A stretch of DNA of 64,000 nucleotides from Thermofilaceae archaeon (GCA_038727095.1 JAVYWK010000005.1:1-64000), one strand, 5' to 3'. Counted from the stretch's first letter, positions 1-64,000 are shown. Notes: a model not told the origin generated them from the sequence alone. Numbers and translations are program-made.

Positions 1-128
1 ACTGCTTGAGCTGCCGAACCACCCTTGTCACAGAGAGCGAAGTGATGGATCACGTCACTAGGGGGCACGTGATCTCCCCGCGACTGCTGGAGGAGGAGGT
101 TCACGAGGACGTTTACGCGGGTGATTAG

Positions 129-2970
<2,842 letters not shown>

Positions 2971-2973
2971 GAG

Positions 2974-2997
2974 GCTGATCGTCTTTCGGCGATCAGC
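2974..2997. terminator. Hairpin between convergent korB and cas6
   Basis: GCTGATCG-N8-CGATCAGC inverted repeat just after the korB stop. Confidence 0.4.
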
Positions 2998-3063
2998 TCG
3001 ATCACGCGGTTCCCGTCATAATATACGTGCCCCTGCAACCGGTCTCCGGCCGGCGGCCCGGCG

Positions 3064-3912
3064 CTATTCCTCCTGACCTTCCGCCCCCCTGACGCTTTCC
3101 TCCTGTTGGTCTCCGATTACTCTGACTCTACCGAAGCCGATCGAGGTGGAGACGCCGACGCCCAGCCGCTCCGCCAGCTTGAGGGCCGCGAGAAGCACCG
3201 GTAGATCCTCGTCCCCCCTCATCGCTATTGTCGCGCGGCCCATGAATGCGGGAACAATCCTCCCCTCGCCGATGTCAACGTACACTCGCTCGACCCGCGG
3301 CGTCCCGGCGAGCTCAACGGCTTTGTGCACGCGCTCCGCCACGGGTTTCGTGTCCACGCCCGAGACGCCCGCGTACTTCTTCAGCGCGCTGACAAGAGTT
3401 CTCACGGGTGAGGGGTAGAGGACGTTGTACCCGTAGAACTGGTAGCAGGTCGGCGCGGCGAACTCCAAGTTTTTCGCTACGACCCTGGATGGAGGGGGGC
3501 TTGGCTTTGGGGCCTCCACCTGCTCGAAGGAGACGCCGGAGAGCTCGAGCCGGGTGGCCGGCTCGTCGATCACCGGCTCGCTGACGAGAGCGTCGATGAA
3601 GACCTTCGCTAGAACCTCGTCGAGGAAGTGGTAGCGGAACTTGAGCTGCTGGCCGGCCTCCACCACCCTCCAGCCGAAGCGGGGGTGCGGCCTCCCGTTG
3701 AGGCCCGTGTGAAAGCCCGAGAGCAGGTACCTCCCCTCTAGCAGCGGGGGTTCCGCTACGAACGGCTTTCTCTCCCTCTTACTGAACTCGACGCCCCTCC
3801 TCTTCAGCACGTCGTACAGCACTCTGACGGCGAAGCTGCCGCTCCATGCCGTCACGACGAACTGCTTCAACGGCACAAGATCAACCGTGAAGGCGCAAAT
3901 CGAGGCGGGCAC
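3064..3912 (-). CDS. cas6: CRISPR-associated endoribonuclease Cas6 (stand-alone)
   Basis: C-terminal Gly-rich loop LGVGVSTSIGFGRV, LEFAAPT strand and YPSP..LVSALKKY helix typical of Cas6 RAMPs. Confidence 0.8.
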   Translation of the reverse strand: MPASICAFTVDLVPLKQFVVTAWSGSFAVRVLYDVLKRRGVEFSKRERKPFVAEPPLLEGRYLLSGFHTGLNGRPHPRFGWRVVEAGQQLKFRYHFLDEVLAKVFIDALVSEPVIDEPATRLELSGVSFEQVEAPKPSPPPSRVVAKNLEFAAPTCYQFYGYNVLYPSPVRTLVSALKKYAGVSGVDTKPVAERVHKAVELAGTPRVERVYVDIGEGRIVPAFMGRATIAMRGDEDLPVLLAALKLAERLGVGVSTSIGFGRVRVIGDQQEESVRGAEGQEE

Positions 3913-4318
3913 CGAGTACTCGGCGTGGCAGCGCTCCTAAAACGTTAACTCCTGCGCTCGCAGCTCTTCACTCTCGGGAAAGCTTGCCGATTGTCCACCG
4001 TGCGCCCTCAGGGCTCCGCTTTTCGGTTAGACCCTTTTACTTCGTATGCGCCTTAGCTGGGCAACAGCTTTATTCTCCGGGGTGGCTAGGCTGATCTCGC
4101 GAGCTTCACACGGGCGGCGCCATAATGGGGCAAGGCTTCTTGAGGACCCGCTTTCCCCGGCTTGGGAATCCCCTGTTGCTGCGGAGGTGAAAATTTATGT
4201 GTCCTGGGGGTCGACTGGAGCTTCAAGGTCGAGTATTGCGCCGCCCCTGCCCTTACAGCACGTACTGTGCCCCTCGAAAGCCTCTGTGTCTTTTGCGTGC
4301 CGAGACTTTCGCGGTATT

Positions 4319-4362
4319 CACGAGAAAACGTTTTTCTACCTGTTTAACGCATTTTTCTCGTG
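4319..4362. promoter_or_regulatory. 10-bp inverted repeat spanning the upstream region and start codon of the coiled-coil gene
   Basis: CACGAGAAAA (4319-4328) and TTTTCTCGTG (4353-4362); the right arm contains the GTG start. Confidence 0.4.
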
Positions 4363-4860
4363 ACTGAGCAGCTGCTCTCCGTCGCAGTCGACAAAGCTGT
4401 CGAGGTTGTCTGGAGGAAGTTAGAGAGGGGTGAGAGGCTGAAGGTTGAGGATCTAGTCGTAATACTGATCGCTACGGTAAAGGATGTCTACGGTGGGCTA
4501 GAAAGGCTGAGAGAGTTTGTCGATCACAGGGTTGCAGAGATCCACCTGAGAATCGATAGGCTGAACGATAGGATCGGTGAGACGGAAGAGAGGATACTAG
4601 AGACGAATAAGAGGATCGACACTCTCGGGGCTGAGCTAAACGCTAGGATCGCAGAGACAAACAAAAGGATTGATGTACTGGGAGCAGAGCTAAACGCGAG
4701 GATTGCGGAAATGAATAAGAGGATTGATAACGTTTACGGGGTGCTGGGTGAAATACAGAAGACTATGGCGGGCGTTCAGAACACCATGCTCGAGATTCTG
4801 AAAGTGCTTGCGGAGCTTCAGCGGGATGTAGCCGAGCTTAAGGGAACCTTACAGAAGTAG
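4360..4860 (+). CDS. Repeat-containing coiled-coil protein (paREP15-like)
   Basis: KLERGERLKVEDL N-terminus and 18-aa ETNKRID..GAELNARIA repeats; family name from recall. Confidence 0.7.
   Translation: MTEQLLSVAVDKAVEVVWRKLERGERLKVEDLVVILIATVKDVYGGLERLREFVDHRVAEIHLRIDRLNDRIGETEERILETNKRIDTLGAELNARIAETNKRIDVLGAELNARIAEMNKRIDNVYGVLGEIQKTMAGVQNTMLEILKVLAELQRDVAELKGTLQK
4600..4728 (+). repeat. 54-nt intragenic tandem repeat, about 2.4 copies
   Basis: GAGACGAATAAGAGGATCGAC / GAGACAAACAAAAGGATTGAT / GAAATGAATAAGAGGATTGAT at 54-nt period. Confidence 0.85.
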
Positions 4861-5213
4861 AAATCCTCATCAGTAGCTTGAAGTTGCACCTACTCTCCCG
4901 CGACTTCTGTGAAGTGCGTTACTCTCATTTTTCGCGGTAACCGAAGCCCTCTGAGGCCGCGTGCAGCTAGGCTGGAAGCTTTACAGCGCACACCCCTGTG
5001 TATGCCGAGCAATGCCGCCCGCATACGGGCTTTAAGCCGATGCTTGAGCTAAGTTGCGTAGCCCTCTTCGGCTTTCCCAGTCGAGTATCGAGTAGCCTTC
5101 ACGCGCCATTGGGGGAAGTAAGGAACCTCCTAGGCTTCAGGCGCATTGCTGAAGACGCTCAGTATTCCTGATGGTGCACAATGTTTAATTAGAAGTTGCT
5201 GAACATAGAAGTC

Positions 5214-5738
5214 ATGAGTGATGTCCTGAGGAGGGTTAAGGAAAGGCGCTCGTTGAGCGAGAGGATTGCCTCCTACATACCGGGTTACCGGGGCTACAAG
5301 GAGAAGGAACTCAGGAGGGAGGCCGACCGATTGATCAGGGAGCACCTGCTCAGGAGGTTGGAGCCGGCCTACCGGGACTTTAAGAGCAACATGCTGGCAG
5401 TAGCGGCGTCCGGGGACCCGGCGCTCATGTCGGTCTACAACCAGACCCAGGCGCTCTTCGACAGGGTCATCTCGAAGCTGAGGACGGCGAGCTACGGGTA
5501 CAGCGGGTTCTTCGACGCTGTGAAGATCCGGGAAAGGGAGCTCGATAGGATGCTGGAGTACGACTGGGGGCTCGTCCAAGCCGTTGAGGAGCTGGCTTCG
5601 GCCGCCAGGGCGGTGGCGGCCGCGGAACCCTCGAAACTGCCCGATGCTCTGGGCAACCTAAGGAGCAAGCTTCTCTCCTTCGAGGAGATACTGACCAAGC
5701 GCGAGGAGGTTATAAGGGGCGTAGTGGGTGAGATCTGA
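5214..5738 (+). CDS. Conserved helical hypothetical protein, first gene of the SPFH operon
   Basis: IPGYRGYKEKELRREAD and YGYSGFFD motifs; stop overlaps the next ATG (TGATG). Confidence 0.75.
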   Translation: MSDVLRRVKERRSLSERIASYIPGYRGYKEKELRREADRLIREHLLRRLEPAYRDFKSNMLAVAASGDPALMSVYNQTQALFDRVISKLRTASYGYSGFFDAVKIRERELDRMLEYDWGLVQAVEELASAARAVAAAEPSKLPDALGNLRSKLLSFEEILTKREEVIRGVVGEI

Positions 5739-6733
5739 TGCCGCAGGTCATCGAGTGGGTGAACCCGGGGCCGAACGATATCGTCTGGCGCTACCCGAGG
5801 ACTGACATCGAGTGGGGCGCCCAGCTGATCGTCCACGAGTATGAGGTGGCTGTCTTCTTCCGGGACGGGAAGGCCTACGACGTGTTCGGGCCCGGTAGGC
5901 ACACGATTACGACGGCGAACCTGCCGCTGCTGACCTCCGTCCTCTCGAGGCTCGCGGGCTACCCCACGACGCCCTTCAGGGCGACGGTCATCTACGTCTC
6001 GACAAAGCAGTTCAGGGGGATGTTCGGCGGCAGGACGCAGACAACGGAGCTGGCTCCGCTGATGTTCAGGGGTAGCTACTGGTTCAAGGTCGACGACCCG
6101 AAGGTCTTCGTCATGGAGGTGGTCGGGGGGCAGAACCTCTTCACCACCGAGGCGGTGAACGAGTTCATCAGGGGCTTTATCAACGAGCGGCTCATCAAGT
6201 TCCTAGCGGGATACGACCTCGCCACGGTGTTCACCAAGGTGGATGAGGTCTCGTTCAAGGCGAAGGCGTTCCTCCTCGAGGAGATGCGCCGCATCGGCTT
6301 GGAGCTGATCGACCTGAAGTTTGAGGGCATCGACACAACGCCGGAGTACAGGGACCGTCTCTTCTGGCTGAAGCAGACTGGTGCTGCAACCTACGTGCTC
6401 CAGATGGATACCGCCAAGGCGGTGGCACAGGAGCTCGGCAAGTCCCCTGGAGCAGCTGTCGGCGCTGGCGTGGTGATGATACCTCCGCTGCTCGCGCCAC
6501 CCCCGCAGCCCGCTGCTCAAGCACCGGCTGCAGCCGCCCCACCGGCCGCTCCCCCAGCGCCTCCACCCACCAAGGCTTGCCCGCAGTGCGGAAGGCAGGC
6601 TCCGGCCGACGCCCTGTTCTGCCCCTACTGCGGGTACCGCTTCCCACCCCCGGCCAAGAAGTGCCCGAACTGTGGGAGGGAGGTTCCCGGTGACGCGGCC
6701 TTCTGCCCCTACTGCGGGTACAGGTTCCAGTAG
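5738..6733 (+). CDS. SPFH/band-7 domain protein (YdjI-like) with Pro/Ala linker and C-terminal double zinc ribbon
   Basis: IVWRYP..DIEWGAQLIVHEYEVAVFFRDG..FGPGRH..TANLP; two CPxCG..FCPYCG repeats. Confidence 0.85.
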   Translation: MPQVIEWVNPGPNDIVWRYPRTDIEWGAQLIVHEYEVAVFFRDGKAYDVFGPGRHTITTANLPLLTSVLSRLAGYPTTPFRATVIYVSTKQFRGMFGGRTQTTELAPLMFRGSYWFKVDDPKVFVMEVVGGQNLFTTEAVNEFIRGFINERLIKFLAGYDLATVFTKVDEVSFKAKAFLLEEMRRIGLELIDLKFEGIDTTPEYRDRLFWLKQTGAATYVLQMDTAKAVAQELGKSPGAAVGAGVVMIPPLLAPPPQPAAQAPAAAAPPAAPPAPPPTKACPQCGRQAPADALFCPYCGYRFPPPAKKCPNCGREVPGDAAFCPYCGYRFQ

Positions 6734-6741
6734 GTGAGCGC

Positions 6742-7047
6742 GTGAGGTACGGTAGCGTGGCGCTAGCGGTCGCCACCGCGTCGATCGGCGTGGTGCTCCT
6801 ACTCGTCAGCATCGGTTACGTCCACGCTTTGACGCTCGCCAGCATACCCCTGATCGCCCTCGGCTCGTGGACGCTGGCCTACGGCGTGCACGACCGTAGC
6901 AGCTACCACGGGTTCTGGGGCGGGCTGCTGGTCGGGTTGGGGTTAGCGCTGCTCCTAGAGCGGGTAACGGGCAACCTGCTGCTCAACTTCGCCGTCCTCA
7001 TTATCGCTCTCTCGATCGGGGGCCTTCTCTTAGCGCGCAAGGGGTGA
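6742..7047 (+). CDS. Small 4-TM membrane protein
   Basis: Four hydrophobic segments; GGTGAG SD-like motif upstream; operonic position. Confidence 0.7.
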   Translation: MRYGSVALAVATASIGVVLLLVSIGYVHALTLASIPLIALGSWTLAYGVHDRSSYHGFWGGLLVGLGLALLLERVTGNLLLNFAVLIIALSIGGLLLARKG

Positions 7048-7051
7048 GAAG

Positions 7052-7615
7052 ATCAGCTTCCTGAAGAAGATCGCTGAGAAGGTGACGCCGCCCCGGATGA
7101 AAATCGACTTAGCGCTCAGCAAGTACCTGTACGCGCTGGGAGAGGAGGTTGAAGGCTCTTTGAGCGTGGTCTCAGAGGAGGTAGTCGACAGCGATGAAAC
7201 CCGCATAGAGTTCACGTGCGTGGAGAGCAACAAGGTTAGGAAGCGCGTTTACAACCCCAGCTTAAAGAGAGAAGTTGAGACAGAGACTTGGGAATCCACC
7301 ACCCTTCACAACCAGAAGATACCCCTCTCCGGGCCCCTGCACTTTGAGCCGGGTTCCGCAGCCACATTCAAGTTCAGCTTCGCGATCCCCCCTACACTCC
7401 CTCCCACCATCAAGAGCGCTTCGAGGAGGGTGGAGTACAGGGTGAAGGGCGTGGTCGCGGTGAGAGGGAGGCCCGACGCGACTAGTAGAACGATTGAGAT
7501 CTCCGTCGCCGAGCCGGGGTCGGTGAAGAGGAACGTAAAATGCCTCTACTGCGGAACAATGTACCCGGAAGACCTCACCAACTGCCCGCACTGCGGCGCA
7601 CCTCGCACGCGGTAA
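7052..7615 (+). CDS. Arrestin-fold/Spo0M-like protein with C-terminal zinc ribbon; probable ATC start
   Basis: Y.LGEEVEGSL.V, FKFSFAIPPTLPPT, VEYRVKG arrestin-N pattern; CLYCG..CPHCG; frame open upstream of GTG 7082 giving (M)SFLKKIAEK after a GGTGAG SD. Confidence 0.7.
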   Translation: MSFLKKIAEKVTPPRMKIDLALSKYLYALGEEVEGSLSVVSEEVVDSDETRIEFTCVESNKVRKRVYNPSLKREVETETWESTTLHNQKIPLSGPLHFEPGSAATFKFSFAIPPTLPPTIKSASRRVEYRVKGVVAVRGRPDATSRTIEISVAEPGSVKRNVKCLYCGTMYPEDLTNCPHCGAPRTR

Positions 7616-7735
7616 CTCAACATCCAACAGGGGTTGCAATTTCTCCAGCAATCTAAGCTGGAAACGAGAGCAGGCTGATTCGCAACCGAAACACTCGCTA
7701 GGTTTTATTAGGCAGGGCCAGGGTTACTCAATCCG

Positions 7736-7784
7736 ATGATGAGCTCAGGCGGCTTAGAAGGGTGATATAATCAGCCTTGACTGA
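7736..7784 (+). ncRNA. Box C/D guide sRNA, both guides complementary to the 16S rRNA helix-27 region
   Basis: C ATGATGA 7736-42, 12-nt guide, D' TAGA 7755-58, C' GTGATAT 7762-68, 12-nt guide, D CTGA 7781-84; TATA-like TTTTATTA at 7703-7710. Confidence 0.8.
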
Positions 7785-7873
7785 GCTTTCCTACCGAGAG
7801 CCTCGAAAGATCTATCACTCGGATTAGGATTAAAAAGAAAAAAGAAAAATGCTTTTAATAAACCGTTGGGGTT

Positions 7874-7987
7874 TTACTTCTTGGGTGGCACTTTAGCTGT
7901 CCTGTGCTTCCTGATCATGTGCATTCGCAGTGAGATCTCTCTGTCGAATTTCTTTCCGCACTCTGGGCAAGTGAATTCCGCGCTCAT
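7874..7987 (-). CDS. 37-aa single C2H2 zinc-finger protein (not in ORF track)
   Basis: MSAEFTCPECGKKFDREISLRMHMIRKHRTAKVPPKK fits F-x-C-x2-C-x3-F-x5-L-x2-H-x4-H; upstream CTTAAATA TATA and AGGTGA; downstream T-tracts on the minus strand. Confidence 0.85.
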   Translation of the reverse strand: MSAEFTCPECGKKFDREISLRMHMIRKHRTAKVPPKK

Positions 7988-8356
7988 CGTGTTGTAGATA
8001 TCACCTTTGGTATTTAAGCTTAACTTTTATGAATCCTCTCTGCAACTGCCCCATGCCCTGACTAATTTATCCCCTTAACGCTCGAGCATGAACAAGCTTT
8101 CCTAAGGTTGACGAGAGATTTTTCAGAGAATACCAGCCCCATATGGATCTGAATAATCTCCGAACTTCGCTCCGATCATCTGGAACCGGTCGCCGGCTGT
8201 GTGCAGGGATCCTAGAAGGATCAGTCAACCGGGCACTCTTCATCCCTTCCGGTCGTTAGACTCCCTTCTCATCAGCTAATGTAGCTTGTCTGCAGCCGCT
8301 TTAAACTCTCGCTCCTCGAGGTAAGCGTTTTTACCGCCCGTTACGACAGGGCTGGC

Positions 8357-9118
8357 GTGGATGAGGTACACATAGTGACTGTGGGGACCAGCATCGTCAG
8401 GAACGCTGCGCAGGACCCCGGGCTACCCCCGGACTTGGCGGATCGGGTTAGGAGGTGGGCGCGCGCAACACCTGGATCCAAGGATGACGTGGAGGCCGGA
8501 GAGAGGGGGGTTCCGGGGCAGCCGGAGTTTAGAGCGCTCTATGAGATCTTGAAGGTGAAACCTCGCGAGCTGAGCGCGGAGTTGAACGCCATGTGGAGGT
8601 ACCTCGATGAAGGCCGGGTGGGGTTGGCCGAGCTGCTGGCGACGGACTCAGGCGTGTGCGAGCTCTGCGCCAGGCTGCTGAAGGAGTACCTCACCGCGAC
8701 ACACGGGGTGAAAGCTGAGGTTTACAGGGTGGAGAAGCTCGGTAGGGACTTCGAGGAGGGCCTCTACAACCTGCTGGACCGGATAACGGCTCTGGCAGTG
8801 AAGCACAGGGGGAGGAGCATCTACTTGAACGCGACTGGGGGGTTTAAACCGGAGACAGCCGTCGTCTACGCGGCGGCCTGCCTGCTGGGCTTCGACCGCG
8901 TGTACTACATCCACGAGGCGATGAGGGAGGTGGTGGAGATACCGACGATACCCCTCGCTGTCCACAGCGATTACCTGCGAGCTCTCGAGCTGCTTGCCGC
9001 CGGAGCCCCGGCTGATAAGCTTGCCGCGGAGCTCGAGCGGAGGGGGATCATCACGCGAGTGGGGAGGGAGTACAGGCTCAGGAGGTGGGTCGAGCGTCTA
9101 ACTAGAGCTACAGCGTGA
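8357..9118 (+). CDS. CRISPR-associated CARF protein, APE2256/SSO1393 (Crn1-like ring nuclease) family with C-terminal wHTH
   Basis: HIVTVGTS, SAELNA, LLATDS, YLNATGGFKPET, YYIHE motifs. Confidence 0.8.
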   Translation: MDEVHIVTVGTSIVRNAAQDPGLPPDLADRVRRWARATPGSKDDVEAGERGVPGQPEFRALYEILKVKPRELSAELNAMWRYLDEGRVGLAELLATDSGVCELCARLLKEYLTATHGVKAEVYRVEKLGRDFEEGLYNLLDRITALAVKHRGRSIYLNATGGFKPETAVVYAAACLLGFDRVYYIHEAMREVVEIPTIPLAVHSDYLRALELLAAGAPADKLAAELERRGIITRVGREYRLRRWVERLTRATA

Positions 9119-9191
9119 GCGTTTGCGCGGAAACAACGGATTGTGCCGGCGACCGCTACGGCTGTGAAGGCCTGAGGGCTTCGGCGCCGCT

Positions 9192-10154
9192 CTACCTGAT
9201 CTCAGCTCTCGCTACAACTACGCCAGAGGATTCCAGCCACTTCTTCACCCTGAATCCAGACTCTTCCAGGAGCTCGCGTAGCTCGCTGCTACGGGGTGGT
9301 GGCCTGTAGGCGCCGAGGAGGTAGTCGGGGAGGCAGGTGACGAGGCCCGCCGACGAGTAAACGGACTGCAGTATGGCGAGGAAGCCGCCGTCCTTCAAGC
9401 AATCTCTCACGGTGCTGAGGGCTAGCCTCGGGTTGAAAACCCAGTGGAGTATGTCAGCCATGAGGGCGGCGTCAACTTTCTCCTGCAGCTTTAGCTCCTC
9501 CGGTAGATAGCGGACGAAGGTGACTCGGGGCTGCTGGCCCATCAGCCTAACCGTCCTCTCGATGACAGAGATGTTTTCGGGGTGCGGCTCGGCCGCGATC
9601 ACGTGGGCCCTCGTCATCTCGAGGAGAGCGACTGTAGAGGTACCGATCCTTGGGAGTACATCTACGATCTTTGCGGTCTCGGGCAGCCGGTTCAACCCCG
9701 TCTCCTCCACGGCTATCTCTATCGTTAAGCGGTAAGCGAGATTCCCGAGGAGCTTCGCGTAGGGAGCCCTTGCCTCCGTAAGGCTGGGTTTCTCACCCGT
9801 TTCCAGCGCCCTCGGGAGGTTGGAGAGAGCGTAGTCGATGGCGGGGATCAGGTCTGAGGCTTCAACGGTGGTTACATGAGGTCTCTCGGGCCTCGATACG
9901 AGCTTCATCCTGTCTCCAACCCACTTAGCGTACCCTTCCTCAACGAGTAGATCGATCACGTACTTGGCCAGGTCCTTATCCGCGTGCTCCCACCACGGTT
10001 TCTCCTGCAGAGAGTCCAGAATGCCGTGCTCCTCAAGCATCTGGACCAGCTTCCAAGTGATGTACTTCGACAGCTCTTCGCTCACGCGGATAACGTGCAA
10101 TGCCTCCCTCGGGCTTCTCAGGAACTTCCTGATGAAGTAGCTACTGAACGACAT
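9192..10154 (-). CDS. Class I SAM-dependent methyltransferase-like protein with N-terminal wHTH
   Basis: IVDVLPRIGTS (degenerate motif I), VDAALMADILHW, LKDGGFL, LLEESGF; ATG at 10154 next to the upstream stop. Confidence 0.7.
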   Translation of the reverse strand: MSFSSYFIRKFLRSPREALHVIRVSEELSKYITWKLVQMLEEHGILDSLQEKPWWEHADKDLAKYVIDLLVEEGYAKWVGDRMKLVSRPERPHVTTVEASDLIPAIDYALSNLPRALETGEKPSLTEARAPYAKLLGNLAYRLTIEIAVEETGLNRLPETAKIVDVLPRIGTSTVALLEMTRAHVIAAEPHPENISVIERTVRLMGQQPRVTFVRYLPEELKLQEKVDAALMADILHWVFNPRLALSTVRDCLKDGGFLAILQSVYSSAGLVTCLPDYLLGAYRPPPRSSELRELLEESGFRVKKWLESSGVVVARAEIR

Positions 10155-10155
10155 G

Positions 10156-10518
10156 CTACTCTTCGACCTCGAGGAGGTCGAGCTCCCTGAGCAGCTCCAG
10201 GGCTTCCTCAACCCTCGGCGGTAACACACCCCTCCTGATCGCGTCGAGGAAGGGCTTCAGATGGGAGGGTACTAGAGTTTCGTCCTTCACTCGTATTCGG
10301 GCGATGTCGAAGGGTTTACGGGCGGGGACGTTGCTTACAGGGCGGAAGTCTCGCAAGCCTAAGTTAGCGTCCACCAGCAGAAGATGCGGTTGACCGCAGT
10401 AGGGGCAAATGAACGCGTGCAAGCCCTCCCTGTGTATTTGAACGAGTGAAGCCTCCTGGCATTGGCTGCACGAGATCCGCACCTGTTTGGATTTCATCCT
10501 TAGCTCAGCCATGCTCAC
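10156..10518 (-). CDS. Zinc-ribbon protein
   Basis: CSQC..CPYCG; directly upstream of the methyltransferase; alternative ATG at 10512. Confidence 0.7.
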   Translation of the reverse strand: MSMAELRMKSKQVRISCSQCQEASLVQIHREGLHAFICPYCGQPHLLLVDANLGLRDFRPVSNVPARKPFDIARIRVKDETLVPSHLKPFLDAIRRGVLPPRVEEALELLRELDLLEVEE

Positions 10519-10758
10519 TACGCGTCTACTTTAAACTTTTTAAGTTTAGCTTCTCTTTTAGAGGAGAGAAAAGTAGACCAGAAGTTGTTCTATTAAAAAT
10601 TTCGCTATACTTGCTTATAAATGGTAACTTTACAGGGCTCGCTTGGCTAGTCTGCCGAGGTAACTGGCAATCCAGTTTGAAAATCACTTCTTCGAGCAGT
10701 TGAGAACCCATCGTTTCTCAACTATTCCGGGCAAGCTTTTAATCATGGGGGGTGAGTA

Positions 10759-11283
10759 GTGCACGCTATGAGCAGCGTTGATACGAGGCTGCTTAAAGCC
10801 AGGCTGGCCGCGGCGGCGAGCTACGCGGTGGTGGCTCTAGGGTTCTACCTGCTCAGCTTGATCATCCCTCCCCTCCTGTCGGGAGTCGGCATCCCGGGGA
10901 TCCCCCCACCCTTCTCAAGCCTTGAACGGCTGTTCTGGGTCTTCCTCTTCCTTCTCTCTCTTGCCTTTGCTGCGACAGCGCTCTACAACTTCATCCGGGC
11001 TGTCGACCCCTTCTTCGCGCTGGTTTCGCGAAGGATCGGTGGCGCAGCTGAACCGGGGAAAAGGATCGTCCGGGATCTCGCTTATGCCCTACTCGCCGTT
11101 TTGATCGCAGCTGCTGTAACACCCTTCACCGAGAGTGTTGATGCTCTCGGCTCAACCCTCAGGGTGGCTATCGGGTTGATGACGCTGGCCGTTCTCGTCA
11201 TCCTGCTGTATGATGCTGCGAGAACCATCTACACCTACGCGAGGGAGAGGATCGAGGGGTTGATAGAGAAGCTGGCAGGGTGA
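10759..11283 (+). CDS. 4-TM membrane protein
   Basis: Four hydrophobic helices; overlaps the transporter start (GTGA). Confidence 0.75.
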   Translation: MHAMSSVDTRLLKARLAAAASYAVVALGFYLLSLIIPPLLSGVGIPGIPPPFSSLERLFWVFLFLLSLAFAATALYNFIRAVDPFFALVSRRIGGAAEPGKRIVRDLAYALLAVLIAAAVTPFTESVDALGSTLRVAIGLMTLAVLVILLYDAARTIYTYARERIEGLIEKLAG

Positions 11284-12551
11284 CGCCGATGGATCCGACG
11301 AAGTACCTCCTAACGTACCTCCTCGTAGTACTGTTAGCGATATCCGAGGTCTTCCCCCTCTCAGTCTCAGCCATGGTGGGGGCGGCACTAGCCGTCTTCT
11401 TCGGAATCTCTGACGGTTTGTTCACATACAAGGAGGCCCTCAGCCTCATTGACTTGGAGCTGATTGCCCTGATAATCTCCGTCATGATCGTCGTGGAGAT
11501 CGTCGACCGCTACGGCACCTTCCGCTACATCGCCCTGAAGGTAACGCGCAGGAGCGCCGAGAAACCCGGCTTGCTGCTCGTGTCCGTAGGGCTGATGAGC
11601 GCACTCACATCGCTCCTCCTGAGCGATGAAGCCGCGATCCTCCTCTTCACGGCGCTCATGGGAGCTCTTGCGAAGCTCAGCGGCCTCGACCTGCTACCCT
11701 TCGCTATCGCGTCCGCGGTGATGGTGAACCTGGGCGGAACAGGGATGCTCACCGGATCGCTCCCAAACATGGTTGTGGGCTTGAGGGCTGGCTTCAACTT
11801 CCTGGAGTTCGCGCTATACATCCTTCCCCTCGAGTTCATACTCTACGGGGTCACCCTCCTCTTTCTCTACTCCTATTACAGCCCAAAGTTAAGGACGCAG
11901 GTATCAGTCGAAAACTTAATGGACGTGCACGTCAGCATCGTGGATGCCATTAAGGGCGCCGTTGTCCTCGCATCGATGATCTCATCGCTCGTTGTGGCCT
12001 CACTGCTGGATCTACCGGTCAGCGGGGCTGCCCTACTCGTTGGCACAGCGGCCCTCGCCGTCTCCGGCTTCGATACCTCAGAGGTGCTAAGGAGGGTGGA
12101 GTGGGATACCGTGTTCTTCGCAGCTGCCTTCACCGCACTGGTTGGAGTTGTCGAGAGAGCTGATGCCATGAGAGGCTTCGTGGAATTCACGCGTGAGCTG
12201 AGCGGGGGCTCGCTTGTTGCCTCAACCCTCTTCATACTCTTCGTTAGCGGCACGCTGGGCCTGTTCGTGCCCAACGTCATCACGGCTCTCTCGTTCATCC
12301 CGCTCGTCGATGGGCTACCGTTCCCAGACAAGAGGGCCCTCTGGGTCGCTCTTGTGGTCGGCTCAAACCTGAGCGGTGTGGGCCTACCGGTGAGCAGCTA
12401 CGTCATCGTCCTGACGCTGGGCGCTTTGAGGAGGGAAGGCTACAAGGTCGACCCGTGGTCCATATCGAAGATCGGAATACCACTGACCGGGATCTGGTTG
12501 CTAGTCTCAACGATCTACTTATTACTTCGCTTTAATCTGCTTGCATGGTGA
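11280..12551 (+). CDS. ArsB/NhaD/SLC13-type ion or anion permease
   Basis: About 11-12 TMs; NLGGTGMLTGSLPN, VEWDTVFF, VGSNLSG motifs. Confidence 0.85.
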   Translation: MTPMDPTKYLLTYLLVVLLAISEVFPLSVSAMVGAALAVFFGISDGLFTYKEALSLIDLELIALIISVMIVVEIVDRYGTFRYIALKVTRRSAEKPGLLLVSVGLMSALTSLLLSDEAAILLFTALMGALAKLSGLDLLPFAIASAVMVNLGGTGMLTGSLPNMVVGLRAGFNFLEFALYILPLEFILYGVTLLFLYSYYSPKLRTQVSVENLMDVHVSIVDAIKGAVVLASMISSLVVASLLDLPVSGAALLVGTAALAVSGFDTSEVLRRVEWDTVFFAAAFTALVGVVERADAMRGFVEFTRELSGGSLVASTLFILFVSGTLGLFVPNVITALSFIPLVDGLPFPDKRALWVALVVGSNLSGVGLPVSSYVIVLTLGALRREGYKVDPWSISKIGIPLTGIWLLVSTIYLLLRFNLLAW

Positions 12552-12555
12552 GAGC

Positions 12556-12807
12556 ATGGAGGATGACACGCTTGAGAGAATGATCATGAAAAGGTTCAGG
12601 AACTTCGAGGAGAAGTGCAGGGAGGAAATTGAATTGGTCGATGAGGCGCTGGGAAGACCCCACATCACGCTCGACATAGCCCTGCCCGCGGGCTGCGAGG
12701 AGTTGAAAGAGATCTTTGAAAAGCTCCCTGAGGATGAAGAGTTCATGAAAGAGCTCGAAAAATTCGTGAGAGATTACGTAAAGAGAAAAATTCAAACAAC
12801 CGGTTAA
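12556..12807 (+). CDS. Small acidic hypothetical protein
   Basis: GGTGAG SD then ATG 12556; directly follows the transporter. Confidence 0.6.
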   Translation: MEDDTLERMIMKRFRNFEEKCREEIELVDEALGRPHITLDIALPAGCEELKEIFEKLPEDEEFMKELEKFVRDYVKRKIQTTG

Positions 12808-12897
12808 TTATCATCGTCAGAGCCAGCCTGTAGTAACCGATTGCTAAAAAGAGAGCTTCCACTGACGCTATAATTCAACAATAAAAAAGGGGTGGAA

Positions 12898-14256
12898 TTA
12901 CTTACCCCTTCCCCCAGCCCTCTTTGTAGCCTCCTCCCTCACTTTCTGAGCGATTTCCCTCGCTTTTTCTACCGTTTCCCGGGCTCGCTGTGGAACTTGG
13001 CGCTCCGTTAGCTTATTAATAATTTCCTCGAGTTTCTGCAGCCTCTTTTCCAGCTTTTCCATTTCCTCTTTCTCCAACCTTATTTGCTTTTCCACCCTCT
13101 CTCGTACCCTGCTTAGGGTTCTGTTCACTAGTTCAGCGATTTTTTCGACAGCCTTTCCGCTCCTCAAGGCTCTGCCTATAGACTCGATGTCCGTCTCGTT
13201 CACCTCTACCCCCCTTCTCGCCATATCTCTGACGAGCCTTTGAGTTCCAAGCCTCGCTAGAGCCGCGTTTGCGAGGCCTAGCAGCTTCTTCGCCTCAGCT
13301 AAGCGGTGGGCGGCCTCGCTCTCGTTGCACGCCTGGGCTAGCTTGCGGCCCTCCTCGACCAGGCTTTTAGCCCGCTCGAGGAGCTGCGCGATCTCGGAAA
13401 CGTTGTACCCGTTTTCAGCCGCTCTTGCGACGAGCTTCTCCAGCTCCTCGATTCTGCGCTCCGCAACATCTAGTGCCGTCATCAGCGGGTAGAACTCGGG
13501 CGTCCACTTGCAGGTTCGGTTCGCCTCCGGGCCCTTAGGAACGGGTGGTTCAACCGGTGCCAGGACGAACCTGCACGCCGCAAACGAAATGTCGAGCTGA
13601 TCTTTGATGAACTCCTGAAGCTCGAGGGCTGCGCCGTAGCTCTGTATCGCCGCGTGAGCGTACCGGAAGGCTGCCGTATAGTCGGCGTTGTTGAGAGACT
13701 CGTTCGCAAGGGCAAGGTACTTGTCGCCTACGGAGGTAAGGTTCAGCACCTGCTGGTAGAGGCTCGCATACTCGGTTTGCGTCACGTTGGCTGCGGCTAA
13801 GATCTCGTTGCGGCAGTGCACGAGGCTGGACAACCTGGAGGCGACTCTAACGAGGTTTTGCGCAGCTACGGATGGCACCGGTCTCGTGGGTGCCGCCTCC
13901 TCGGCGGGCTTCTCCCACCGGATCTCGAATGTCGCTGTAGCGTTTTCACCACCGCCGCTGACGTACACGGTGTAAGAGCCCGCTGGGTAGACGTCGGGTA
14001 GCTCGAGGGTGAGAGTGGCCAGCCCGCTACCGTCGGTGTAAGCTTCCTTCAAGGCCACCACTTCGCCGCCGGGACCGCGAACCTCCACGCCGTACGTCGT
14101 GTTGGCAGCCCCCACGATGATCACTTTGACTACAGCTGTCGCTACGCCGGCCTCGAACTCGTAACTTACAGTGGCTTTCACCGTCAAGGTTTGGGCTGCA
14201 ACAAGAGCTGGTAGCAGCGCAGCAAGCACGAGCACCGGTAGGGTTCTCAGCTTCAT
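12898..14256 (-). CDS. Secreted or surface glycoprotein: signal peptide, Ig-like domain, helical/coiled-coil C-terminus
   Basis: MKLR + hydrophobic + VAA|Q signal; YTDGSG..YPAGSYTVYV beta-sandwich; ten N-x-S/T sequons; T-rich tract after the stop. Confidence 0.75.
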   Translation of the reverse strand: MKLRTLPVLVLAALLPALVAAQTLTVKATVSYEFEAGVATAVVKVIIVGAANTTYGVEVRGPGGEVVALKEAYTDGSGLATLTLELPDVYPAGSYTVYVSGGGENATATFEIRWEKPAEEAAPTRPVPSVAAQNLVRVASRLSSLVHCRNEILAAANVTQTEYASLYQQVLNLTSVGDKYLALANESLNNADYTAAFRYAHAAIQSYGAALELQEFIKDQLDISFAACRFVLAPVEPPVPKGPEANRTCKWTPEFYPLMTALDVAERRIEELEKLVARAAENGYNVSEIAQLLERAKSLVEEGRKLAQACNESEAAHRLAEAKKLLGLANAALARLGTQRLVRDMARRGVEVNETDIESIGRALRSGKAVEKIAELVNRTLSRVRERVEKQIRLEKEEMEKLEKRLQKLEEIINKLTERQVPQRARETVEKAREIAQKVREEATKRAGGRGK

Positions 14257-14349
14257 CGATACTACCTAAAGGGGTGAGGGGTAAAAGGAAAACCCCGGAA
14301 AGGCAGCTGGAATTTGAGGAATGTAGATTCCACCGGAGGGGTAGCCCCT

Positions 14350-15768
14350 TCAACCGCACTTTGCCGCTAGCCTTTTCACGATTATCTTCTGCTCCAGCTC
14401 CCTTAACCCGTACGCTAGTACGAGGGTTTCTCCCGTTTTAGCGAAGCCCGCGTTAAGGCAACGCGACAGGGTCTCCCTCAAACCTTCATCGTAGTCCTGC
14501 GAGGTTACGAGCACTGGGTGGAGGGCCCAGAGAAGGGAGAGCTTTCTCGCCACCCGAGCGTTGGGTGTGCCGACGTAGACCGGGATTGTGGGCCTTTGTG
14601 AAGCGACTTTCACTGCCATCCTTCCTTTCACGCTGTAGGTGACCAGCTTCGCTCCCATGCCCTCAGCCAGCTCGACGACGCCCCTCACGAAACAGTCTTC
14701 CTCGCAGAGCGCTCTCATCCTGGCCTTCGCGGAAAGCTCGTTCAGCTTGCTGTCCACCATCTTCTCCTCGGCGAACCTGATCAACCGGGCTAGCCAGCGT
14801 ACAGTTTCCAGCGGCCTCTTCCCGACGGACGTCTCGTTGGTCAGCATGATGGCGTCAACGCCCTGCTCAACAGCCACGCTCACGTCAACGGCCTCCGCCC
14901 TAGTGGGCGAGTCGCCATCGATCATCGAGGCGAGGAACTGTGTGGCCACGATGACGGGCTTCCCCGCTTTCAGGCACTTTTCGACGATCAGCTTCTGGTA
15001 GTAGGGGACCTCCTCGAGGTTCAGCCGTATGCCAAGATCGCCCCTAGCCACTAGGACGACGTCGCTGACCTCGATGATAGAGTCGAGGTTCCGTAGAGCG
15101 CTCAGAGTCTCTATCTTAGCGATCACCCACGCGTCCGACCCGTAGCTCCTCAGAATCCTCTTGACCTCCTCGACGTCCGAAGCATCCCTGACGTGGCTCA
15201 CACCGATGAAGTCGAAGCCCTCAGCCGCTGCAACCTTCAACGCCAGTAGGTCGCGCTCGTTGATGAGCGGCGCGTCGATATCCTTGCCGCGTAAGGAAAC
15301 GTTCTTGCCCTGCTCGACGAGAGCATCCGTCTGCGATACGCACTCCAGAGCGTCACCTCTCCTGTCCACCACCTTTAGCCGAACCCTGCCGTCGTCGATC
15401 AGCACTTCGTCCCCGACCTCAACGGATTCGAAGAGGCTGGCGAAGGGTACGGGTATAACGGGCAGCTCGCGTCTCTCCCCGCTGGGGGCTATGAGCACCC
15501 TGTCCCCCTGCTTCAGGCGCAGGGGCTCCGCCATCTCGCCCACCCTCACTGAGGGGCCCTTCAGATCACCAATCATGGCGAGGGGCTTCCCCAGCTTCTC
15601 CTCTGCCGCTCTAACGGCTCTCAACCTGCGGATCCAAACCTCTGGATCCCCGTGCGCGAAGTTTGTCCTGAAAGCATCGGCGCCGCTCTCCGCCATTCTC
15701 AAGACGAGGTCTTCGTCTGTGCTGCTCGGGCCCAGTGAAGCGACTATTTTTACGAAGTAGCCACCCAT
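14350..15768 (-). CDS. pyk: Pyruvate kinase
   Basis: KIVASLGPS, RTNFAHG, DLKGP, IAKIET, VARGDLG, VATQ, PTRAE; ATG at 15768 behind a TTTTAAAA TATA. Confidence 0.95.
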   Translation of the reverse strand: MGGYFVKIVASLGPSSTDEDLVLRMAESGADAFRTNFAHGDPEVWIRRLRAVRAAEEKLGKPLAMIGDLKGPSVRVGEMAEPLRLKQGDRVLIAPSGERRELPVIPVPFASLFESVEVGDEVLIDDGRVRLKVVDRRGDALECVSQTDALVEQGKNVSLRGKDIDAPLINERDLLALKVAAAEGFDFIGVSHVRDASDVEEVKRILRSYGSDAWVIAKIETLSALRNLDSIIEVSDVVLVARGDLGIRLNLEEVPYYQKLIVEKCLKAGKPVIVATQFLASMIDGDSPTRAEAVDVSVAVEQGVDAIMLTNETSVGKRPLETVRWLARLIRFAEEKMVDSKLNELSAKARMRALCEEDCFVRGVVELAEGMGAKLVTYSVKGRMAVKVASQRPTIPVYVGTPNARVARKLSLLWALHPVLVTSQDYDEGLRETLSRCLNAGFAKTGETLVLAYGLRELEQKIIVKRLAAKCG

Positions 15769-15802
15769 GTAGCCGGGGCCGCAGCGTGCTTTTAAAAGGT
15801 TT

Positions 15803-16513
15803 TTAGCGTTGAGGAGCCTCCTCCCCGGCGAGCGGTAGAATCTTCTCCCGCACGAAGCTGAGAGCGTCGGCTGGATCCAAGCGGGAGAAGAAGGTGACGA
15901 TGCAGTTCCTCGTAACACCAACCACGAGCCCTTCGTCAGCCTCGAAAACGACGTACCACACGCTCCCCAGCCTCAGGTACTCGCTGTAGAGGCCCGAGCT
16001 GGCCAGCTGGCTCCCGTACAGCGTTAGCTTCCCCACGTCTGGGAGCCTCACGTCCGTGAAGACAACCACCTTAACCGACTGGGGCCTGCCCTCGTAGAGC
16101 CCCCTGAACACCTTCTCGGGAATCAGAGCTTCGAGTACGACGCCCCTCCTCCTACCGGCGGCGATCGCGGCCGAGATCCTCGACGCCACTCTGTTGGCTC
16201 TCGCCTTCCTCGCTGCCACAGTGAGGAAGAGCTTGCCCTTCACCTCGAAGAACCAGAACTCCGTCACCACCGACACGGGGACGCGGAGCTCCTCCCCCCT
16301 GTACCTCAAGCTCGCCAGAAAGCTCTCCTCGAAAACGCCCTTTAACCCTCCCTCCGCGGGCTGAAGATCGGCGACCCTAAACCCCACTTCAACCTCCCTC
16401 CCCTCCAGCTCGACGACCTCAGCGACACCGTAGCCCCTAAGCTTCGCGGCTACCTCGTCGAGCGTCAAGGGCTCTGCCACAACGAAGGACTTGAACGTTA
16501 GAGGCACGCCCAC
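15803..16513 (-). CDS. Hypothetical protein
   Basis: 236-aa ORF with typical codon usage, divergent from lhr. Confidence 0.7.
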   Translation of the reverse strand: MGVPLTFKSFVVAEPLTLDEVAAKLRGYGVAEVVELEGREVEVGFRVADLQPAEGGLKGVFEESFLASLRYRGEELRVPVSVVTEFWFFEVKGKLFLTVAARKARANRVASRISAAIAAGRRRGVVLEALIPEKVFRGLYEGRPQSVKVVVFTDVRLPDVGKLTLYGSQLASSGLYSEYLRLGSVWYVVFEADEGLVVGVTRNCIVTFFSRLDPADALSFVREKILPLAGEEAPQR

Positions 16514-16597
16514 CCGTCGGGGTCATCGTATTATGCTTTGCGCGATCGACGCCCCGGGCGCTTGTGAGGGGTGGTGTTAAAAGGGGCCATCACACTG

Positions 16598-19447
16598 ATG
16601 AGTGAAGTGGGCAGTGTGCTGGAGCTGCTACACCCGATGATCAGGAGGTTGTGGGTGGAGAAAGGCTTCGGTGAACCCACTCCTCCGCAGAGGGAAGCCA
16701 TCCCGCTGGTGCTCTCCGGCGAGAATGTGCTCATCGTGGCTCCGACGGGTAGCGGTAAGACGGAGGCAGCCCTGCTGCCGATCCTTTCGAGGATGCTGGA
16801 GGAGGAGGGGCCGGGGGTCAGGCTGCTCTACATCACTCCCCTGAGAACCCTCAACAGGGACATCCTGGCGAGAGTGGAGTGGTGGGCGCTGAAGCTGGGG
16901 TTCAGGGTGGGGGTGAGGCACGGGGATACGACCCCGGCCGAGCGGAGGGTTCAGTCGCTGACGCCTCCCGACATCCTGATCACGACGCCGGAGTCGCTCC
17001 AGCTCCTCCTCGTTGGTAGGAGGTTGAGGAACCACTTGGCCAACGTTAGGTGGGTGATCGTCGACGAGGTGCACGAGGTCGCGGACAGCAAGAGGGGTGT
17101 TCAGCTGAGCCTCCTGATGGAGCGCGTCAAAAGGGTGGCAGGTAGACTGCAAGTGATTGGGCTTTCAGCCAGCGTCGGCAACCCGGAGGAAGTGGCTAGG
17201 CTGCTCGTCGGCGCCCACGGCTCTTGCAGGGTTGTCGTTGTTCCGGCCCACAAGAGGGTTAGGGTGAGTGTCGAGTGGCCCCACCCGGGTGAGGGTGACG
17301 CGGAGCTCGCCGATAGGATCCTCGCCGCACCAGATGTGGCGGCCCGGCTGAGGTTCGTGCGCGAGCTGGTCGAGTCGAGACGCTCTACGCTGATCTTCAC
17401 GAACACGCGGCCCACAGCCGAGCTGCTCGCGAGCAGGTTCAAGCTCTGGGACGAGAGGATCCCGATCTACGTCCACCACGGCAGCCTCTCGAGAGCTGAG
17501 AGGGTTCGGGTGGAGGAGATGCTGAGGAGGGGTGAGGTGAAGGGCGTCGTGTGCACGTCGTCGATGGAGCTGGGGATCGACATAGGCCACGTGGACCTGG
17601 TGGTGCAGTACAACTCGCCGCGGGAGGTTCGCAGGCTGCTGCAGAGGGTGGGTAGGGCCGGCCACAGCCTGGATCGGGTGAGCGAGGGGGTGGTGGTAGT
17701 GGGCAACAGCGACGACGCCCTCGAGAGCATCGTGCTGAAGAGGAGGATGGAGCAGGGGTTTATCGAGCCCTCAGAGATCCCGAGGAAGCCGTACGACGTT
17801 CTTGCACACGAGCTGGTCGGCCTAGCGATGTCAGAGCCCGTCACGCTGGAGGAGGCCTACCAGCTTGTGAGGGGGGCTGAACCCTACAGGGATCTGGAGA
17901 GGGAGGAGCTGGAGCTGGTTGCGGAGTTCCTCAGGAGCATCGGTTTGATCAGAGTCTACGGCGACCGTTTGAGGCCGGCGGGAAGGCGGTGCTACGACTA
18001 CTTCTACGGCGCTCTCACCACGATACCCGAGGTGGAGCAGTACGTCGTCGTTGAAAGGTCCACGGGCGAGCCGATCGGCGTGCTGGACGACTACTTCGTC
18101 GCCGAGTACTGCGAGATCGGTGCTCGCTTCATCATGGCTGGGAGGCCGTGGGAGGTGGTTGCGCTCACCGAGGAGGTGGTGTACGTCGAGCCGGTCGAGG
18201 ACTTCGAGAGCGCGGTGCCGAGCTGGGTGGGGGAGGAGATCCCCGTCCCCCACGAAGTCGCTCTGGAGGTGGGTAGGATCCGGGGGTTAGCGGCCGAGGA
18301 GGCGGAGAGGGGTGTTCCGCTCGAGGTCTTGGCGCAGAAGCTCGCTGAGAGCTACGGGGTTGACCGCTCGCTGTTCGAGCGCGCTCTGGCACCGGTCTAC
18401 GAGATGGTGCGCCTGGGGCTGCCGGTGCCCAGCGACCGGTTGATCGTTGTGGAAGAGGCCGGGGAGGGGGTGATGGTCGTCCACGCCCACTACGGCAACC
18501 GAGTGAACCGGGCCTTGGGCAAGTACCTCGCCTACAGGCTGGCTCGGAGGCTCGGGCTACCCGCTTACTCGGCGGAGAAGCCCTACAGGATCGTCCTCCG
18601 GTGCGAGAACGTTACAGCGGAGGAGGTGGTGGAGATCCTCCGGGAAACCGACGCGGAGATCTTCCTCCGGTACCTGAGGGCGGCAGTCGAGGAGAGCAGG
18701 GCTTTCAGGTGGAGATTGCAGCAGGTTGCGAGGAGGATGGGCGTTCTGGCTCCCGGCGCGAGGCTCACAAGGGGGGATCTGGAGAGGCTGGTGGGCGCGC
18801 TCAAGGGGACTCCGGCCTACGAGGAGGCGATGAAGGAGGTGCTGCAGAGGGACATGGACGTCGATAGGGCCCTCGCGGTCGTGGCCGCGGTGGGGAGCGG
18901 GGAGATCCGCGTTGTAGCAGTTGGGGGGCCGAGCCCGCTGACGCTCGAGGCTGAGCGGAGCCTGCGAGAGGGGCTGGAGCCTGCGATGCCGGAGAAGAGG
19001 GAGCTCATCTCCTACGCGCTCTTCAAGGTGAAGGTGCTGCAATCCTTCGCCTCCTTCTACTGCACCGAGTGCGGCAGCATCTTTGAACTCCCGATCTCCG
19101 AGCTGGGCGAGGAGGTAGTGTGCCCAAACTGCGGCTCCGGCAGGCTGGCCTTCGACACTGTTCCCGAGGAGGAGATGGCCGCTAGAGTTGAGAGGTGCGC
19201 GAGAAAGGGCGGCTGCAGGAGGCTGACCCTCAGCGCCTCGCTCTTCGAGAGGTACGGAGCAGCGGCAGTTCTAGCCAGGGCGGCGGGGCTCAGCTTCCGG
19301 GAAGTGAAGGAGGTGCTGGCCGGTTTCCACGGCGGGCGTGAACAGCTGCTCAAGCTCCTCTGGGCCAAGCATAGGGAAAAGGTGAGGTCCATGCTCGCAC
19401 GAGCGGCACAGGGTGCTGGCCTCAGGGGCCCGCAGCGACGCCGCTGA
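16598..19447 (+). CDS. lhr: Lhr-family DEAH-box ATP-dependent helicase with C-terminal zinc ribbon
   Basis: PTPPQ, APTGSGKT, DEVH, GLSAS, HHGSLS, ELGIDIG, QRVGRAGH, PSWVGE; CTEC..CPNC. Confidence 0.92.
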   Translation: MSEVGSVLELLHPMIRRLWVEKGFGEPTPPQREAIPLVLSGENVLIVAPTGSGKTEAALLPILSRMLEEEGPGVRLLYITPLRTLNRDILARVEWWALKLGFRVGVRHGDTTPAERRVQSLTPPDILITTPESLQLLLVGRRLRNHLANVRWVIVDEVHEVADSKRGVQLSLLMERVKRVAGRLQVIGLSASVGNPEEVARLLVGAHGSCRVVVVPAHKRVRVSVEWPHPGEGDAELADRILAAPDVAARLRFVRELVESRRSTLIFTNTRPTAELLASRFKLWDERIPIYVHHGSLSRAERVRVEEMLRRGEVKGVVCTSSMELGIDIGHVDLVVQYNSPREVRRLLQRVGRAGHSLDRVSEGVVVVGNSDDALESIVLKRRMEQGFIEPSEIPRKPYDVLAHELVGLAMSEPVTLEEAYQLVRGAEPYRDLEREELELVAEFLRSIGLIRVYGDRLRPAGRRCYDYFYGALTTIPEVEQYVVVERSTGEPIGVLDDYFVAEYCEIGARFIMAGRPWEVVALTEEVVYVEPVEDFESAVPSWVGEEIPVPHEVALEVGRIRGLAAEEAERGVPLEVLAQKLAESYGVDRSLFERALAPVYEMVRLGLPVPSDRLIVVEEAGEGVMVVHAHYGNRVNRALGKYLAYRLARRLGLPAYSAEKPYRIVLRCENVTAEEVVEILRETDAEIFLRYLRAAVEESRAFRWRLQQVARRMGVLAPGARLTRGDLERLVGALKGTPAYEEAMKEVLQRDMDVDRALAVVAAVGSGEIRVVAVGGPSPLTLEAERSLREGLEPAMPEKRELISYALFKVKVLQSFASFYCTECGSIFELPISELGEEVVCPNCGSGRLAFDTVPEEEMAARVERCARKGGCRRLTLSASLFERYGAAAVLARAAGLSFREVKEVLAGFHGGREQLLKLLWAKHREKVRSMLARAAQGAGLRGPQRRR

Positions 19448-19973
19448 AGCCGGCTAGCTTATCCAAGTCCACCTCGACACGGGCCCTCCAACCGATAGAT
19501 ACGGTGTCACCCTCCCCCTCCTCCAGGTAGCCGAGGCGTATGAGCCTCTCGAAGGTGTAGGTGAGCCGGGGCCCCTTAAACTTGGACTTCAGGATGCTCA
19601 GCAGCTCGCTGCGCGGCGCGCTCCCTCCCCTTGCTACGAGGTAGAGGAGGGAGGAGGAGAGCACGGCTAGATCATCGATCCTCCAGCCGCTCGTCTTGGC
19701 CTCCTCGATGCTCGGGGGCTCCTTCAGGACGACTAGGAAGAGAGCCTTCCTGAGGTCCCCCTCAAACTTCAGCTTCCTCCCCTCCTCGTCCACTGCGACC
19801 GCCTCGAGGCCCAGCACCTCGAGGATCGAGTTGAGGGCCTTAACGACCTCCACGTAGTCTTCGCCCAATGCCCTAGCCAGCTCCCACCCTCTAACCCCCG
19901 GCCTAGCCCCGCTCCTGTAGAGGAGGAGCCTGGCTGCACGCTTGAGCTTCGCTGAGGGGACTCTAGCGGGCAT
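19422..19973 (-). CDS. Kite (tandem winged-helix; ScpB/Nse1/Nse3-like) subunit of the SMC-like complex
   Basis: Two wHTH-like halves; C-terminal LIRLGYLE..IGWRARVE resembles the GPRA..E wing of Nse1/Nse3-MAGE; overlaps the kleisin gene. Confidence 0.65.
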   Translation of the reverse strand: MPARVPSAKLKRAARLLLYRSGARPGVRGWELARALGEDYVEVVKALNSILEVLGLEAVAVDEEGRKLKFEGDLRKALFLVVLKEPPSIEEAKTSGWRIDDLAVLSSSLLYLVARGGSAPRSELLSILKSKFKGPRLTYTFERLIRLGYLEEGEGDTVSIGWRARVEVDLDKLAGFSGVAAGP

Positions 19974-20712
19974 CCTCCACCACCCGCTCTAGCGGTATCG
20001 CCAGGGACGAAGCTTCCCCGCCGCCGCTCCTCGTGACGTAGAACTCGTCGGCTAGGGGGTCGTAGACCACAGAGAACTCCCCGCTGCTGGCGAGGAGCGA
20101 GAGAGCGTACGCGTTCAAGTAAGTCTCGTAGCTGCTCCCGCCCCGAACGGCCTCCGCGTAGCTCACCGCTTCCTCAACCTCCAGCAGCCGGTTCAGCCTC
20201 CCCCTCACCCTTTCAACCACCTTCTCTAGCTCAACCTGGGAGAGGATTCCCAGCTCAGCCGCAAGCTCGCGCGTCGCAACCAGCGTCTGCTCCTCCCCAC
20301 CCTCGAAGGCTGCCCTCGGCTTCCTACCGCCCATGTACTCGACGGCCCTCAGGATGTCGGTGAACGTGACCTGCTCCAGCTCGACAATCGGCCTCCACGC
20401 GCCGAGGAGTTGGAGGGCCAGCTCCCTCTCCCCCAGCGCGTGCACCTTCAGCGCGGCCACGAGGCGGCCCAAAGCCACGGCTGAGGCCTCGCTGGCCAGC
20501 CACTCCTCCTGCCTTCTCACGACCTCGGCCAGCCTGTAGATCAGCTCCGCGTCCAGTGGCAGCTCCTCCACCTTGAGCTTCGGTAGGAGTGAAGCCAGCT
20601 CGTCGAGCAGCTCCTTTACCCTAACCCTGAAGGGGTCAGGTGAGGCTCTCAGGGTTTCAACGATCTCCTCCAGGATTTCCCTTAACCTACCCTCAGCTGA
20701 CACGTCCCCCAC
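19963..20712 (-). CDS. Kleisin (ScpA/Nse4-like)
   Basis: N-terminal DPFRVRV..LLDEL..DAELIYRLAEVV (compare ScpA DPWDIDI); C-terminal VSYAEAV..YALSLLASSGEF..EFYV wHTH; overlaps the SMC stop. Confidence 0.65.
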   Translation of the reverse strand: MGDVSAEGRLREILEEIVETLRASPDPFRVRVKELLDELASLLPKLKVEELPLDAELIYRLAEVVRRQEEWLASEASAVALGRLVAALKVHALGERELALQLLGAWRPIVELEQVTFTDILRAVEYMGGRKPRAAFEGGEEQTLVATRELAAELGILSQVELEKVVERVRGRLNRLLEVEEAVSYAEAVRGGSSYETYLNAYALSLLASSGEFSVVYDPLADEFYVTRSGGGEASSLAIPLERVVEDAR

Positions 20713-22429
20713 CCCTGCTCAGCGAGACGAGCGTCCTTCCCCGGACCTTCTGTATGAGGAGCGTGTGGGCGTTCTCGGGCAGCTTAGTGAGGGGGCCCGG
20801 TGTGATCACGACGTACTGGACGCCCGGGCTCGCCTCAGCGAGCTCGAAAACTATGTTTAGCACAGCATCCCTGTTGCGCGGGTCCATATGCACGTCGAAC
20901 TCGTCCACGGCTCTGAAGGGGGATTTAACGTGGTTCTGGAGGGCGAGGAAGAAGCAGACGACTGCGGCGGTCCTCTCACCCCCGCTCAGGGAGTAGGGGT
21001 TGAGCGGTGCGGGTGCGGCACCGCCGTAACCGACGAGGATCTCGAGGCCCGCGCTCTCAACGTCCCCGCTCTCCGCCAACCTGACGCTGCCGCTGGCCCC
21101 CAACCTGGCCAGCATTGCGGAGAACAGCTTGTCGACGTCCTCCACAACCGCGGACACCTTCTCCCTCCAGAGGCTGATCCGCTTCTCCAGCTCCTCCTCC
21201 AACCTCCTCTTGTTCTCCTCCAGCTCCACAGCCCTCTTCTCCAGCTCTCGGTACTCTTCGAGGAGCTTCCCGTAGGCCTCCTCAACCTCCGCCGGTATCT
21301 CGCCGATGGCCGCGAGGGAGAGCTCCACCGACCGGATCTCCTCCTGTATCTCCACAACGCTCCTCACCGATTCCACCCTCTCGCCCTCCTCGAGCGCCTT
21401 CTCCTCGAGCGCCCTAACCTTCTCCGCAGCCCTGCGGCGGCGGGCCTCCAACTCCTCCCGCTCAGCGATCAGAAGCCTACGCTCGAAGGCTTTCACGCGG
21501 GCCGACGCGACCACTTCGACCAGCCCCTCCCAGACGCTGCGCAGCATCGCCAGACCCTCGGCAAGGCCCAGTGCGCCGCTGGTGATCTGCCGCTCAATTG
21601 AGCCCAGCTCAGCCCTCAGCTCCCCCTCCCTCGAGCCTAGCACCCCCAGCGCCTCCTCCACCCCCTTCAGCTCCAGCGTAACCCTGCTGAGCTCCTCCTC
21701 AACCGCCCTCAGGTCGGCCTCCGCGTCCCGCACTCTGGCCCAGGCGAGCTCCCTACGCAGCAGCTTGAGGCTCTCCTCGAGCGCCCTCCTCCTCCTGTAC
21801 CTCTCGTAAACCTCGCTCCAGTACTTGAGAGCCTCCCGGGCTCTAGCGAGCGCGCTTTTAGCCTCCTCCGCGCTCTTCGCGCCTTCAGCTAGCATCCTCT
21901 TCGCCGCCAGTACCCTCTCCCTGTACCCCGCCAGGCCCACGGCTTCCTCGAGCAGCCTGAGCCTCTCCTGGGGCGAGAGGAAGGCGAACTCCTCCACCAC
22001 GCCCTGGTGCATGATGATCAGCGCGTTGTCGGGGTCTAGGCCCAGCCTCGATAGGTACCTCTTGACCTCAGCCTTCGTGACAACCCTCCCGTTCACTTCG
22101 TGCCAGTACTGGCCGTCGATCCTCAGGTACCGCGTGAAGAACACCTCGTCGCTCCGGAACCAGGGGAGGGGGCGGCGCCCATCCACGGGGCGATTGTCGA
22201 TGACAACCGTCACTCGGGCTGCCTCCTCGCCGCGCCTAATCAGGTCGCTCAACCTGCGCCCCCTCTCCGTGTACGTCTGACCGAGCGCAACGCTGATGCC
22301 GAGGAGGAGGCTGCTCTTACCCGAACCGTTGGGCCCCGTGACTATGTTGATGCCCGGCGCTAGGGGGACCCTAGCGTACTTGTAGCTCATGAAGTTCTCC
22401 AGCACAACTTCCTTGATTAGCGCGGGCAC
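20693..22429 (-). CDS. Short SMC-family ATPase, SMC5/6-like heads, no evident hinge
   Basis: LENFMSY, Walker A GPNGSGKS, Q-loop MHQG, signature LSGGER, Walker B/D-loop PFRAVDEFDVHMD, QYVVITP; coiled coil between the heads. Confidence 0.9.
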   Translation of the reverse strand: MPALIKEVVLENFMSYKYARVPLAPGINIVTGPNGSGKSSLLLGISVALGQTYTERGRRLSDLIRRGEEAARVTVVIDNRPVDGRRPLPWFRSDEVFFTRYLRIDGQYWHEVNGRVVTKAEVKRYLSRLGLDPDNALIIMHQGVVEEFAFLSPQERLRLLEEAVGLAGYRERVLAAKRMLAEGAKSAEEAKSALARAREALKYWSEVYERYRRRRALEESLKLLRRELAWARVRDAEADLRAVEEELSRVTLELKGVEEALGVLGSREGELRAELGSIERQITSGALGLAEGLAMLRSVWEGLVEVVASARVKAFERRLLIAEREELEARRRRAAEKVRALEEKALEEGERVESVRSVVEIQEEIRSVELSLAAIGEIPAEVEEAYGKLLEEYRELEKRAVELEENKRRLEEELEKRISLWREKVSAVVEDVDKLFSAMLARLGASGSVRLAESGDVESAGLEILVGYGGAAPAPLNPYSLSGGERTAAVVCFFLALQNHVKSPFRAVDEFDVHMDPRNRDAVLNIVFELAEASPGVQYVVITPGPLTKLPENAHTLLIQKVRGRTLVSLSRGGGRVS

Positions 22430-22467
22430 CTCGTTGGTTGGGGAACCGCCGGCTATAACGCTATTCC

Positions 22468-23493
22468 CTAGAAGAACGACTCAAGCGTGCTCTGGCGGGC
22501 TCTCGCCCAGGCCTTCTCCAGCCTGGCGATCACGAGCTCGGCTCTATCGTGCGAGAAGCTGTTCTCCTCGACCAGGAACCTGTACAGCTCCTCGCTCTGG
22601 GGCTCGGCGGAGACGATCTCGTAGTCCTCCCTCACGGGAGGGTTGAGGAAGAGCTCAACGATCTCGCGGTAGTTGGCTGGCAGTAGCTCCCTGATCCTCG
22701 AGGGCAGCCGATCGAGGCTCCCGTACAGCTTGATGAGCTTGTACGCCCTCTTCGGCCCAATCCCCTTCACACCCCTGTTGTAGTCGGTCCCCGAGAGCAC
22801 GGCTACCTCGACCAACTGCCTGCGCGTCAGCTGGAGGGAGCCGAGAAGCCTGTCGAGCTCGACCAGCTCGGGCTCCAGCTTCCTCGCCGCCATCTTGCTG
22901 GGAAGCCACTCGAAACCCGTCAGCGTCACGTACCTCACGAGCCGGGGGGCGCCGTACAGCAGCGAGTCCCAATCCTGGCTGGCCACCGCCCAAGCCTCCC
23001 CCCTCGAGACGATGAGCGCGGCCTGAGCCTCAGCGTCGTGGGGAGCGTCGACGATGGGGAAGCCTATGAGCTTGAGCAGCTTCCTGCTGCTCCCGAGGAT
23101 CCACTCATCCACGCTCGCCGACACCACGGCCTTGGAGAAGGCCTTCTCGTACTCGCCCGCTTCGATCAGCCTCCTGTACTCCTCCAGCGCCCTCTCCCTC
23201 AGCTCCCTCCTCCTCGCGATCTCCGCCCGCTTGAGGGGGTGCGGGGGGCCGTCGAAGACGAAAATGAACTTGCAGTTGTGCTCGAAGGCGAGCCTGGAGA
23301 AGCGGGTCGCCAAGCCTACAAGGTGCGAAGTGACTTGGCCCCTGCTGTTCCTCAACGGCTCGCCCCTCGTATCCCTGACCAGTGCGAGGAACTGGTAGAT
23401 AGCGTTCAGCGCGTCGACGGCCAGCACTTTACCCTCCAAGCCCTTCAGCCCGATCCTCTCCGGCTTAGTTAGGGGGGTGAGTTTCGAGCCCAT
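22468..23493 (-). CDS. fen: Flap endonuclease 1
   Basis: VDALNAIYQFL, TSHL, VFDG, DAEAQAA, SQDWD, GTDYN.GVKGIGPK; C-terminal PIP box QSTLESFF. Confidence 0.92.
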   Translation of the reverse strand: MGSKLTPLTKPERIGLKGLEGKVLAVDALNAIYQFLALVRDTRGEPLRNSRGQVTSHLVGLATRFSRLAFEHNCKFIFVFDGPPHPLKRAEIARRRELRERALEEYRRLIEAGEYEKAFSKAVVSASVDEWILGSSRKLLKLIGFPIVDAPHDAEAQAALIVSRGEAWAVASQDWDSLLYGAPRLVRYVTLTGFEWLPSKMAARKLEPELVELDRLLGSLQLTRRQLVEVAVLSGTDYNRGVKGIGPKRAYKLIKLYGSLDRLPSRIRELLPANYREIVELFLNPPVREDYEIVSAEPQSEELYRFLVEENSFSHDRAELVIARLEKAWARARQSTLESFF

Positions 23494-23496
23494 CCT

Positions 23497-24669
23497 TCAG
23501 CCGGCGAATTCCCACTCCTCCAGGTTGGCTGCGATGTCCTGAAGCAGCTCTCTCGAAGCGTCTCTCGGCAGCGCGAGGAAGAGCTTCACCAGGTGCTTGC
23601 AGAACCTCTTCGACTCCAGCGACTTCCTCCAATCCTCGCAGTCGTGGTAGAGCCTCCGACCCACTCGGTCCACCTCGACGCGGTAGCTCTTCACGCGGGC
23701 TGTAACCCCCTCGCTCGTCAGCGTGTACTGGACCTCCGCGTCGACGATTTCGAGAGCCCGCTGGAACCTCCGATCACCGGCTAAAGCCTTCAGGAACTCC
23801 TCGATCCTACCTTCCTCCAGCTCGCGGACCACGCTTTTAGCGACTGGAGGGGCTGAGGAGAAGTACCTGTCCATCCGAGACAGCATCTCCAGCTGCCGGC
23901 TGTCCGCGAGGCCCAGCAGCGCGAGCATCTGGAGGGCGTTGTGGGGGGCGAAGCCCCTGAAGTGGTTGTTGAAGTAGCCGAGGAGCAGCTCAACCTGCTC
24001 CGCCAGTTGCCTCACCTTTTCGGCCCACGGCTTCAGCTCCTCGAGGCTGTAGTGGTAGTAGTACCATGGTCGCTCCCCCCTCCCGTGCCACCTCACGTAC
24101 GCGAACCCGGCGGTCACTTCAGTTATGGGAGGGAGAAGGGGTTCGTCGACGATGACGTAGGCCACCCCGTACCTCCTGAGCAGGTTGAAGACCTCGCTGT
24201 TGATCCAGCTCGGGTCGCGGAACTCCACTGCGAACCTCACGCCCTGGGGGAGTAGGGCGAGGAACTCCTCGAACCAAGGCAGCTCCCACCTCTCCTTCGG
24301 TGGGAGCTGGATGAGCACCGCACCCAGCTTCTTCTGCCTGGCGAGGGGATGGATGGACTTTAGGAAGGCGTTGAGCTCGGCTTCGACGAACTTCGGGTTC
24401 AGCAGCCTCTTGTGCGTGACCCCCCTGTACATCTTCACTGAGAAGTAGAAGCCCGGTGGGGCTGACCTGGCGAGCCCCTCGTAGAACCTCTCGCTCAGCA
24501 GGGTGTAGAACGAGGAGTTGACCTCAACAGTGTCGAACAGCTTCGCGTAGCTGGTGAACATGCCCCTGTCGCTATCGTAGAAGGGGCCGACCCAGTCGTC
24601 GTAGTCCCAGCCCGAAGTACCGATCCGGATCCTCGACCGCGGCAGCCCCAGGAACTCGTCCAGCGACAT
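23497..24669 (-). CDS. DUF72 (YecE-like) protein fused to a C-terminal SWIM-type zinc finger
   Basis: IGTSGWDY.DW.GPFY, VEVNSSFY, LIQLPP, AVEFR, YVRWHG, YFNNH; C-terminal HDCEDW..FCKHL. Confidence 0.85.
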   Translation of the reverse strand: MSLDEFLGLPRSRIRIGTSGWDYDDWVGPFYDSDRGMFTSYAKLFDTVEVNSSFYTLLSERFYEGLARSAPPGFYFSVKMYRGVTHKRLLNPKFVEAELNAFLKSIHPLARQKKLGAVLIQLPPKERWELPWFEEFLALLPQGVRFAVEFRDPSWINSEVFNLLRRYGVAYVIVDEPLLPPITEVTAGFAYVRWHGRGERPWYYYHYSLEELKPWAEKVRQLAEQVELLLGYFNNHFRGFAPHNALQMLALLGLADSRQLEMLSRMDRYFSSAPPVAKSVVRELEEGRIEEFLKALAGDRRFQRALEIVDAEVQYTLTSEGVTARVKSYRVEVDRVGRRLYHDCEDWRKSLESKRFCKHLVKLFLALPRDASRELLQDIAANLEEWEFAG

Positions 24670-24753
24670 CACCGGCAAGACCACGGCCCGCGTAAATATG
24701 CAGCGCGCAATCCTAGTAGTCATCTTTATATTCTAGTTTTCATTCTCAATCTC

Positions 24754-24969
24754 GTGAGGGTTAAGGTCACCAGGAACTACCAAGTCACCATACCGGTGGA
24801 GGTGAGAGAGGCTTTGGGGATTAGGGAGGGGGACTACGTGGAGTTCGAGCTGCAGGATGGCGTAGCCCTGCTGAAGCCTGTGAGGAGGAAGTGGTCGACG
24901 ATCAAGCTCGGTAGTGCGCTGAGCGTCGAGGAGATCGAGGAGATCGCCGATAGAGCGTTCTCGCCCTAG
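24754..24969 (+). CDS. vapB: AbrB/MazE-type antitoxin
   Basis: VKVTRNYQVTIPVEVREALGIREGDYV; upstream of a PIN toxin. Confidence 0.88.
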   Translation: MRVKVTRNYQVTIPVEVREALGIREGDYVEFELQDGVALLKPVRRKWSTIKLGSALSVEEIEEIADRAFSP

Positions 24970-24972
24970 GGC

Positions 24973-25362
24973 ATGCTCGTCCTTGACACCAACGTGCTCG
25001 TCTACGCGAGCGTGGAGGACAGCGAGTTCCACGAGGAGAGCTTGAAGCTGCTCAACGAGAGGGACTCTGTGATACCGCAGATCGTGGTTTACGAGTACAT
25101 CAGGGTTATTGCGGAGCTTACTCGGGACCCCCTGTTTGTCTTAACGAAGATCTGGGAGCTGGCGGAGTACAACGTTCTATGCGAGCCGCTTCACGTCGTT
25201 CAGAGGGGTGTGCAGCTCTGGACGGAGCGCAACGCCCCCATCAGGGAGCTGAACGATTGTGTTATCCTCGCTTTAGCCCTCACGCTCAACGCTGAGCTCG
25301 CAACGTACGACAGGAAGCTTAGGCGGCTCGCTGAAGAGCTGGGAGTGCCAACGCGCCCCTAG
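24973..25362 (+). CDS. vapC: PIN-domain toxin
   Basis: VLDTNVL, E in VVYEY, NDCVI, LATYDRKL acidic tetrad. Confidence 0.88.
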   Translation: MLVLDTNVLVYASVEDSEFHEESLKLLNERDSVIPQIVVYEYIRVIAELTRDPLFVLTKIWELAEYNVLCEPLHVVQRGVQLWTERNAPIRELNDCVILALALTLNAELATYDRKLRRLAEELGVPTRP

Positions 25363-25444
25363 AGCCCCGCGAGTGAACCCCTCGCTGCGGAAAACCGCTC
25401 CACCGCGCCGGCGGGCGCGATACCGTTAATTCCGAGCGGTCGGA

Positions 25445-26458
25445 GTGCCCCCTGTGGCGAAGCTTAGGGTCGGCATCATCGGTTTAGCACACGTCCATGC
25501 TCCCGGTCACATCGAGCAGTTGAAGGCTCGCCCCGACGTGGAGATCGTGGGGGCTTACGATCACGACGAGCAGAGGGGGCTTCAGCTGTCCTCGAGGTAC
25601 GGTATCAAGTTCTACAGCAGGCTTGAGGCCCTGCTCGCGGAGGGGCTGGACCTCGCCGTCATCGATAGCGAGAACAGCATGCACGGGGAGCACGTGAAGG
25701 CTGCCGCTGAGAGGGGTATCCACGTGTTCTGCGAGAAACCCATCGGCTCCGACCTCCGGATGGCCCTGGAGATCCGCAGCATCGTGAGGAGGCACGGCAT
25801 CCTCTTCACGACAGGGTTCAACTCCCGCTTCAACCCCGAGATCCTCAAGCTGAGGGAGCTGGTGCAGAGCGGCGAACTAGGCCGCGTGTGCATGGCTAGG
25901 GTGAGGGTTGCGCACTCAGCGGCAATCGACCGCTGGTTCAGCGGCTGGTCAGCCTGGTTTGCGTCGCGCGAGCTCGCGGGTGGCGGGGGTTTCCTCGACC
26001 TGGGCATCCACGGCGCTGATCTACTCAGGTTCGTGCTCGGGGAGGAGGCTGTCGAAGTGCAGGGCTTCACGGGAAACGCGACGGAAGCCTACAGCATCGA
26101 CGATCAGGGGGTGGGCGTCATCCGGTTCTCCGGGGGCGCGCTGGGGATCCTCGACGCCGGCTGGACCCAGCTAGTCGAGCACATGCCCTGGTCCCCCCTG
26201 GAGGTTTACGGCAGCAGAGGATCGGCGCTGAGGACTTGGATCGGGCTCATGTACTACACCAGGGAGAAGGGGTGGGTCAAGCCGGTTCCACCGCAGCCAC
26301 CCGCGCGCAACGCCCTCGACGACATCATCGAGGCTGTCAAGACCAATAGAAGCCCATTGATCACTGTGGATGATACAGTCAAAGCTCAGGAGATCATAGA
26401 AGCCATATACTTCAGTAGCAGAGAGGGTATGAGCGTAAAACTGCCGCTGACCGGCTAG
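25445..26458 (+). CDS. Gfo/Idh/MocA family oxidoreductase
   Basis: RVGIIG, HVFCEKP, GFNSRF, GGGFLDLGIHGAD. Confidence 0.9.
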   Translation: MPPVAKLRVGIIGLAHVHAPGHIEQLKARPDVEIVGAYDHDEQRGLQLSSRYGIKFYSRLEALLAEGLDLAVIDSENSMHGEHVKAAAERGIHVFCEKPIGSDLRMALEIRSIVRRHGILFTTGFNSRFNPEILKLRELVQSGELGRVCMARVRVAHSAAIDRWFSGWSAWFASRELAGGGGFLDLGIHGADLLRFVLGEEAVEVQGFTGNATEAYSIDDQGVGVIRFSGGALGILDAGWTQLVEHMPWSPLEVYGSRGSALRTWIGLMYYTREKGWVKPVPPQPPARNALDDIIEAVKTNRSPLITVDDTVKAQEIIEAIYFSSREGMSVKLPLTG

Positions 26459-26516
26459 TAGACCGAGCGCAAAAACAAGCTCAAGTTTTTAAGGACCCCT
26501 TTCCTCATCTCCATGG

Positions 26517-26565
26517 ATGATGTGTTTGCCGAGTGATGACCTATGATTAATCATTCATGAGCTGA
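26517..26565 (+). ncRNA. Box C/D guide sRNA with probable 23S rRNA domain IV targets
   Basis: C ATGATGT 26517-23, 12-nt guide GTTTGCCGAGTG, D' ATGA, C' ATGATTA, 12-nt guide ATCATTCATGAG, D CTGA 26562-65; TTTTTAAG TATA at 26486-93. Confidence 0.8.
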
Positions 26566-26708
26566 CACCACACTCGTATTTGGTTATGGTTGTTTTCCTC
26601 TACAAGGTCCCCATACCTTGCAACTGATGAAATAGCGCGTTGCGGCTCGCCGATGCTGCGTTTAGTTCATAGTAGCTAAAGTTACATAATAAAAATTTTT
26701 CCGAATTT

Positions 26709-26982
26709 GTGAGGACTAAAGTTCTAGAAACTACCAAGTTACGATATTATTGGGGATTAAAGAGGCTTTGGGCATTAGGGGAGGGCAAATACTAGAGTTT
26801 GAAGTGCAGAGGGACGACACCCCGCTGAAGCATGTGGAGAAGAAAGAGTCGACGATCAAGCTGGTCCAGTAACTTGACGTTAGAGAAATCAAGAGGTCAC
26901 GGAACAGGTACTCCCTTTAAGCATGTTCGTTCTCGACACTAACGTGTTCATTTACGCTAGCGTGGAGGATAGCGAGTCCCAT
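26709..26982 (+). pseudogene. Decayed copy of the vapBC pair
   Basis: Collinear with 24754-25030 (AACTACCAAGT, GAGGCTTTGGG, GTCGACGATCAAGCT, MFVLDTNVFIYASVEDSE) but with indels, stops and a truncated toxin. Confidence 0.8.
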
Positions 26983-27539
26983 CGGCCTGATGGTCATCTA
27001 TTCTCTTTGCTCTCAAGAGTAACGATTTACATCGATTTCCTCCTTATCCATATGAAGACGTCATATATCGCTGCCTCCTTGTTTTCTAGCTGGTTTACAC
27101 GCTTCAGTCCACCGTGATGAAAAGCAGGAGGTCCTCCACCCTCGCCCGATCTTCAGCCATCATGAGGTTATTCACCGTGAGCTGCTCGCGCGACATGCAC
27201 ACTCAGTTAAATGATTAGCGCTTTCCCCCACTTATAGGCAGCAAGCTGATGATGTGGCCCGCGAACACCATTGGCAACAGAATCATTTCTCTTACTTCAC
27301 CCTCCAGCCTCTTCATGTTCCTGCTCAAGCTCGAGCACTCACCTCTAAGAGCTGCGATTCCGCCTCGCTGACGCCGCAAGAAGGGCTATAAGGGGGAAGA
27401 GTAGGTGCAAGTACTGCCACGACTGCTTCAAGTTCGGGGGCTTAGTCTACAGCACGGAGGTGTAGTTCGCTTGAGGAGGTGGAACGCAGCTCTCTCTTAC
27501 TGCTCCATTAGATCGTCGTGAAGCTAAATACTCATCTAG

Positions 27540-27557
27540 TTTTCCAATATTTTAAGG
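27540..27557. repeat. 18-bp dispersed repeat, copy 1
   Basis: TTTTCCAATATTTTAAGG identical to 45750-45767. Confidence 0.7.
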
Positions 27558-27578
27558 TAAATCGGTGGGCGAGATGAG

Positions 27579-28850
27579 CTACGGGCTGTCGCTGAACTGA
27601 GCCACGACGTAGCACGTGTAGCCTACGCGTACAGGTGGATAAGTACAGGTGACGCCGATCCCAGCGTAGCGCCAGGCGGGGTTGAGCATGTTAGCGTTAT
27701 GCCCGGGGCTCTTGCTCCACTCGTGCACAGCCTGCCTGGCTAGCTCATCAGCGCTCGTCCTGCTCGGGATGGGTATAACGATTGGGAAAACGATGATAAA
27801 GCCCGGCTGCCCCGAAGCCATGAACAAGTTCTCACCCCACATTCTGTCGTCTGGACCTACGGAGTGCGAGAACACCCTGGTGGAAGCTAGATGCTGGCTC
27901 CAGCTTTTAGCCCTCCACGCGAGGTACTCGCTCCAACCTAAGCCAGGAAGACCATGCGATACTCTGTACTCATTTATTGCCGCAAGGATCATGCGGGCTG
28001 CAAGCTCTTCATCCACCGTGTTGAAAACGTGCAGGCCCGCAACGATCAGAACAATCAGGATTGGGGCGATTACCCACTTTTTCAACTTTCGCATCACTCT
28101 GTCTTTGGTAAGCGCAGCTCGGCGCCGCTTCATGGGGGCGCTATAACGCTGCAGCAGCGTCCTCTTGGTACCGGCGGCCGGAGCCTCGGTCTTCACAGTT
28201 ACAGGTCTACGCTTCCTCTCGTTGTACTCCCTCCAGAACCAGCTGGTGTACGCGGTACAAGGGTGGCCACTCTCGCTCAACCAGTGCTCCTTTATAACAG
28301 GAGCTATGTCGCGGTACTGTATAATGTAAGCTTGGTACTGATTAAAGGTCATCGCTAATCTCGGTGCTGCGTGTTTCTCACAATAAAATTCACCGCAGTA
28401 CTTGCACACAGCAAGAACTTTCTCAGAATGATCTCCCTCAATTGTACAACGAGGACATTTTCCACATTGTCCATTGGTAATAGTGCCTTCTTGCCCAACT
28501 TTGAACCTGAAATCTGTGGTCTCCCAAAGTTGCAGAGGCGGGGGGCTACGTCCTGCAAGCTCTTCGTACAGCTCGCACACTAGTTGCCGAACGAAAGGTG
28601 ACAAATCACGATATTCTCTTGCTTGCTCCAGTACTTTCTCAGCAAACTCCCATCTGGTAATATTGTTCCGAGCCAGTTCATCACCAAGTCTTTCGACCTT
28701 CATGTAAAATTGGACATCACCGTAGCTAAGGTAATTGCGTGGTCTGGCGAAGACCTCAACACCGTACTTCTCAAGGAGAAATGAACGATATTTAATCAGA
28801 ATTGGGTTCACTAAACGTGTTAGAATGTAGTGTCCATCCTCCCCTGTCAT
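27579..28850 (-). CDS. Membrane-anchored CAP/SCP domain protein with an AN1-like Zn finger
   Basis: CKYCGEFYCEKH..GHPC, one TM, INEYRVSHGL..FSHS..WGENL..WSKSPGHNANML..AGIG; AT-richer than its flanks. Confidence 0.8.
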   Translation of the reverse strand: MTGEDGHYILTRLVNPILIKYRSFLLEKYGVEVFARPRNYLSYGDVQFYMKVERLGDELARNNITRWEFAEKVLEQAREYRDLSPFVRQLVCELYEELAGRSPPPLQLWETTDFRFKVGQEGTITNGQCGKCPRCTIEGDHSEKVLAVCKYCGEFYCEKHAAPRLAMTFNQYQAYIIQYRDIAPVIKEHWLSESGHPCTAYTSWFWREYNERKRRPVTVKTEAPAAGTKRTLLQRYSAPMKRRRAALTKDRVMRKLKKWVIAPILIVLIVAGLHVFNTVDEELAARMILAAINEYRVSHGLPGLGWSEYLAWRAKSWSQHLASTRVFSHSVGPDDRMWGENLFMASGQPGFIIVFPIVIPIPSRTSADELARQAVHEWSKSPGHNANMLNPAWRYAGIGVTCTYPPVRVGYTCYVVAQFSDSP

Positions 28851-29420
28851 TGTACTTAATTCTTTAAAAATGCTTTAAACTTTTCCTTTTTAAAGTAGAT
28901 GACAATTAGCCCTAGGTTTTCTAGGGAATTGACCTAGTGGTTGCTCTTTAAAATATTGTTAGGGTTGGTAAAGCTTCAGCCCTCATGATCAACTTAAGAA
29001 GAGCTATCCTTCGATTGGCTGAGCTCATCGCTTACGTTACGGCTCCTGCGCTGCGGTTTTGCATGAGTAGTTTCACCGCCTTTCGTAAAAGTCAAACGCA
29101 GTGAATGTGCTGTATGACGTGCGAACTCAATGTTAAAAATCAATATGTTCTTACAGTTTCGTCGACACGTTCGCAGCCCCTATCTAATCACAATGCGTTT
29201 GTGTTTTAAATTTCCCTCCATGCGCAAGCGAGAAAGTTTAACAAGTACGTCATCCTAGCTACAGTCTGATCGCTACATAAGAAGCTGGTTTCATATAACC
29301 AGCGGCTGAGAAAGTTCGTTGAGAAATAGAAGTCGTATACGCGCCCTCAACGGGAATAAAGAGTACTCGAAATCGATAAGAGACTCACCCTCTTGAGCTC
29401 CGTACTGCTGGACCTGTAAG

Positions 29421-30380
29421 TTAACGTAGGTGCTCGACGTCACCCGAGTAGAAGACCATCTTCATTCCCTCTCTCTCCACAATCAACCCTCCCTGCTCTT
29501 CGATATCTACGGCTACACCTTCGAAAGTCCCTTTCACGGTAACCACGCGTACGGTTTTCCCAAGCGTTGATGAAAGCTCCCTCCACTCATCGAGCACGCT
29601 AACAGCAGCCCCCTCAAGCAGCATTGCGTAGAGTCGGTCGAACTCCTTAAGGATCCGCAGGAGTAGGAGTGTGCGGGGTAGTGCGCGACCCGTAAGCTCC
29701 TTTAACGATGTGGCAAGGGTCTGCAGCTCCCGCGGCGGGCTGTTGTTCACGTTAACTCCGATGCCGGCGAGTGCGTAGCGGAGCCTATCGGCTTCCGCGC
29801 TGCCTTCCACGAGAATCCCCGCGACCTTCCTTCCCTCCACCATCACGTCGTTCGGCCATTTCAGCCGAGCATCGACGCCGGCTATCTCCCGGATGGCTTT
29901 TGCAACAGCGACGCCAGCCGTTAAACTCAGCAGGTGTGAAACCCCGAAGCTCGTCGGCCTAAGCAGGATCGTGAGCCAAAGACCACCCCTGGGGGAGACC
30001 CAGCTCCTGCCGAGCCTCCCCCTGCCCGCCGACTGCTCCTCCGCCACAACCACGGTACCCTCACCCGCCCCAGCCTCAGCGAGAGCAGCCGCAACCTCCT
30101 GGGTTGAGGAGCAGGATTCGAGGTAGCAGAGGGTGAAGGGTAGGGACGCCTTTAGCGCGCCAACGTAGCGGGCCGCCGCGCTCAAGTCGTCGCTCGCGAC
30201 GAGCCTGTAACCCAGCTTAGGGTGGGCCTCAACCGGGTACCCCTCCTCGACCAGCCTCCTCGCCAGCCTGCTCACAGTCGCACGGGAGAAGCGGAGGGCT
30301 CGCGCCAGCTTCTCCCCCAAGACAAAACCGGGGCTCAGCGCCAGCTCCCTCAGTAGGGCGGCCTCCAGCTCGCCGCTCAC
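29421..30380 (-). CDS. birA: Bifunctional biotin--protein ligase/repressor
   Basis: N-terminal HTH, SSTQ, QSAGRGRLGRSWVSP, KWPND, KVAGILVE. Confidence 0.93.
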   Translation of the reverse strand: MSGELEAALLRELALSPGFVLGEKLARALRFSRATVSRLARRLVEEGYPVEAHPKLGYRLVASDDLSAAARYVGALKASLPFTLCYLESCSSTQEVAAALAEAGAGEGTVVVAEEQSAGRGRLGRSWVSPRGGLWLTILLRPTSFGVSHLLSLTAGVAVAKAIREIAGVDARLKWPNDVMVEGRKVAGILVEGSAEADRLRYALAGIGVNVNNSPPRELQTLATSLKELTGRALPRTLLLLRILKEFDRLYAMLLEGAAVSVLDEWRELSSTLGKTVRVVTVKGTFEGVAVDIEEQGGLIVEREGMKMVFYSGDVEHLR

Positions 30381-30390
30381 GCCCCACGCA

Positions 30391-31074
30391 TCACCCCCGA
30401 GTTAAAAGGCTGTACTCGCGGCTCAGCGACCTGGCAACTCGCCAAGCGGCTAGCACGGCGAGCGCGTGATCCATCGCGAAGTCCTGCGGAATGAAGATGA
30501 GTACTGAAACCAGAGGGATCGCCAGCGCTGCATCCCGCACCCCAAAGAGCCGGGAAGCGCCCATAACCCACGCCGCGAGCCTAGGGTCTGCGGAAACCCA
30601 CCGTGTAAACACCAGGTAACCCAGCAGGTAGATCGGCACTGCAGCAGCGCACGAAAGGAGCCACAGCGCGACTAGGTCCCGCCTACCCGCCTCGCGCAGA
30701 GTTCTTCCGCAGCCCCTCTCGTAGAGCTCCCTCAGCACGGCCGTCAGTAGAGCTGCAAGGGGGAAGGCGGCCAGGTAGCCTCCGGTCGGCCCGAGGAGGA
30801 TCCCCACTCCGCCTCTGAGGCCCGCGGCTAAAGGCAAGCCCGTCGCGATGAGCGCTAGGTACAGGAGCTGGGACAGCAGAGCCCAGCGAGGTGGTAGCAG
30901 CAACCCCGAGAGGACGACGCCCGCGTTCTGCATCGTGTAGGGCACGGGCCCTAGCCTGAAGGTTACCTGTGCGAGCAGGCCGGTAACAACCGCCAACGCT
31001 GTTGAAACCGTCAACCTGAAAACGGTCACCCCCACGGGGGAACCCTGCTCCACGCCGGCTATTAAGGACTCCAC
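30391..31074 (-). CDS. bioY: Biotin transporter S-component BioY (true start may be GTG 31035)
   Basis: GPVPYTMQ, GLP..AG..GG.G.LLGPTGGYL; adjacent to birA. Confidence 0.88.
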   Translation of the reverse strand: MESLIAGVEQGSPVGVTVFRLTVSTALAVVTGLLAQVTFRLGPVPYTMQNAGVVLSGLLLPPRWALLSQLLYLALIATGLPLAAGLRGGVGILLGPTGGYLAAFPLAALLTAVLRELYERGCGRTLREAGRRDLVALWLLSCAAAVPIYLLGYLVFTRWVSADPRLAAWVMGASRLFGVRDAALAIPLVSVLIFIPQDFAMDHALAVLAAWRVARSLSREYSLLTRG

Positions 31075-31075
31075 A

Positions 31076-31090
31076 GTGAAACCGTTTCAC
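31076..31090. promoter_or_regulatory. Perfect palindrome upstream of bioY, possible operator
   Basis: GTGAAAC-C-GTTTCAC in a divergent promoter region. Confidence 0.35.
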
Positions 31091-31158
31091 GTAAACGCAC
31101 TCCATATCCGCGACAACGGGGAAACAATCGTTTTTTACGTGCTCTGAAATAGGAAGAC

Positions 31159-32139
31159 GTGTGGCAGGGCCTCCTGCCTCCCCAAGCCTTACTGGCTTGG
31201 AGGAGGTTCAAGAAGGTGCTTCTCGATCCACCGCGGTTCGAGCCGGGCTCTTGGGCTGGCGCTGGGAAGCTCTGGCTGGACCCTCTCGACCGCGAGTTCC
31301 TGCTCACCAGTAGGCCTAGGGGCTGGCCGGAGAGGGGGTTCGCAATCGAAGTTTACCGCTCCAGGGATGGGGAGAACTTCACGCTCGCTTGCAGGTTGAG
31401 CAAGGAGGAGTTGAGCGATATGTGCGGCTTAAAGGTGCTCAGCATCGAGGGGACGCAAATCCTCCGCGACCCGCTGACCGGGAGGTACATGCTCTACGCC
31501 TCCCTTGACGTGGGCGGAAGATGGGAGACCTACCTGCTGTCCTCAGACGACCCGGCGGGGCCCTGGCGCGGTGAAGGGTATGTGCTCCGCTGCGATAGGG
31601 ACTACGATGCGGTGGAGGCTAGGGACCCGACGATCGATATCGTCGATGGGCGCTACATCTGCCTCTACAAGGCCAACGCGGGTGGGCTTTCGGTCAGGAC
31701 GGCGCTGGCAGTCAGCGAGGATGGGCGCCGGTGGGTGAAGCTGGGGATTCCCCGGTTGGATGGCGAGGAGCAGAAGCCCTACTTCCTCCTCTACGGCTCC
31801 ATCTTCGCCGGCTGCACAGGCCCCGTGATCATCGGTGTTGCCACGAGAGAGGTGGTGAAAGGCGCCCACCTGACCGACACCTTCGCCGCCTACGTCATAG
31901 ATTACCGGGGGTTGAACCTCGAGCGGATCTTCGAGGCGAAGTGGGCGCCGGGCTCGATCTACGAGCACCCCCGCTACCCCATCCACGGTTACGCTGGCGT
32001 GGCTCAAGACGTGGAGCGCGGCCGCTGGTTGATCTGGATCGAGGCTGTCGACCCGAGCTGGAGCAGGGAGCCCGGATTAAACGAGGAGGTTGATAGGGTG
32101 CTACTCTACGAGAGCAAGCCGCCATCGAAAAGTTTTTAG
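31159..32139 (+). CDS. Putative five-bladed beta-propeller glycoside hydrolase-like protein
   Basis: SIEG..ILRDP..GRYMLY, EARDP.I..VDGRY..LYK, LAVSEDG..W repeats. Confidence 0.55.
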   Translation: MWQGLLPPQALLAWRRFKKVLLDPPRFEPGSWAGAGKLWLDPLDREFLLTSRPRGWPERGFAIEVYRSRDGENFTLACRLSKEELSDMCGLKVLSIEGTQILRDPLTGRYMLYASLDVGGRWETYLLSSDDPAGPWRGEGYVLRCDRDYDAVEARDPTIDIVDGRYICLYKANAGGLSVRTALAVSEDGRRWVKLGIPRLDGEEQKPYFLLYGSIFAGCTGPVIIGVATREVVKGAHLTDTFAAYVIDYRGLNLERIFEAKWAPGSIYEHPRYPIHGYAGVAQDVERGRWLIWIEAVDPSWSREPGLNEEVDRVLLYESKPPSKSF

Positions 32140-32151
32140 TAGCAAACGCCC

Positions 32152-33096
32152 GTGGGCCGCGTGGAGTTCGATCCGAAAGCCTTCCTCGAGAAGGCAGTGG
32201 AGGAAGTAAGGTCCAGGGTGGGCGGTGAGCGCGCGATTGCCGCCTGCTCGGGCGGTGTTGACAGCACCGTCTCAGCGCTGATAGCGAGGATTGCGCTCGG
32301 CGACCGGCTGAAGGCAGTGTACATCGATGACGGCTTCAGGAGGTTGGGCGAGCCAGAGGCGACGGTCCAGCTCCTAAGGAGCCTCGGGCTAGATGTGGAG
32401 TTGATCGACGCGAAGAATGAGTTCTACAACGCCGTTAGGGGGCTGAGGGACGCTGAGGAGAAGAGGAAGGCGTTCAGGCACACCTTCTACACCGTGCTAG
32501 GGAGAGCCGCGAAGAGCTGGGGGGCTAGGTTCCTGGTGCAGGGCACGATCGCGCCCGACATCATCGAGACCGTGGGCGGGGTGAAGACGCAGCACAACGT
32601 GCTGGTGCAGCTGGGTTTGGACCCCAGGGCTTACGGCTTCGAAGTGGTTGAACCCCTCAGGGAGCTGTACAAGCCGCAGGTGAGGCAGCTGGCCAGGTAT
32701 TTGGGCCTCCCGAAGGAGATCTCGGAGAAGATGCCCTTCCCCGGTCCCGGGCTCCTCATCAGGGTTGTGGGCGAGGCGACGCCGGAGAAAGTGGACATCG
32801 TGAGGAGGGCCACGAGGATCGTTGAGGAGGAGACTCGGGGCTTGGGCGCCTTCCAGGCCTTCGCCGTCCTCCTCGAGGGTAAGGCAACGGGAGTCAAAGG
32901 GGGTAAGAGGGTCTACGGCTACATAGTAGCTGTGAGGGTGGTGGAGAGCGAGGACGCGGTTACGGCTAGGGCCAGCGAACTCCCCTACCCGCTGCTCAAG
33001 CGGATCGCCAACCGCATCATCAACGAGGTGCCGGAGGTGGCTCGCGTGCTCTACGACGTCACTGACAAGCCCCCGGCCACCATCGAGTTCGAGTAA
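32152..33096 (+). CDS. guaAB: GMP synthase ATP-pyrophosphatase subunit B
   Basis: SGGVDS, EEKRK, LVQGTIAPD, KTQHNV, PFPGPGL, YDVTDKPPATIEFE. Confidence 0.93.
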   Translation: MGRVEFDPKAFLEKAVEEVRSRVGGERAIAACSGGVDSTVSALIARIALGDRLKAVYIDDGFRRLGEPEATVQLLRSLGLDVELIDAKNEFYNAVRGLRDAEEKRKAFRHTFYTVLGRAAKSWGARFLVQGTIAPDIIETVGGVKTQHNVLVQLGLDPRAYGFEVVEPLRELYKPQVRQLARYLGLPKEISEKMPFPGPGLLIRVVGEATPEKVDIVRRATRIVEEETRGLGAFQAFAVLLEGKATGVKGGKRVYGYIVAVRVVESEDAVTARASELPYPLLKRIANRIINEVPEVARVLYDVTDKPPATIEFE

Positions 33097-33164
33097 AGAC
33101 CTTCAGATGAGCGTAGGGACGACCGACCTCCGACGTCGCGCCGCAGTAACGCCGCGTTACGCTC

Positions 33165-35315
33165 CTACAAGTCGATGATTACCATCTCGTACTCATCGAG
33201 TTTCAAGGAGAGCCTACCATCGACTAGATCAAGCACGCGGCCCGTAAGAGCTGATCTTGCCTTACGAGGTTCGAAACCCTTGATTTCAATCGTAACGTCC
33301 ACGGGCACGGTTTCTCTCGGCGGCATGACGGTTTCAACTGTGGAATGCCACATCGTGGGATCATCAGTGTTCCCCCTCAGGATGATCCTTCTATCGAACG
33401 TTAGATTGACGAGGTGGATCAGGAGCTGGCCGCTCCTCACATAAGGCTCAAAGAGCACGAGCCCCCTACTGAAAGCCCTCAGCGGCGGTTCGCCAGACAC
33501 CCACTTAACAGCCCCCTCGATCAGAGCCTCATAATGGGGGAGCCCAAGCCTCCAGTAGAGTCTCCCCAACTGCCCGCTGAAGTAAACCGTTCTGCGCTGC
33601 TCTCCTACTACGATAGCTGGGATGCTCGTTTCCGGTCCGAGGAGCGGTGGGGATCTCCCGTTTTCGTACTCGTACCCGTACTCCCCAGCCGCTAGCGCAA
33701 CCCTACCTAGCACTCGCGAGCCTTCTACAGGCTCCACTATAGCATGCCAAGCAAGTGAGGGCGGCACCCTCCTATCCCTGAACACCCTGTCAAAGTCCCC
33801 CCACACTATGATTGGGTCGGGAACCCCTCTGACAACCGGATGATCGCCCGTGATAACCACGTAGCTCCAGTTAGCCTTTAGCGTACCCCTGTAGGAGACT
33901 CCGAGAAGCCTTGAAAGCCGAAACTCCTCGAGGCTCCTCCCCATCTCATCCAGCTTCGACGTTAGGAAGGAGGCCACTAAGCCCCCACCCCTTCCGACGA
34001 ACGCCTCAAGCTGCGCTGCCGCGCGCTCAGAGAGGGAAGCCGTGTTACCTAGGAGGATGCCAGCGAAGCCCGCGAGGCGGCCTTCATCCAACCGAGAGTC
34101 AGAGATGAAGTCCACTGGGAAGCCGTTGTAGGCAAGGGCGTAGTAGAGCCCCCTCACCTCATCCGTAACGTGTCTCGGATCCCCTCGACCAGCCCAGTCT
34201 CTGCTCCGATTCGAATAGACCACGCCAGCGTACCTCACCCTTTCAACGCCCTCCATAAACTCCTCAAGCCTTTCAACCTCCGCCATCACCTCGGATACGG
34301 GTCTGCGGTACGAGCTGGTTTGCGCAAAAGCGGAGCTGAACACGAGGATCATCGGATCGCCGCCGGCCGCGAAAATCTCCCTGACTCCCTGCTTGATCAC
34401 GATCGGCGTCGTCGGCGTGGTTGTAAGCGCCATGTGGAACACGTTCCTGGTAGCCCAGACCCTCTTACCCCCGCTGAGCGCCTGCGTTAGCTTCACCATT
34501 TCCGCTAGGAAACCGGGGGGCTGGTAGTCCGCTTCAGAGCACTCGGCGAAGACTACATCCAGGTGGTCCCTAGCCATCTCAACAATCGTGTTTGCCCTAC
34601 CCTTCCACCCGGCTGGGTGGCTGTTGTAAACGAGTAGAGCATTCCTGCTTAGAGATTTGACTAGGTTGTAAATGCGCTCGATCGCTTTGACGTTGACCTT
34701 GTACCTCGACAGGAAGCTCTCCCTGTAGGCCAGGGAATCCCAGTCCTCGGTCGCAGGTAGATCCCGCCCCGTTTCATCCCTATGGAGCTTCCTGCACCTC
34801 TCGCAGAAGCAAGCTCTCTCCAGGTCCGGCATGTACCTGAAGGAGTCGAGGAAAACGCCGTCAACACCGTAGGCAAGCACTTCACTCACTTCCTTCAAAA
34901 TCCTCTCGAGGAATGGGGAGTTCAAGCACATCAACGGCCATCTCAGTTCCGGGTTAGCCTCCTGGGAGGGGTTTGTATCCATGTGGATGACCGAGCCGTC
35001 TAGCCTCCTCTGGGCCCAATCCGGGTTTGCGCTGTAAAGCTCAGGGTCAGTCGTGTGGCCAACCATTACAACTACCTTAAGGTTTGACTTTCTGGCGGCT
35101 TCAACTAACTCACGTATGAAATCCCTCGAGCCGAGAGCTGCGGCTTTCCTTATAGCCCCACTATTGTAGTAGGCCCTCCCCCAAGCATCCCTGGCGAAAA
35201 CCACGATTACGTTGCAGTGGAGCTCCCTCGCTAGCCTTGCTACATCTTCGCCCGTGATCCCGCTGAGGTACTTCAGCTCCCTATCCTCGAAGTTGAACTG
35301 GAGAATCCTAGCCAC
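33165..35315 (-). CDS. Putative glycoside hydrolase (GHL6-like TIM barrel plus beta-galactosidase trimerisation domain)
   Basis: VVFARDAWG.AYY, RDFIRELVEA, CLNSP, VDGVFLD, CFCERC, FVGRGGGLVAS; lies in a sugar locus. Confidence 0.7.
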   Translation of the reverse strand: MARILQFNFEDRELKYLSGITGEDVARLARELHCNVIVVFARDAWGRAYYNSGAIRKAAALGSRDFIRELVEAARKSNLKVVVMVGHTTDPELYSANPDWAQRRLDGSVIHMDTNPSQEANPELRWPLMCLNSPFLERILKEVSEVLAYGVDGVFLDSFRYMPDLERACFCERCRKLHRDETGRDLPATEDWDSLAYRESFLSRYKVNVKAIERIYNLVKSLSRNALLVYNSHPAGWKGRANTIVEMARDHLDVVFAECSEADYQPPGFLAEMVKLTQALSGGKRVWATRNVFHMALTTTPTTPIVIKQGVREIFAAGGDPMILVFSSAFAQTSSYRRPVSEVMAEVERLEEFMEGVERVRYAGVVYSNRSRDWAGRGDPRHVTDEVRGLYYALAYNGFPVDFISDSRLDEGRLAGFAGILLGNTASLSERAAAQLEAFVGRGGGLVASFLTSKLDEMGRSLEEFRLSRLLGVSYRGTLKANWSYVVITGDHPVVRGVPDPIIVWGDFDRVFRDRRVPPSLAWHAIVEPVEGSRVLGRVALAAGEYGYEYENGRSPPLLGPETSIPAIVVGEQRRTVYFSGQLGRLYWRLGLPHYEALIEGAVKWVSGEPPLRAFSRGLVLFEPYVRSGQLLIHLVNLTFDRRIILRGNTDDPTMWHSTVETVMPPRETVPVDVTIEIKGFEPRKARSALTGRVLDLVDGRLSLKLDEYEMVIIDL

Positions 35316-36381
35316 CCGAACACCCCCTCAACTCAACCCTGTACGCCGCAACATCCTCCACAACAGCGTCTTCGGAGCCCACAGTCACCCGCTCCCCGTT
35401 AACGTTGAGTACGAGTTGTGCGAGCCCCGTGGCTCCGTCCAGCACGACGCCTGTCACCTCCCCCTCGATCATCGCTTCCCTACCCTTTCTCAGGTGCATC
35501 CCGTACACCGTTGCCCGCAGCCTGCAACCCCTCCTAATGAGGACCTCCGCCTCGAGTAGCGCCAGCCTGAAGAATGTAAACGACGTTGGGAGCCTTACAG
35601 GATCGTCGCAGAGGGCTTCGCTCCTAATCCACCTGTTGAAGAAGTCGTGCTGGAGAAAGTCGATCAGAACCGGCTCTTCGATGATCAAGCCGTAGCTGGG
35701 CGTCTGGTAGGGGCCCATCCGCCTTTGCGTAACGGCAGCAAGCCTCGAGTCCGCGATGGCTACGACGTCACCCGAGATGTAGCGTTTCACCTTCCTCACC
35801 TTCGGTATGCTCTCACGATCCACAGGTACGCCCGGCACCTCATAGAGGAGCACATAGACGTTAACCCCCTCCTCCTCCTTAGCCTCTAAAACCGTGGAAA
35901 GGGAGCTCACGAAGCGGGCGTCTCCGCACACAACCAGATCCACGCTCGCTTCCTTGATCACTTCCTCCGCTCTGGCTAGAAAGCTCCTCCAGTTGCGTAG
36001 AACGTATACCAGGAACTCCTCCTTCTCCGACCGTTTCTCAGTAGAGTAGCTGCTACTCAGCAGAGCCAACGCCTGCGACTTGAGCTCCCTGACCCTCTGA
36101 TCAAATAGTTTCTCCACAACGCTTGGAGGGACTGCTCTGTACACGTTCGGCCTCCCGTAGCTCACTTCAACAAGGCCCACCTGTGCCAGCTCCTTTAGGT
36201 AGCTGTGGAGCTGGGGGGGTTTTGCACCCAGCTCCTCGCTCAGGTCGCTTAACGACATGGGACCTTTCACAGCTAGCACCCAGTAGAGCTCTGCGCTGAA
36301 CTTGCTCAAACCCAACGAGGCGAAAAACTCCCTGAGAACCCTACTGGCATTCATAAAATCGGGCTGAGACTTATCAGACAT
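35308..36381 (-). CDS. trmB: TrmB-family sugar-sensing transcriptional regulator
   Basis: LGLSK..AELY..L wHTH, GRPNVYRAVPP, C-terminal VG..DAVVEDV sugar-binding domain; divergent from the ABC operon. Confidence 0.85.
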   Translation of the reverse strand: MSDKSQPDFMNASRVLREFFASLGLSKFSAELYWVLAVKGPMSLSDLSEELGAKPPQLHSYLKELAQVGLVEVSYGRPNVYRAVPPSVVEKLFDQRVRELKSQALALLSSSYSTEKRSEKEEFLVYVLRNWRSFLARAEEVIKEASVDLVVCGDARFVSSLSTVLEAKEEEGVNVYVLLYEVPGVPVDRESIPKVRKVKRYISGDVVAIADSRLAAVTQRRMGPYQTPSYGLIIEEPVLIDFLQHDFFNRWIRSEALCDDPVRLPTSFTFFRLALLEAEVLIRRGCRLRATVYGMHLRKGREAMIEGEVTGVVLDGATGLAQLVLNVNGERVTVGSEDAVVEDVAAYRVELRGCSGG

Positions 36382-36571
36382 CCCAGCACCATCTTCACGC
36401 TTCAAGTGCACTTTCTTATTAATCTTTCCTTGTAAGCATCATCCCTAGCCGCGCTGGATCACCTTCTACCGGGGGAAGCTGAGCAAAGTTACCGATGTAT
36501 TGCATTTGATTAATAACAAAAGCTAGGAAAAAGATAAATAGGGGAAGCGGTAGGGGTATCCATGTGGAAAC

Positions 36572-37930
36572 ATGCAGGGCAGACCCCCTCCTTCCAGGCT
36601 GATTATCGTCGCTCTTAGCATCGCCCTTGTCGTGGTATCTGCTGTAGCTGGATACTTCGCTTACTTGGCAACTAGACCTCCTCCAGCGCCTCCACCCCCA
36701 TCACCACCACCTACGAGGCCACTAACTCGGATAATATTCGCCTCAACCCAGCTAGCCCCAGCAGCGGAGCAAGCTTTCGTGCGAGGCCTTCTAGCAGGCC
36801 TTCTACACGAGAAGAACATCACGGTTGAGTTCGTACCTCTAGGCTACGCTGACATGGCGGCCAAGCTCGAGGCGGAAGTGACAACAGGGAAAGTGACCGT
36901 CACAGTTGTCGGCGGGCTGGCAACAGAGATCGATTTCTTCGCTAGCAAAGGCCTGCTGGAAGATCTAGGCAAGTTTGGAACCCTCCCCGATAGGACGTTT
37001 GTTAGAACCGCGTTAAACGTTGTAGACGAAATGAAGAATAGGTACGGCGTCACCGCGTTCGCCCCGTGGATGACGGCCACCTTCCTCGTCGTTGTGAATA
37101 ACAGGGCCTTCGAATACCTGCCTCAGGGTTTAACGAAGGAGGACGTTGTCACGGGCACTGAGAAGTGGACGTGGGATGCCCTGGTAGCTTGGGCTCGAAA
37201 CATCTACGAGAAGACAGGAGAGAGGAGAATGGGTCTCCCAGCCGGAGCGGGCGGCCTGCTCCACAGGCTGCTTCACGGCTACCTCTACGTATCTTACACC
37301 GGTTACCAGTCCAGGTACTTCGATAGCCCGGAGGCAGTCGAACTATGGAACATGTTGAAGGAGTTGTGGAAGTACTGCCACCCCGAGAGCACCACCTGGG
37401 CAGCGATGGCTGACCCTCTGATCAGGGGCGACGTGTGGATCGCCTGGGATCACACAGCTAGGGTTGTGGCTGCCCTCAAAACGATGCCCGAAACGTTCAC
37501 AGCTGTACCGGTCCCCAGAGGGCTTAATAGCAGAGGCTACATCATCGTGTTGGCCGGTCTCGCCATGCCCAAGGGTGCTCCCGACCAGGATGCTGGTTGG
37601 GAGCTGATAGAGTTCCTGACAAGGCCCGAGATACAGGCCAGGGTAGCTGAAAACGTCGGCTTCTTCCCGGTTGTAGAAGAAGCCACGCCCGTAATCGTTG
37701 ATCCGGGCATAAAGGTGCTATCCGCAGGTGTTTCAAGGCAGCTTGCGACACCCGACGGTAAAGCCGTCTTTATACCCGTGCTCGGAGGTAAAGCGGGCGA
37801 TTACGTCGCGCTTTACAGGGAAGCGTTCGAGAGAATAGTACTGAAGGGAGAAGAAATCACCAGAGTGCTAGCGGAGCTTAGGCCCAAGCTCGACGCGATC
37901 TTCACTGAGCTCGGGATCGAAGCCCCATAG
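36572..37930 (+). CDS. Sugar ABC transporter substrate-binding protein
   Basis: N-terminal TM anchor, poly-Pro linker, PWMTATF, WIAWDHTAR, LAGLAMPKGAP. Confidence 0.88.
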   Translation: MQGRPPPSRLIIVALSIALVVVSAVAGYFAYLATRPPPAPPPPSPPPTRPLTRIIFASTQLAPAAEQAFVRGLLAGLLHEKNITVEFVPLGYADMAAKLEAEVTTGKVTVTVVGGLATEIDFFASKGLLEDLGKFGTLPDRTFVRTALNVVDEMKNRYGVTAFAPWMTATFLVVVNNRAFEYLPQGLTKEDVVTGTEKWTWDALVAWARNIYEKTGERRMGLPAGAGGLLHRLLHGYLYVSYTGYQSRYFDSPEAVELWNMLKELWKYCHPESTTWAAMADPLIRGDVWIAWDHTARVVAALKTMPETFTAVPVPRGLNSRGYIIVLAGLAMPKGAPDQDAGWELIEFLTRPEIQARVAENVGFFPVVEEATPVIVDPGIKVLSAGVSRQLATPDGKAVFIPVLGGKAGDYVALYREAFERIVLKGEEITRVLAELRPKLDAIFTELGIEAP

Positions 37931-37974
37931 ACTCATTAAGTTAAATAATGAAATTATTTTTGAGGTGATTTTTC

Positions 37975-38811
37975 TTGAGTTTCGTACGCCGAGCGGCTCC
38001 GTACTTGCTGGTTCTTCCCAGTCTGGTCTACGCGCTCGTCTTCACGGGCTACCCTTTAGTCTACGTGCTTGGGATGGCCTTCAGCGGTAGGAATCCTGCG
38101 ATTCTCGAAGTGATTTTCTCGCCCAGGCTCGGGGAAGCCGCCCTCTTTACGGCAGTTATTGTGGCTTCTGTGATTCCCGCTCAGCTGGCGCTGGCGATCT
38201 TTGCTTCGCTCTTCTTCCTGCAGAGCTTCAGGGGGAGGGACCTGGTTTTATACATCTTCGTTATCCCACTAGCGGTGAGTGAGGTAGCTGCAGCCTTGCT
38301 CTGGTACACGATGCTCTCCTCCAGCGGCTTCCTCAATAAGGCGCTCATGAGGATAGGGCTCATCTCAAGACCCATCTACTTCTTCGGTTACCAGTTCAGG
38401 GATAGAACCCTACTAGCCATAGTTCTCACCGAGATCTGGAGGGCAACAGCGATCGTCTTCGTGATAATCTACGCGGGGCTCCAGATGATCAACAGGGAGT
38501 ACCTTGAAGCTGCCGACGTTTTCGGGATGAGCTTCTGGCAGAAGCTGAGGTACGTGATCCTACCTCTGCTCAAACCCTCCATCCAGACAGCGCTCGTGAT
38601 AAGAACCCTCTTCGCCCTTCAGATCGTCGGACCCATCTTCGTCCTCGGCGGCGAGTACATTCGGGTTCTGGCAACCGAGGTTGTCTACTGGTACTCCATG
38701 CGGCTGAACCCTGCCGTAGCCAGCGCGTGGGCTGTCTTAGTCGGAGCAGTCACCTTAGCGTTGGGCGGCCTATACATCAAGCTCCTCTCGCCCAAAGGGG
38801 TGATGCAATGA
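37975..38811 (+). CDS. Sugar ABC transporter permease
   Basis: EAA loop EYLEAADVFG..WQKLRYVILPLLKP. Confidence 0.9.
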   Translation: MSFVRRAAPYLLVLPSLVYALVFTGYPLVYVLGMAFSGRNPAILEVIFSPRLGEAALFTAVIVASVIPAQLALAIFASLFFLQSFRGRDLVLYIFVIPLAVSEVAAALLWYTMLSSSGFLNKALMRIGLISRPIYFFGYQFRDRTLLAIVLTEIWRATAIVFVIIYAGLQMINREYLEAADVFGMSFWQKLRYVILPLLKPSIQTALVIRTLFALQIVGPIFVLGGEYIRVLATEVVYWYSMRLNPAVASAWAVLVGAVTLALGGLYIKLLSPKGVMQ

Positions 38812-39614
38812 TCAAGCGTTGGTTAACGTACATCGGGGCCCTCGCCATCGCTGTGTGGATCCTGCTGCCGATAGCGTACACAATCCTAGCTTCCTTCGCC
38901 GAGATCAGAGACTACTACGCGAGGGTTATACCGAGGAGTTACACCCTGAGGTACTACGAGGAGTACTTCAGGCTAGGAGTGCTTGATGCGCTCGTCAGGA
39001 GCGTCCAGGTTGGTTTAATCACCGTGGCTCTCAGCTTCATTTTCGGCCTCCCCGCGGGCTACGCGATCGGCCGCTGGGCTTTCAGGGGAAGAGACACCCT
39101 AAGGATGGCCGTGATCTTCTTCCGAGTGTTCCCCGTTGCGGTGATGGCCGTCCCCTTGGCTGTCACGTACATTTCTCTGGGCCTCTACGATACGCTGCTG
39201 GGCATCGCGCTCGCCCACACGGCCGTAGCCCTGCCGTTCGTCATCCTGATAACCTCGAGCATCTTCATCAGCATTCCAAAGGATCTGGAGGAGGCGGGGC
39301 ACGTCTTCGGCATGAGCAGGCTCAATGTCTTCCTCAGGATCACACTCCCCCTGGCTGCGCCGGGCCTCGCGGCAGCCGCCATGTTCACCTTCCTGATCTC
39401 CTGGAACGAGGTGGTTGCAGCCACGATCTTGAGCTACGTGAACAGGACGCTTCCGGCGATGGTCCTATCGCCGTACGTCATTGGAACCGGTGGGGAGCTT
39501 CCAGACCCCTACAAGTTCGCAGCCGCGACGATCATGATCCTCCCGGCGCTGCTCTTTATGGCCTACGTTAGGAGGTACTTGATCACCATGTGGGGGGCTG
39601 CCGGGGTGAGGTAG
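38808..39614 (+). CDS. Sugar ABC transporter permease
   Basis: IPKDLEEAG.VFG..FLRITLPLAAPG, SWNE; ATGA overlap. Confidence 0.9.
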   Translation: MIKRWLTYIGALAIAVWILLPIAYTILASFAEIRDYYARVIPRSYTLRYYEEYFRLGVLDALVRSVQVGLITVALSFIFGLPAGYAIGRWAFRGRDTLRMAVIFFRVFPVAVMAVPLAVTYISLGLYDTLLGIALAHTAVALPFVILITSSIFISIPKDLEEAGHVFGMSRLNVFLRITLPLAAPGLAAAAMFTFLISWNEVVAATILSYVNRTLPAMVLSPYVIGTGGELPDPYKFAAATIMILPALLFMAYVRRYLITMWGAAGVR

Positions 39615-39615
39615 G

Positions 39616-40683
39616 GTGGTTCGGGTAAACCTCGAAGGAGTCACGAAAAGGTTCGGCAACGTCCTGGCGGTCGACAACGTCACATTGACCGTTGAGAGCG
39701 AAGAGTTCTTCGTCCTCCTCGGACCCTCAGGCTGCGGGAAGACAACGACGCTCAGGATTGTTGCTGGGCTTGAGACTCCCGACGCGGGCAGGGTGTTCTT
39801 CGATGGCGTTGACGTAACTCAGGTTCCGGCGAGAAAGAGGGAAGTGGCAATGGTGTTCCAGAGCTACGCCGTGTGGCCGCACATGAAGGTTTTCGAGAAC
39901 ATCGCTATGCCTCTGAGGATAAGGAAGCTTCCCGAGGGCGAGATCGCCGAGAGGGTGAAGAGGGTGGCGGAGATACTCCAGATAGACCACCTCCTCGACA
40001 GGTACCCGTTCCAGCTTTCGGGCGGCGAGAGGCAAAGGGTGGCGGTGGCTAGAGCCCTCGCCGTTGAGCCGAAGGTTCTGCTGATGGACGAGCCGTTGAG
40101 CAACCTGGACGCCCTGCTGAGGGTGACGGCTAGAGCGGAGCTGAAGAGGCTTCAGAAGAAGCTGAGGATCACGACGCTGTACGTCACGCACGACCAGGTC
40201 GAGGCGATGGTTCTAGCGGATAGAATCGCGGTGATGAACAAGGGTAGGCTGGTGCAAGTGGGGACACCCGACGAAATCTATCGAGAGCCGATCCACCGGT
40301 TTGTTGCGCACTTCATCGGGTCTCCACCAATCAACTTCTTCGATGGAGTGATGCAGGAGGTTTGTATAGATGCCGGTTTCGCCAGGATCCCCGTCAACAA
40401 CGTCCCAGAGGAATACGTTGGCAAGCAGGTTATCGTAGGAGTCAGGCCTGAGGACCTTAGCCTGCAGCCAGTCCCGAGGGGGTTGGAACTGAAGGGTGAA
40501 CTCCTATTGATCGAAAACTTGGGGAACGAGTACATCCTTCACGTCGATGTTGGAGGTACCACCCTCCGAGTTTTGGCCAGGGAGAAGTCAACAAGGAGGG
40601 ATGTTACGCTGTACCTCGATCCTGCGAACCTACACATATTCGACAAAAGCACTGAGCTTAGAATACCCCTTCGATACAAGTGA
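39616..40683 (+). CDS. Sugar ABC transporter ATPase (MalK-like)
   Basis: GPSGCGKT, LSGGERQR, LLMDEP, YVTHDQ, FIGSP, GVRPED. Confidence 0.93.
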   Translation: MVRVNLEGVTKRFGNVLAVDNVTLTVESEEFFVLLGPSGCGKTTTLRIVAGLETPDAGRVFFDGVDVTQVPARKREVAMVFQSYAVWPHMKVFENIAMPLRIRKLPEGEIAERVKRVAEILQIDHLLDRYPFQLSGGERQRVAVARALAVEPKVLLMDEPLSNLDALLRVTARAELKRLQKKLRITTLYVTHDQVEAMVLADRIAVMNKGRLVQVGTPDEIYREPIHRFVAHFIGSPPINFFDGVMQEVCIDAGFARIPVNNVPEEYVGKQVIVGVRPEDLSLQPVPRGLELKGELLLIENLGNEYILHVDVGGTTLRVLAREKSTRRDVTLYLDPANLHIFDKSTELRIPLRYK

Positions 40684-40952
40684 ATCTATAGGTCTAGATT
40701 TTTGATAGGCGGATTAGGCGCGACTGGTAAAACCTGAAACTTTGTTTCCGCATTGGGCAAGTGGGTCCTGCATCCCCTGAAGCTTCAGCCGCGCTCAGGC
40801 CTATCCGGATGTAGCGACCAAGGTCACCTCTCAGTTGCAGCGCAGGGTTTTGGCGAGCGCCCGTCGACGGGTCAGGTATAACCTTCGCAGCGGCGGTGCT
40901 CACCCTCTTGATCCTGCACTCAGCTTTTATAGGCTGGGTTAGCGAACCCTCG

Positions 40953-42932
40953 ATGCTTGCCGCCGTCGATGTCGGCGGGACCTTCACCGACCTCCTGTAC
41001 CTATCGCGCGACGGGCAGTTGGGTTTCCTCAAGATCCTCTCCACGCCGCGGGAGCCTGAGAGAGCGGTTGTCGAGGGGTTGAGAAGGATCGCCGCAAGAA
41101 GCCCGGTGAGGGAGGTCGTCCACGCCACGACGCTCGCCACGAACGCGCTAAGGGGGCAGAGAGGGTTGGAGCTTCCCCGTACCGCCTTCGTCACAACGAA
41201 GGGTTTCAGGGATATCATCGAGATAGGGAGGCAGAATCGGCCCCGCCTCTACGACCTCTTCTTCGAGAAGCCTAGGCCGCTAGCCCCGAGGGAGCTGCGC
41301 TTCGAGCTCGACGAGAGGGTTGACGCGAGCGGCAGAGTTCTGAAGCCGTTGAGTCCGGCCGAGGTCGAGGAGCTGGGCCTGAAGCTGAGGGAGCTGGGCG
41401 TCGAGAGCGCAGCCGTCTGCCTCCTCCACTCCTACCTGCGCCCCGAGCACGAGGAGCTGGTTGGTAGGATCTTGTCGAAGCACGTTCGGTACATCTCGCT
41501 GTCCCACCGCGTCGCCCCGGAGCCGCGGGAGTACGAGAGGGCTTCAACGACCCTCGTCAACGCTGTGCTGCAACCTCTAGTCTCGAGGTACCTCACCAGC
41601 CTGGCGGGTGAGCTGGAGGGGATAGGAGTCAGGGGGCTCTACCTGATGTCGAGCAGCGGCGGGCTTGTGGACTCGAGGGAGGCGGCGGAGAGGCCGGTGC
41701 AGATCATCGAGAGCGGGCCCGCGGCCGGTGCTGTAGCCGCGGCGGAGTTGGCCAGGATGTTGGGCCTCGGCAGGGTCATCAGCTTCGACATGGGCGGCAC
41801 GACGGCGAAGGCGGCCGTTGTGGCAAACGGCGGGGTGGAGGTTACGACGGAGTACGAGGTGGGAGGCGAGTCCCACCACGGCCGCGTAGTCAAGGGCTCC
41901 GGCTACCCGGTCAGGTTCCCGTTCATCGACTTGGCCGAGGTGTCCGCTGGGGGAGGGACCATCATCTGGAGGGATGAGGCGGGAGCCTTAGCGGTGGGCC
42001 CCGTAAGCGCGGGTTCGGAGCCTGGACCGGCCTGCTACGGTAGGGGCGGCCGCGAGCCGACGGTCACGGACGCGAACCTCGTGCTGGGTAGGCTCGGTGA
42101 AAGCCTGCTCGGCGGCAGCCTGCGCTTGGACAGGAGAGCCGCGGAGTCAGCCCTCTCCAGGCTCGGCGACCCGGCGGATGTGGCTGCCAGGGCCTTGGAG
42201 CTGATCAACCTGGAGATGGCGAGGGGTGTGAGGCTCGTCACCGTGGAGAGGGGCTTCGACCCGGCGGACCACGTCCTCGTAGCCTTCGGGGGCGCTGGAC
42301 CGCAGTTCGCAGCCTTTCTGGCGGAGGAGCTGGGGATCAGAGAGGTGCTTGTGCCACCCCACCCCGGCCTGTTCAGCGCGTGGGGTTTGCTCGCCGCGGA
42401 CTGGAGGTTTGAGGCGAGAAGCGCCTACCCCGACCCTGAGGCGCTGGAGGAGACGTACAGGAGGATGGAGGAGTCGTTGATGGAGAAGCTCGGCCACGCC
42501 GATTACTTCGTTAGGAGCGCCGACGTCAGGTACAGGGGTCAGGGATGGGAGCTCACAGTGCCCGTGGGAAGGCCCGCGAGCCTCGAATCCGTGAAGCGAG
42601 CCTTCGAGGAGAAGCATGAGGCAACCTTCGGCTTTACGCTCGGGTTGGACGTGGAGATCGTCGTGGCCAGGGTCTTCGCGGTGAAGCTGAGGCCCAAGCC
42701 CGGGCTACCGCGGCCCCCGGCGGGCGAGCCGGTGAAGCCGGGTTCGAGGAGGGTCTTCTTTGAAGACGGGTGGGTTGAGACACCCGTTTACAGGAGGGAG
42801 AGCCTTCCGGTCGGCTTCGTGGGCGAGGGGCCGGCGATCGTTGAGGAGTACTCCTCCACGACCGTGGTGCCACCAGGGTGGGAGTTCAGCGTGGGTAAGC
42901 TCGGCGAGCTGAGGCTCGTTCGGGTGGGCTAG
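40953..42932 (+). CDS. Hydantoinase/5-oxoprolinase subunit A
   Basis: DVGGTFTD, HATTLATNA, ESGPAAG, DMGGTT, GPACYGRGG, FGGAG. Confidence 0.92.
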   Translation: MLAAVDVGGTFTDLLYLSRDGQLGFLKILSTPREPERAVVEGLRRIAARSPVREVVHATTLATNALRGQRGLELPRTAFVTTKGFRDIIEIGRQNRPRLYDLFFEKPRPLAPRELRFELDERVDASGRVLKPLSPAEVEELGLKLRELGVESAAVCLLHSYLRPEHEELVGRILSKHVRYISLSHRVAPEPREYERASTTLVNAVLQPLVSRYLTSLAGELEGIGVRGLYLMSSSGGLVDSREAAERPVQIIESGPAAGAVAAAELARMLGLGRVISFDMGGTTAKAAVVANGGVEVTTEYEVGGESHHGRVVKGSGYPVRFPFIDLAEVSAGGGTIIWRDEAGALAVGPVSAGSEPGPACYGRGGREPTVTDANLVLGRLGESLLGGSLRLDRRAAESALSRLGDPADVAARALELINLEMARGVRLVTVERGFDPADHVLVAFGGAGPQFAAFLAEELGIREVLVPPHPGLFSAWGLLAADWRFEARSAYPDPEALEETYRRMEESLMEKLGHADYFVRSADVRYRGQGWELTVPVGRPASLESVKRAFEEKHEATFGFTLGLDVEIVVARVFAVKLRPKPGLPRPPAGEPVKPGSRRVFFEDGWVETPVYRRESLPVGFVGEGPAIVEEYSSTTVVPPGWEFSVGKLGELRLVRVG

Positions 42933-42933
42933 C

Positions 42934-44289
42934 TTGCCGTCGTGGGAGCTCATCCACAAGGCCACGGTCTTCATCGCGGAGGAGATGGGGGTCGCGCTGA
43001 AGCGGTCGGCGCTTTCCCCGAACATCAGGGAGCGGGTTGATCTGAGCTGCGCCGTGGCCGACGGGGAGGGGAGGATCGTCGCTCAAGCGGAGCACATCCC
43101 GGTCCACCTCGGCTCCTTCAGGGTCTGCGTACGAAACGTGCTGGAGTGGCTCAGGAGGAGCGGCGTCGAGCTGGAGGAGGGTGACGCTCTGGTACTCAAC
43201 GACCCGTACATTTCGGGTACCCACCTGAACGATGTTACGGTCATCGCCCCCGTCGTCAGCGGAGGCGAGGTCGTGGCGTACGTGGCCTGCAAGGCGCACC
43301 ACGTCGACGTCGGCGGCCCCGCCCCAGGCAGCATCAACCCAGCGGCTAGGACGCTCTACGAGGAGGGCTTCATCGTGCCGCCCGTGAAGCTGGTCAGAAG
43401 GGGGTCGATCGACCGCGACCTGCTGGAGATGATAGCGGCCAACAGCAAGACGCCCCGGATCGTCGCGTGCGACCTCCGAGCGCAAGCCGCTGTGGTGCAG
43501 CTGGGGGTGAAGAGGGTGCTGGAGCTCATGGGGAGGTACGGCTCGAGCCGAGTCCTCGAAGCCTGGTCCGAGTCGATCGAGTACGCGAGGGCCCTTGCCG
43601 CGAAGCGCATCTCCGGTTGGAGGGGCGGAGTGTACGAGGCCGAGGATTTTGTCGAGCTGGGTGAGGAGGACCTAGCGATAAGGGCGCGAGTCGAGATCCG
43701 CGGGGGCGGGGTCAGCGTGGACTTCACAGGCACCTCCAGCCAGGTGGAAGCCCCCCTCAACGCTGTGTTCGGGGTTACGTAGGCCGCGGGCTCGGGGACG
43801 ATGATGAACGTAATGCTCGGCGGTGTGAGCGAGGGTGGCTACTGGGCCTACTACGAGACCGTCGGCGGCGGCACCGGAGCCAGGCCCTGCAGGGACGGGG
43901 TGAGCGGGGTCCACGTCAACATGACCAACACGCTGAACACGCCGATAGAGGTCGCCGAGAGGAGCTACCCGATCCTCTACACCGCCTACAGGATTAGAGA
44001 GGGGAGCGGAGGGAGGGGTAGGTACAGGGGCGGGGACGGCATCGTGAGATCCTTCATCGCCCTGAAACCCTGCAGGCTCTCGATACTGGCCGACCGCTTC
44101 AGAAGAGGCCCCTACGGGCTCCGGGGAGGGGAACCGGGAGCACCAGGCAGAGTCACGATCAAGAAACGGGACGGAAGGGTGCTGGAGATGCCGAGCAAGT
44201 TCACCGTGGACTTAGAGGAGGAGGACGAAGTCGTTGTGGAGACTCCGGGAGGAGGGGGATGGGGATCGCCCGAAGGATATGAGGAATGA
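42934..44289 (+). pseudogene. Hydantoinase B/5-oxoprolinase subunit B, interrupted by an in-frame TAG and an internal deletion
   Basis: N-part (SPNIRER, HIPVHLG, NDPY.GTHLND, HHVDVGG) ends NAVFGVT-TAG; the same frame resumes [29 protein letters not shown]; the usual intervening segment is absent. Confidence 0.75.
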
Positions 44290-44373
44290 GCCTTCTGGTA
44301 TGCAAGGGTTCCATCGCGTTTGGAGAAGCCTCGTAGGCAGTAGATATTTAAAGGCTTTTTCGCTAGTGTTAGC

Positions 44374-45648
44374 ATGGCTAACTTTCGATTATCAAAAAGG
44401 ATCTTAGCCTCGATAATATTGATGGGTTTTGCGGGACAGGTAGCTTGGACTGTCGAGAATCAATACTTTAACGTTTTTCTTTACAACGTCATAATTCCAG
44501 ACCCTGCGTACGTGTCATATATGGTGGCTCTTAGCGCTGTCGTTGCAACCTTAACCAGCATACTGATTGGAGCCCTCAGCGATGCAAGGACAACCCGTTG
44601 GGGTAAAAGGAGACCCTACCTGCTTCTCTTTTCAGTTTGGGGTCTTGTGACTGGACTATTTCCTATGGCTGCTTGGTTGAGGCCTGCTGTTCTAGCAGCT
44701 TGGTTCGCAATTTTCTGGGATTGCCTGATGACCTTCTTCGGCTCTGCGGCGTACGACGCGAACTTCAACGCGTACGTTATAGATGTCACAACAGTCGAGA
44801 ACAGGGGGAAGGTAATGGGTATCGTGTCTATTCTCGGAGGTCTCTCCTTGATCCTCATCTACGCTTTCGCCGGCTTATTCATCGAGATCTTCGGCTACTT
44901 CAACTTCTTCTACCTCGTTGGTGCCTTAACCGCTTCACTCGGCACGATTGGCGCACTACTGGCTGAGGAGCCCTCTGGGCCCCTTAGCGCACAGGGTAGC
45001 GTCCTAACCAGGATCAAGGAGAGTTTCAGCCCCGAGTTTATCAGAAGGCATGCGAGCGTTTTCACCTTACTTCTAGCTAGCGGCATCGGAGGGGTTGGTT
45101 ATCAAACCTTCTTTCCATACATCCTCATCTACATCCAGCACTACCTTCAGTACCCGCTCGGACTTGCATCAATTCTAATATTCATCGCTCTACTAGTAGG
45201 GATGATCGCGGGCTTACTCTCTGGCTTCGCAGTAGATAAGTTCGGAAGGAAAAAGTTCGGTATTCTAACTCATGTCTTCGGTGTCCTGGCTCTTTACGCG
45301 TTCTCCTTTGCAAGACAAATCCACGAGACGCTAGCTCTCGGCATAGCTTGGGTTTCACTCCTGAGCTGCAGCGGCGTAGCTATCGGAACTTGGCTGAGGG
45401 ACCTCTTCCCAGAAGAGAAGAGAGGGGAGTTCAGTGGCTACAATATACTGTTCAATGTAGCGTTTACGATGATCCCAGGTCCAATGATAGGCAGCTGGCT
45501 CATACATCAATTCGGAGAAAGGAAGGTTATCAACGGTGAAGAAGCCATCATCCCAGCCCCCGTGATATTCCAAGCTGGCGCCCTCATTATGCTGCTCTCC
45601 GTCCCCCTCATGTTGAAGGTTAATGAAACCCTTCGAAAAACGCCATGA
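44374..45648 (+). CDS. MFS transporter (sugar/glycoside type)
   Basis: 12 TMs, GALSD..TRWGKRRPY, DKFGRK; lower GC than its flanks. Confidence 0.88.
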   Translation: MANFRLSKRILASIILMGFAGQVAWTVENQYFNVFLYNVIIPDPAYVSYMVALSAVVATLTSILIGALSDARTTRWGKRRPYLLLFSVWGLVTGLFPMAAWLRPAVLAAWFAIFWDCLMTFFGSAAYDANFNAYVIDVTTVENRGKVMGIVSILGGLSLILIYAFAGLFIEIFGYFNFFYLVGALTASLGTIGALLAEEPSGPLSAQGSVLTRIKESFSPEFIRRHASVFTLLLASGIGGVGYQTFFPYILIYIQHYLQYPLGLASILIFIALLVGMIAGLLSGFAVDKFGRKKFGILTHVFGVLALYAFSFARQIHETLALGIAWVSLLSCSGVAIGTWLRDLFPEEKRGEFSGYNILFNVAFTMIPGPMIGSWLIHQFGERKVINGEEAIIPAPVIFQAGALIMLLSVPLMLKVNETLRKTP

Positions 45649-45749
45649 CAATAAAATCTTGATAAGCAGTAGTTCTAGGCATAACGGAATCAGCGCTGGA
45701 CTCTCGACTCAATGAGAGATAAACCTCAAAGAAGTATTCGTGTGAACCC

Positions 45750-45767
45750 TTTTCCAATATTTTAAGG
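45750..45767. repeat. 18-bp dispersed repeat, copy 2
   Basis: TTTTCCAATATTTTAAGG identical to 27540-27557. Confidence 0.7.
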
Positions 45768-45782
45768 GTTAAGAATTCAAGA

Positions 45783-46721
45783 TTATACGAGGCCTAGGGT
45801 TTTCAGTGATTCAATGGCATAGAACGTGTATTCCAGACTTGATACGCCGTGCGTGGTTGTGCGGCGGAAGCCTCCGTTAGCGTTCTGCAAGCTTGAAACG
45901 TACCTTAAGTGGCTGCGCGCGTACCTCGGGGATGCCCCCAGCTTCTGCAGTGTTTTCAATCCGTAGTACAGGTTTTCAACAAAGTAGTTCCTGGAGTAGG
46001 GGGTTGCGCTGAATCCGCCGCTCTCGTTCTCGCACGCTAGAACCCACTTCACAGTCTCGGCCGGCGTGTCGAATCGGTGCAGCGCGCTCAAGCCCTTGAC
46101 AGCCCAGTAGGTGTACTCAAGCTGGGGCACGGGGTGGCCGAACCCTCCACCGTTCCGGCTCTTGAGCATTGCGGCTGCGGCAGCTTCAGCGTAGCGATCC
46201 GCCGCGCCGCCGAGCCTGTCTAGCGCGAGGACGATCATTGAAACCCTGTTCAACCAGGGGGTGAAATCGGCCGGCGTAATGATGTAGGTGGCATCCTTCG
46301 ATCGGAGGACGCCCTTCTCATCGATCAGCGGCTTCTCGTCGAGGAGGACCCGCGCGTGACCGTTCTGCTCCGCGAGGGTCGCCTCCAGGGCCTCGAGGAG
46401 GAAGCGGGCAGCCCCCTCCGGGTCAGCCGGCTTAGCGCCCAGTAGATCGAGAGCCAGCAGCGAGTTGTACGCTACTTCAACGCTCCTGTAGCCGCCCGAC
46501 GGATCCTGTAGGCGCCTTAGGAATCCGATTGTAGCGTCGGCTTGCGGAGGATCAACCTTCAGCGTGGAGAGGATTGAGAGAGCGTAGAAGGTGTCCTCAG
46601 CCGACGATTCGAACATGTCCATGTACTGGAAGGAGAGGTAGCCGCCGTCGCTCCCCCGCTTCGATAGCACGTACTCGACCACCCCGTCGAGGTCAACCAG
46701 CGCGTACAAGCTCCCCGCCAT
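45783..46721 (-). CDS. Prenyltransferase/squalene-cyclase-repeat (alpha/alpha barrel) protein
   Basis: Repeats LQDPSGGY, CENESGGF, LQNANGGF each followed by TFYAL/TYWA-type helices. Confidence 0.8.
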   Translation of the reverse strand: MAGSLYALVDLDGVVEYVLSKRGSDGGYLSFQYMDMFESSAEDTFYALSILSTLKVDPPQADATIGFLRRLQDPSGGYRSVEVAYNSLLALDLLGAKPADPEGAARFLLEALEATLAEQNGHARVLLDEKPLIDEKGVLRSKDATYIITPADFTPWLNRVSMIVLALDRLGGAADRYAEAAAAAMLKSRNGGGFGHPVPQLEYTYWAVKGLSALHRFDTPAETVKWVLACENESGGFSATPYSRNYFVENLYYGLKTLQKLGASPRYARSHLRYVSSLQNANGGFRRTTTHGVSSLEYTFYAIESLKTLGLV

Positions 46722-46722
46722 T

Positions 46723-47430
46723 TCAAACACCCAGGCTCGACAAAAGCTCCCTCAGATCCTCATCCCCCAGCACGCGCAGGATGCTCAACCGACCCCCAAA
46801 CCTCCGCCAGGAGGAGGCAACAGCCAGCTGAGGGTATCCACCGCGCACGAGCTCCTGAACATCCACTTCAACGCCCACCACCTCCCCCTCGTAAACACTC
46901 CCGTAAACGGGGTGGACGGCTCTCGCCCTCTCCCTGAGGAAGCTCTTCGGCAGAACGAAGCGCAGCTCCCGGCGCTCACCCAGCCTAACCCTATTGAACT
47001 TGTAGGGGAGGATCACCGTATCGTCGCGCGGCAGGTAGAGGAGATCCACCATCCCGCTCACAGGCAGCACGCCGCGCGGTAGATCACCCACCCTCTCCTC
47101 CTCAACGAAGCGCAACCCCTTCACGCGCAGACGCTCAACCTGCCCTACGGGAACCTCCTCCCGCATCCCGCTCACAACCCTCCCATACTCCCCCAACGCC
47201 TCGATCTCGAAGTCGCTCATCACGCCGTCCCCGCACCCGACCCGAACCTCCCCCTCACCCACCTGGAAGTTCACGGCGAGAGGCCTCGCCTCAAGCAGCT
47301 GCAGAACATCCAGCCCGCCGGAACCCGGGGTTAAAAGGGCGCCTTTAGCAAGTTCTCTATCATCGACCAGCACCTCAACTGTCAACGCGGTCTTCAAAGC
47401 CTCGAAGACGCGGTGCGGAAGCAGTCTCAC
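46723..47430 (-). CDS. Hypothetical protein
   Basis: 235-aa ORF directly upstream of the prenyltransferase-repeat gene; TTTAAATA TATA upstream. Confidence 0.65.
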   Translation of the reverse strand: MRLLPHRVFEALKTALTVEVLVDDRELAKGALLTPGSGGLDVLQLLEARPLAVNFQVGEGEVRVGCGDGVMSDFEIEALGEYGRVVSGMREEVPVGQVERLRVKGLRFVEEERVGDLPRGVLPVSGMVDLLYLPRDDTVILPYKFNRVRLGERRELRFVLPKSFLRERARAVHPVYGSVYEGEVVGVEVDVQELVRGGYPQLAVASSWRRFGGRLSILRVLGDEDLRELLSSLGV

Positions 47431-47522
47431 AGATACCGGTGTAACGGCTGTTACAATACACTATTTAAAGCTTTCCATTCAGCCGTCAAACCCTTAACCC
47501 AGGCAGCCGCAGAGTACTCGTC

Positions 47523-48056
47523 ATGAAGGAAGGGAAGCTGCTTATCATCCTGTACGAAGTCCCCGAGGAGCCGTCAAGATTCAAAGTCCGAGTCTGGAGG
47601 AAGCTGAGAGGGTTGGGGGGAGTGTACCCCCGCCTCTCGCTCTGTCTGCTACCCGACACTAGGGAGGTGAGGGAAGCCCTAGCTGGAGTGCTGAGGGAAA
47701 TCAGGGAGTACGGTACCGCCATCGTAATTGAGGGTAAAGCATCCAGCGGAGACGACACCTCCCAGCTCCAGAGCCTGCTCGCACTAGTGAAGGAGAGGGA
47801 GTATAGGGAAATCCTCGAGGAGTGCGACGAGTTCCTCAACGAGATAAGAGAGAACATCGAGAAAGGAAACGTGACGCAAGAGGAAGCGGAAGAGCTGGAG
47901 AAGATCCTCGAAGCGTTGAAGAAGTGGTACCAGCAGGTGCGCAACAGCGACTGGATCGGAGCAAAAGCCGGGGATGAAGTAGATAAGAAGCTGAGGGAGT
48001 GTGAGAAAGCTCTTGAAGAGTTCACCTCCCTATGCCTAAGAAACCTAAAATGGTAA
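47523..48056 (+). CDS. ChrB N-terminal-domain / PaaX-like protein
   Basis: LYEVPEEPSRFKVRVWRKLRGLG, EYREILEEC..F..EI, ELEK...LKKW..VR..DW. Confidence 0.7.
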   Translation: MKEGKLLIILYEVPEEPSRFKVRVWRKLRGLGGVYPRLSLCLLPDTREVREALAGVLREIREYGTAIVIEGKASSGDDTSQLQSLLALVKEREYREILEECDEFLNEIRENIEKGNVTQEEAEELEKILEALKKWYQQVRNSDWIGAKAGDEVDKKLRECEKALEEFTSLCLRNLKW

Positions 48057-48166
48057 AAGTTTAAAAGTGGAGAAGAGCATAAGCTGCTGGAAAAAATCTT
48101 AAAATGATAATTTTATCTCGACACTATAGCTTCACTTAGAAGAAACTTGCTGGTTGGTGGAGTGGG

Positions 48167-48808
48167 TTAGAGTTCTGGCTGAGTTTGTTTGAGGGTTTCT
48201 TCGGTTGCGAGTAGTACTGCTTTTACTTGTAGCTCGAGTGATAGTGAGGCGGGGGGGCCTGGTTTTGACGCTGCGATCTCCGGTGTGTAAGGCAAGTGGA
48301 TGAAACCCGCTTTGAGGGGATAGCCGTTTCGGCTGGCGAAGTAGAGTAGCGTGTACATCGCGTAGTTGCAGAGGAAGGTTCCCGCCGTGTAGGATAGTGC
48401 CGCTGGGATCCCCACGCGCCTTAGTCTCTCGAGGATCCTCCGGGTAGGTAGTGTGGCGAAGTAGGCTGCAGGCCCGTGGGGGTCGATTGGCTCGTCGACC
48501 GGTTGCTCGCCGTCGTTGTCTGGTTTTGAGGCGTCCTTGATGTTTACCGCGACACGCTCGATTCTGACGTGGGTTGAGCCAGGGTTGAGCCCCAGCGCGA
48601 TGCAAACCTGCGGTTTCAGCTCCTCGAGCAGCTTGATTAGCTCGACTCCAGCCCTCTTGAACGAGACGGGTAGCGTCGCGGATCGCGCCGCGTACCCCAT
48701 CGCGTCCAGCCTCTCTGCCGCGAGCTTTGCGACGAGTGAGGAGGGGTTGACTTCTTCGCCGCCGAAAGGCTCGAAACCCGTTAGCAGGATCACGCGTGCC
48801 CCTCTCAT
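48167..48808 (-). CDS. pcp: Pyroglutamyl-peptidase I
   Basis: LTGFEPFGG..NPS, ERVAVN, PDNDG.QP, AGTFLCN, GFIHLP (E/C/H triad). Confidence 0.95.
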   Translation of the reverse strand: MRGARVILLTGFEPFGGEEVNPSSLVAKLAAERLDAMGYAARSATLPVSFKRAGVELIKLLEELKPQVCIALGLNPGSTHVRIERVAVNIKDASKPDNDGEQPVDEPIDPHGPAAYFATLPTRRILERLRRVGIPAALSYTAGTFLCNYAMYTLLYFASRNGYPLKAGFIHLPYTPEIAASKPGPPASLSLELQVKAVLLATEETLKQTQPEL

Positions 48809-48855
48809 CCGGTTGTTATAAGCGCGCTTGCAGCTTCAGGCTTGAGGCCGCGCTC

Positions 48856-50283
48856 TTAGGTTAACGGGGTTACGGCTGCGAGGAGCGCGCTGTGGACGAC
48901 TGCGAGCCAGGCTGCGTTCTCGGTCCAGGATTTGGTGCGGTGGAGCCACACTTGGGCTGCAGCGTCGAGGGGTAGTAGTAGGGTGAGGCTAACGAAGGTT
49001 ACGATCAGCAGGTAGCCGGAGAGGCCCTGCGGCCCCAGTAGCAGCCTCGCGGTGGCGTAGGCGGAGAGGAAGCTGGCCGCCCGGAGGGCGATGACGACCG
49101 CTAGCCCGCGCATCGGTGGCAGGTTCGCCAGCTTGAGCCTCGCGAGCGGCTCGAAGGTGGTGCACGGTAGAAGCGAGAGGGCTAGGATCGCGGCCATGAG
49201 GGGGGCTCTCTGCGAGCTCGGCTCCACGTTGAAGAAGGGTTGGAGGGCCTCGTGCAGGCCGACGTAGACGATCAGCGCCAGCGCGATGCTTGCTGCTACC
49301 AGCCCTGGCAGGCCTTTGATCAGGGCTGTGCTGAAGCGTGGACGGGGCCGCTGAACCAGGATCAAGGCGAGTGTCTGCGTGTAGAGCACGGCGAGGACGT
49401 AGGCGGCGATTAGCGATACGGCTGGAGCCATGAGCAGGTAGAGCGGGAAGGCCAGCGGCGCGGCTAGGGCGAAGGCTGCGGCTAGCTTGGCCAGCGGCAG
49501 GCTTCCCGGGGACTGCGCCTGAGGCTTCCTCAAGCGGGGGGCGAGCAGGCTGACGGCCGCGAGCGTAGCGGCTAGTGCGAAGGCGCTTCTCGCCAGCGTT
49601 AGGGTCAAGCGCTGGGGGGCGCGGTTCTCGTAGCCGTCCCCCTCGAGCCTCGACAGCACGGCGTCCGCTAGCGCCGGGTTGTAAAGCACGGTCAAGTGGT
49701 CGTCGTGGGGCAGGATTACCACTGTCCAGCCTTCGGCGCTGGTCACGGTGAAGATCTCGTCGAGGGCGGCGAAGACCACGACCCGCTCGATGGGTTTGTC
49801 GAGGTACGGCCTGGACGCGACGACGATGACCCTCACCACCCTCGGATCCCTCTTCGCGAACTCCTGCGCGAAGAAGCCGCCCATGCTGTGGCCGACCAGC
49901 GTGACCTCCTCGTCTCGCACCCCGAGCGACTCCAGCAGCCTGAGGTAGACGGGGAAAGCCGCGGTGCCGTTGAAGGCCGCGATCCTCGAGCCGCTCCTCC
50001 CGTGCCCCAGGTTGTCGTAGGCGATGGCTCTGTAGCCGCTCCTGGCCAGCTCCACCCCGAGCCACTTCATCATCTCGAGGCTCCCGCCGAGCCCGTGGAG
50101 CAGCACAACAACGCCCTTGGTGGTGCCGCTCTTCGGGCTCCACTCCGCGTAGTAGACCGGGACTACGTCGACAAAGATGTAGCCTCTCCACTCTTCGACC
50201 CCCGACTCGAGCTGCAGCAGGCCGAGCGACAGCACAGCGTACGCGGCTATGAAGGCGGAGAGCAGGATGACCGCCCTACCCAC
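48856..50283 (-). CDS. Membrane-anchored alpha/beta hydrolase with a multi-TM C-terminal domain
   Basis: LLHGLGG, GHGRS, GHSMGG nucleophile elbow, DDHL; N-terminal signal/TM and about 7 C-terminal TMs. Confidence 0.8.
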   Translation of the reverse strand: MGRAVILLSAFIAAYAVLSLGLLQLESGVEEWRGYIFVDVVPVYYAEWSPKSGTTKGVVVLLHGLGGSLEMMKWLGVELARSGYRAIAYDNLGHGRSGSRIAAFNGTAAFPVYLRLLESLGVRDEEVTLVGHSMGGFFAQEFAKRDPRVVRVIVVASRPYLDKPIERVVVFAALDEIFTVTSAEGWTVVILPHDDHLTVLYNPALADAVLSRLEGDGYENRAPQRLTLTLARSAFALAATLAAVSLLAPRLRKPQAQSPGSLPLAKLAAAFALAAPLAFPLYLLMAPAVSLIAAYVLAVLYTQTLALILVQRPRPRFSTALIKGLPGLVAASIALALIVYVGLHEALQPFFNVEPSSQRAPLMAAILALSLLPCTTFEPLARLKLANLPPMRGLAVVIALRAASFLSAYATARLLLGPQGLSGYLLIVTFVSLTLLLPLDAAAQVWLHRTKSWTENAAWLAVVHSALLAAVTPLT

Positions 50284-50368
50284 GATGCCCCGTCCGAGCG
50301 ATCGTATTAAGCTGTTTTCCCGCGCCCGGCCTCAAGCCCGGTGCACCACCTCGATCGGGGAGGGGCCC

Positions 50369-51640
50369 CTACAGCTGCAGCAGGATGGCGGTGGCCAGGA
50401 GGGGTGTGGCTACGGCGAGGTTGACGGGGATTAGCTTCACGGCCCTACTCCTGCTGATGGGCGCCACGTAGACGGCCTTGTTGATCGAGGCGGCCGCTGA
50501 GGCGATCAGCGTCGACACGATCGCCGTCGAGGGTGAGACGTAGTTCCCCACGAGCAGGCTCATCGAGGTGAAGATCACTGCCGCTGAGCTGGCGAACCCG
50601 CTGAGAGCCGATGCGAGCAGCGCGCCTGGAACGCCTAGCACGAGCGTGGCCGCCGCGCTGATCATCGATGAGAGAGCGAAGAGGGCTGTAGCCCTCGCCG
50701 CCAGGCTGAAGCTCAGCGGGGGGACCTCGATGCTGAGCTCCCCCGGGCTCGGCAGGAGCTTTGACAGCGTGTAGGCCAGGAGGATCGAGAGGGAGTAGCC
50801 GAGCAGCCCGACCGCGAGGAGGTTAAGCTCCACCCTCCGCGACAGGTGCGATAGCAGGGTTGCGAGAGCCGCGTTCCTCGCCAGCATTGCCGCGTTCGCC
50901 AGCAGGGAGGACCTGACAGCCGCCCCCTCACCGCCCAGCCTGCAGGCGCTCACGACCGTTGCCTCGCTGTTGGCGAGCCCGCCGAAGAAGGAGACGAAGT
51001 CGATGGACCGCGAGCCACCGAGCCTGACCGCCACGTAGCCTATGTAGGAGATCACCAGCACCGTGACGAAGAATATGTAGAGGGAGCCGACGCTGACGGC
51101 GTTGAGGAACGGATCGGTCAGCTCGAAGGGCAGGAGGGGGCCGATCAGGAAGGCAATCACGCCCAGCTCGAAGAGGGGGAGGAGCTCCCCGTAGGTGACG
51201 CCCTTGACGACCCTCTCAATGCTCAGCTTTGCGGCTAGCGCCAGGCTCGCCATGAAGCAGAGGGCCACCCCTTCGACGAGCATCCCGGAGCCGATCAGCA
51301 GGCCGGAGGAGTAGGCGACAGCCAGCGCGAGGGGGGTTGTGATCCCGCTCTCCCCACTGATCACCAGCTTCCGGTAAGTGTAGACGCCAACGACTGAGAC
51401 AACCATGGCCGCGAGAGAGGCTGACGCCAGCAGTGGGAGCCACGGTTCGGTTGCCACGCTACCGGGGAGAGCTGCGGACAGGCAGCCGAGCACGGAGAGG
51501 AAGCCGACGCTTCTGACCCCCGGCGCCTCGTGGGATTTCGCCCTCTCCCTCTCCAACCCTATCAGCGCTCCCGATAGGAAGCTGAGAGCGACCTTCACCA
51601 CGAACTGGATGTCGACCGACACTGGGACTAGGGGCAGCAT
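50369..51640 (-). CDS. MgtC/SapB plus DUF4010 membrane protein
   Basis: GALIGLERE..PGVRS, GITT, ISYIGYVAVR, GGLANSEAT. Confidence 0.82.
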   Translation of the reverse strand: MLPLVPVSVDIQFVVKVALSFLSGALIGLERERAKSHEAPGVRSVGFLSVLGCLSAALPGSVATEPWLPLLASASLAAMVVSVVGVYTYRKLVISGESGITTPLALAVAYSSGLLIGSGMLVEGVALCFMASLALAAKLSIERVVKGVTYGELLPLFELGVIAFLIGPLLPFELTDPFLNAVSVGSLYIFFVTVLVISYIGYVAVRLGGSRSIDFVSFFGGLANSEATVVSACRLGGEGAAVRSSLLANAAMLARNAALATLLSHLSRRVELNLLAVGLLGYSLSILLAYTLSKLLPSPGELSIEVPPLSFSLAARATALFALSSMISAAATLVLGVPGALLASALSGFASSAAVIFTSMSLLVGNYVSPSTAIVSTLIASAAASINKAVYVAPISRSRAVKLIPVNLAVATPLLATAILLQL

Positions 51641-51862
51641 GCTTAAACCTATGTTTACTACAATCAGGTATATAAGAACTATTCTCTTCTTACATCTATA
51701 TAATCTATAAACTTGCACCGTTAAGCGAGAGCAGCGCTCCGGGGTTCACCAGCTCCAAGCCGCGCGGCACAGCTGTCCCGGCTGAACCGCCGCAGCTCGG
51801 CGCACTCGACGCGGATGGAGGGTTCGAGGTTAAAGAGCTAGGATACCAATTTTAGGCTGGAA

Positions 51863-52528
51863 ATGGCCCGCTACGCCGTGGAGTCTGACCCAGCGCAGCT
51901 GAGGAGGAGGTTGGCTGAGCTGGACTCGAAGATGAGGAAGGCCGTGGGGGAGGTTGGGGAGCTGAAGGCGAAGATAGATGCCTTGAGCGAGGAGAGGAGG
52001 AAGCTCCGCGAGGATATCGCGAGGCTTGAGGCGGAGCTGCGCGAGCTTAAGGGGAGGATGGCCGCTGCGCGGGAGGAGGGGGGAGTTGACGTGAAAAAGC
52101 TCTGGGAGGAGAAGAGAAGCCTTCAGGAGAGGGTTACCAGCCTGCGCCGAGAGATCAGGGAGCTGCTCGATAGGATCGATAGGGGTGAGCCGAGGCAGGA
52201 GGAGCTCAGGTCGAAGATGAGGGAGTACGCTGCGCTGGAGAGCCGGCTCAAGGCCGTTGAGGCGAGCATAAACGAGGCTAGCAGGAGGAGGCTGGAGGAG
52301 AGGACTGAGAGGGAGAAGCTGAAGCTGCGCATCGCGGAGCTGCAGGAGGAGCTTGTGAGGTTGAGGAGGCGGAGGGCGGCGTTGAAGAAGCAGCTGGAGC
52401 AGCTGAAGTCCACGTACGCTGCTAAAGCCTCGGAGCTCCAAGACTTACGGCAGGAGATCGAGAGGATCAGGCTTTTCATCAGGGCGGCTGAGATCGCGGA
52501 GCGCCTGAGGGGCGGTAAGCAGAAATAA
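51863..52528 (+). CDS. Coiled-coil protein
   Basis: Continuous E/K/R/L heptads over about 200 aa. Confidence 0.7.
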   Translation: MARYAVESDPAQLRRRLAELDSKMRKAVGEVGELKAKIDALSEERRKLREDIARLEAELRELKGRMAAAREEGGVDVKKLWEEKRSLQERVTSLRREIRELLDRIDRGEPRQEELRSKMREYAALESRLKAVEASINEASRRRLEERTEREKLKLRIAELQEELVRLRRRRAALKKQLEQLKSTYAAKASELQDLRQEIERIRLFIRAAEIAERLRGGKQK

Positions 52529-52548
52529 CCACGGTGGCGAGGGCCCAC

Positions 52549-54000
52549 ATGGGCTGCAAGTTCGATAGGGGCTTCAGGTTCGGGTTCAGCACGGTCGGCG
52601 TCCAGCACGAGATGGGCCTCCCCGGCTCCGAGTTCGCCAGCGACTGGGTCCTCTGGCTTCACGACCCGGAGAACATCGCCGCGGGCATCGTGAGCGGGGA
52701 CCGGCCGGAGGACGGCCCCGGCTACTGGCACCTCTTCAGGGAGGATAACGAGAGGGCTGTCTGGCTGGGGATGGACGCTGCGTGGTTCACGATTGAGTGG
52801 GCGCGGATCTTCCCCAAACCGACTTTCGAGGTCGAGGTTCCCGTCGAGCGGAGCAGGGATGGCTTGGTGGCCGTTAACGTAGATCAGGAGCACGTGAGGA
52901 GGCTCGAGAAGCTGGCGGACATGGGTGCTGTGAAGCGGTACAGGGAGATCTTTGAGGACTGGAAGGGGCGCGGAGGGTTCCTGATAGCCAACCTCTTCCA
53001 CTGGTCGATCCCCGTCTGGCTGCACGACCCCGTGAAGGTCAGGAAGTTGGGGCCCGACCGGGCTCCCTCCGGTTGGCTCGACGAGAGGACGGTGGTCGAG
53101 TTCGCGAAGTTCGCCGCGTTCGCTGCGAGCGTGTTCGACGACCTCGTGGACGCGTGGTACACGATGAACGAGCCGGAGGTGGTGGCGATGCTGGGCTACG
53201 TGAGCGTGAGGAGCGGCTTCCCGCCCGGCTACCTCGACTTGAAGTGCTACGAGGTTGCGAGGAAGCACTTGGCCGAGGCTCACGCCCGGGCCTACGACGC
53301 TGTAAAGACCTTCTCGAAGAAGCCCGTAGGGATCGTCGAGTCCGTCGCCGCTTGGACCCCGCTGACGGAGGAGGATAGGGAGGCAGCCGACGCCGGGTTC
53401 GAGCGCAACATCTGGCCGTACGAGGCTGCCGTCAAGGGGGTTCTCGCTGGGGGCGTGAGGGACGACTTGAGGGGCCGGCTCGACTGGGTGGGGTTGAACT
53501 ACTACACGAGGAGCGTCGTTAGGAAGGTTCCAGGCGGCTACACCGTGCTTTCCGGCTACGGCTACTCCTGCCCGCCGGGCGGTTCATCGAAGGCTGGGCG
53601 CCCGGCGAGCGACTTCGGCTGGGAGGTTTACCCGGAGGGCCTCTACGAGGTGCTCATCAGGCTCTGGAAGAGGTACCGGCTCCCCATTTACGTCACCGAG
53701 AACGGCATCGCCGACGCGAGCGACAGGTTAAGGTCGCACTTCATCGTCTCCCACCTGTACCAGGTCCACCGCGCCGCGTCAGAGGGGGTTGACGTTAGAG
53801 GCTACTTCCACTGGAACCTCTTCGACAACCTCGAGTGGGCGCAGGGCTACAGGATGAGGTTCGGCCTCTTCCACGTTGACTTCGCGACCAAGCGCAGGTA
53901 CGCGAGACCCAGCGCCCTCGTGTTCCGGGAGATCGCGAGGGACAAGGAGATACCGGACTACCTGATGCACCTCACCGAGCCCCCACGCGTTAGCGGTTGA
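52549..54000 (+). CDS. GH1 beta-glycosidase (LacS/CelB-like)
   Basis: QHEMG, EWARIFP, HW, TMNEP acid/base, VTENG nucleophile, DNLEWAQG. Confidence 0.93.
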   Translation: MGCKFDRGFRFGFSTVGVQHEMGLPGSEFASDWVLWLHDPENIAAGIVSGDRPEDGPGYWHLFREDNERAVWLGMDAAWFTIEWARIFPKPTFEVEVPVERSRDGLVAVNVDQEHVRRLEKLADMGAVKRYREIFEDWKGRGGFLIANLFHWSIPVWLHDPVKVRKLGPDRAPSGWLDERTVVEFAKFAAFAASVFDDLVDAWYTMNEPEVVAMLGYVSVRSGFPPGYLDLKCYEVARKHLAEAHARAYDAVKTFSKKPVGIVESVAAWTPLTEEDREAADAGFERNIWPYEAAVKGVLAGGVRDDLRGRLDWVGLNYYTRSVVRKVPGGYTVLSGYGYSCPPGGSSKAGRPASDFGWEVYPEGLYEVLIRLWKRYRLPIYVTENGIADASDRLRSHFIVSHLYQVHRAASEGVDVRGYFHWNLFDNLEWAQGYRMRFGLFHVDFATKRRYARPSALVFREIARDKEIPDYLMHLTEPPRVSG

Positions 54001-54023
54001 GGAAGTTGACGGGTGTGACCCCC

Positions 54024-54073
54024 TCAGTAAGGCCGGGAACCCTCACTGATCGGTAGGTAGCTGAGCTCATCAC
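54024..54073 (-). ncRNA. Box C/D sRNA on the minus strand, targets not identified
   Basis: Minus strand: GTGATGA-gctcagctaccta-CCGA-tca-GTGAGGG-ttcccggcctta-CTGA; TTTTTAT about 23 nt upstream. Confidence 0.7.
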
Positions 54074-54123
54074 CGTGCTCGCTTAATGCGCGCGCATAAA
54101 AACCCTAGGCTCTACTGGGTCGC

Positions 54124-55146
54124 GTGAACACGACCCTCCTCTCCAAGCTATCAGCTGCGCTGGGACCGTCGGGCTTCGAGAGCCAGGTGAGGAAGCTCAT
54201 CGCCGAGGAGCTGGGTAAGCTGGGGCTTGAGCCAGCTACCGACCCCCTGGGTAACCTCTACGTTACGTTCGGGGAGGGTAGGCCGCTGATGGTTGTGGCA
54301 GCCCACATGGACGAAGTCGGCTTCCTGGTGAGACACGTCGAGGACGCCGGCTTCCTGCGGGTGACCGCTCTCGGCGGTGTGAGCGCGAGCGCCTCGCAGG
54401 GCCATGAGGTCGTCGTCATGGGGCGGAAGGGGGAAGTGAAAGGAGTGGTGGGCTCGACCCCGCCCCACCTGCAGGCTGGGGCCCAGCCGAGGGAGATCAC
54501 TGTGGAGGACCTCTTCATCGACGTCGGCGCCTCTACGAGGGAGGAGGCGCTTGCCATGGGTGTGGGAATAGGTTCTCCAGCCACATTCGCCCCACGCTTC
54601 GAGGATCTGGGCGGCTGCGTGGCCGGTAAGGCTCTCGACGACCGGATTGGATGCTACGTGCTCATCGAGTCGCTCCGCGGCTACAGTGGGCCGGAGAGGG
54701 GGACTCTCGTGGCAGCATTCACCGTGCAGGAGGAGACAGGGCTGCGGGGCGCGCTAGCCCTCGCCCACCGGCTCCAGCCGGACTACGCGGTCGCTCTGGA
54801 GGGAACGATCGCTAACGACGTGCCTGGGACGCCGGCCGACAGGGTGATCACGAGGCTGGGATCGGGGCCCGCGCTCAGGGTGATGGATAGGACGATCGTA
54901 GCTTCCAGCGAGCTCCTCTCCCACATCGCAGCTCTGGCGGAGCGGGAGGGCATCCCGTACCAGCTCCAGATCTCGCCCTACAGCGGGACCGATGCGGGCG
55001 GCTTCGTGCACTACGGCTCAGCCGCGACTGCCATCTCAGTACCGGTCAGGTACATCCACTCACCCGTGTCCATCGCGAGGAAGAGCGACATTGAGCACAC
55101 GATCGCCCTCGTGAGGAAGCTGCTCGAATACCCCTGGCCCGCGTAG
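54124..55146 (+). CDS. M42 family (TET) aminopeptidase
   Basis: GPSGFE, AHMDEVG, GKALDDR.G, TVQEE.GLRGA, GTDAG, RYIHSP. Confidence 0.92.
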   Translation: MNTTLLSKLSAALGPSGFESQVRKLIAEELGKLGLEPATDPLGNLYVTFGEGRPLMVVAAHMDEVGFLVRHVEDAGFLRVTALGGVSASASQGHEVVVMGRKGEVKGVVGSTPPHLQAGAQPREITVEDLFIDVGASTREEALAMGVGIGSPATFAPRFEDLGGCVAGKALDDRIGCYVLIESLRGYSGPERGTLVAAFTVQEETGLRGALALAHRLQPDYAVALEGTIANDVPGTPADRVITRLGSGPALRVMDRTIVASSELLSHIAALAEREGIPYQLQISPYSGTDAGGFVHYGSAATAISVPVRYIHSPVSIARKSDIEHTIALVRKLLEYPWPA

Positions 55147-55312
55147 ATAGAAATCGTGCAGCCTCTAAGGGCCCCATACCCTAGCTGGTAGCCCAACCCT
55201 CTTCGAGAGGCTAGGCGTTAATGGCTGCGGCTTTCGGTACGACCTCTCGATGAGCTGGACGCCGGTACTGATTGCGCGTCAATCTTAATTACCGTTATCA
55301 GAGTGCCCTTTC

Positions 55313-56221
55313 GTGACTGAAGCCCGAAGAAGGCTCTTCGCTTTCCTGGTGCTCGCCTACCTCTTCGCCCTGACGATCGATCTGGCGGCCTTCATGACGC
55401 TCGAGAGGGGCGGTGCGGGCTCTTCCGATCCCCGGACAGCCTTGGTAACCATGGTGTGGGGCTTCGCGAGGATGTGGTCTGTGACGGCTGCCGCGCTACT
55501 CTCTGCGGTGATCGGTCGTGAAAGCCTACTAGGTTGCCTGAAGCGGTGGCTTAGGGTTTCGAAACGTTCCCTGCTGTGCTACCTCTCAGCCCCCCTTCTA
55601 ATCTACCTCGCTTTGGGAGTCTACGTGCTGATCGCCGCGCCTTTCGGGCTCTTCGATTTTAACGCCTACGTGGAGCTCATTGCGAGCCAACTGCGAGCCG
55701 CAGGGCTGGCGGAGGAACTGGCCCCCCTCGTTGCGTTCCAGCAGCTCCTGCTGGGCTACTTCGCGGCTATCTCGGTGAACGCCGCTTTCGCGCTCGGCGA
55801 GGAGCTCGGGTGGAGGGGCTACATGTTCGACCTGCTCGAAAGGAGGCTCACGGCCAGGGGCGTTGTAGCGATTGGCGTCGCGTGGGGCTTGTGGCACGCG
55901 TCAGCCACAATGCTGCTCGGCCACAACTACGGCTCCAACCGGCTCCTCGGTGGGTTCATCCTCTTCCCCGTTTTCACCACGCTCCTATCAATCCCACACA
56001 TGCTCCTAGTTGAAGCAGCGGACAGCGTGCTCCCCGCCGCCTCGCTCCACGGGGCCGTGAACGCGCTGTGGGGCCTCACGGTCGTCGCCACGGGGCTGCC
56101 GCTAGAGGCGAGAGAGCTCTACACCGGTCTGGGTTTAGCGGGCTTTGCCGCCTGGGCGATCCTCGATGCTCTCATCATCAAGCTGAGGCTGAAGAGGGCT
56201 AGAGGCGACGGTAGAGCGTAA
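55313..56221 (+). CDS. CPBP (CAAX/Abi) intramembrane metalloprotease
   Basis: GEELGWRGY, WGLWH, HGAVN. Confidence 0.88.
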   Translation: MTEARRRLFAFLVLAYLFALTIDLAAFMTLERGGAGSSDPRTALVTMVWGFARMWSVTAAALLSAVIGRESLLGCLKRWLRVSKRSLLCYLSAPLLIYLALGVYVLIAAPFGLFDFNAYVELIASQLRAAGLAEELAPLVAFQQLLLGYFAAISVNAAFALGEELGWRGYMFDLLERRLTARGVVAIGVAWGLWHASATMLLGHNYGSNRLLGGFILFPVFTTLLSIPHMLLVEAADSVLPAASLHGAVNALWGLTVVATGLPLEARELYTGLGLAGFAAWAILDALIIKLRLKRARGDGRA

Positions 56222-56319
56222 CCTCTGAGCGCTTCAGGCAGGCCCAGCCTTTCCGACTTTCTCGATCCCTGCCACGTACTGGTCCGCGGTGCTGGGTTGC
56301 TGCACGTCTGATCGAGCTG

Positions 56320-57696
56320 CTACTTCGTTGACGGCTGGGGGCGAGCGCCGGGTCGGTGCTGCAGGGCGAGCTCGCAGAGGATCGCGGCCAGCTGTATCAA
56401 GGCGAAGTGCGATTCGCCCTCGCTAGCCGGTCGGAACATGCCGTCATCCATCAGCTTAACGTTCGTGTACCTGCTGATGGCCAGCTTCCTCCAGAGCGCG
56501 TAGGCCCGCTTATCGGCGGTGAGCACGGTCAGATCCTTTATGAGCTCCGGATCGATCGAGGGTATCGAGATGTCGCACTTGTACTGCGTGCTGGGCACCT
56601 TGCTCGCGAAAGCTTCGACCACCTCGTAGGCCATGAGGAGGGCTTCGGCGAGCAGTCTCTCGCAGGCCTTCCTGCTCTCGGCCACCCTGTTGAGCACCTC
56701 AGCGTGGACGCAGTAGGGGACGTGGATCCGGGGTCCCAGCAGCCGTACGACGTTGTGGACACCAGAGTAAATCACATTCGTGTCTATTAAGTACCGCTCA
56801 TCCTGCCCCAAGTCGAGAATCTCGAAGCCAACCAACCTGTACAACCACCCAACCTCCCTGCAGCGGGGCTCGCCCCAGGCTATGGCGGATAGGGCCTCCG
56901 CTGCGAAATCCTCGAAGAGCCTCCGGTCGGGCGGCGGGTGGACGCTGATGCTCTTCCTAACCCTTGCCGTCGGCGCCTCGCCTTTGACCGGCAGCCTGGC
57001 CAGCTCGCAGACCGGTACCAATCCAGCGGTCGTACTTAGGTAGAGGGTCTTCGACAGCTCGCCCCCCTCGACGGCTTCAACGAGCTCGAGCGCGAGCTTC
57101 GGGGTGGAGTAGTCGTTAACCCACGTTTGGGGGAGTGAGAGGTTCAAGTCGACGCAGAGGCTGGCGATCCTCTTGAGGAGCCGGGTGGGAAAGGGGGCTT
57201 CCTCCTCCAGGTACTCCACAGCCCCGTCCCTGCTGAAGGCGCGTCTCGCGGGCTCCGGTGGATCCCCTAGCACCCGCATCGGCTGCAGGTACCGGGGGAC
57301 GTAGGGGTAGAAGAAGCCGGTCCATGGGCCGAAGGGGAAGAGGACGTGCCCAACGTCCGCCCCCGTTCTCGCGGAGGCCAGCGTGAGAGCAACCGCCCCC
57401 ACGAGGGAGCCGGAGGTTGGCACAGCTAGAGCTTTACCGCGCGAGAGGAAGCTTTGAAACGTGTTCAGCGCCTCCCCCAGGTCCCGGGACATCTGACGGA
57501 GCTCCAAACCAGCGTCGAAGAGCCTCTTGACGAACCGGGAAACCCTCTCCGCCTCTCGCTTCGCGAAAGCGCTGTAGAAGGCCACGCACTCGCCGATAGG
57601 GAACGCCTCTAGAGCCCTCGCGAGGGAGGAGGCCGCGGATTGGAAGGTGAAGCTGGGAGAGCCGACGAGGAAGACCGCAAGCTCGTAGCCAGCCAC
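56320..57696 (-). CDS. Putative CARF-like Rossmann domain fused to a C-terminal PIN nuclease
   Basis: N-terminal AVFLVGS..VAFYS..AVPTSGSL.GAVAL (CARF-like); C-terminal LIDTNVIY..VPYCVHAEV..CD..VLTADKR (PIN). Confidence 0.6.
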   Translation of the reverse strand: MAGYELAVFLVGSPSFTFQSAASSLARALEAFPIGECVAFYSAFAKREAERVSRFVKRLFDAGLELRQMSRDLGEALNTFQSFLSRGKALAVPTSGSLVGAVALTLASARTGADVGHVLFPFGPWTGFFYPYVPRYLQPMRVLGDPPEPARRAFSRDGAVEYLEEEAPFPTRLLKRIASLCVDLNLSLPQTWVNDYSTPKLALELVEAVEGGELSKTLYLSTTAGLVPVCELARLPVKGEAPTARVRKSISVHPPPDRRLFEDFAAEALSAIAWGEPRCREVGWLYRLVGFEILDLGQDERYLIDTNVIYSGVHNVVRLLGPRIHVPYCVHAEVLNRVAESRKACERLLAEALLMAYEVVEAFASKVPSTQYKCDISIPSIDPELIKDLTVLTADKRAYALWRKLAISRYTNVKLMDDGMFRPASEGESHFALIQLAAILCELALQHRPGARPQPSTK

Positions 57697-57787
57697 GGTA
57701 AAGACGGCTCACACCCACTAAAATGCCTTCAGGGGTGTGGGTGGCCGACAGCTGGAGGCCCCTTGAATGACTTGAGCCGGAGCACCT

Positions 57788-58543
57788 TCACCAACCCCTC
57801 ACTAGCCTAAGGAAAACTTCCTCCAGCGTTGCATCGCTCCCCGCTTCAGAGAGCCTCCTAACCTCCTCTAAGGTGCCCTCTGCGAGCAGCTTACCCCTGT
57901 TTATGATGCCGACCCTGGTAGCGAACTTCTCTACGGCGTGTAGCTGGTGGCTCGATATCAGCACTGCAGCCCCCTTCCTCGCGAACTCCTCCACGACCTT
58001 CCTGAACGTGTGCTGCGCCTCCGGATCCATGCCGGAGGTGGGCTCATCCATCACCAGCACGCTGGGCTCTGAGAGCAGGGCTGCAACTACGAGCACCTTT
58101 TGCACGGTCCCGCGCGAGAGCTTACCCATCCGCTTCCCAACGTGCTCCTCCAGCTGGAAGAGCTGGATGTACCGTTGCACTCTCTCCTCGAACACCTCCC
58201 TCTCCACCTCCCTGAGCGAGGCTACTAGCGCGAAGAAGTCCCGCACTGTCAAGCTCTCGAAGACCACGGGGTTCTCGGGCACGTAACCCACGTGCTTCAA
58301 AGCCTCCTCCCGATTCAAGGTGACGTCTACGCCGCAGACCTTAACCACCCCCCTGTCCGGCCTCAACAGGCCGACAACAATCTTGAGAAGAGTGGTTTTA
58401 CCGGCACCGTTGGGCCCTAGAAGCCCGTATATCTCGCCCGCCCTGACTGCCAGCGATACCCCATCGAGCGCTCTCACGCGATGGTAGGTCTTCGATACGT
58501 CTACAACCTCGATGCAGCAGGCCACGCGGGGCGCAACCACCAC
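57788..58543 (-). CDS. ABC-2 type ATP-binding protein
   Basis: GPNGAGKT, LSRG, VMDEPTSGMD, SSH, TLEEVFL. Confidence 0.9.
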   Translation of the reverse strand: MVVAPRVACCIEVVDVSKTYHRVRALDGVSLAVRAGEIYGLLGPNGAGKTTLLKIVVGLLRPDRGVVKVCGVDVTLNREEALKHVGYVPENPVVFESLTVRDFFALVASLREVEREVFEERVQRYIQLFQLEEHVGKRMGKLSRGTVQKVLVVAALLSEPSVLVMDEPTSGMDPEAQHTFRKVVEEFARKGAAVLISSHQLHAVEKFATRVGIINRGKLLAEGTLEEVRRLSEAGSDATLEEVFLRLVRGW

Positions 58544-58557
58544 ACTATATTATCTTT

Positions 58558-59739
58558 TCAATGTCCTATGAACGATCTAAACAGCAGTGCCGATGCTCTC
58601 TTTACGCCGCTTCCGCGATCCAGCTCGGATAAGTGCTGGTAGGCTCTGACCGCGTAGACGATCGCTGTGAGCGCTGAGTGGAACAGCGCTGCTGCGAGAG
58701 CGAAGAATGGCACTTGTAGGGCGCTGAAGGCTATGAAGTACAGGAGGTACACGTTCCTCCTCCCGTCAACCTTGGCGAAAAGCCTGTCGAACTCCGCGTA
58801 CCGCTTCAGCGGGACCCCTGCGACCAGCGTGAACTGGTTGTAGATGTGCCGCACGAAGCAGTCGACGACGAGCAGGGCTAAGCCCATCTGAAGCGCCGCA
58901 GCGCTCCAACCGTGCAGCGCTAAGCCGGCGGCGAAGGACGCGTAGAGGGCCTGCTCGTACAGCGCGTCGAACGAGTGCTCAAGGTGCCCCAGCTTCGTTA
59001 GCACACCCCGAACCCTAGCGAGCTTGCCGTCAACGCCGTCGAGGACCCCGATCAGGTAGGAGAAGATGGAAGCCTCCAGGAACCTCCCCGAGAGGAAGAG
59101 CAGGATCGCCGGTATCGTTAGCAGGTTCACCAGCACGGTGACCCTGTTGGGTGTCACGTAGCGGCACCCTCCAACGAGGCGCACGATGAGGTTCTCCAGG
59201 GGGGCGTTGAGCGCAGAGGTGAAGTGGACGCCCTTCTGAGCCCAGCGGAGCAGCGCCCTTTCAGCCTCACGTGAAGCCGCGGGCACGCAGGCCGGTCTAT
59301 GCCTCTTTTCAACCAGCTCATCCAGCTCTACGGGGGCGGCTTGGCTGCCCAGAGCGTTGAGGTCCGTTAAGCGCAGCGGGCTCTGCCCGTCCAACGTCAC
59401 CCGTGCGATGACTACGCGCCCCCTGTGCGTTCCCGCGATATCGCGCCCAGCCTTTAAGATGCGCTGCACGGCGTCGGGCGATACGAGGTAGGAGGCGTCT
59501 ATGAGCACGGCCGTGTGGGGCTCCGCGGGGGCCTCCTCGAGGCTTTCAACAGCTCTCACCGACGAGTCGCCGAGCTCTGAGAGGAGCTCCTTCACGCCTC
59601 TGCGGGCGCCGTGCTGGGGTACGACCAGTACCTCGCTGACGCTCTCCTTCAGGAGGAGGATCCAGCGTAGGAGCGCGGGCGTACCGTAGTGCGATGAGAG
59701 CGCCTGGGGGTCGGCTAGGATGTAAGCTTTAACCTTCAC
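58558..59739 (-). CDS. CDP-alcohol phosphotransferase (DIPPS-like) with a degenerate N-terminal nucleotidyltransferase-like domain
   Basis: VTPNRVT, LDGVDGKLAR..G..E..FD motif intact; the N-domain lacks the AAG..SR loop. Confidence 0.75.
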   Translation of the reverse strand: MKVKAYILADPQALSSHYGTPALLRWILLLKESVSEVLVVPQHGARRGVKELLSELGDSSVRAVESLEEAPAEPHTAVLIDASYLVSPDAVQRILKAGRDIAGTHRGRVVIARVTLDGQSPLRLTDLNALGSQAAPVELDELVEKRHRPACVPAASREAERALLRWAQKGVHFTSALNAPLENLIVRLVGGCRYVTPNRVTVLVNLLTIPAILLFLSGRFLEASIFSYLIGVLDGVDGKLARVRGVLTKLGHLEHSFDALYEQALYASFAAGLALHGWSAAALQMGLALLVVDCFVRHIYNQFTLVAGVPLKRYAEFDRLFAKVDGRRNVYLLYFIAFSALQVPFFALAAALFHSALTAIVYAVRAYQHLSELDRGSGVKRASALLFRSFIGH

Positions 59740-61588
59740 GCTCGATCACCGAGGCCGCCCGGCTGGCGAGGAGGGTGATGAAGCCCTTGAACGTCCTGCG
59801 CAGCTCCTTCACGAGGTTGTAGAAGAGGAGGAGGGCGAGGAGGAGCAGGGTTAGAGCGGCCGCCGTTGAAATGTAGCTGCCGAGGGTGGGGGCCTCGCGG
59901 AGCAGCTGCGGCACATAGATGAGCGCTAGCACAACGATTGAGAGGTAGAGGGCGTTCATGGCCAACCCCTTCGCGGAGCTCTCAGTTATGCCCAGCAGTG
60001 AGGATAGCTTCACCGCGTAGATGTCCACGAGCCCACGAAGCCCGGTGAGGATGCGGTAGCCGTAGTAGATGGTCACGACGAGCCCGGCGATCGAGAGCGC
60101 GTCCTCAGCGGTCAACACTGCGGCGCCGAGGTTCAGCTTAACCCCCCTCACAGCGGCCTGCGCCAGCCACAGTACCGCTAGGGCCGCGAACAGCTTCAAG
60201 CCGTTTATCACGATCAATTCCACGCAGCGCTCCGTGGGCCTCACACGCTTCTCAATCTGCGGGTGAGGCGCTACTCTGGTACCTGGCCTGGAGGTTGGCC
60301 GGAGTGAACCGGCGAGAGCCGCGAGGCCGGAGGCGAGCCAGAGGAGGAGGATTGGCTGGATCCAGCCGGTGGGCTGCGCGAAAACCAGCGCGAGCAGCAG
60401 TAGAGAGCGGTCTGCCAGAACCCACGCGAGGCTTCCGCCTGCGGCTAGGCGCCGGGAAGCTTCAGCTCCTGCTGCGCTGGCCAACCCTAGAAGCGCCAGA
60501 GGTAGGAGGGGGGCCGACAGCGCTTCCGGTAGCTGCAAGAGCACTGTGGACAGGAGCGAGGCGTCGTAGAAGATCGAGGCTGCGGTTGAGAGGGCGCTTA
60601 GCGCTGCTGTTCTACCTTGCAGCTCCACTAGGAGCTCGCGAGCATCGGATAGCAGGAGGGATGCGTAGGAGAAGGCCAGTAGTACGAGGAAGGCGGCGAG
60701 GTTGAAGGCGGCTAGGGCGACCGTGAGGGCTGCTAAGGTTAGCTCGGCTAGAGCCATCTTGACGACAGCCTCGCCTCTCGAGTGCGCGGGCTCCCCGAGG
60801 GCTAGGATGCGGCTCACCGGTCTGACAAGCAGCTTCGTCACGGGCTCTGGGAGCGCCTTGTCGCGCTCCCTCAGGATGATCCGGGGGTAGAGCCTCCTGG
60901 CCTCGAGTAGGTCTTCCGGGGTATCAACGTCCTTCCACAGAAGGCCGGTCACATCGACGAAGTCCACGTCCCCGGCCTCGGCGGCTAGATTCAGAGCGTC
61001 GCCGATCGCTGCTTGAGGCCCCCTCCTCGCAACGGCTTCCTCGATGTATCCTACGGCTCTCTCCCTGACGATGATGAGGCCCGTGTCTATCCCGTACCTC
61101 GACTCCAGCCCTTTCCCCACGGCGACGATCCTCCCCTCCTCGATCCTGACTTTAAGCCCCTCTCTCGCCTCCAGTGCGGAGGGGGTCCTGTCCAGGCAGA
61201 TTGTGAAAGCCTTGTCCGAGCTGTGAGCTAGGAGCCGCTCCAGCAGCTCGTACTCGAAGATGTGGTCGGACATCGCAATGAGGAAGGGCGGTTCCACGTG
61301 CTTCAGGGCGGTGTACACCGTGTAGAGGTTCCCGAACTCCTCCCTATCTACGGTGAGCACGCGAGCCCCAAGCTCGCGGCCCAGCTTCTCCGCGTGCTCC
61401 CTCCTCGTGACCACGTAGATCGGCCCCAGCCCGGCTTTGCGCAGCCTCTCGAGGATGAACCTGATCAGCGGGAGCCCGGGCTCGAGCTCCATCAAGGTCT
61501 TCGGTAGGTCTCGCGAGTAGGGGTGTAGCCTGCTGGCTACGCCAGCTGCAACGATGACAGCGGGCATTGACTGCAAGACAGCCCCCAC
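59729..61588 (-). CDS. IPCT-like cytidylyltransferase fused to a degenerate phosphotransferase-like TM domain and a 4-TM domain
   Basis: VAAGVASRL..PK.L, GN.Y, AMSDH, IDTG, WKDVDTPEDL; the following TM domain lacks DGxDG. Confidence 0.75.
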   Translation of the reverse strand: MGAVLQSMPAVIVAAGVASRLHPYSRDLPKTLMELEPGLPLIRFILERLRKAGLGPIYVVTRREHAEKLGRELGARVLTVDREEFGNLYTVYTALKHVEPPFLIAMSDHIFEYELLERLLAHSSDKAFTICLDRTPSALEAREGLKVRIEEGRIVAVGKGLESRYGIDTGLIIVRERAVGYIEEAVARRGPQAAIGDALNLAAEAGDVDFVDVTGLLWKDVDTPEDLLEARRLYPRIILRERDKALPEPVTKLLVRPVSRILALGEPAHSRGEAVVKMALAELTLAALTVALAAFNLAAFLVLLAFSYASLLLSDARELLVELQGRTAALSALSTAASIFYDASLLSTVLLQLPEALSAPLLPLALLGLASAAGAEASRRLAAGGSLAWVLADRSLLLLALVFAQPTGWIQPILLLWLASGLAALAGSLRPTSRPGTRVAPHPQIEKRVRPTERCVELIVINGLKLFAALAVLWLAQAAVRGVKLNLGAAVLTAEDALSIAGLVVTIYYGYRILTGLRGLVDIYAVKLSSLLGITESSAKGLAMNALYLSIVVLALIYVPQLLREAPTLGSYISTAAALTLLLLALLLFYNLVKELRRTFKGFITLLASRAASVIEREG

Positions 61589-61751
61589 TCCTACGCGTGG
61601 ACCGCATATAAATGCTCAATTCAGTCTCGATTCAGTACTAATTCCCCCACAACGGACCTAATTTAAGTGAATTTAAGTGAAGGAAATGCAACTCTCCATC
61701 CGACTCTCATAAGTATTTTTAAGTTCAGGAGCAGTAAGAGCGTGAGGCGGC

Positions 61752-63190
61752 TTGCGCAGCCTGCTCAAGGAGAGGATCAGAGCCGCCGTTGACCTCGTCG
61801 GAGACGCCCTGCGGAGAGAGATCAGCGATAGGCGCGGTTTCATCGAGAGTTTGAGGCGGGAGTACGAATCGAAGGCTTTGAAACCCCTCTGGTGCTTCTC
61901 GGACGACCCGTACGACGAGGAGCTAGCGTTCATCTATGCTGTGGGAAAGCAGGTTGCCGCGGAAGAAGTCTCAGAGCTCAGGGAGGTCTTCGCCCTCGAG
62001 GTAGGGGCTGACGCCGTTATATCTGCGATCCTCTCCGGCGGGATGCGAGGGATGCTCTGGGGGAGTGTATGGGTGCAAGCGGTGCTCGCGAAGTTCTCGC
62101 TGTATCCAGGCTGGCAGCATCCTACGATTTGATCGAGCAGGGGGGAGAGATCCTGCCCCAAGTATTGAGAAGCTTAAGCGCGTCCATCCCCGAGCTCGAC
62201 GATCTCCTGCTCAGGTTTAAGCGCTACTACGCGTCGATATGGCTGGCAGCGATGTACGCTTTAGGGAGCGCTGACGAGAAAAACCTGGAAGCTCTTGCTG
62301 AATCGCTTGCGCTGAGGTTGGGTGACGTGAGGGCAAAAGCCATCGGAGTAATCGCGAGCAGGATCGCCACCGAGATCTTTGGGGTGAAGAAGGTCCCCGC
62401 AACCCCGTCGACTGGAGTGTTGGACGAGGTGCTTTCGCAGCTCGATAAAGGGGTGGCGGAGGCGTGGAGGTCCGTGTACAGCCAGCTCGTAACGCGCCTC
62501 ACCGAGGCGGGGAGACCCGACGCCGAGCGACTGGCCGAAGTGCTGGTACGTGAGGCCATCAACAGGGGTGTGGATCCGGCTTCGATCGATGCGGCGTCCG
62601 TCGACCCTCAGAACCCTCTCGAGGCTTGGAGAAGGTACCTTAACCTCGACTGGAGGCTTAGCTACGCCTACCTTAACATTCGGAGCGAGTATGAAGTCAG
62701 GCTCGAGAGAGCACACGACTTCACGGTGCTTGGTAGGTTGCACCTGGTTGCGCTACGCTCGATCCACCGGGAGAAGCTGAGCGAGATGGTGTACCAATGG
62801 CTGATCGGTAGCGGCACGAAGCCCAAGGGTGTGAGCGACGATTACCTACGAGCCGAGATCGACCAGCTCGCTGAGGGCATCGTGCGCCACGCGCGCTCGC
62901 TAACGGTAAGGCAGGCGCACCTCACCCTGGCCTCGAAAAGGGTGGAGGTGTCGGGTGTCCCAGTCGAGCTCAGCCTCCACGCGAAGCGGCACAGACTCTA
63001 CCTGCAGTTGAAAGTCACGAACCGAACGAAGATCGTTGTGCGGGTCGATAGCCGGAGCGTCGAGAGGACTCTCGACCGGCTGAGGAACGCGTTGAGGAAC
63101 GCCCTGCCACCGAGGGTGAGAGGGATAGCTGAACCCTTGGAGAGGGAGATCGGCGAGTTCTTGAGGACCAACCTTTGGGGTGGGCATTAA
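61752..63190 (+). pseudogene. DUF2192-like archaeal protein split by a frameshift near 62040
   Basis: KERIRAAVDL..YDEELAFIYAVGK; adding one G in GGC GGG AT joins ORFs 61752-62132 and 62069-63190 (SGGDARDALGECMG..). Confidence 0.6.
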
Positions 63191-63239
63191 ACAGCTGTAG
63201 CGCGATAAGCGTTTAAAGCGTGGTGCTGCGCGGGCAGCC

Positions 63240-64000
63240 GTGCGCTCGCGAGTTGCCAAGCTCGCCTTCCCACTGACGCTCGGCGTGCTGGCAGACTCCC
63301 TGCTCAGTCTCGCGGGCCTAGCGGTGGTCTCCCGCATCTCAACAGAGGCTGTAGCAGCCGTGGGCTTGTCCTCCTACCTGTTCTTCGTAATAAACGCGGT
63401 TCTAGCGATCTTCATGGGGGGCGTGATGGTGGTCGCATCGCAGGCGTTGGGGGGCGAGCGCGTAGACGTGGCTTCCGAAGCGACGGGGGAGGCGCTGGGC
63501 GCTGCAGTCGTCTTCTCCGCCCTCCTGGCTTCCACGGCCCCCTTCTGGCTGAACAGGTACCTTCTCCTCGTCTCGGGGGGTAACGAGGTTGTAGCAGCGT
63601 GGGGGTACGAGTACGCGCTGATGAGGATGCTCTCCCTCCCCGCGCTCGCGCTAAACGCCGTCGTCTCCTCGCTCTACCGGAGCGCTAGGATGCCCTGGCC
63701 GACAGCTCTCTACTCCATCATCTCGTCGGCCGTGGGTGCCGTTCTGCTGCCCGCCTTCACCTTCCAATTAAACATGGGTTTGGCTGGGGCAGGCTTAGCA
63801 ACGGCGATTTCGAGTTACGCCGGCTTCTCAGCTTACGCTTTCGCTCGACTACCGCTCCCCCTACGCCTAAAGCTCCCGCGTAGAAGCGGCGTCAAGGTCC
63901 TCCTGCTAGGCCTCCCCTCCGCCGCGGAGAGGATCGTTGCGAGCGTGGCGCAGAACGTCTACTTGAATGCGGTGGCTAGAGGGGGGACGGCTGCTCTGGC
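63240..64000 (+). CDS. MATE family efflux transporter (runs off the window end)
   Basis: KLAFP..DSLLSL..VSRISTEAVAAVG, SQALGG, MGLAGAGLAT, LGLPSAAE; TTTAAA TATA upstream. Confidence 0.85.
   Translation, partial: MRSRVAKLAFPLTLGVLADSLLSLAGLAVVSRISTEAVAAVGLSSYLFFVINAVLAIFMGGVMVVASQALGGERVDVASEATGEALGAAVVFSALLASTAPFWLNRYLLLVSGGNEVVAAWGYEYALMRMLSLPALALNAVVSSLYRSARMPWPTALYSIISSAVGAVLLPAFTFQLNMGLAGAGLATAISSYAGFSAYAFARLPLPLRLKLPRRSGVKVLLLGLPSAAERIVASVAQNVYLNAVARGGTAAL

Follow-up and report, generated by a model that had tools for sequence, protein, structure and literature searches.

Within the window (the whole 64,000-nucleotide stretch of hot-spring archaeal DNA that was analysed), three overlapping minus-strand genes encode an SMC-type ATPase, a putative kleisin, and a putative kite (Table 1). 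Their strand and lengths in the ORF listing are identical to those given in the original prediction. The kleisin gene overlaps the start of the kite gene by 11 nt, and a GGAGG lies just 5' of the kite ATG. The SMC stop codon overlaps the listed kleisin start by 20 nt; with the second GTG (20703) as the kleisin start, the overlap shrinks to 11 nt, and the N-termini of the homologues point to this GTG as probably the true start, which would give a protein of 246 aa. Upstream of the SMC gene, the TTATAG in the spacer is a possible archaeal TATA box, and the operon transcript might be leaderless. The SMC-kleisin-kite order, on the same strand, recurs in 30 of 30 loci of Thermoproteota and, judged by gene arrangement, the three genes are one operon. 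Both gene junctions are spanned by contigs of one RNA library, although such contigs can prove neither transcription nor a single transcript. Positions 21376-21697 and 22503-22985 are not covered by the contigs of this library, and no meaning is attached to this.

Table 1. Genes and sequence features of the SMC-kleisin-kite locus (window coordinates).
Feature	Position	Strand	Details	Basis
SMC5/6-related SMC ATPase gene	20693..22429	-	578 aa, GTG start	ORF listing, Pfam and PDB matches
SMC N-terminal head half	21920..22429	-	residues 1-~170; Walker A GPNGSGKS 32-39, Q-loop Q142	invariant columns, PDB N-head matches
Predicted ascending arm helix	21569..21919	-	residues ~171-287	low Pro+Gly, heptads (sequence only)
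Arm tip, ...ITSGALGLA...	21542..21568	-	residues ~288-296	short loop at hinge/hook site
Predicted descending arm helix	21140..21541	-	residues ~297-430; conserved breaks ~341-356, 371-380	Pro+Gly, alignment
SMC C-terminal head half	20696..21139	-	residues ~431-578; LSGGER, Walker B/D-loop FRAVDEFDVHMD, QYVVITP	carries SMC5/6 signal
Putative Nse4-like kleisin gene	19963..20712	-	249 aa as listed, GTG start	orthologue profiles
Putative kite gene, tandem winged helix, Nse1/Nse3-like	19422..19973	-	183 aa, ATG start	predicted fold
Spacer, FEN1 stop to SMC start	22430..22467	-	38 nt, TTATAG ~25 nt 5' of GTG	sequence only

The head encoded by the first gene is of the ABC type and complete: Walker A, Q-loop, signature motif, Walker B, and D-loop are all there. 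The motifs on which the original prediction was based (LENFMSY, LSGGER, SPFRAVDEFDVHMD, and QYVVITP, which occupies the H-loop position in the C-terminal head) were all found, as was GPNGSGKS, and the ATPase residues K38, Q142, S482-E485, D509, and E510 are invariant in the SMC family alignment of 36 members. The protein matches Pfam SMC_N (1.4e-30) and NCBIfam SMC_prok_A (195.7 bits), and its best PDB matches over the whole length are Smc5 (5.8e-36) and SMC6 (4.5e-30). The N-terminal head alone is non-discriminating against the PDB (Pyrococcus Smc 57.7 bits, Smc2 56.9, Smc5 55.5), whereas the C-terminal head alone ranks human SMC6 (61 bits) and yeast Smc5 (58) above Pyrococcus Smc (42) and cohesin or condensin (at most 31). 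The QYxxITP ending is common to the window's SMC, yeast Smc5, and human SMC6 in alignments; it was counted in 8/9 rows of eukaryotic SMC5/6 (the ninth is unmatched by the pattern) and in 38/48 short archaeal rows (one has SP and nine are unmatched), versus 0/5 in canonical SMC. In the Rad50 encoded by this genome, TH stands at the position of the TP.

A search of a library of 1.84 billion representatives gave 2592 matches at E<=1e-3. Beyond the archaeal family, the next named matches were eukaryotic SMC5 and SMC6, and no named canonical SMC was present among those looked up in the best 150. In a maximum-likelihood tree of the heads, the archaeal short and long forms lie with eukaryotic SMC5/6 on one side of a branch (95/92), with canonical SMC, Rad50, and arcadin-4 on the other, in a tree of 71 rows and 335 columns whose rows were chosen as the best C-head matches and whose bootstrap is not fully settled. 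The short forms in it are 48 representatives of 540-700 aa with Walker A within the first 80 residues. The contrast set comprises only 3 canonical SMCs: SMC1-4, bacterial SMC, and MukB were left out, as were the canonical SMCs L043 and L048 (signature unmatched by the pattern) and L045 (insertion after Walker A), and also P0354, P0355, and P0362, which are without an N-terminal Walker A. The C-head ranking, the library, and the tree thus agree with the earlier claim that the heads are SMC5/6-like; they do not group with Rad50, which the tree puts outside, or with RecN, which scores far lower. These sequence comparisons support the view that the SMC belongs to an archaeal lineage related to eukaryotic SMC5/6.

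Could the protein be of the ASRP (coalescin ClsN, Sph) or arcadin-4 type instead of an SMC proper? Its length is similar (the ASRP model has 593 positions), and it matches both the ASRP model (5.5e-21) and the Rkd4 model (1.3e-12). We know of no kleisin or kite partners reported for ASRPs. The ASRP score, at 74.8 bits, is far under both the cut-off of 300 and the 195.7 bits of SMC_prok_A, and the window's SMC is without the CxxC hook that most ASRPs have according to the sections of PMC9389158 consulted. Like it, Rad50, ASRP, and arcadin-4 have heads of the SMC superfamily and coiled-coil arms that lack an SMC hinge, but they dimerise via a CxxC zinc hook and are outside the clade. Moreover, a separate arcadin-4-like gene lies beside crenactin elsewhere in the genome. 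An assignment to either type is very improbable.

The most unusual part of the SMC lies between the heads, where the original prediction had seen only some 270 coiled-coil-like residues and neither a globular hinge nor a CxxC hook. Residues 171-440 are indeed nearly free of Pro and Gly and have heptad periodicity, except at the tip (~281-296) and at two breaks (~341-350 and 371-380). Walker A and the signature motif are 450 residues apart; in five canonical SMCs of the phylum the distance is 1046-1058, and eukaryotic SMC5/6 has 895-928. The SMC_prok_A profile aligned at positions 2-284 and 919-1127 only, with 285-918 unmatched. Pfam SMC_hinge did not match the window's SMC at E<=1; since this model also fails to detect SMC5/6-type hinges, length is the decisive argument for the missing hinge. 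A CxxC was sought in the best 120 homologues, the window's SMC included, and found in 0/120.

In the SMC family alignment, the Pro+Gly content of the ascending arm is at most 0.11 per 10-residue block (at most 0.07 to residue 280), while the two breaks in the descending arm reach 0.13 and 0.18 and have a conserved G349, R356, and 'G..P'; they may be a joint. All length variation is at the arm tip, where longer homologues add 30-90 columns. Each strand of the arm has ~120 residues (about 117 and 134), and the tip loop ~10, so that the arms, predicted to be under half the usual length, come to about one third of those of eukaryotic Smc5/6. The window's SMC lacks both the central hinge and the long arm of an SMC, in which each strand has roughly 300-350 residues and spans ~49 nm. 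Against the ~49 nm given for canonical Smc in the part of PMC5526789 consulted, the short arms would measure roughly 17-18 nm.

An obvious concern is that the short SMC is an artefact and that a normal SMC of 1000-1200 aa has been truncated, misassembled, or left as a decaying pseudogene, as the existence of a few distant relatives of 928-1047 aa in the same clade might suggest. The chances of this are negligible. The best 120 homologues come from many independent assemblies, and their median length is 576 aa, with a range of 368-648 in which the shortest are only partial matches. In 301 Thermoproteota genomes, the open frames that hold strong SMC matches are mostly of 580-700 aa. Moreover, all the ATPase motifs are invariant, and one DNA contig from another run spans this region gap-free. 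Local truncation or misassembly is refuted as far as sequence data reach: the close orthologues are all short, and the relatives of ~1000 aa are confined to a few distant lineages. Some Bathyarchaeia of the same clade have 900-residue arms whose apex bears a CxxC like that of Rad50, and in the head tree, these long CxxC forms are nested inside the short forms (99/94). In a 982-aa relative, P0293, the middle matches the Pfam hinge below threshold (E 0.0032, 18.3 bits versus a cut-off of 22.5) and has no sequence match in the PDB; another, P0308, has no Pfam hinge match, so 'hinge-like' is a tentative label. A profile search of genome contigs with the SMC alignment was dominated by the generic Walker A pattern and returned mostly bacterial SMCs.

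The products of the other two genes are more divergent and, as single sequences, neither has a match in Pfam, NCBIfam, PADLOC, or the PDB; nor did the profiles A1 and A2 for the kleisin and kite match the PDB. For the second gene, a resemblance to ScpA at both ends had been predicted, and the homology in fact runs the whole length. An hhalign comparison with ScpA-like kleisins, taken from canonical operons where they lie beside the SMC, gave 94.5% (E 7.6e-8, 185 columns). The alignment begins at the DPF/PW motif near the N-terminus and extends to the C-terminus, as expected of a kleisin with its N-terminal helical domain and C-terminal winged helix. Among named proteins, Nse4 and EID3 are the closest relatives: Pfam Nse4_C matches 19/31 syntenic orthologues (best 5.5e-9), the window's own kleisin not among them, and the orthologue profile matches EID3 (1.2e-3) and Nse4 (1.3e-3) in the PDB ahead of ScpA (0.5). 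At E<=1e-10, Pfam ScpA was found in none of 61 genomes of the phylum, not even in those with a canonical SMC, because this threshold is too strict for such divergent kleisins. The orthologue profiles support the identification of the second gene as an Nse4-like kleisin.

The third gene had been read as a tandem winged-helix kite of the Nse1/Nse3-MAGE type ending in IGWRARVE; this motif was found, and the predicted fold agrees. In the AF2 model (pLDDT 87.1, pTM 0.76), DSSP gives H-H-H-E-E twice, corresponding to two tandem winged-helix domains. The top four Foldseek matches are Nse1/Nse3-MAGE chains (5hvq_C 2.5e-5, 7dg2_C 1.1e-4, and 7dg2_A 4.9e-4; TMq 0.61-0.67), followed by ScpB, MukE, and JetB. 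The sequence support is weak, with Pfam SMC_Nse1 matching 3/43 and MAGE 2/43 of the kite homologues, and the kite profile has no similarity to the phylum's ScpB-like proteins (hhalign 1.1%). The 183-aa protein is without cysteine and thus has no RING. The model supports its assignment as an Nse1/Nse3-like kite.

The kite profile was found in 153/301 sampled Thermoproteota genomes, almost always in a single copy. It is near-universal in the families f15 (24/25), f17 (11/11), f22 (18/18), and f13 (16/17) and was not found in f4 (0/20) or f8 (0/43). The window's genome has one SMC match and one kite match, and a single gene for each would imply homodimers rather than heterodimers. In this genome, which is 92% complete, there is no match to SMC_hinge or ScpA and no SMC above the family cut-off, making this the sole SMC-kleisin complex found there.

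This distribution bears on the idea that the operon serves in SMC-type anti-plasmid or anti-virus defence, sensing and restraining foreign circular DNA as Wadjet JetABCD or Lamassu would. Human SMC5/6 restrains episomal viral DNA, and the short arms are reminiscent of Lamassu-type SMC-like proteins. The best PADLOC matches are mad3 (1.7e-34) and LmuB (6.3e-21), and the kite model weakly matches JetB and MukE (E 3-7e-3). These PADLOC matches, however, are to generic SMC_N regions and are well under the SMC_prok_A score, and the kleisin and the kite have none. MukBEF and Wadjet JetABC likewise combine SMC, kleisin, and kite but are of bacterial type; the JetC models match weakly (6.5e-10), and there is no JetD-like nuclease gene here. 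Within ~1.5 kb of 27 loci, no nuclease or effector was found, nor any gene common across lineages. A single-copy system near-universal within whole families is, moreover, not patchy. A defence role is accordingly improbable.

Another possibility is a RecN- or Rad50-like repair tether, in which dimers with short arms would be linked tip to tip and keep broken or stalled DNA ends together, with the kleisin and kite only regulating the ATPase. Eukaryotic SMC5/6 is active in repair, and the arm length and overall size are within the range of RecN. In the window's genus, FEN1 is immediately upstream of the operon, which is convergent with a gene for an Lhr-type helicase, and the related lineage with a CxxC at the arm apex would also fit such a tether. 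The FEN1 and Lhr genes, however, adjoin the operon at only 2/30 loci, in this genus alone, and a conserved repair neighbourhood was rejected. The genome already holds Rad50, with Mre11 and HerA, as separate genes elsewhere, and the RecN match is 5.9e-4 versus 9.8e-58 for SMC. The conserved kleisin and kite argue instead for a compartment-forming SMC complex, and a tether is an unlikely explanation.

The operon, then, quite probably encodes an SMC-kleisin-kite ATPase complex of the SMC5/6-related archaeal lineage in a short form that is family-wide. Each SMC would have its ABC head in full but, of the arm, just the portion next to the head, with a short loop in place of the hinge or zinc hook. 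By analogy with the solved Smc-ScpAB and Smc5/6 complexes, two heads would sandwich two ATP, the kleisin would bind one SMC at the neck through its N-domain and the other at the cap through its C-terminal winged helix, and two copies of the single kite would bind the middle of the kleisin. DNA would then be clamped atop the engaged heads, inside the head-kleisin-kite compartment, and ATP hydrolysis would open the clamp. The tips of the two short arms might touch as well and enclose a second compartment, and the complex may, as in the original prediction, dimerise without a hinge. We infer the stoichiometry, subunit contacts, DNA clamping, and cellular role from this analogy. The complex would appear to be a housekeeping factor in chromosome maintenance and not a mobile accessory.

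How does this complex compare with known systems? Yoshinaga & Inagaki 2021 (PMC8665677) described an archaeal SMC5/6-related SMC whose operon also encodes a kleisin like Nse4 and a kite like Nse1/3, and the preprint of van Hooff et al. (bioRxiv 10.1101/2024.01.07.573240) described the same family and three-gene operon. The original prediction was thus right that archaeal SMC5/6 relatives had been reported phylogenomically, but the three-gene operon, too, had already been published. The present system is the same in its heads, its partners, and its gene order; it occurs mostly in TACK archaea, and some of the genomes with it also hold a canonical SMC. The main texts of both papers give phylogeny and gene order only, with schemes that assume hinge-dimerised SMCs. 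Neither short arms nor a missing hinge is mentioned in the main-text sections consulted, although supplements may list lengths. To that extent, the gene family and operon were known phylogenomically, and the short, hinge-less form is unmentioned.

Eukaryotic Smc5/6 shares with the complex the C-head motifs SPFR.(V/L)DE...MD and Q(Y/F)xx(I/L)TP, the C-terminal domain of the kleisin, and the kite fold. However, it is a heterodimer with two kites (Nse1, which has a RING, and Nse3/MAGE), whereas one SMC gene and one kite gene are present here, the arms are hinge-less, and the operon contains no gene for Nse2, Nse5, or Nse6. Smc-ScpAB has the same operon logic of SMC, kleisin, and kite and a homologous kleisin, at least as represented by the ScpA-like proteins of the phylum; it differs in that the canonical SMCs of the phylum have 1170-1310 aa, a Pfam hinge, and heads in another clade, and in its kite. 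An ABC head whose antiparallel coiled coil has no hinge at its end is also found in RecN, LmuB, and a marine actinobacterial clade of hinge-less SMCs, for which the sections of PMC12153180 consulted report no kleisin or kite partners; these proteins are bacterial and not SMC5/6-related, and RecN and LmuB score far lower here.

A further reading, possible though doubtful when its parts are taken jointly, is that the complex is a natural minimal SMC machine without apex dimerisation. Its sole DNA compartment would be made up of two heads, one kleisin, and two kites; the machine would be the sole and sufficient SMC-kleisin complex in many Thermoproteota lineages; and the apex would be an exchangeable module in the SMC5/6 lineage, taking the form of a bare loop in most archaea, a CxxC hook in some Bathyarchaeia, and a hinge-like structure in rare forms and eukaryotes. 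Current models of DNA entrapment and loop extrusion give the hinge and long arms a central place. If the minimal-machine reading were true, both would be dispensable for the core activity of the SMC5/6 type, and the eukaryotic hinge might have been kept from, or acquired again after, an ancestor that differed from most archaeal relatives alive today. Since the nearest prokaryotic relatives of SMC5/6 are mostly hinge-less, and others have a hook or a hinge-like middle, scenarios with a hinge-dimerised ancestor need checking. Moreover, the searches found no SMC with a hinge in this genome or in entire families of the phylum, where the complex may be the main SMC-type chromosome factor. Widespread, conserved, and thermostable, it offers a natural test case for the head-kleisin-kite module alone, and its small size (~1.8 x 100 kDa; roughly 2 x 65 + 28 + 2 x 20 kDa) makes crystallography or cryo-EM feasible.

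The ORF listing of the window contains the three overlapping minus-strand genes of the original prediction, at the same coordinates and lengths (see the table). The kite ATG overlaps the kleisin stop by 11 nt, with GGAGG immediately upstream; the kleisin start overlaps the SMC stop by 20 nt, or by 11 nt if a second GTG at 20703 is the start, which is where the homologues begin and where the ESM Atlas entry also starts. A 38-nt spacer, containing TTATAG, lies between the SMC start and the stop of the upstream flap endonuclease gene. The window is contig 5 of an assembly of 1.86 Mb (52 contigs, 92% complete). The closest homologues are named by their sources as Thermofilaceae or Thermofilales archaeon, and the same stretch is present in hot-spring metagenomes from several studies. 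Contigs from one metatranscriptome library, with 95-99% identity to the window, extend over most of the operon and run across its two gene junctions (19900-20668 and 20639-20976), which is proof neither of transcription nor of a single transcript.

Coordinates of the operon and of the other features described (window positions, or positions in loci, L0xx, fetched from the window's own genome or the phylum sample)
Feature	Location	Strand	Remark
SMC ORF	20693..22429	-	578 aa
Kleisin ORF	19963..20712	-	249 aa
Kite ORF	19422..19973	-	183 aa
FEN1 gene	22468-23493	-	400 bits, above cut-off
Lhr-type DEXH helicase gene	16571-19447	+	26-nt overlap with kite 3' end
236-aa protein	15803-16513	-	no known family
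Homologues of the 236-aa protein	L015:743-1462, L019:3397-4092, L026:713-1459, L033:3276-3965		
Topoisomerase IB genes	L016:3347-4702; also L017, L018, L027, L028, L031, L035, L037, L040		eukaryote-type
Small ORF	24754-24969	+	
Following ORF	24973-25362	+	
Rad50 homologue	L042:3665-6184 (own genome, contig C30)	+	
Arcadin-4-like protein	L041:5103-7511 (own genome, contig C1)	-	265 bits
Crenactin	L041:8394-9686 (own genome, contig C1)	-	561 bits

The SMC is predicted from its sequence to have short arms and no hinge. Its Walker A and signature motif lie 450 residues apart. Across 48 short representatives this distance is 429-563 residues, as against 895-928 in eukaryotic SMC5/6; five canonical SMCs of the phylum have 1046-1058. 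Pfam finds no SMC hinge in it at E<=1, and its alignment to the SMC_prok_A model is confined to model positions 2-284 and 919-1127. An alignment of 36 family members showed that residues 171-440 are nearly without Pro or Gly and have heptad periodicity, the exceptions being a short tip (around 288-296), to which the length differences among family members are entirely confined, and a pair of conserved breaks in the descending helix (around 341-356 and 371-380), which may act as a joint. None of the best 120 of its 1982 homologues (E<=1e-10) has a CxxC zinc-hook motif. The coiled-coil-like middle region with neither globular hinge nor CxxC hook, first noticed in the one protein, thus holds up. 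Another explanation would be a local deletion or misassembly of a hinge-bearing SMC of some 1000 aa; this is ruled out, as far as sequence data go, by the lengths of the same 120 homologues (median 576 aa, range 368-648, the shortest covering the query only in part) and of the open frames of strong matches in 301 genomes of the phylum, which are mostly 580-700 aa (range 290-929, the shortest being at contig ends and some frames extending upstream of the start).

Of these 301 genomes, 119 have a Pfam hinge, without exception in canonical-type frames, mostly of 1170-1310 aa. In families f15, f17 and f16, the short SMC occurs in 24/25, 11/11 and 7/8 genomes, respectively, as against 0/25, 0/11 and 0/8 for the hinge-bearing SMC; families f13, f18 and f23 have both kinds, f8 has the canonical SMC only (43/43), and f4 has neither (0/20 and 0/20). 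The genomes sampled from the window's genus have the short SMC and lack the hinge-bearing one, and in the window's own genome (92% complete), a hinge, ScpA and an SMC above the family cut-off were all not found. The other SMC-superfamily genes of this genome are that of a Rad50, adjoining Mre11 and HerA, and that of an arcadin-4-like protein, adjoining crenactin. In place of a central CxxC, the coiled coil of the Rad50 homologue has at its middle a roughly 40-residue hydrophobic stretch; the arcadin-4-like protein has a central CPVC, and its gene, two genes from that of crenactin, belongs to an arcade-type cytoskeleton cluster. In several f13 genomes, the canonical SMC gene lies 10-13 kb from the short one on the same contig. 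One hinge-bearing SMC of this family (L045, G039:C17; 1305 aa) has extra sequence, which may be an intein, immediately following its Walker A lysine (GSGK then C...).

As to the heads, the protein matches Pfam SMC_N (1.4e-30), and its best NCBIfam model is the archaeal SMC_prok_A, at 195.7 bits, far below the cut-off of 729; lower scores were obtained for ASRP (74.8), Rad50 models (about 70 or less), arcadin-4 (46.7) and RecN (18.9 bits). Against the PDB, the whole protein matched yeast Smc5 (5.8e-36) and human SMC6 (4.5e-30) best, followed by Pyrococcus Smc (1.4e-27) and the cohesin and condensin SMCs, with Rad50 only at about 1e-5. The SMC5/6 signal resides in the C-terminal head half, which scored 61 bits with SMC6, 58 with Smc5, 46 with human SMC5, 42 with Pyrococcus Smc and at most 31 with the rest; the N-terminal half scored 55-58 bits alike with Pyrococcus Smc, Smc2 and Smc5. 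SPFR.(V/L)DE(F/I)...MD and Q(Y/F)xx(I/L)TP are common to the SMC, Smc5 and SMC6 in the PDB alignments. A phmmer search with the C-terminal half over 1.84 billion representatives gave 2592 matches at E<=1e-3 (158 at 1e-10, 40 at 1e-30); the archaeal family fills roughly the first 95 places, after which, at E around 1e-12, come proteins named SMC5 (five, from fungi and insects) and SMC6 (a bird), together with protist sequences.

A maximum likelihood tree (71 rows, 335 columns, LG+C20, ultrafast bootstrap/SH-aLRT) was made from the N- and C-head segments joined end to end, the outgroup consisting of Rad50 and arcadin-4 from the window's genome. In this tree, which has few canonical SMCs, leaves out SMC1-4, bacterial SMC and MukB, has rows chosen as the query's best matches and has a bootstrap not quite settled, the phylum's three canonical SMCs group together (97/98), and all archaeal SMC5/6-like rows group with eukaryotic SMC5/6 (95/92), the eukaryotic rows being a single clade (100/94) within an unresolved archaeal radiation. 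The SMC5/6-like motifs of the original prediction agree with both the PDB ranking and the tree, where Rad50 and arcadin-4 fall outside, and RecN scores far lower.

Relatives with other arm apices were found among the library proteins. Three of 1016-1047 aa (P0233, P0243 and P0269, two of them named Bathyarchaeota) combine SMC5/6-like heads and arms of roughly 900 residues with a central, Rad50-like CxxC, and branch in the tree from among the short, hinge-less forms (99/94). In two others of the same clade, P0293 (982 aa) and P0308 (928 aa), some 165 residues in the middle are non-coiled, and P0293 has a Pfam SMC_hinge match below threshold (E 0.0032); P0308 is sister to the eukaryotic SMC5/6 clade, without full support (93/98). 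These forms suggest that the apex changed several times in the SMC5/6-like lineage, in whichever direction.

The second protein has, as a single sequence, no match in Pfam, NCBIfam, PADLOC or the PDB, and a sequence search gave 21 homologues. A gene matching the kleisin profile follows the SMC gene in 30/30 phylum loci. Pfam Nse4_C is present in 19 of 31 aligned syntenic kleisins (best 5.5e-9), and the profile of this alignment matches human EID3 (1.2e-3; an Nse4 paralogue, from 9lwi, an SMC5/6 structure) and yeast Nse4 (1.3e-3), with Pyrococcus ScpA at 0.5 in the same C-terminal region. In five of six loci fetched from the phylum, the canonical SMC gene is followed by genes for a kleisin (about 230 aa) and a ScpB-like protein. 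When these five kleisins were compared by hhalign with the 31, the match (94.5% probability, E 7.6e-8, 185 columns) took in everything between the N-terminal DPF/PW motif and the C-terminus. Because of the hhalign, Nse4_C and PDB matches, the protein is assigned as a kleisin along its whole length, with Nse4 as its nearest named relatives, which bears out the ScpA-like motifs proposed for its two ends. As a lead only, the Atlas gives a eukaryotic Nse4 cluster at 0.89 besides archaeal clusters, in one of which 18% of members have Nse4_C.

The kite has 76 homologues, without any Pfam domain in the homologue search; scanned singly, 43 gave SMC_Nse1 in 3 (best 1.2e-3), MAGE in 2 and MarR_2 in 11. 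The AF2 model (pLDDT 87.1, pTM 0.76) is a tandem pair of winged-helix units. The four PDB matches that Foldseek gave it at E<=1e-3 are without exception chains of Nse1 or of Nse3/MAGE-G1 (5hvq, 7dg2; TMq 0.61-0.67 for three of them, 0.40 for 5hvq_D), as the proposed Nse1/Nse3-MAGE-like layout implied. ScpB, MukE, JetB and yeast Nse1/3 rank lower, and hhalign found no similarity to the ScpB-like proteins of the phylum (1.1%). The kite profile occurs in 153/301 sampled genomes, nearly always in single copy, and the families that have it are those with the short SMC.

The locus is a member of a published gene family. Yoshinaga and Inagaki (2021; PMC8665677) defined 80 'SMC5/6-related' archaeal SMCs, 66 from TACK archaea, keeping entries of 500-1500 aa and removing coiled coils before analysis. 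Van Hooff et al. (bioRxiv 10.1101/2024.01.07.573240, May 2025 version) described archaeal operons in which an SMC5/6-related SMC is encoded together with an Nse4-related kleisin and an Nse1/3-like kite, and proposed an ancient duplication of the whole complex; their main text mentions hinge, length and coiled coil only in the general introduction and methods. The supplements of both papers may list lengths. In the available text of the literature, the only hinge-less SMCs found were those of a marine actinobacterial clade (PMC12153180), and no functional work on an archaeal SMC5/6-like complex was found. Two points were not found in print: the short arms and missing hinge throughout the family (lengths in the published supplements apart), and the standing of this complex as the only SMC-kleisin complex found in the window's genome and in several whole families. 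The original observation is confirmed and its reading largely right; we infer, rather than observe, the function of the complex and its mode of dimerisation.

Around the operon, the FEN1 gene lies upstream on the same strand, ending 38 nt before the SMC start, and the Lhr-type helicase gene is convergent with the operon; this neighbourhood was seen only in the window's genus (2/30 loci). Homologues of the 236-aa protein (E 1e-40 to 1e-53) adjoin the short SMC gene, divergently, in four loci of other lineages, and its Atlas matches are hypothetical archaeal clusters only; it could be a lineage-specific partner. A topoisomerase IB gene adjoins the operon at nine loci from the phylum sample (in L016, Pfam Topoisom_I 8.7e-65 and Topoisom_I_N 9.9e-62), an adjacency that hints at a connection with DNA topology. 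Further along the window, a small ORF is followed by a second one (MLVLDTNVLVYA...); from their translations, we take the first to be AbrB/SpoVT-like and the second PIN-like, a pair resembling a VapBC-type toxin-antitoxin, and another, presumably PIN-like, frame starts at 26923.
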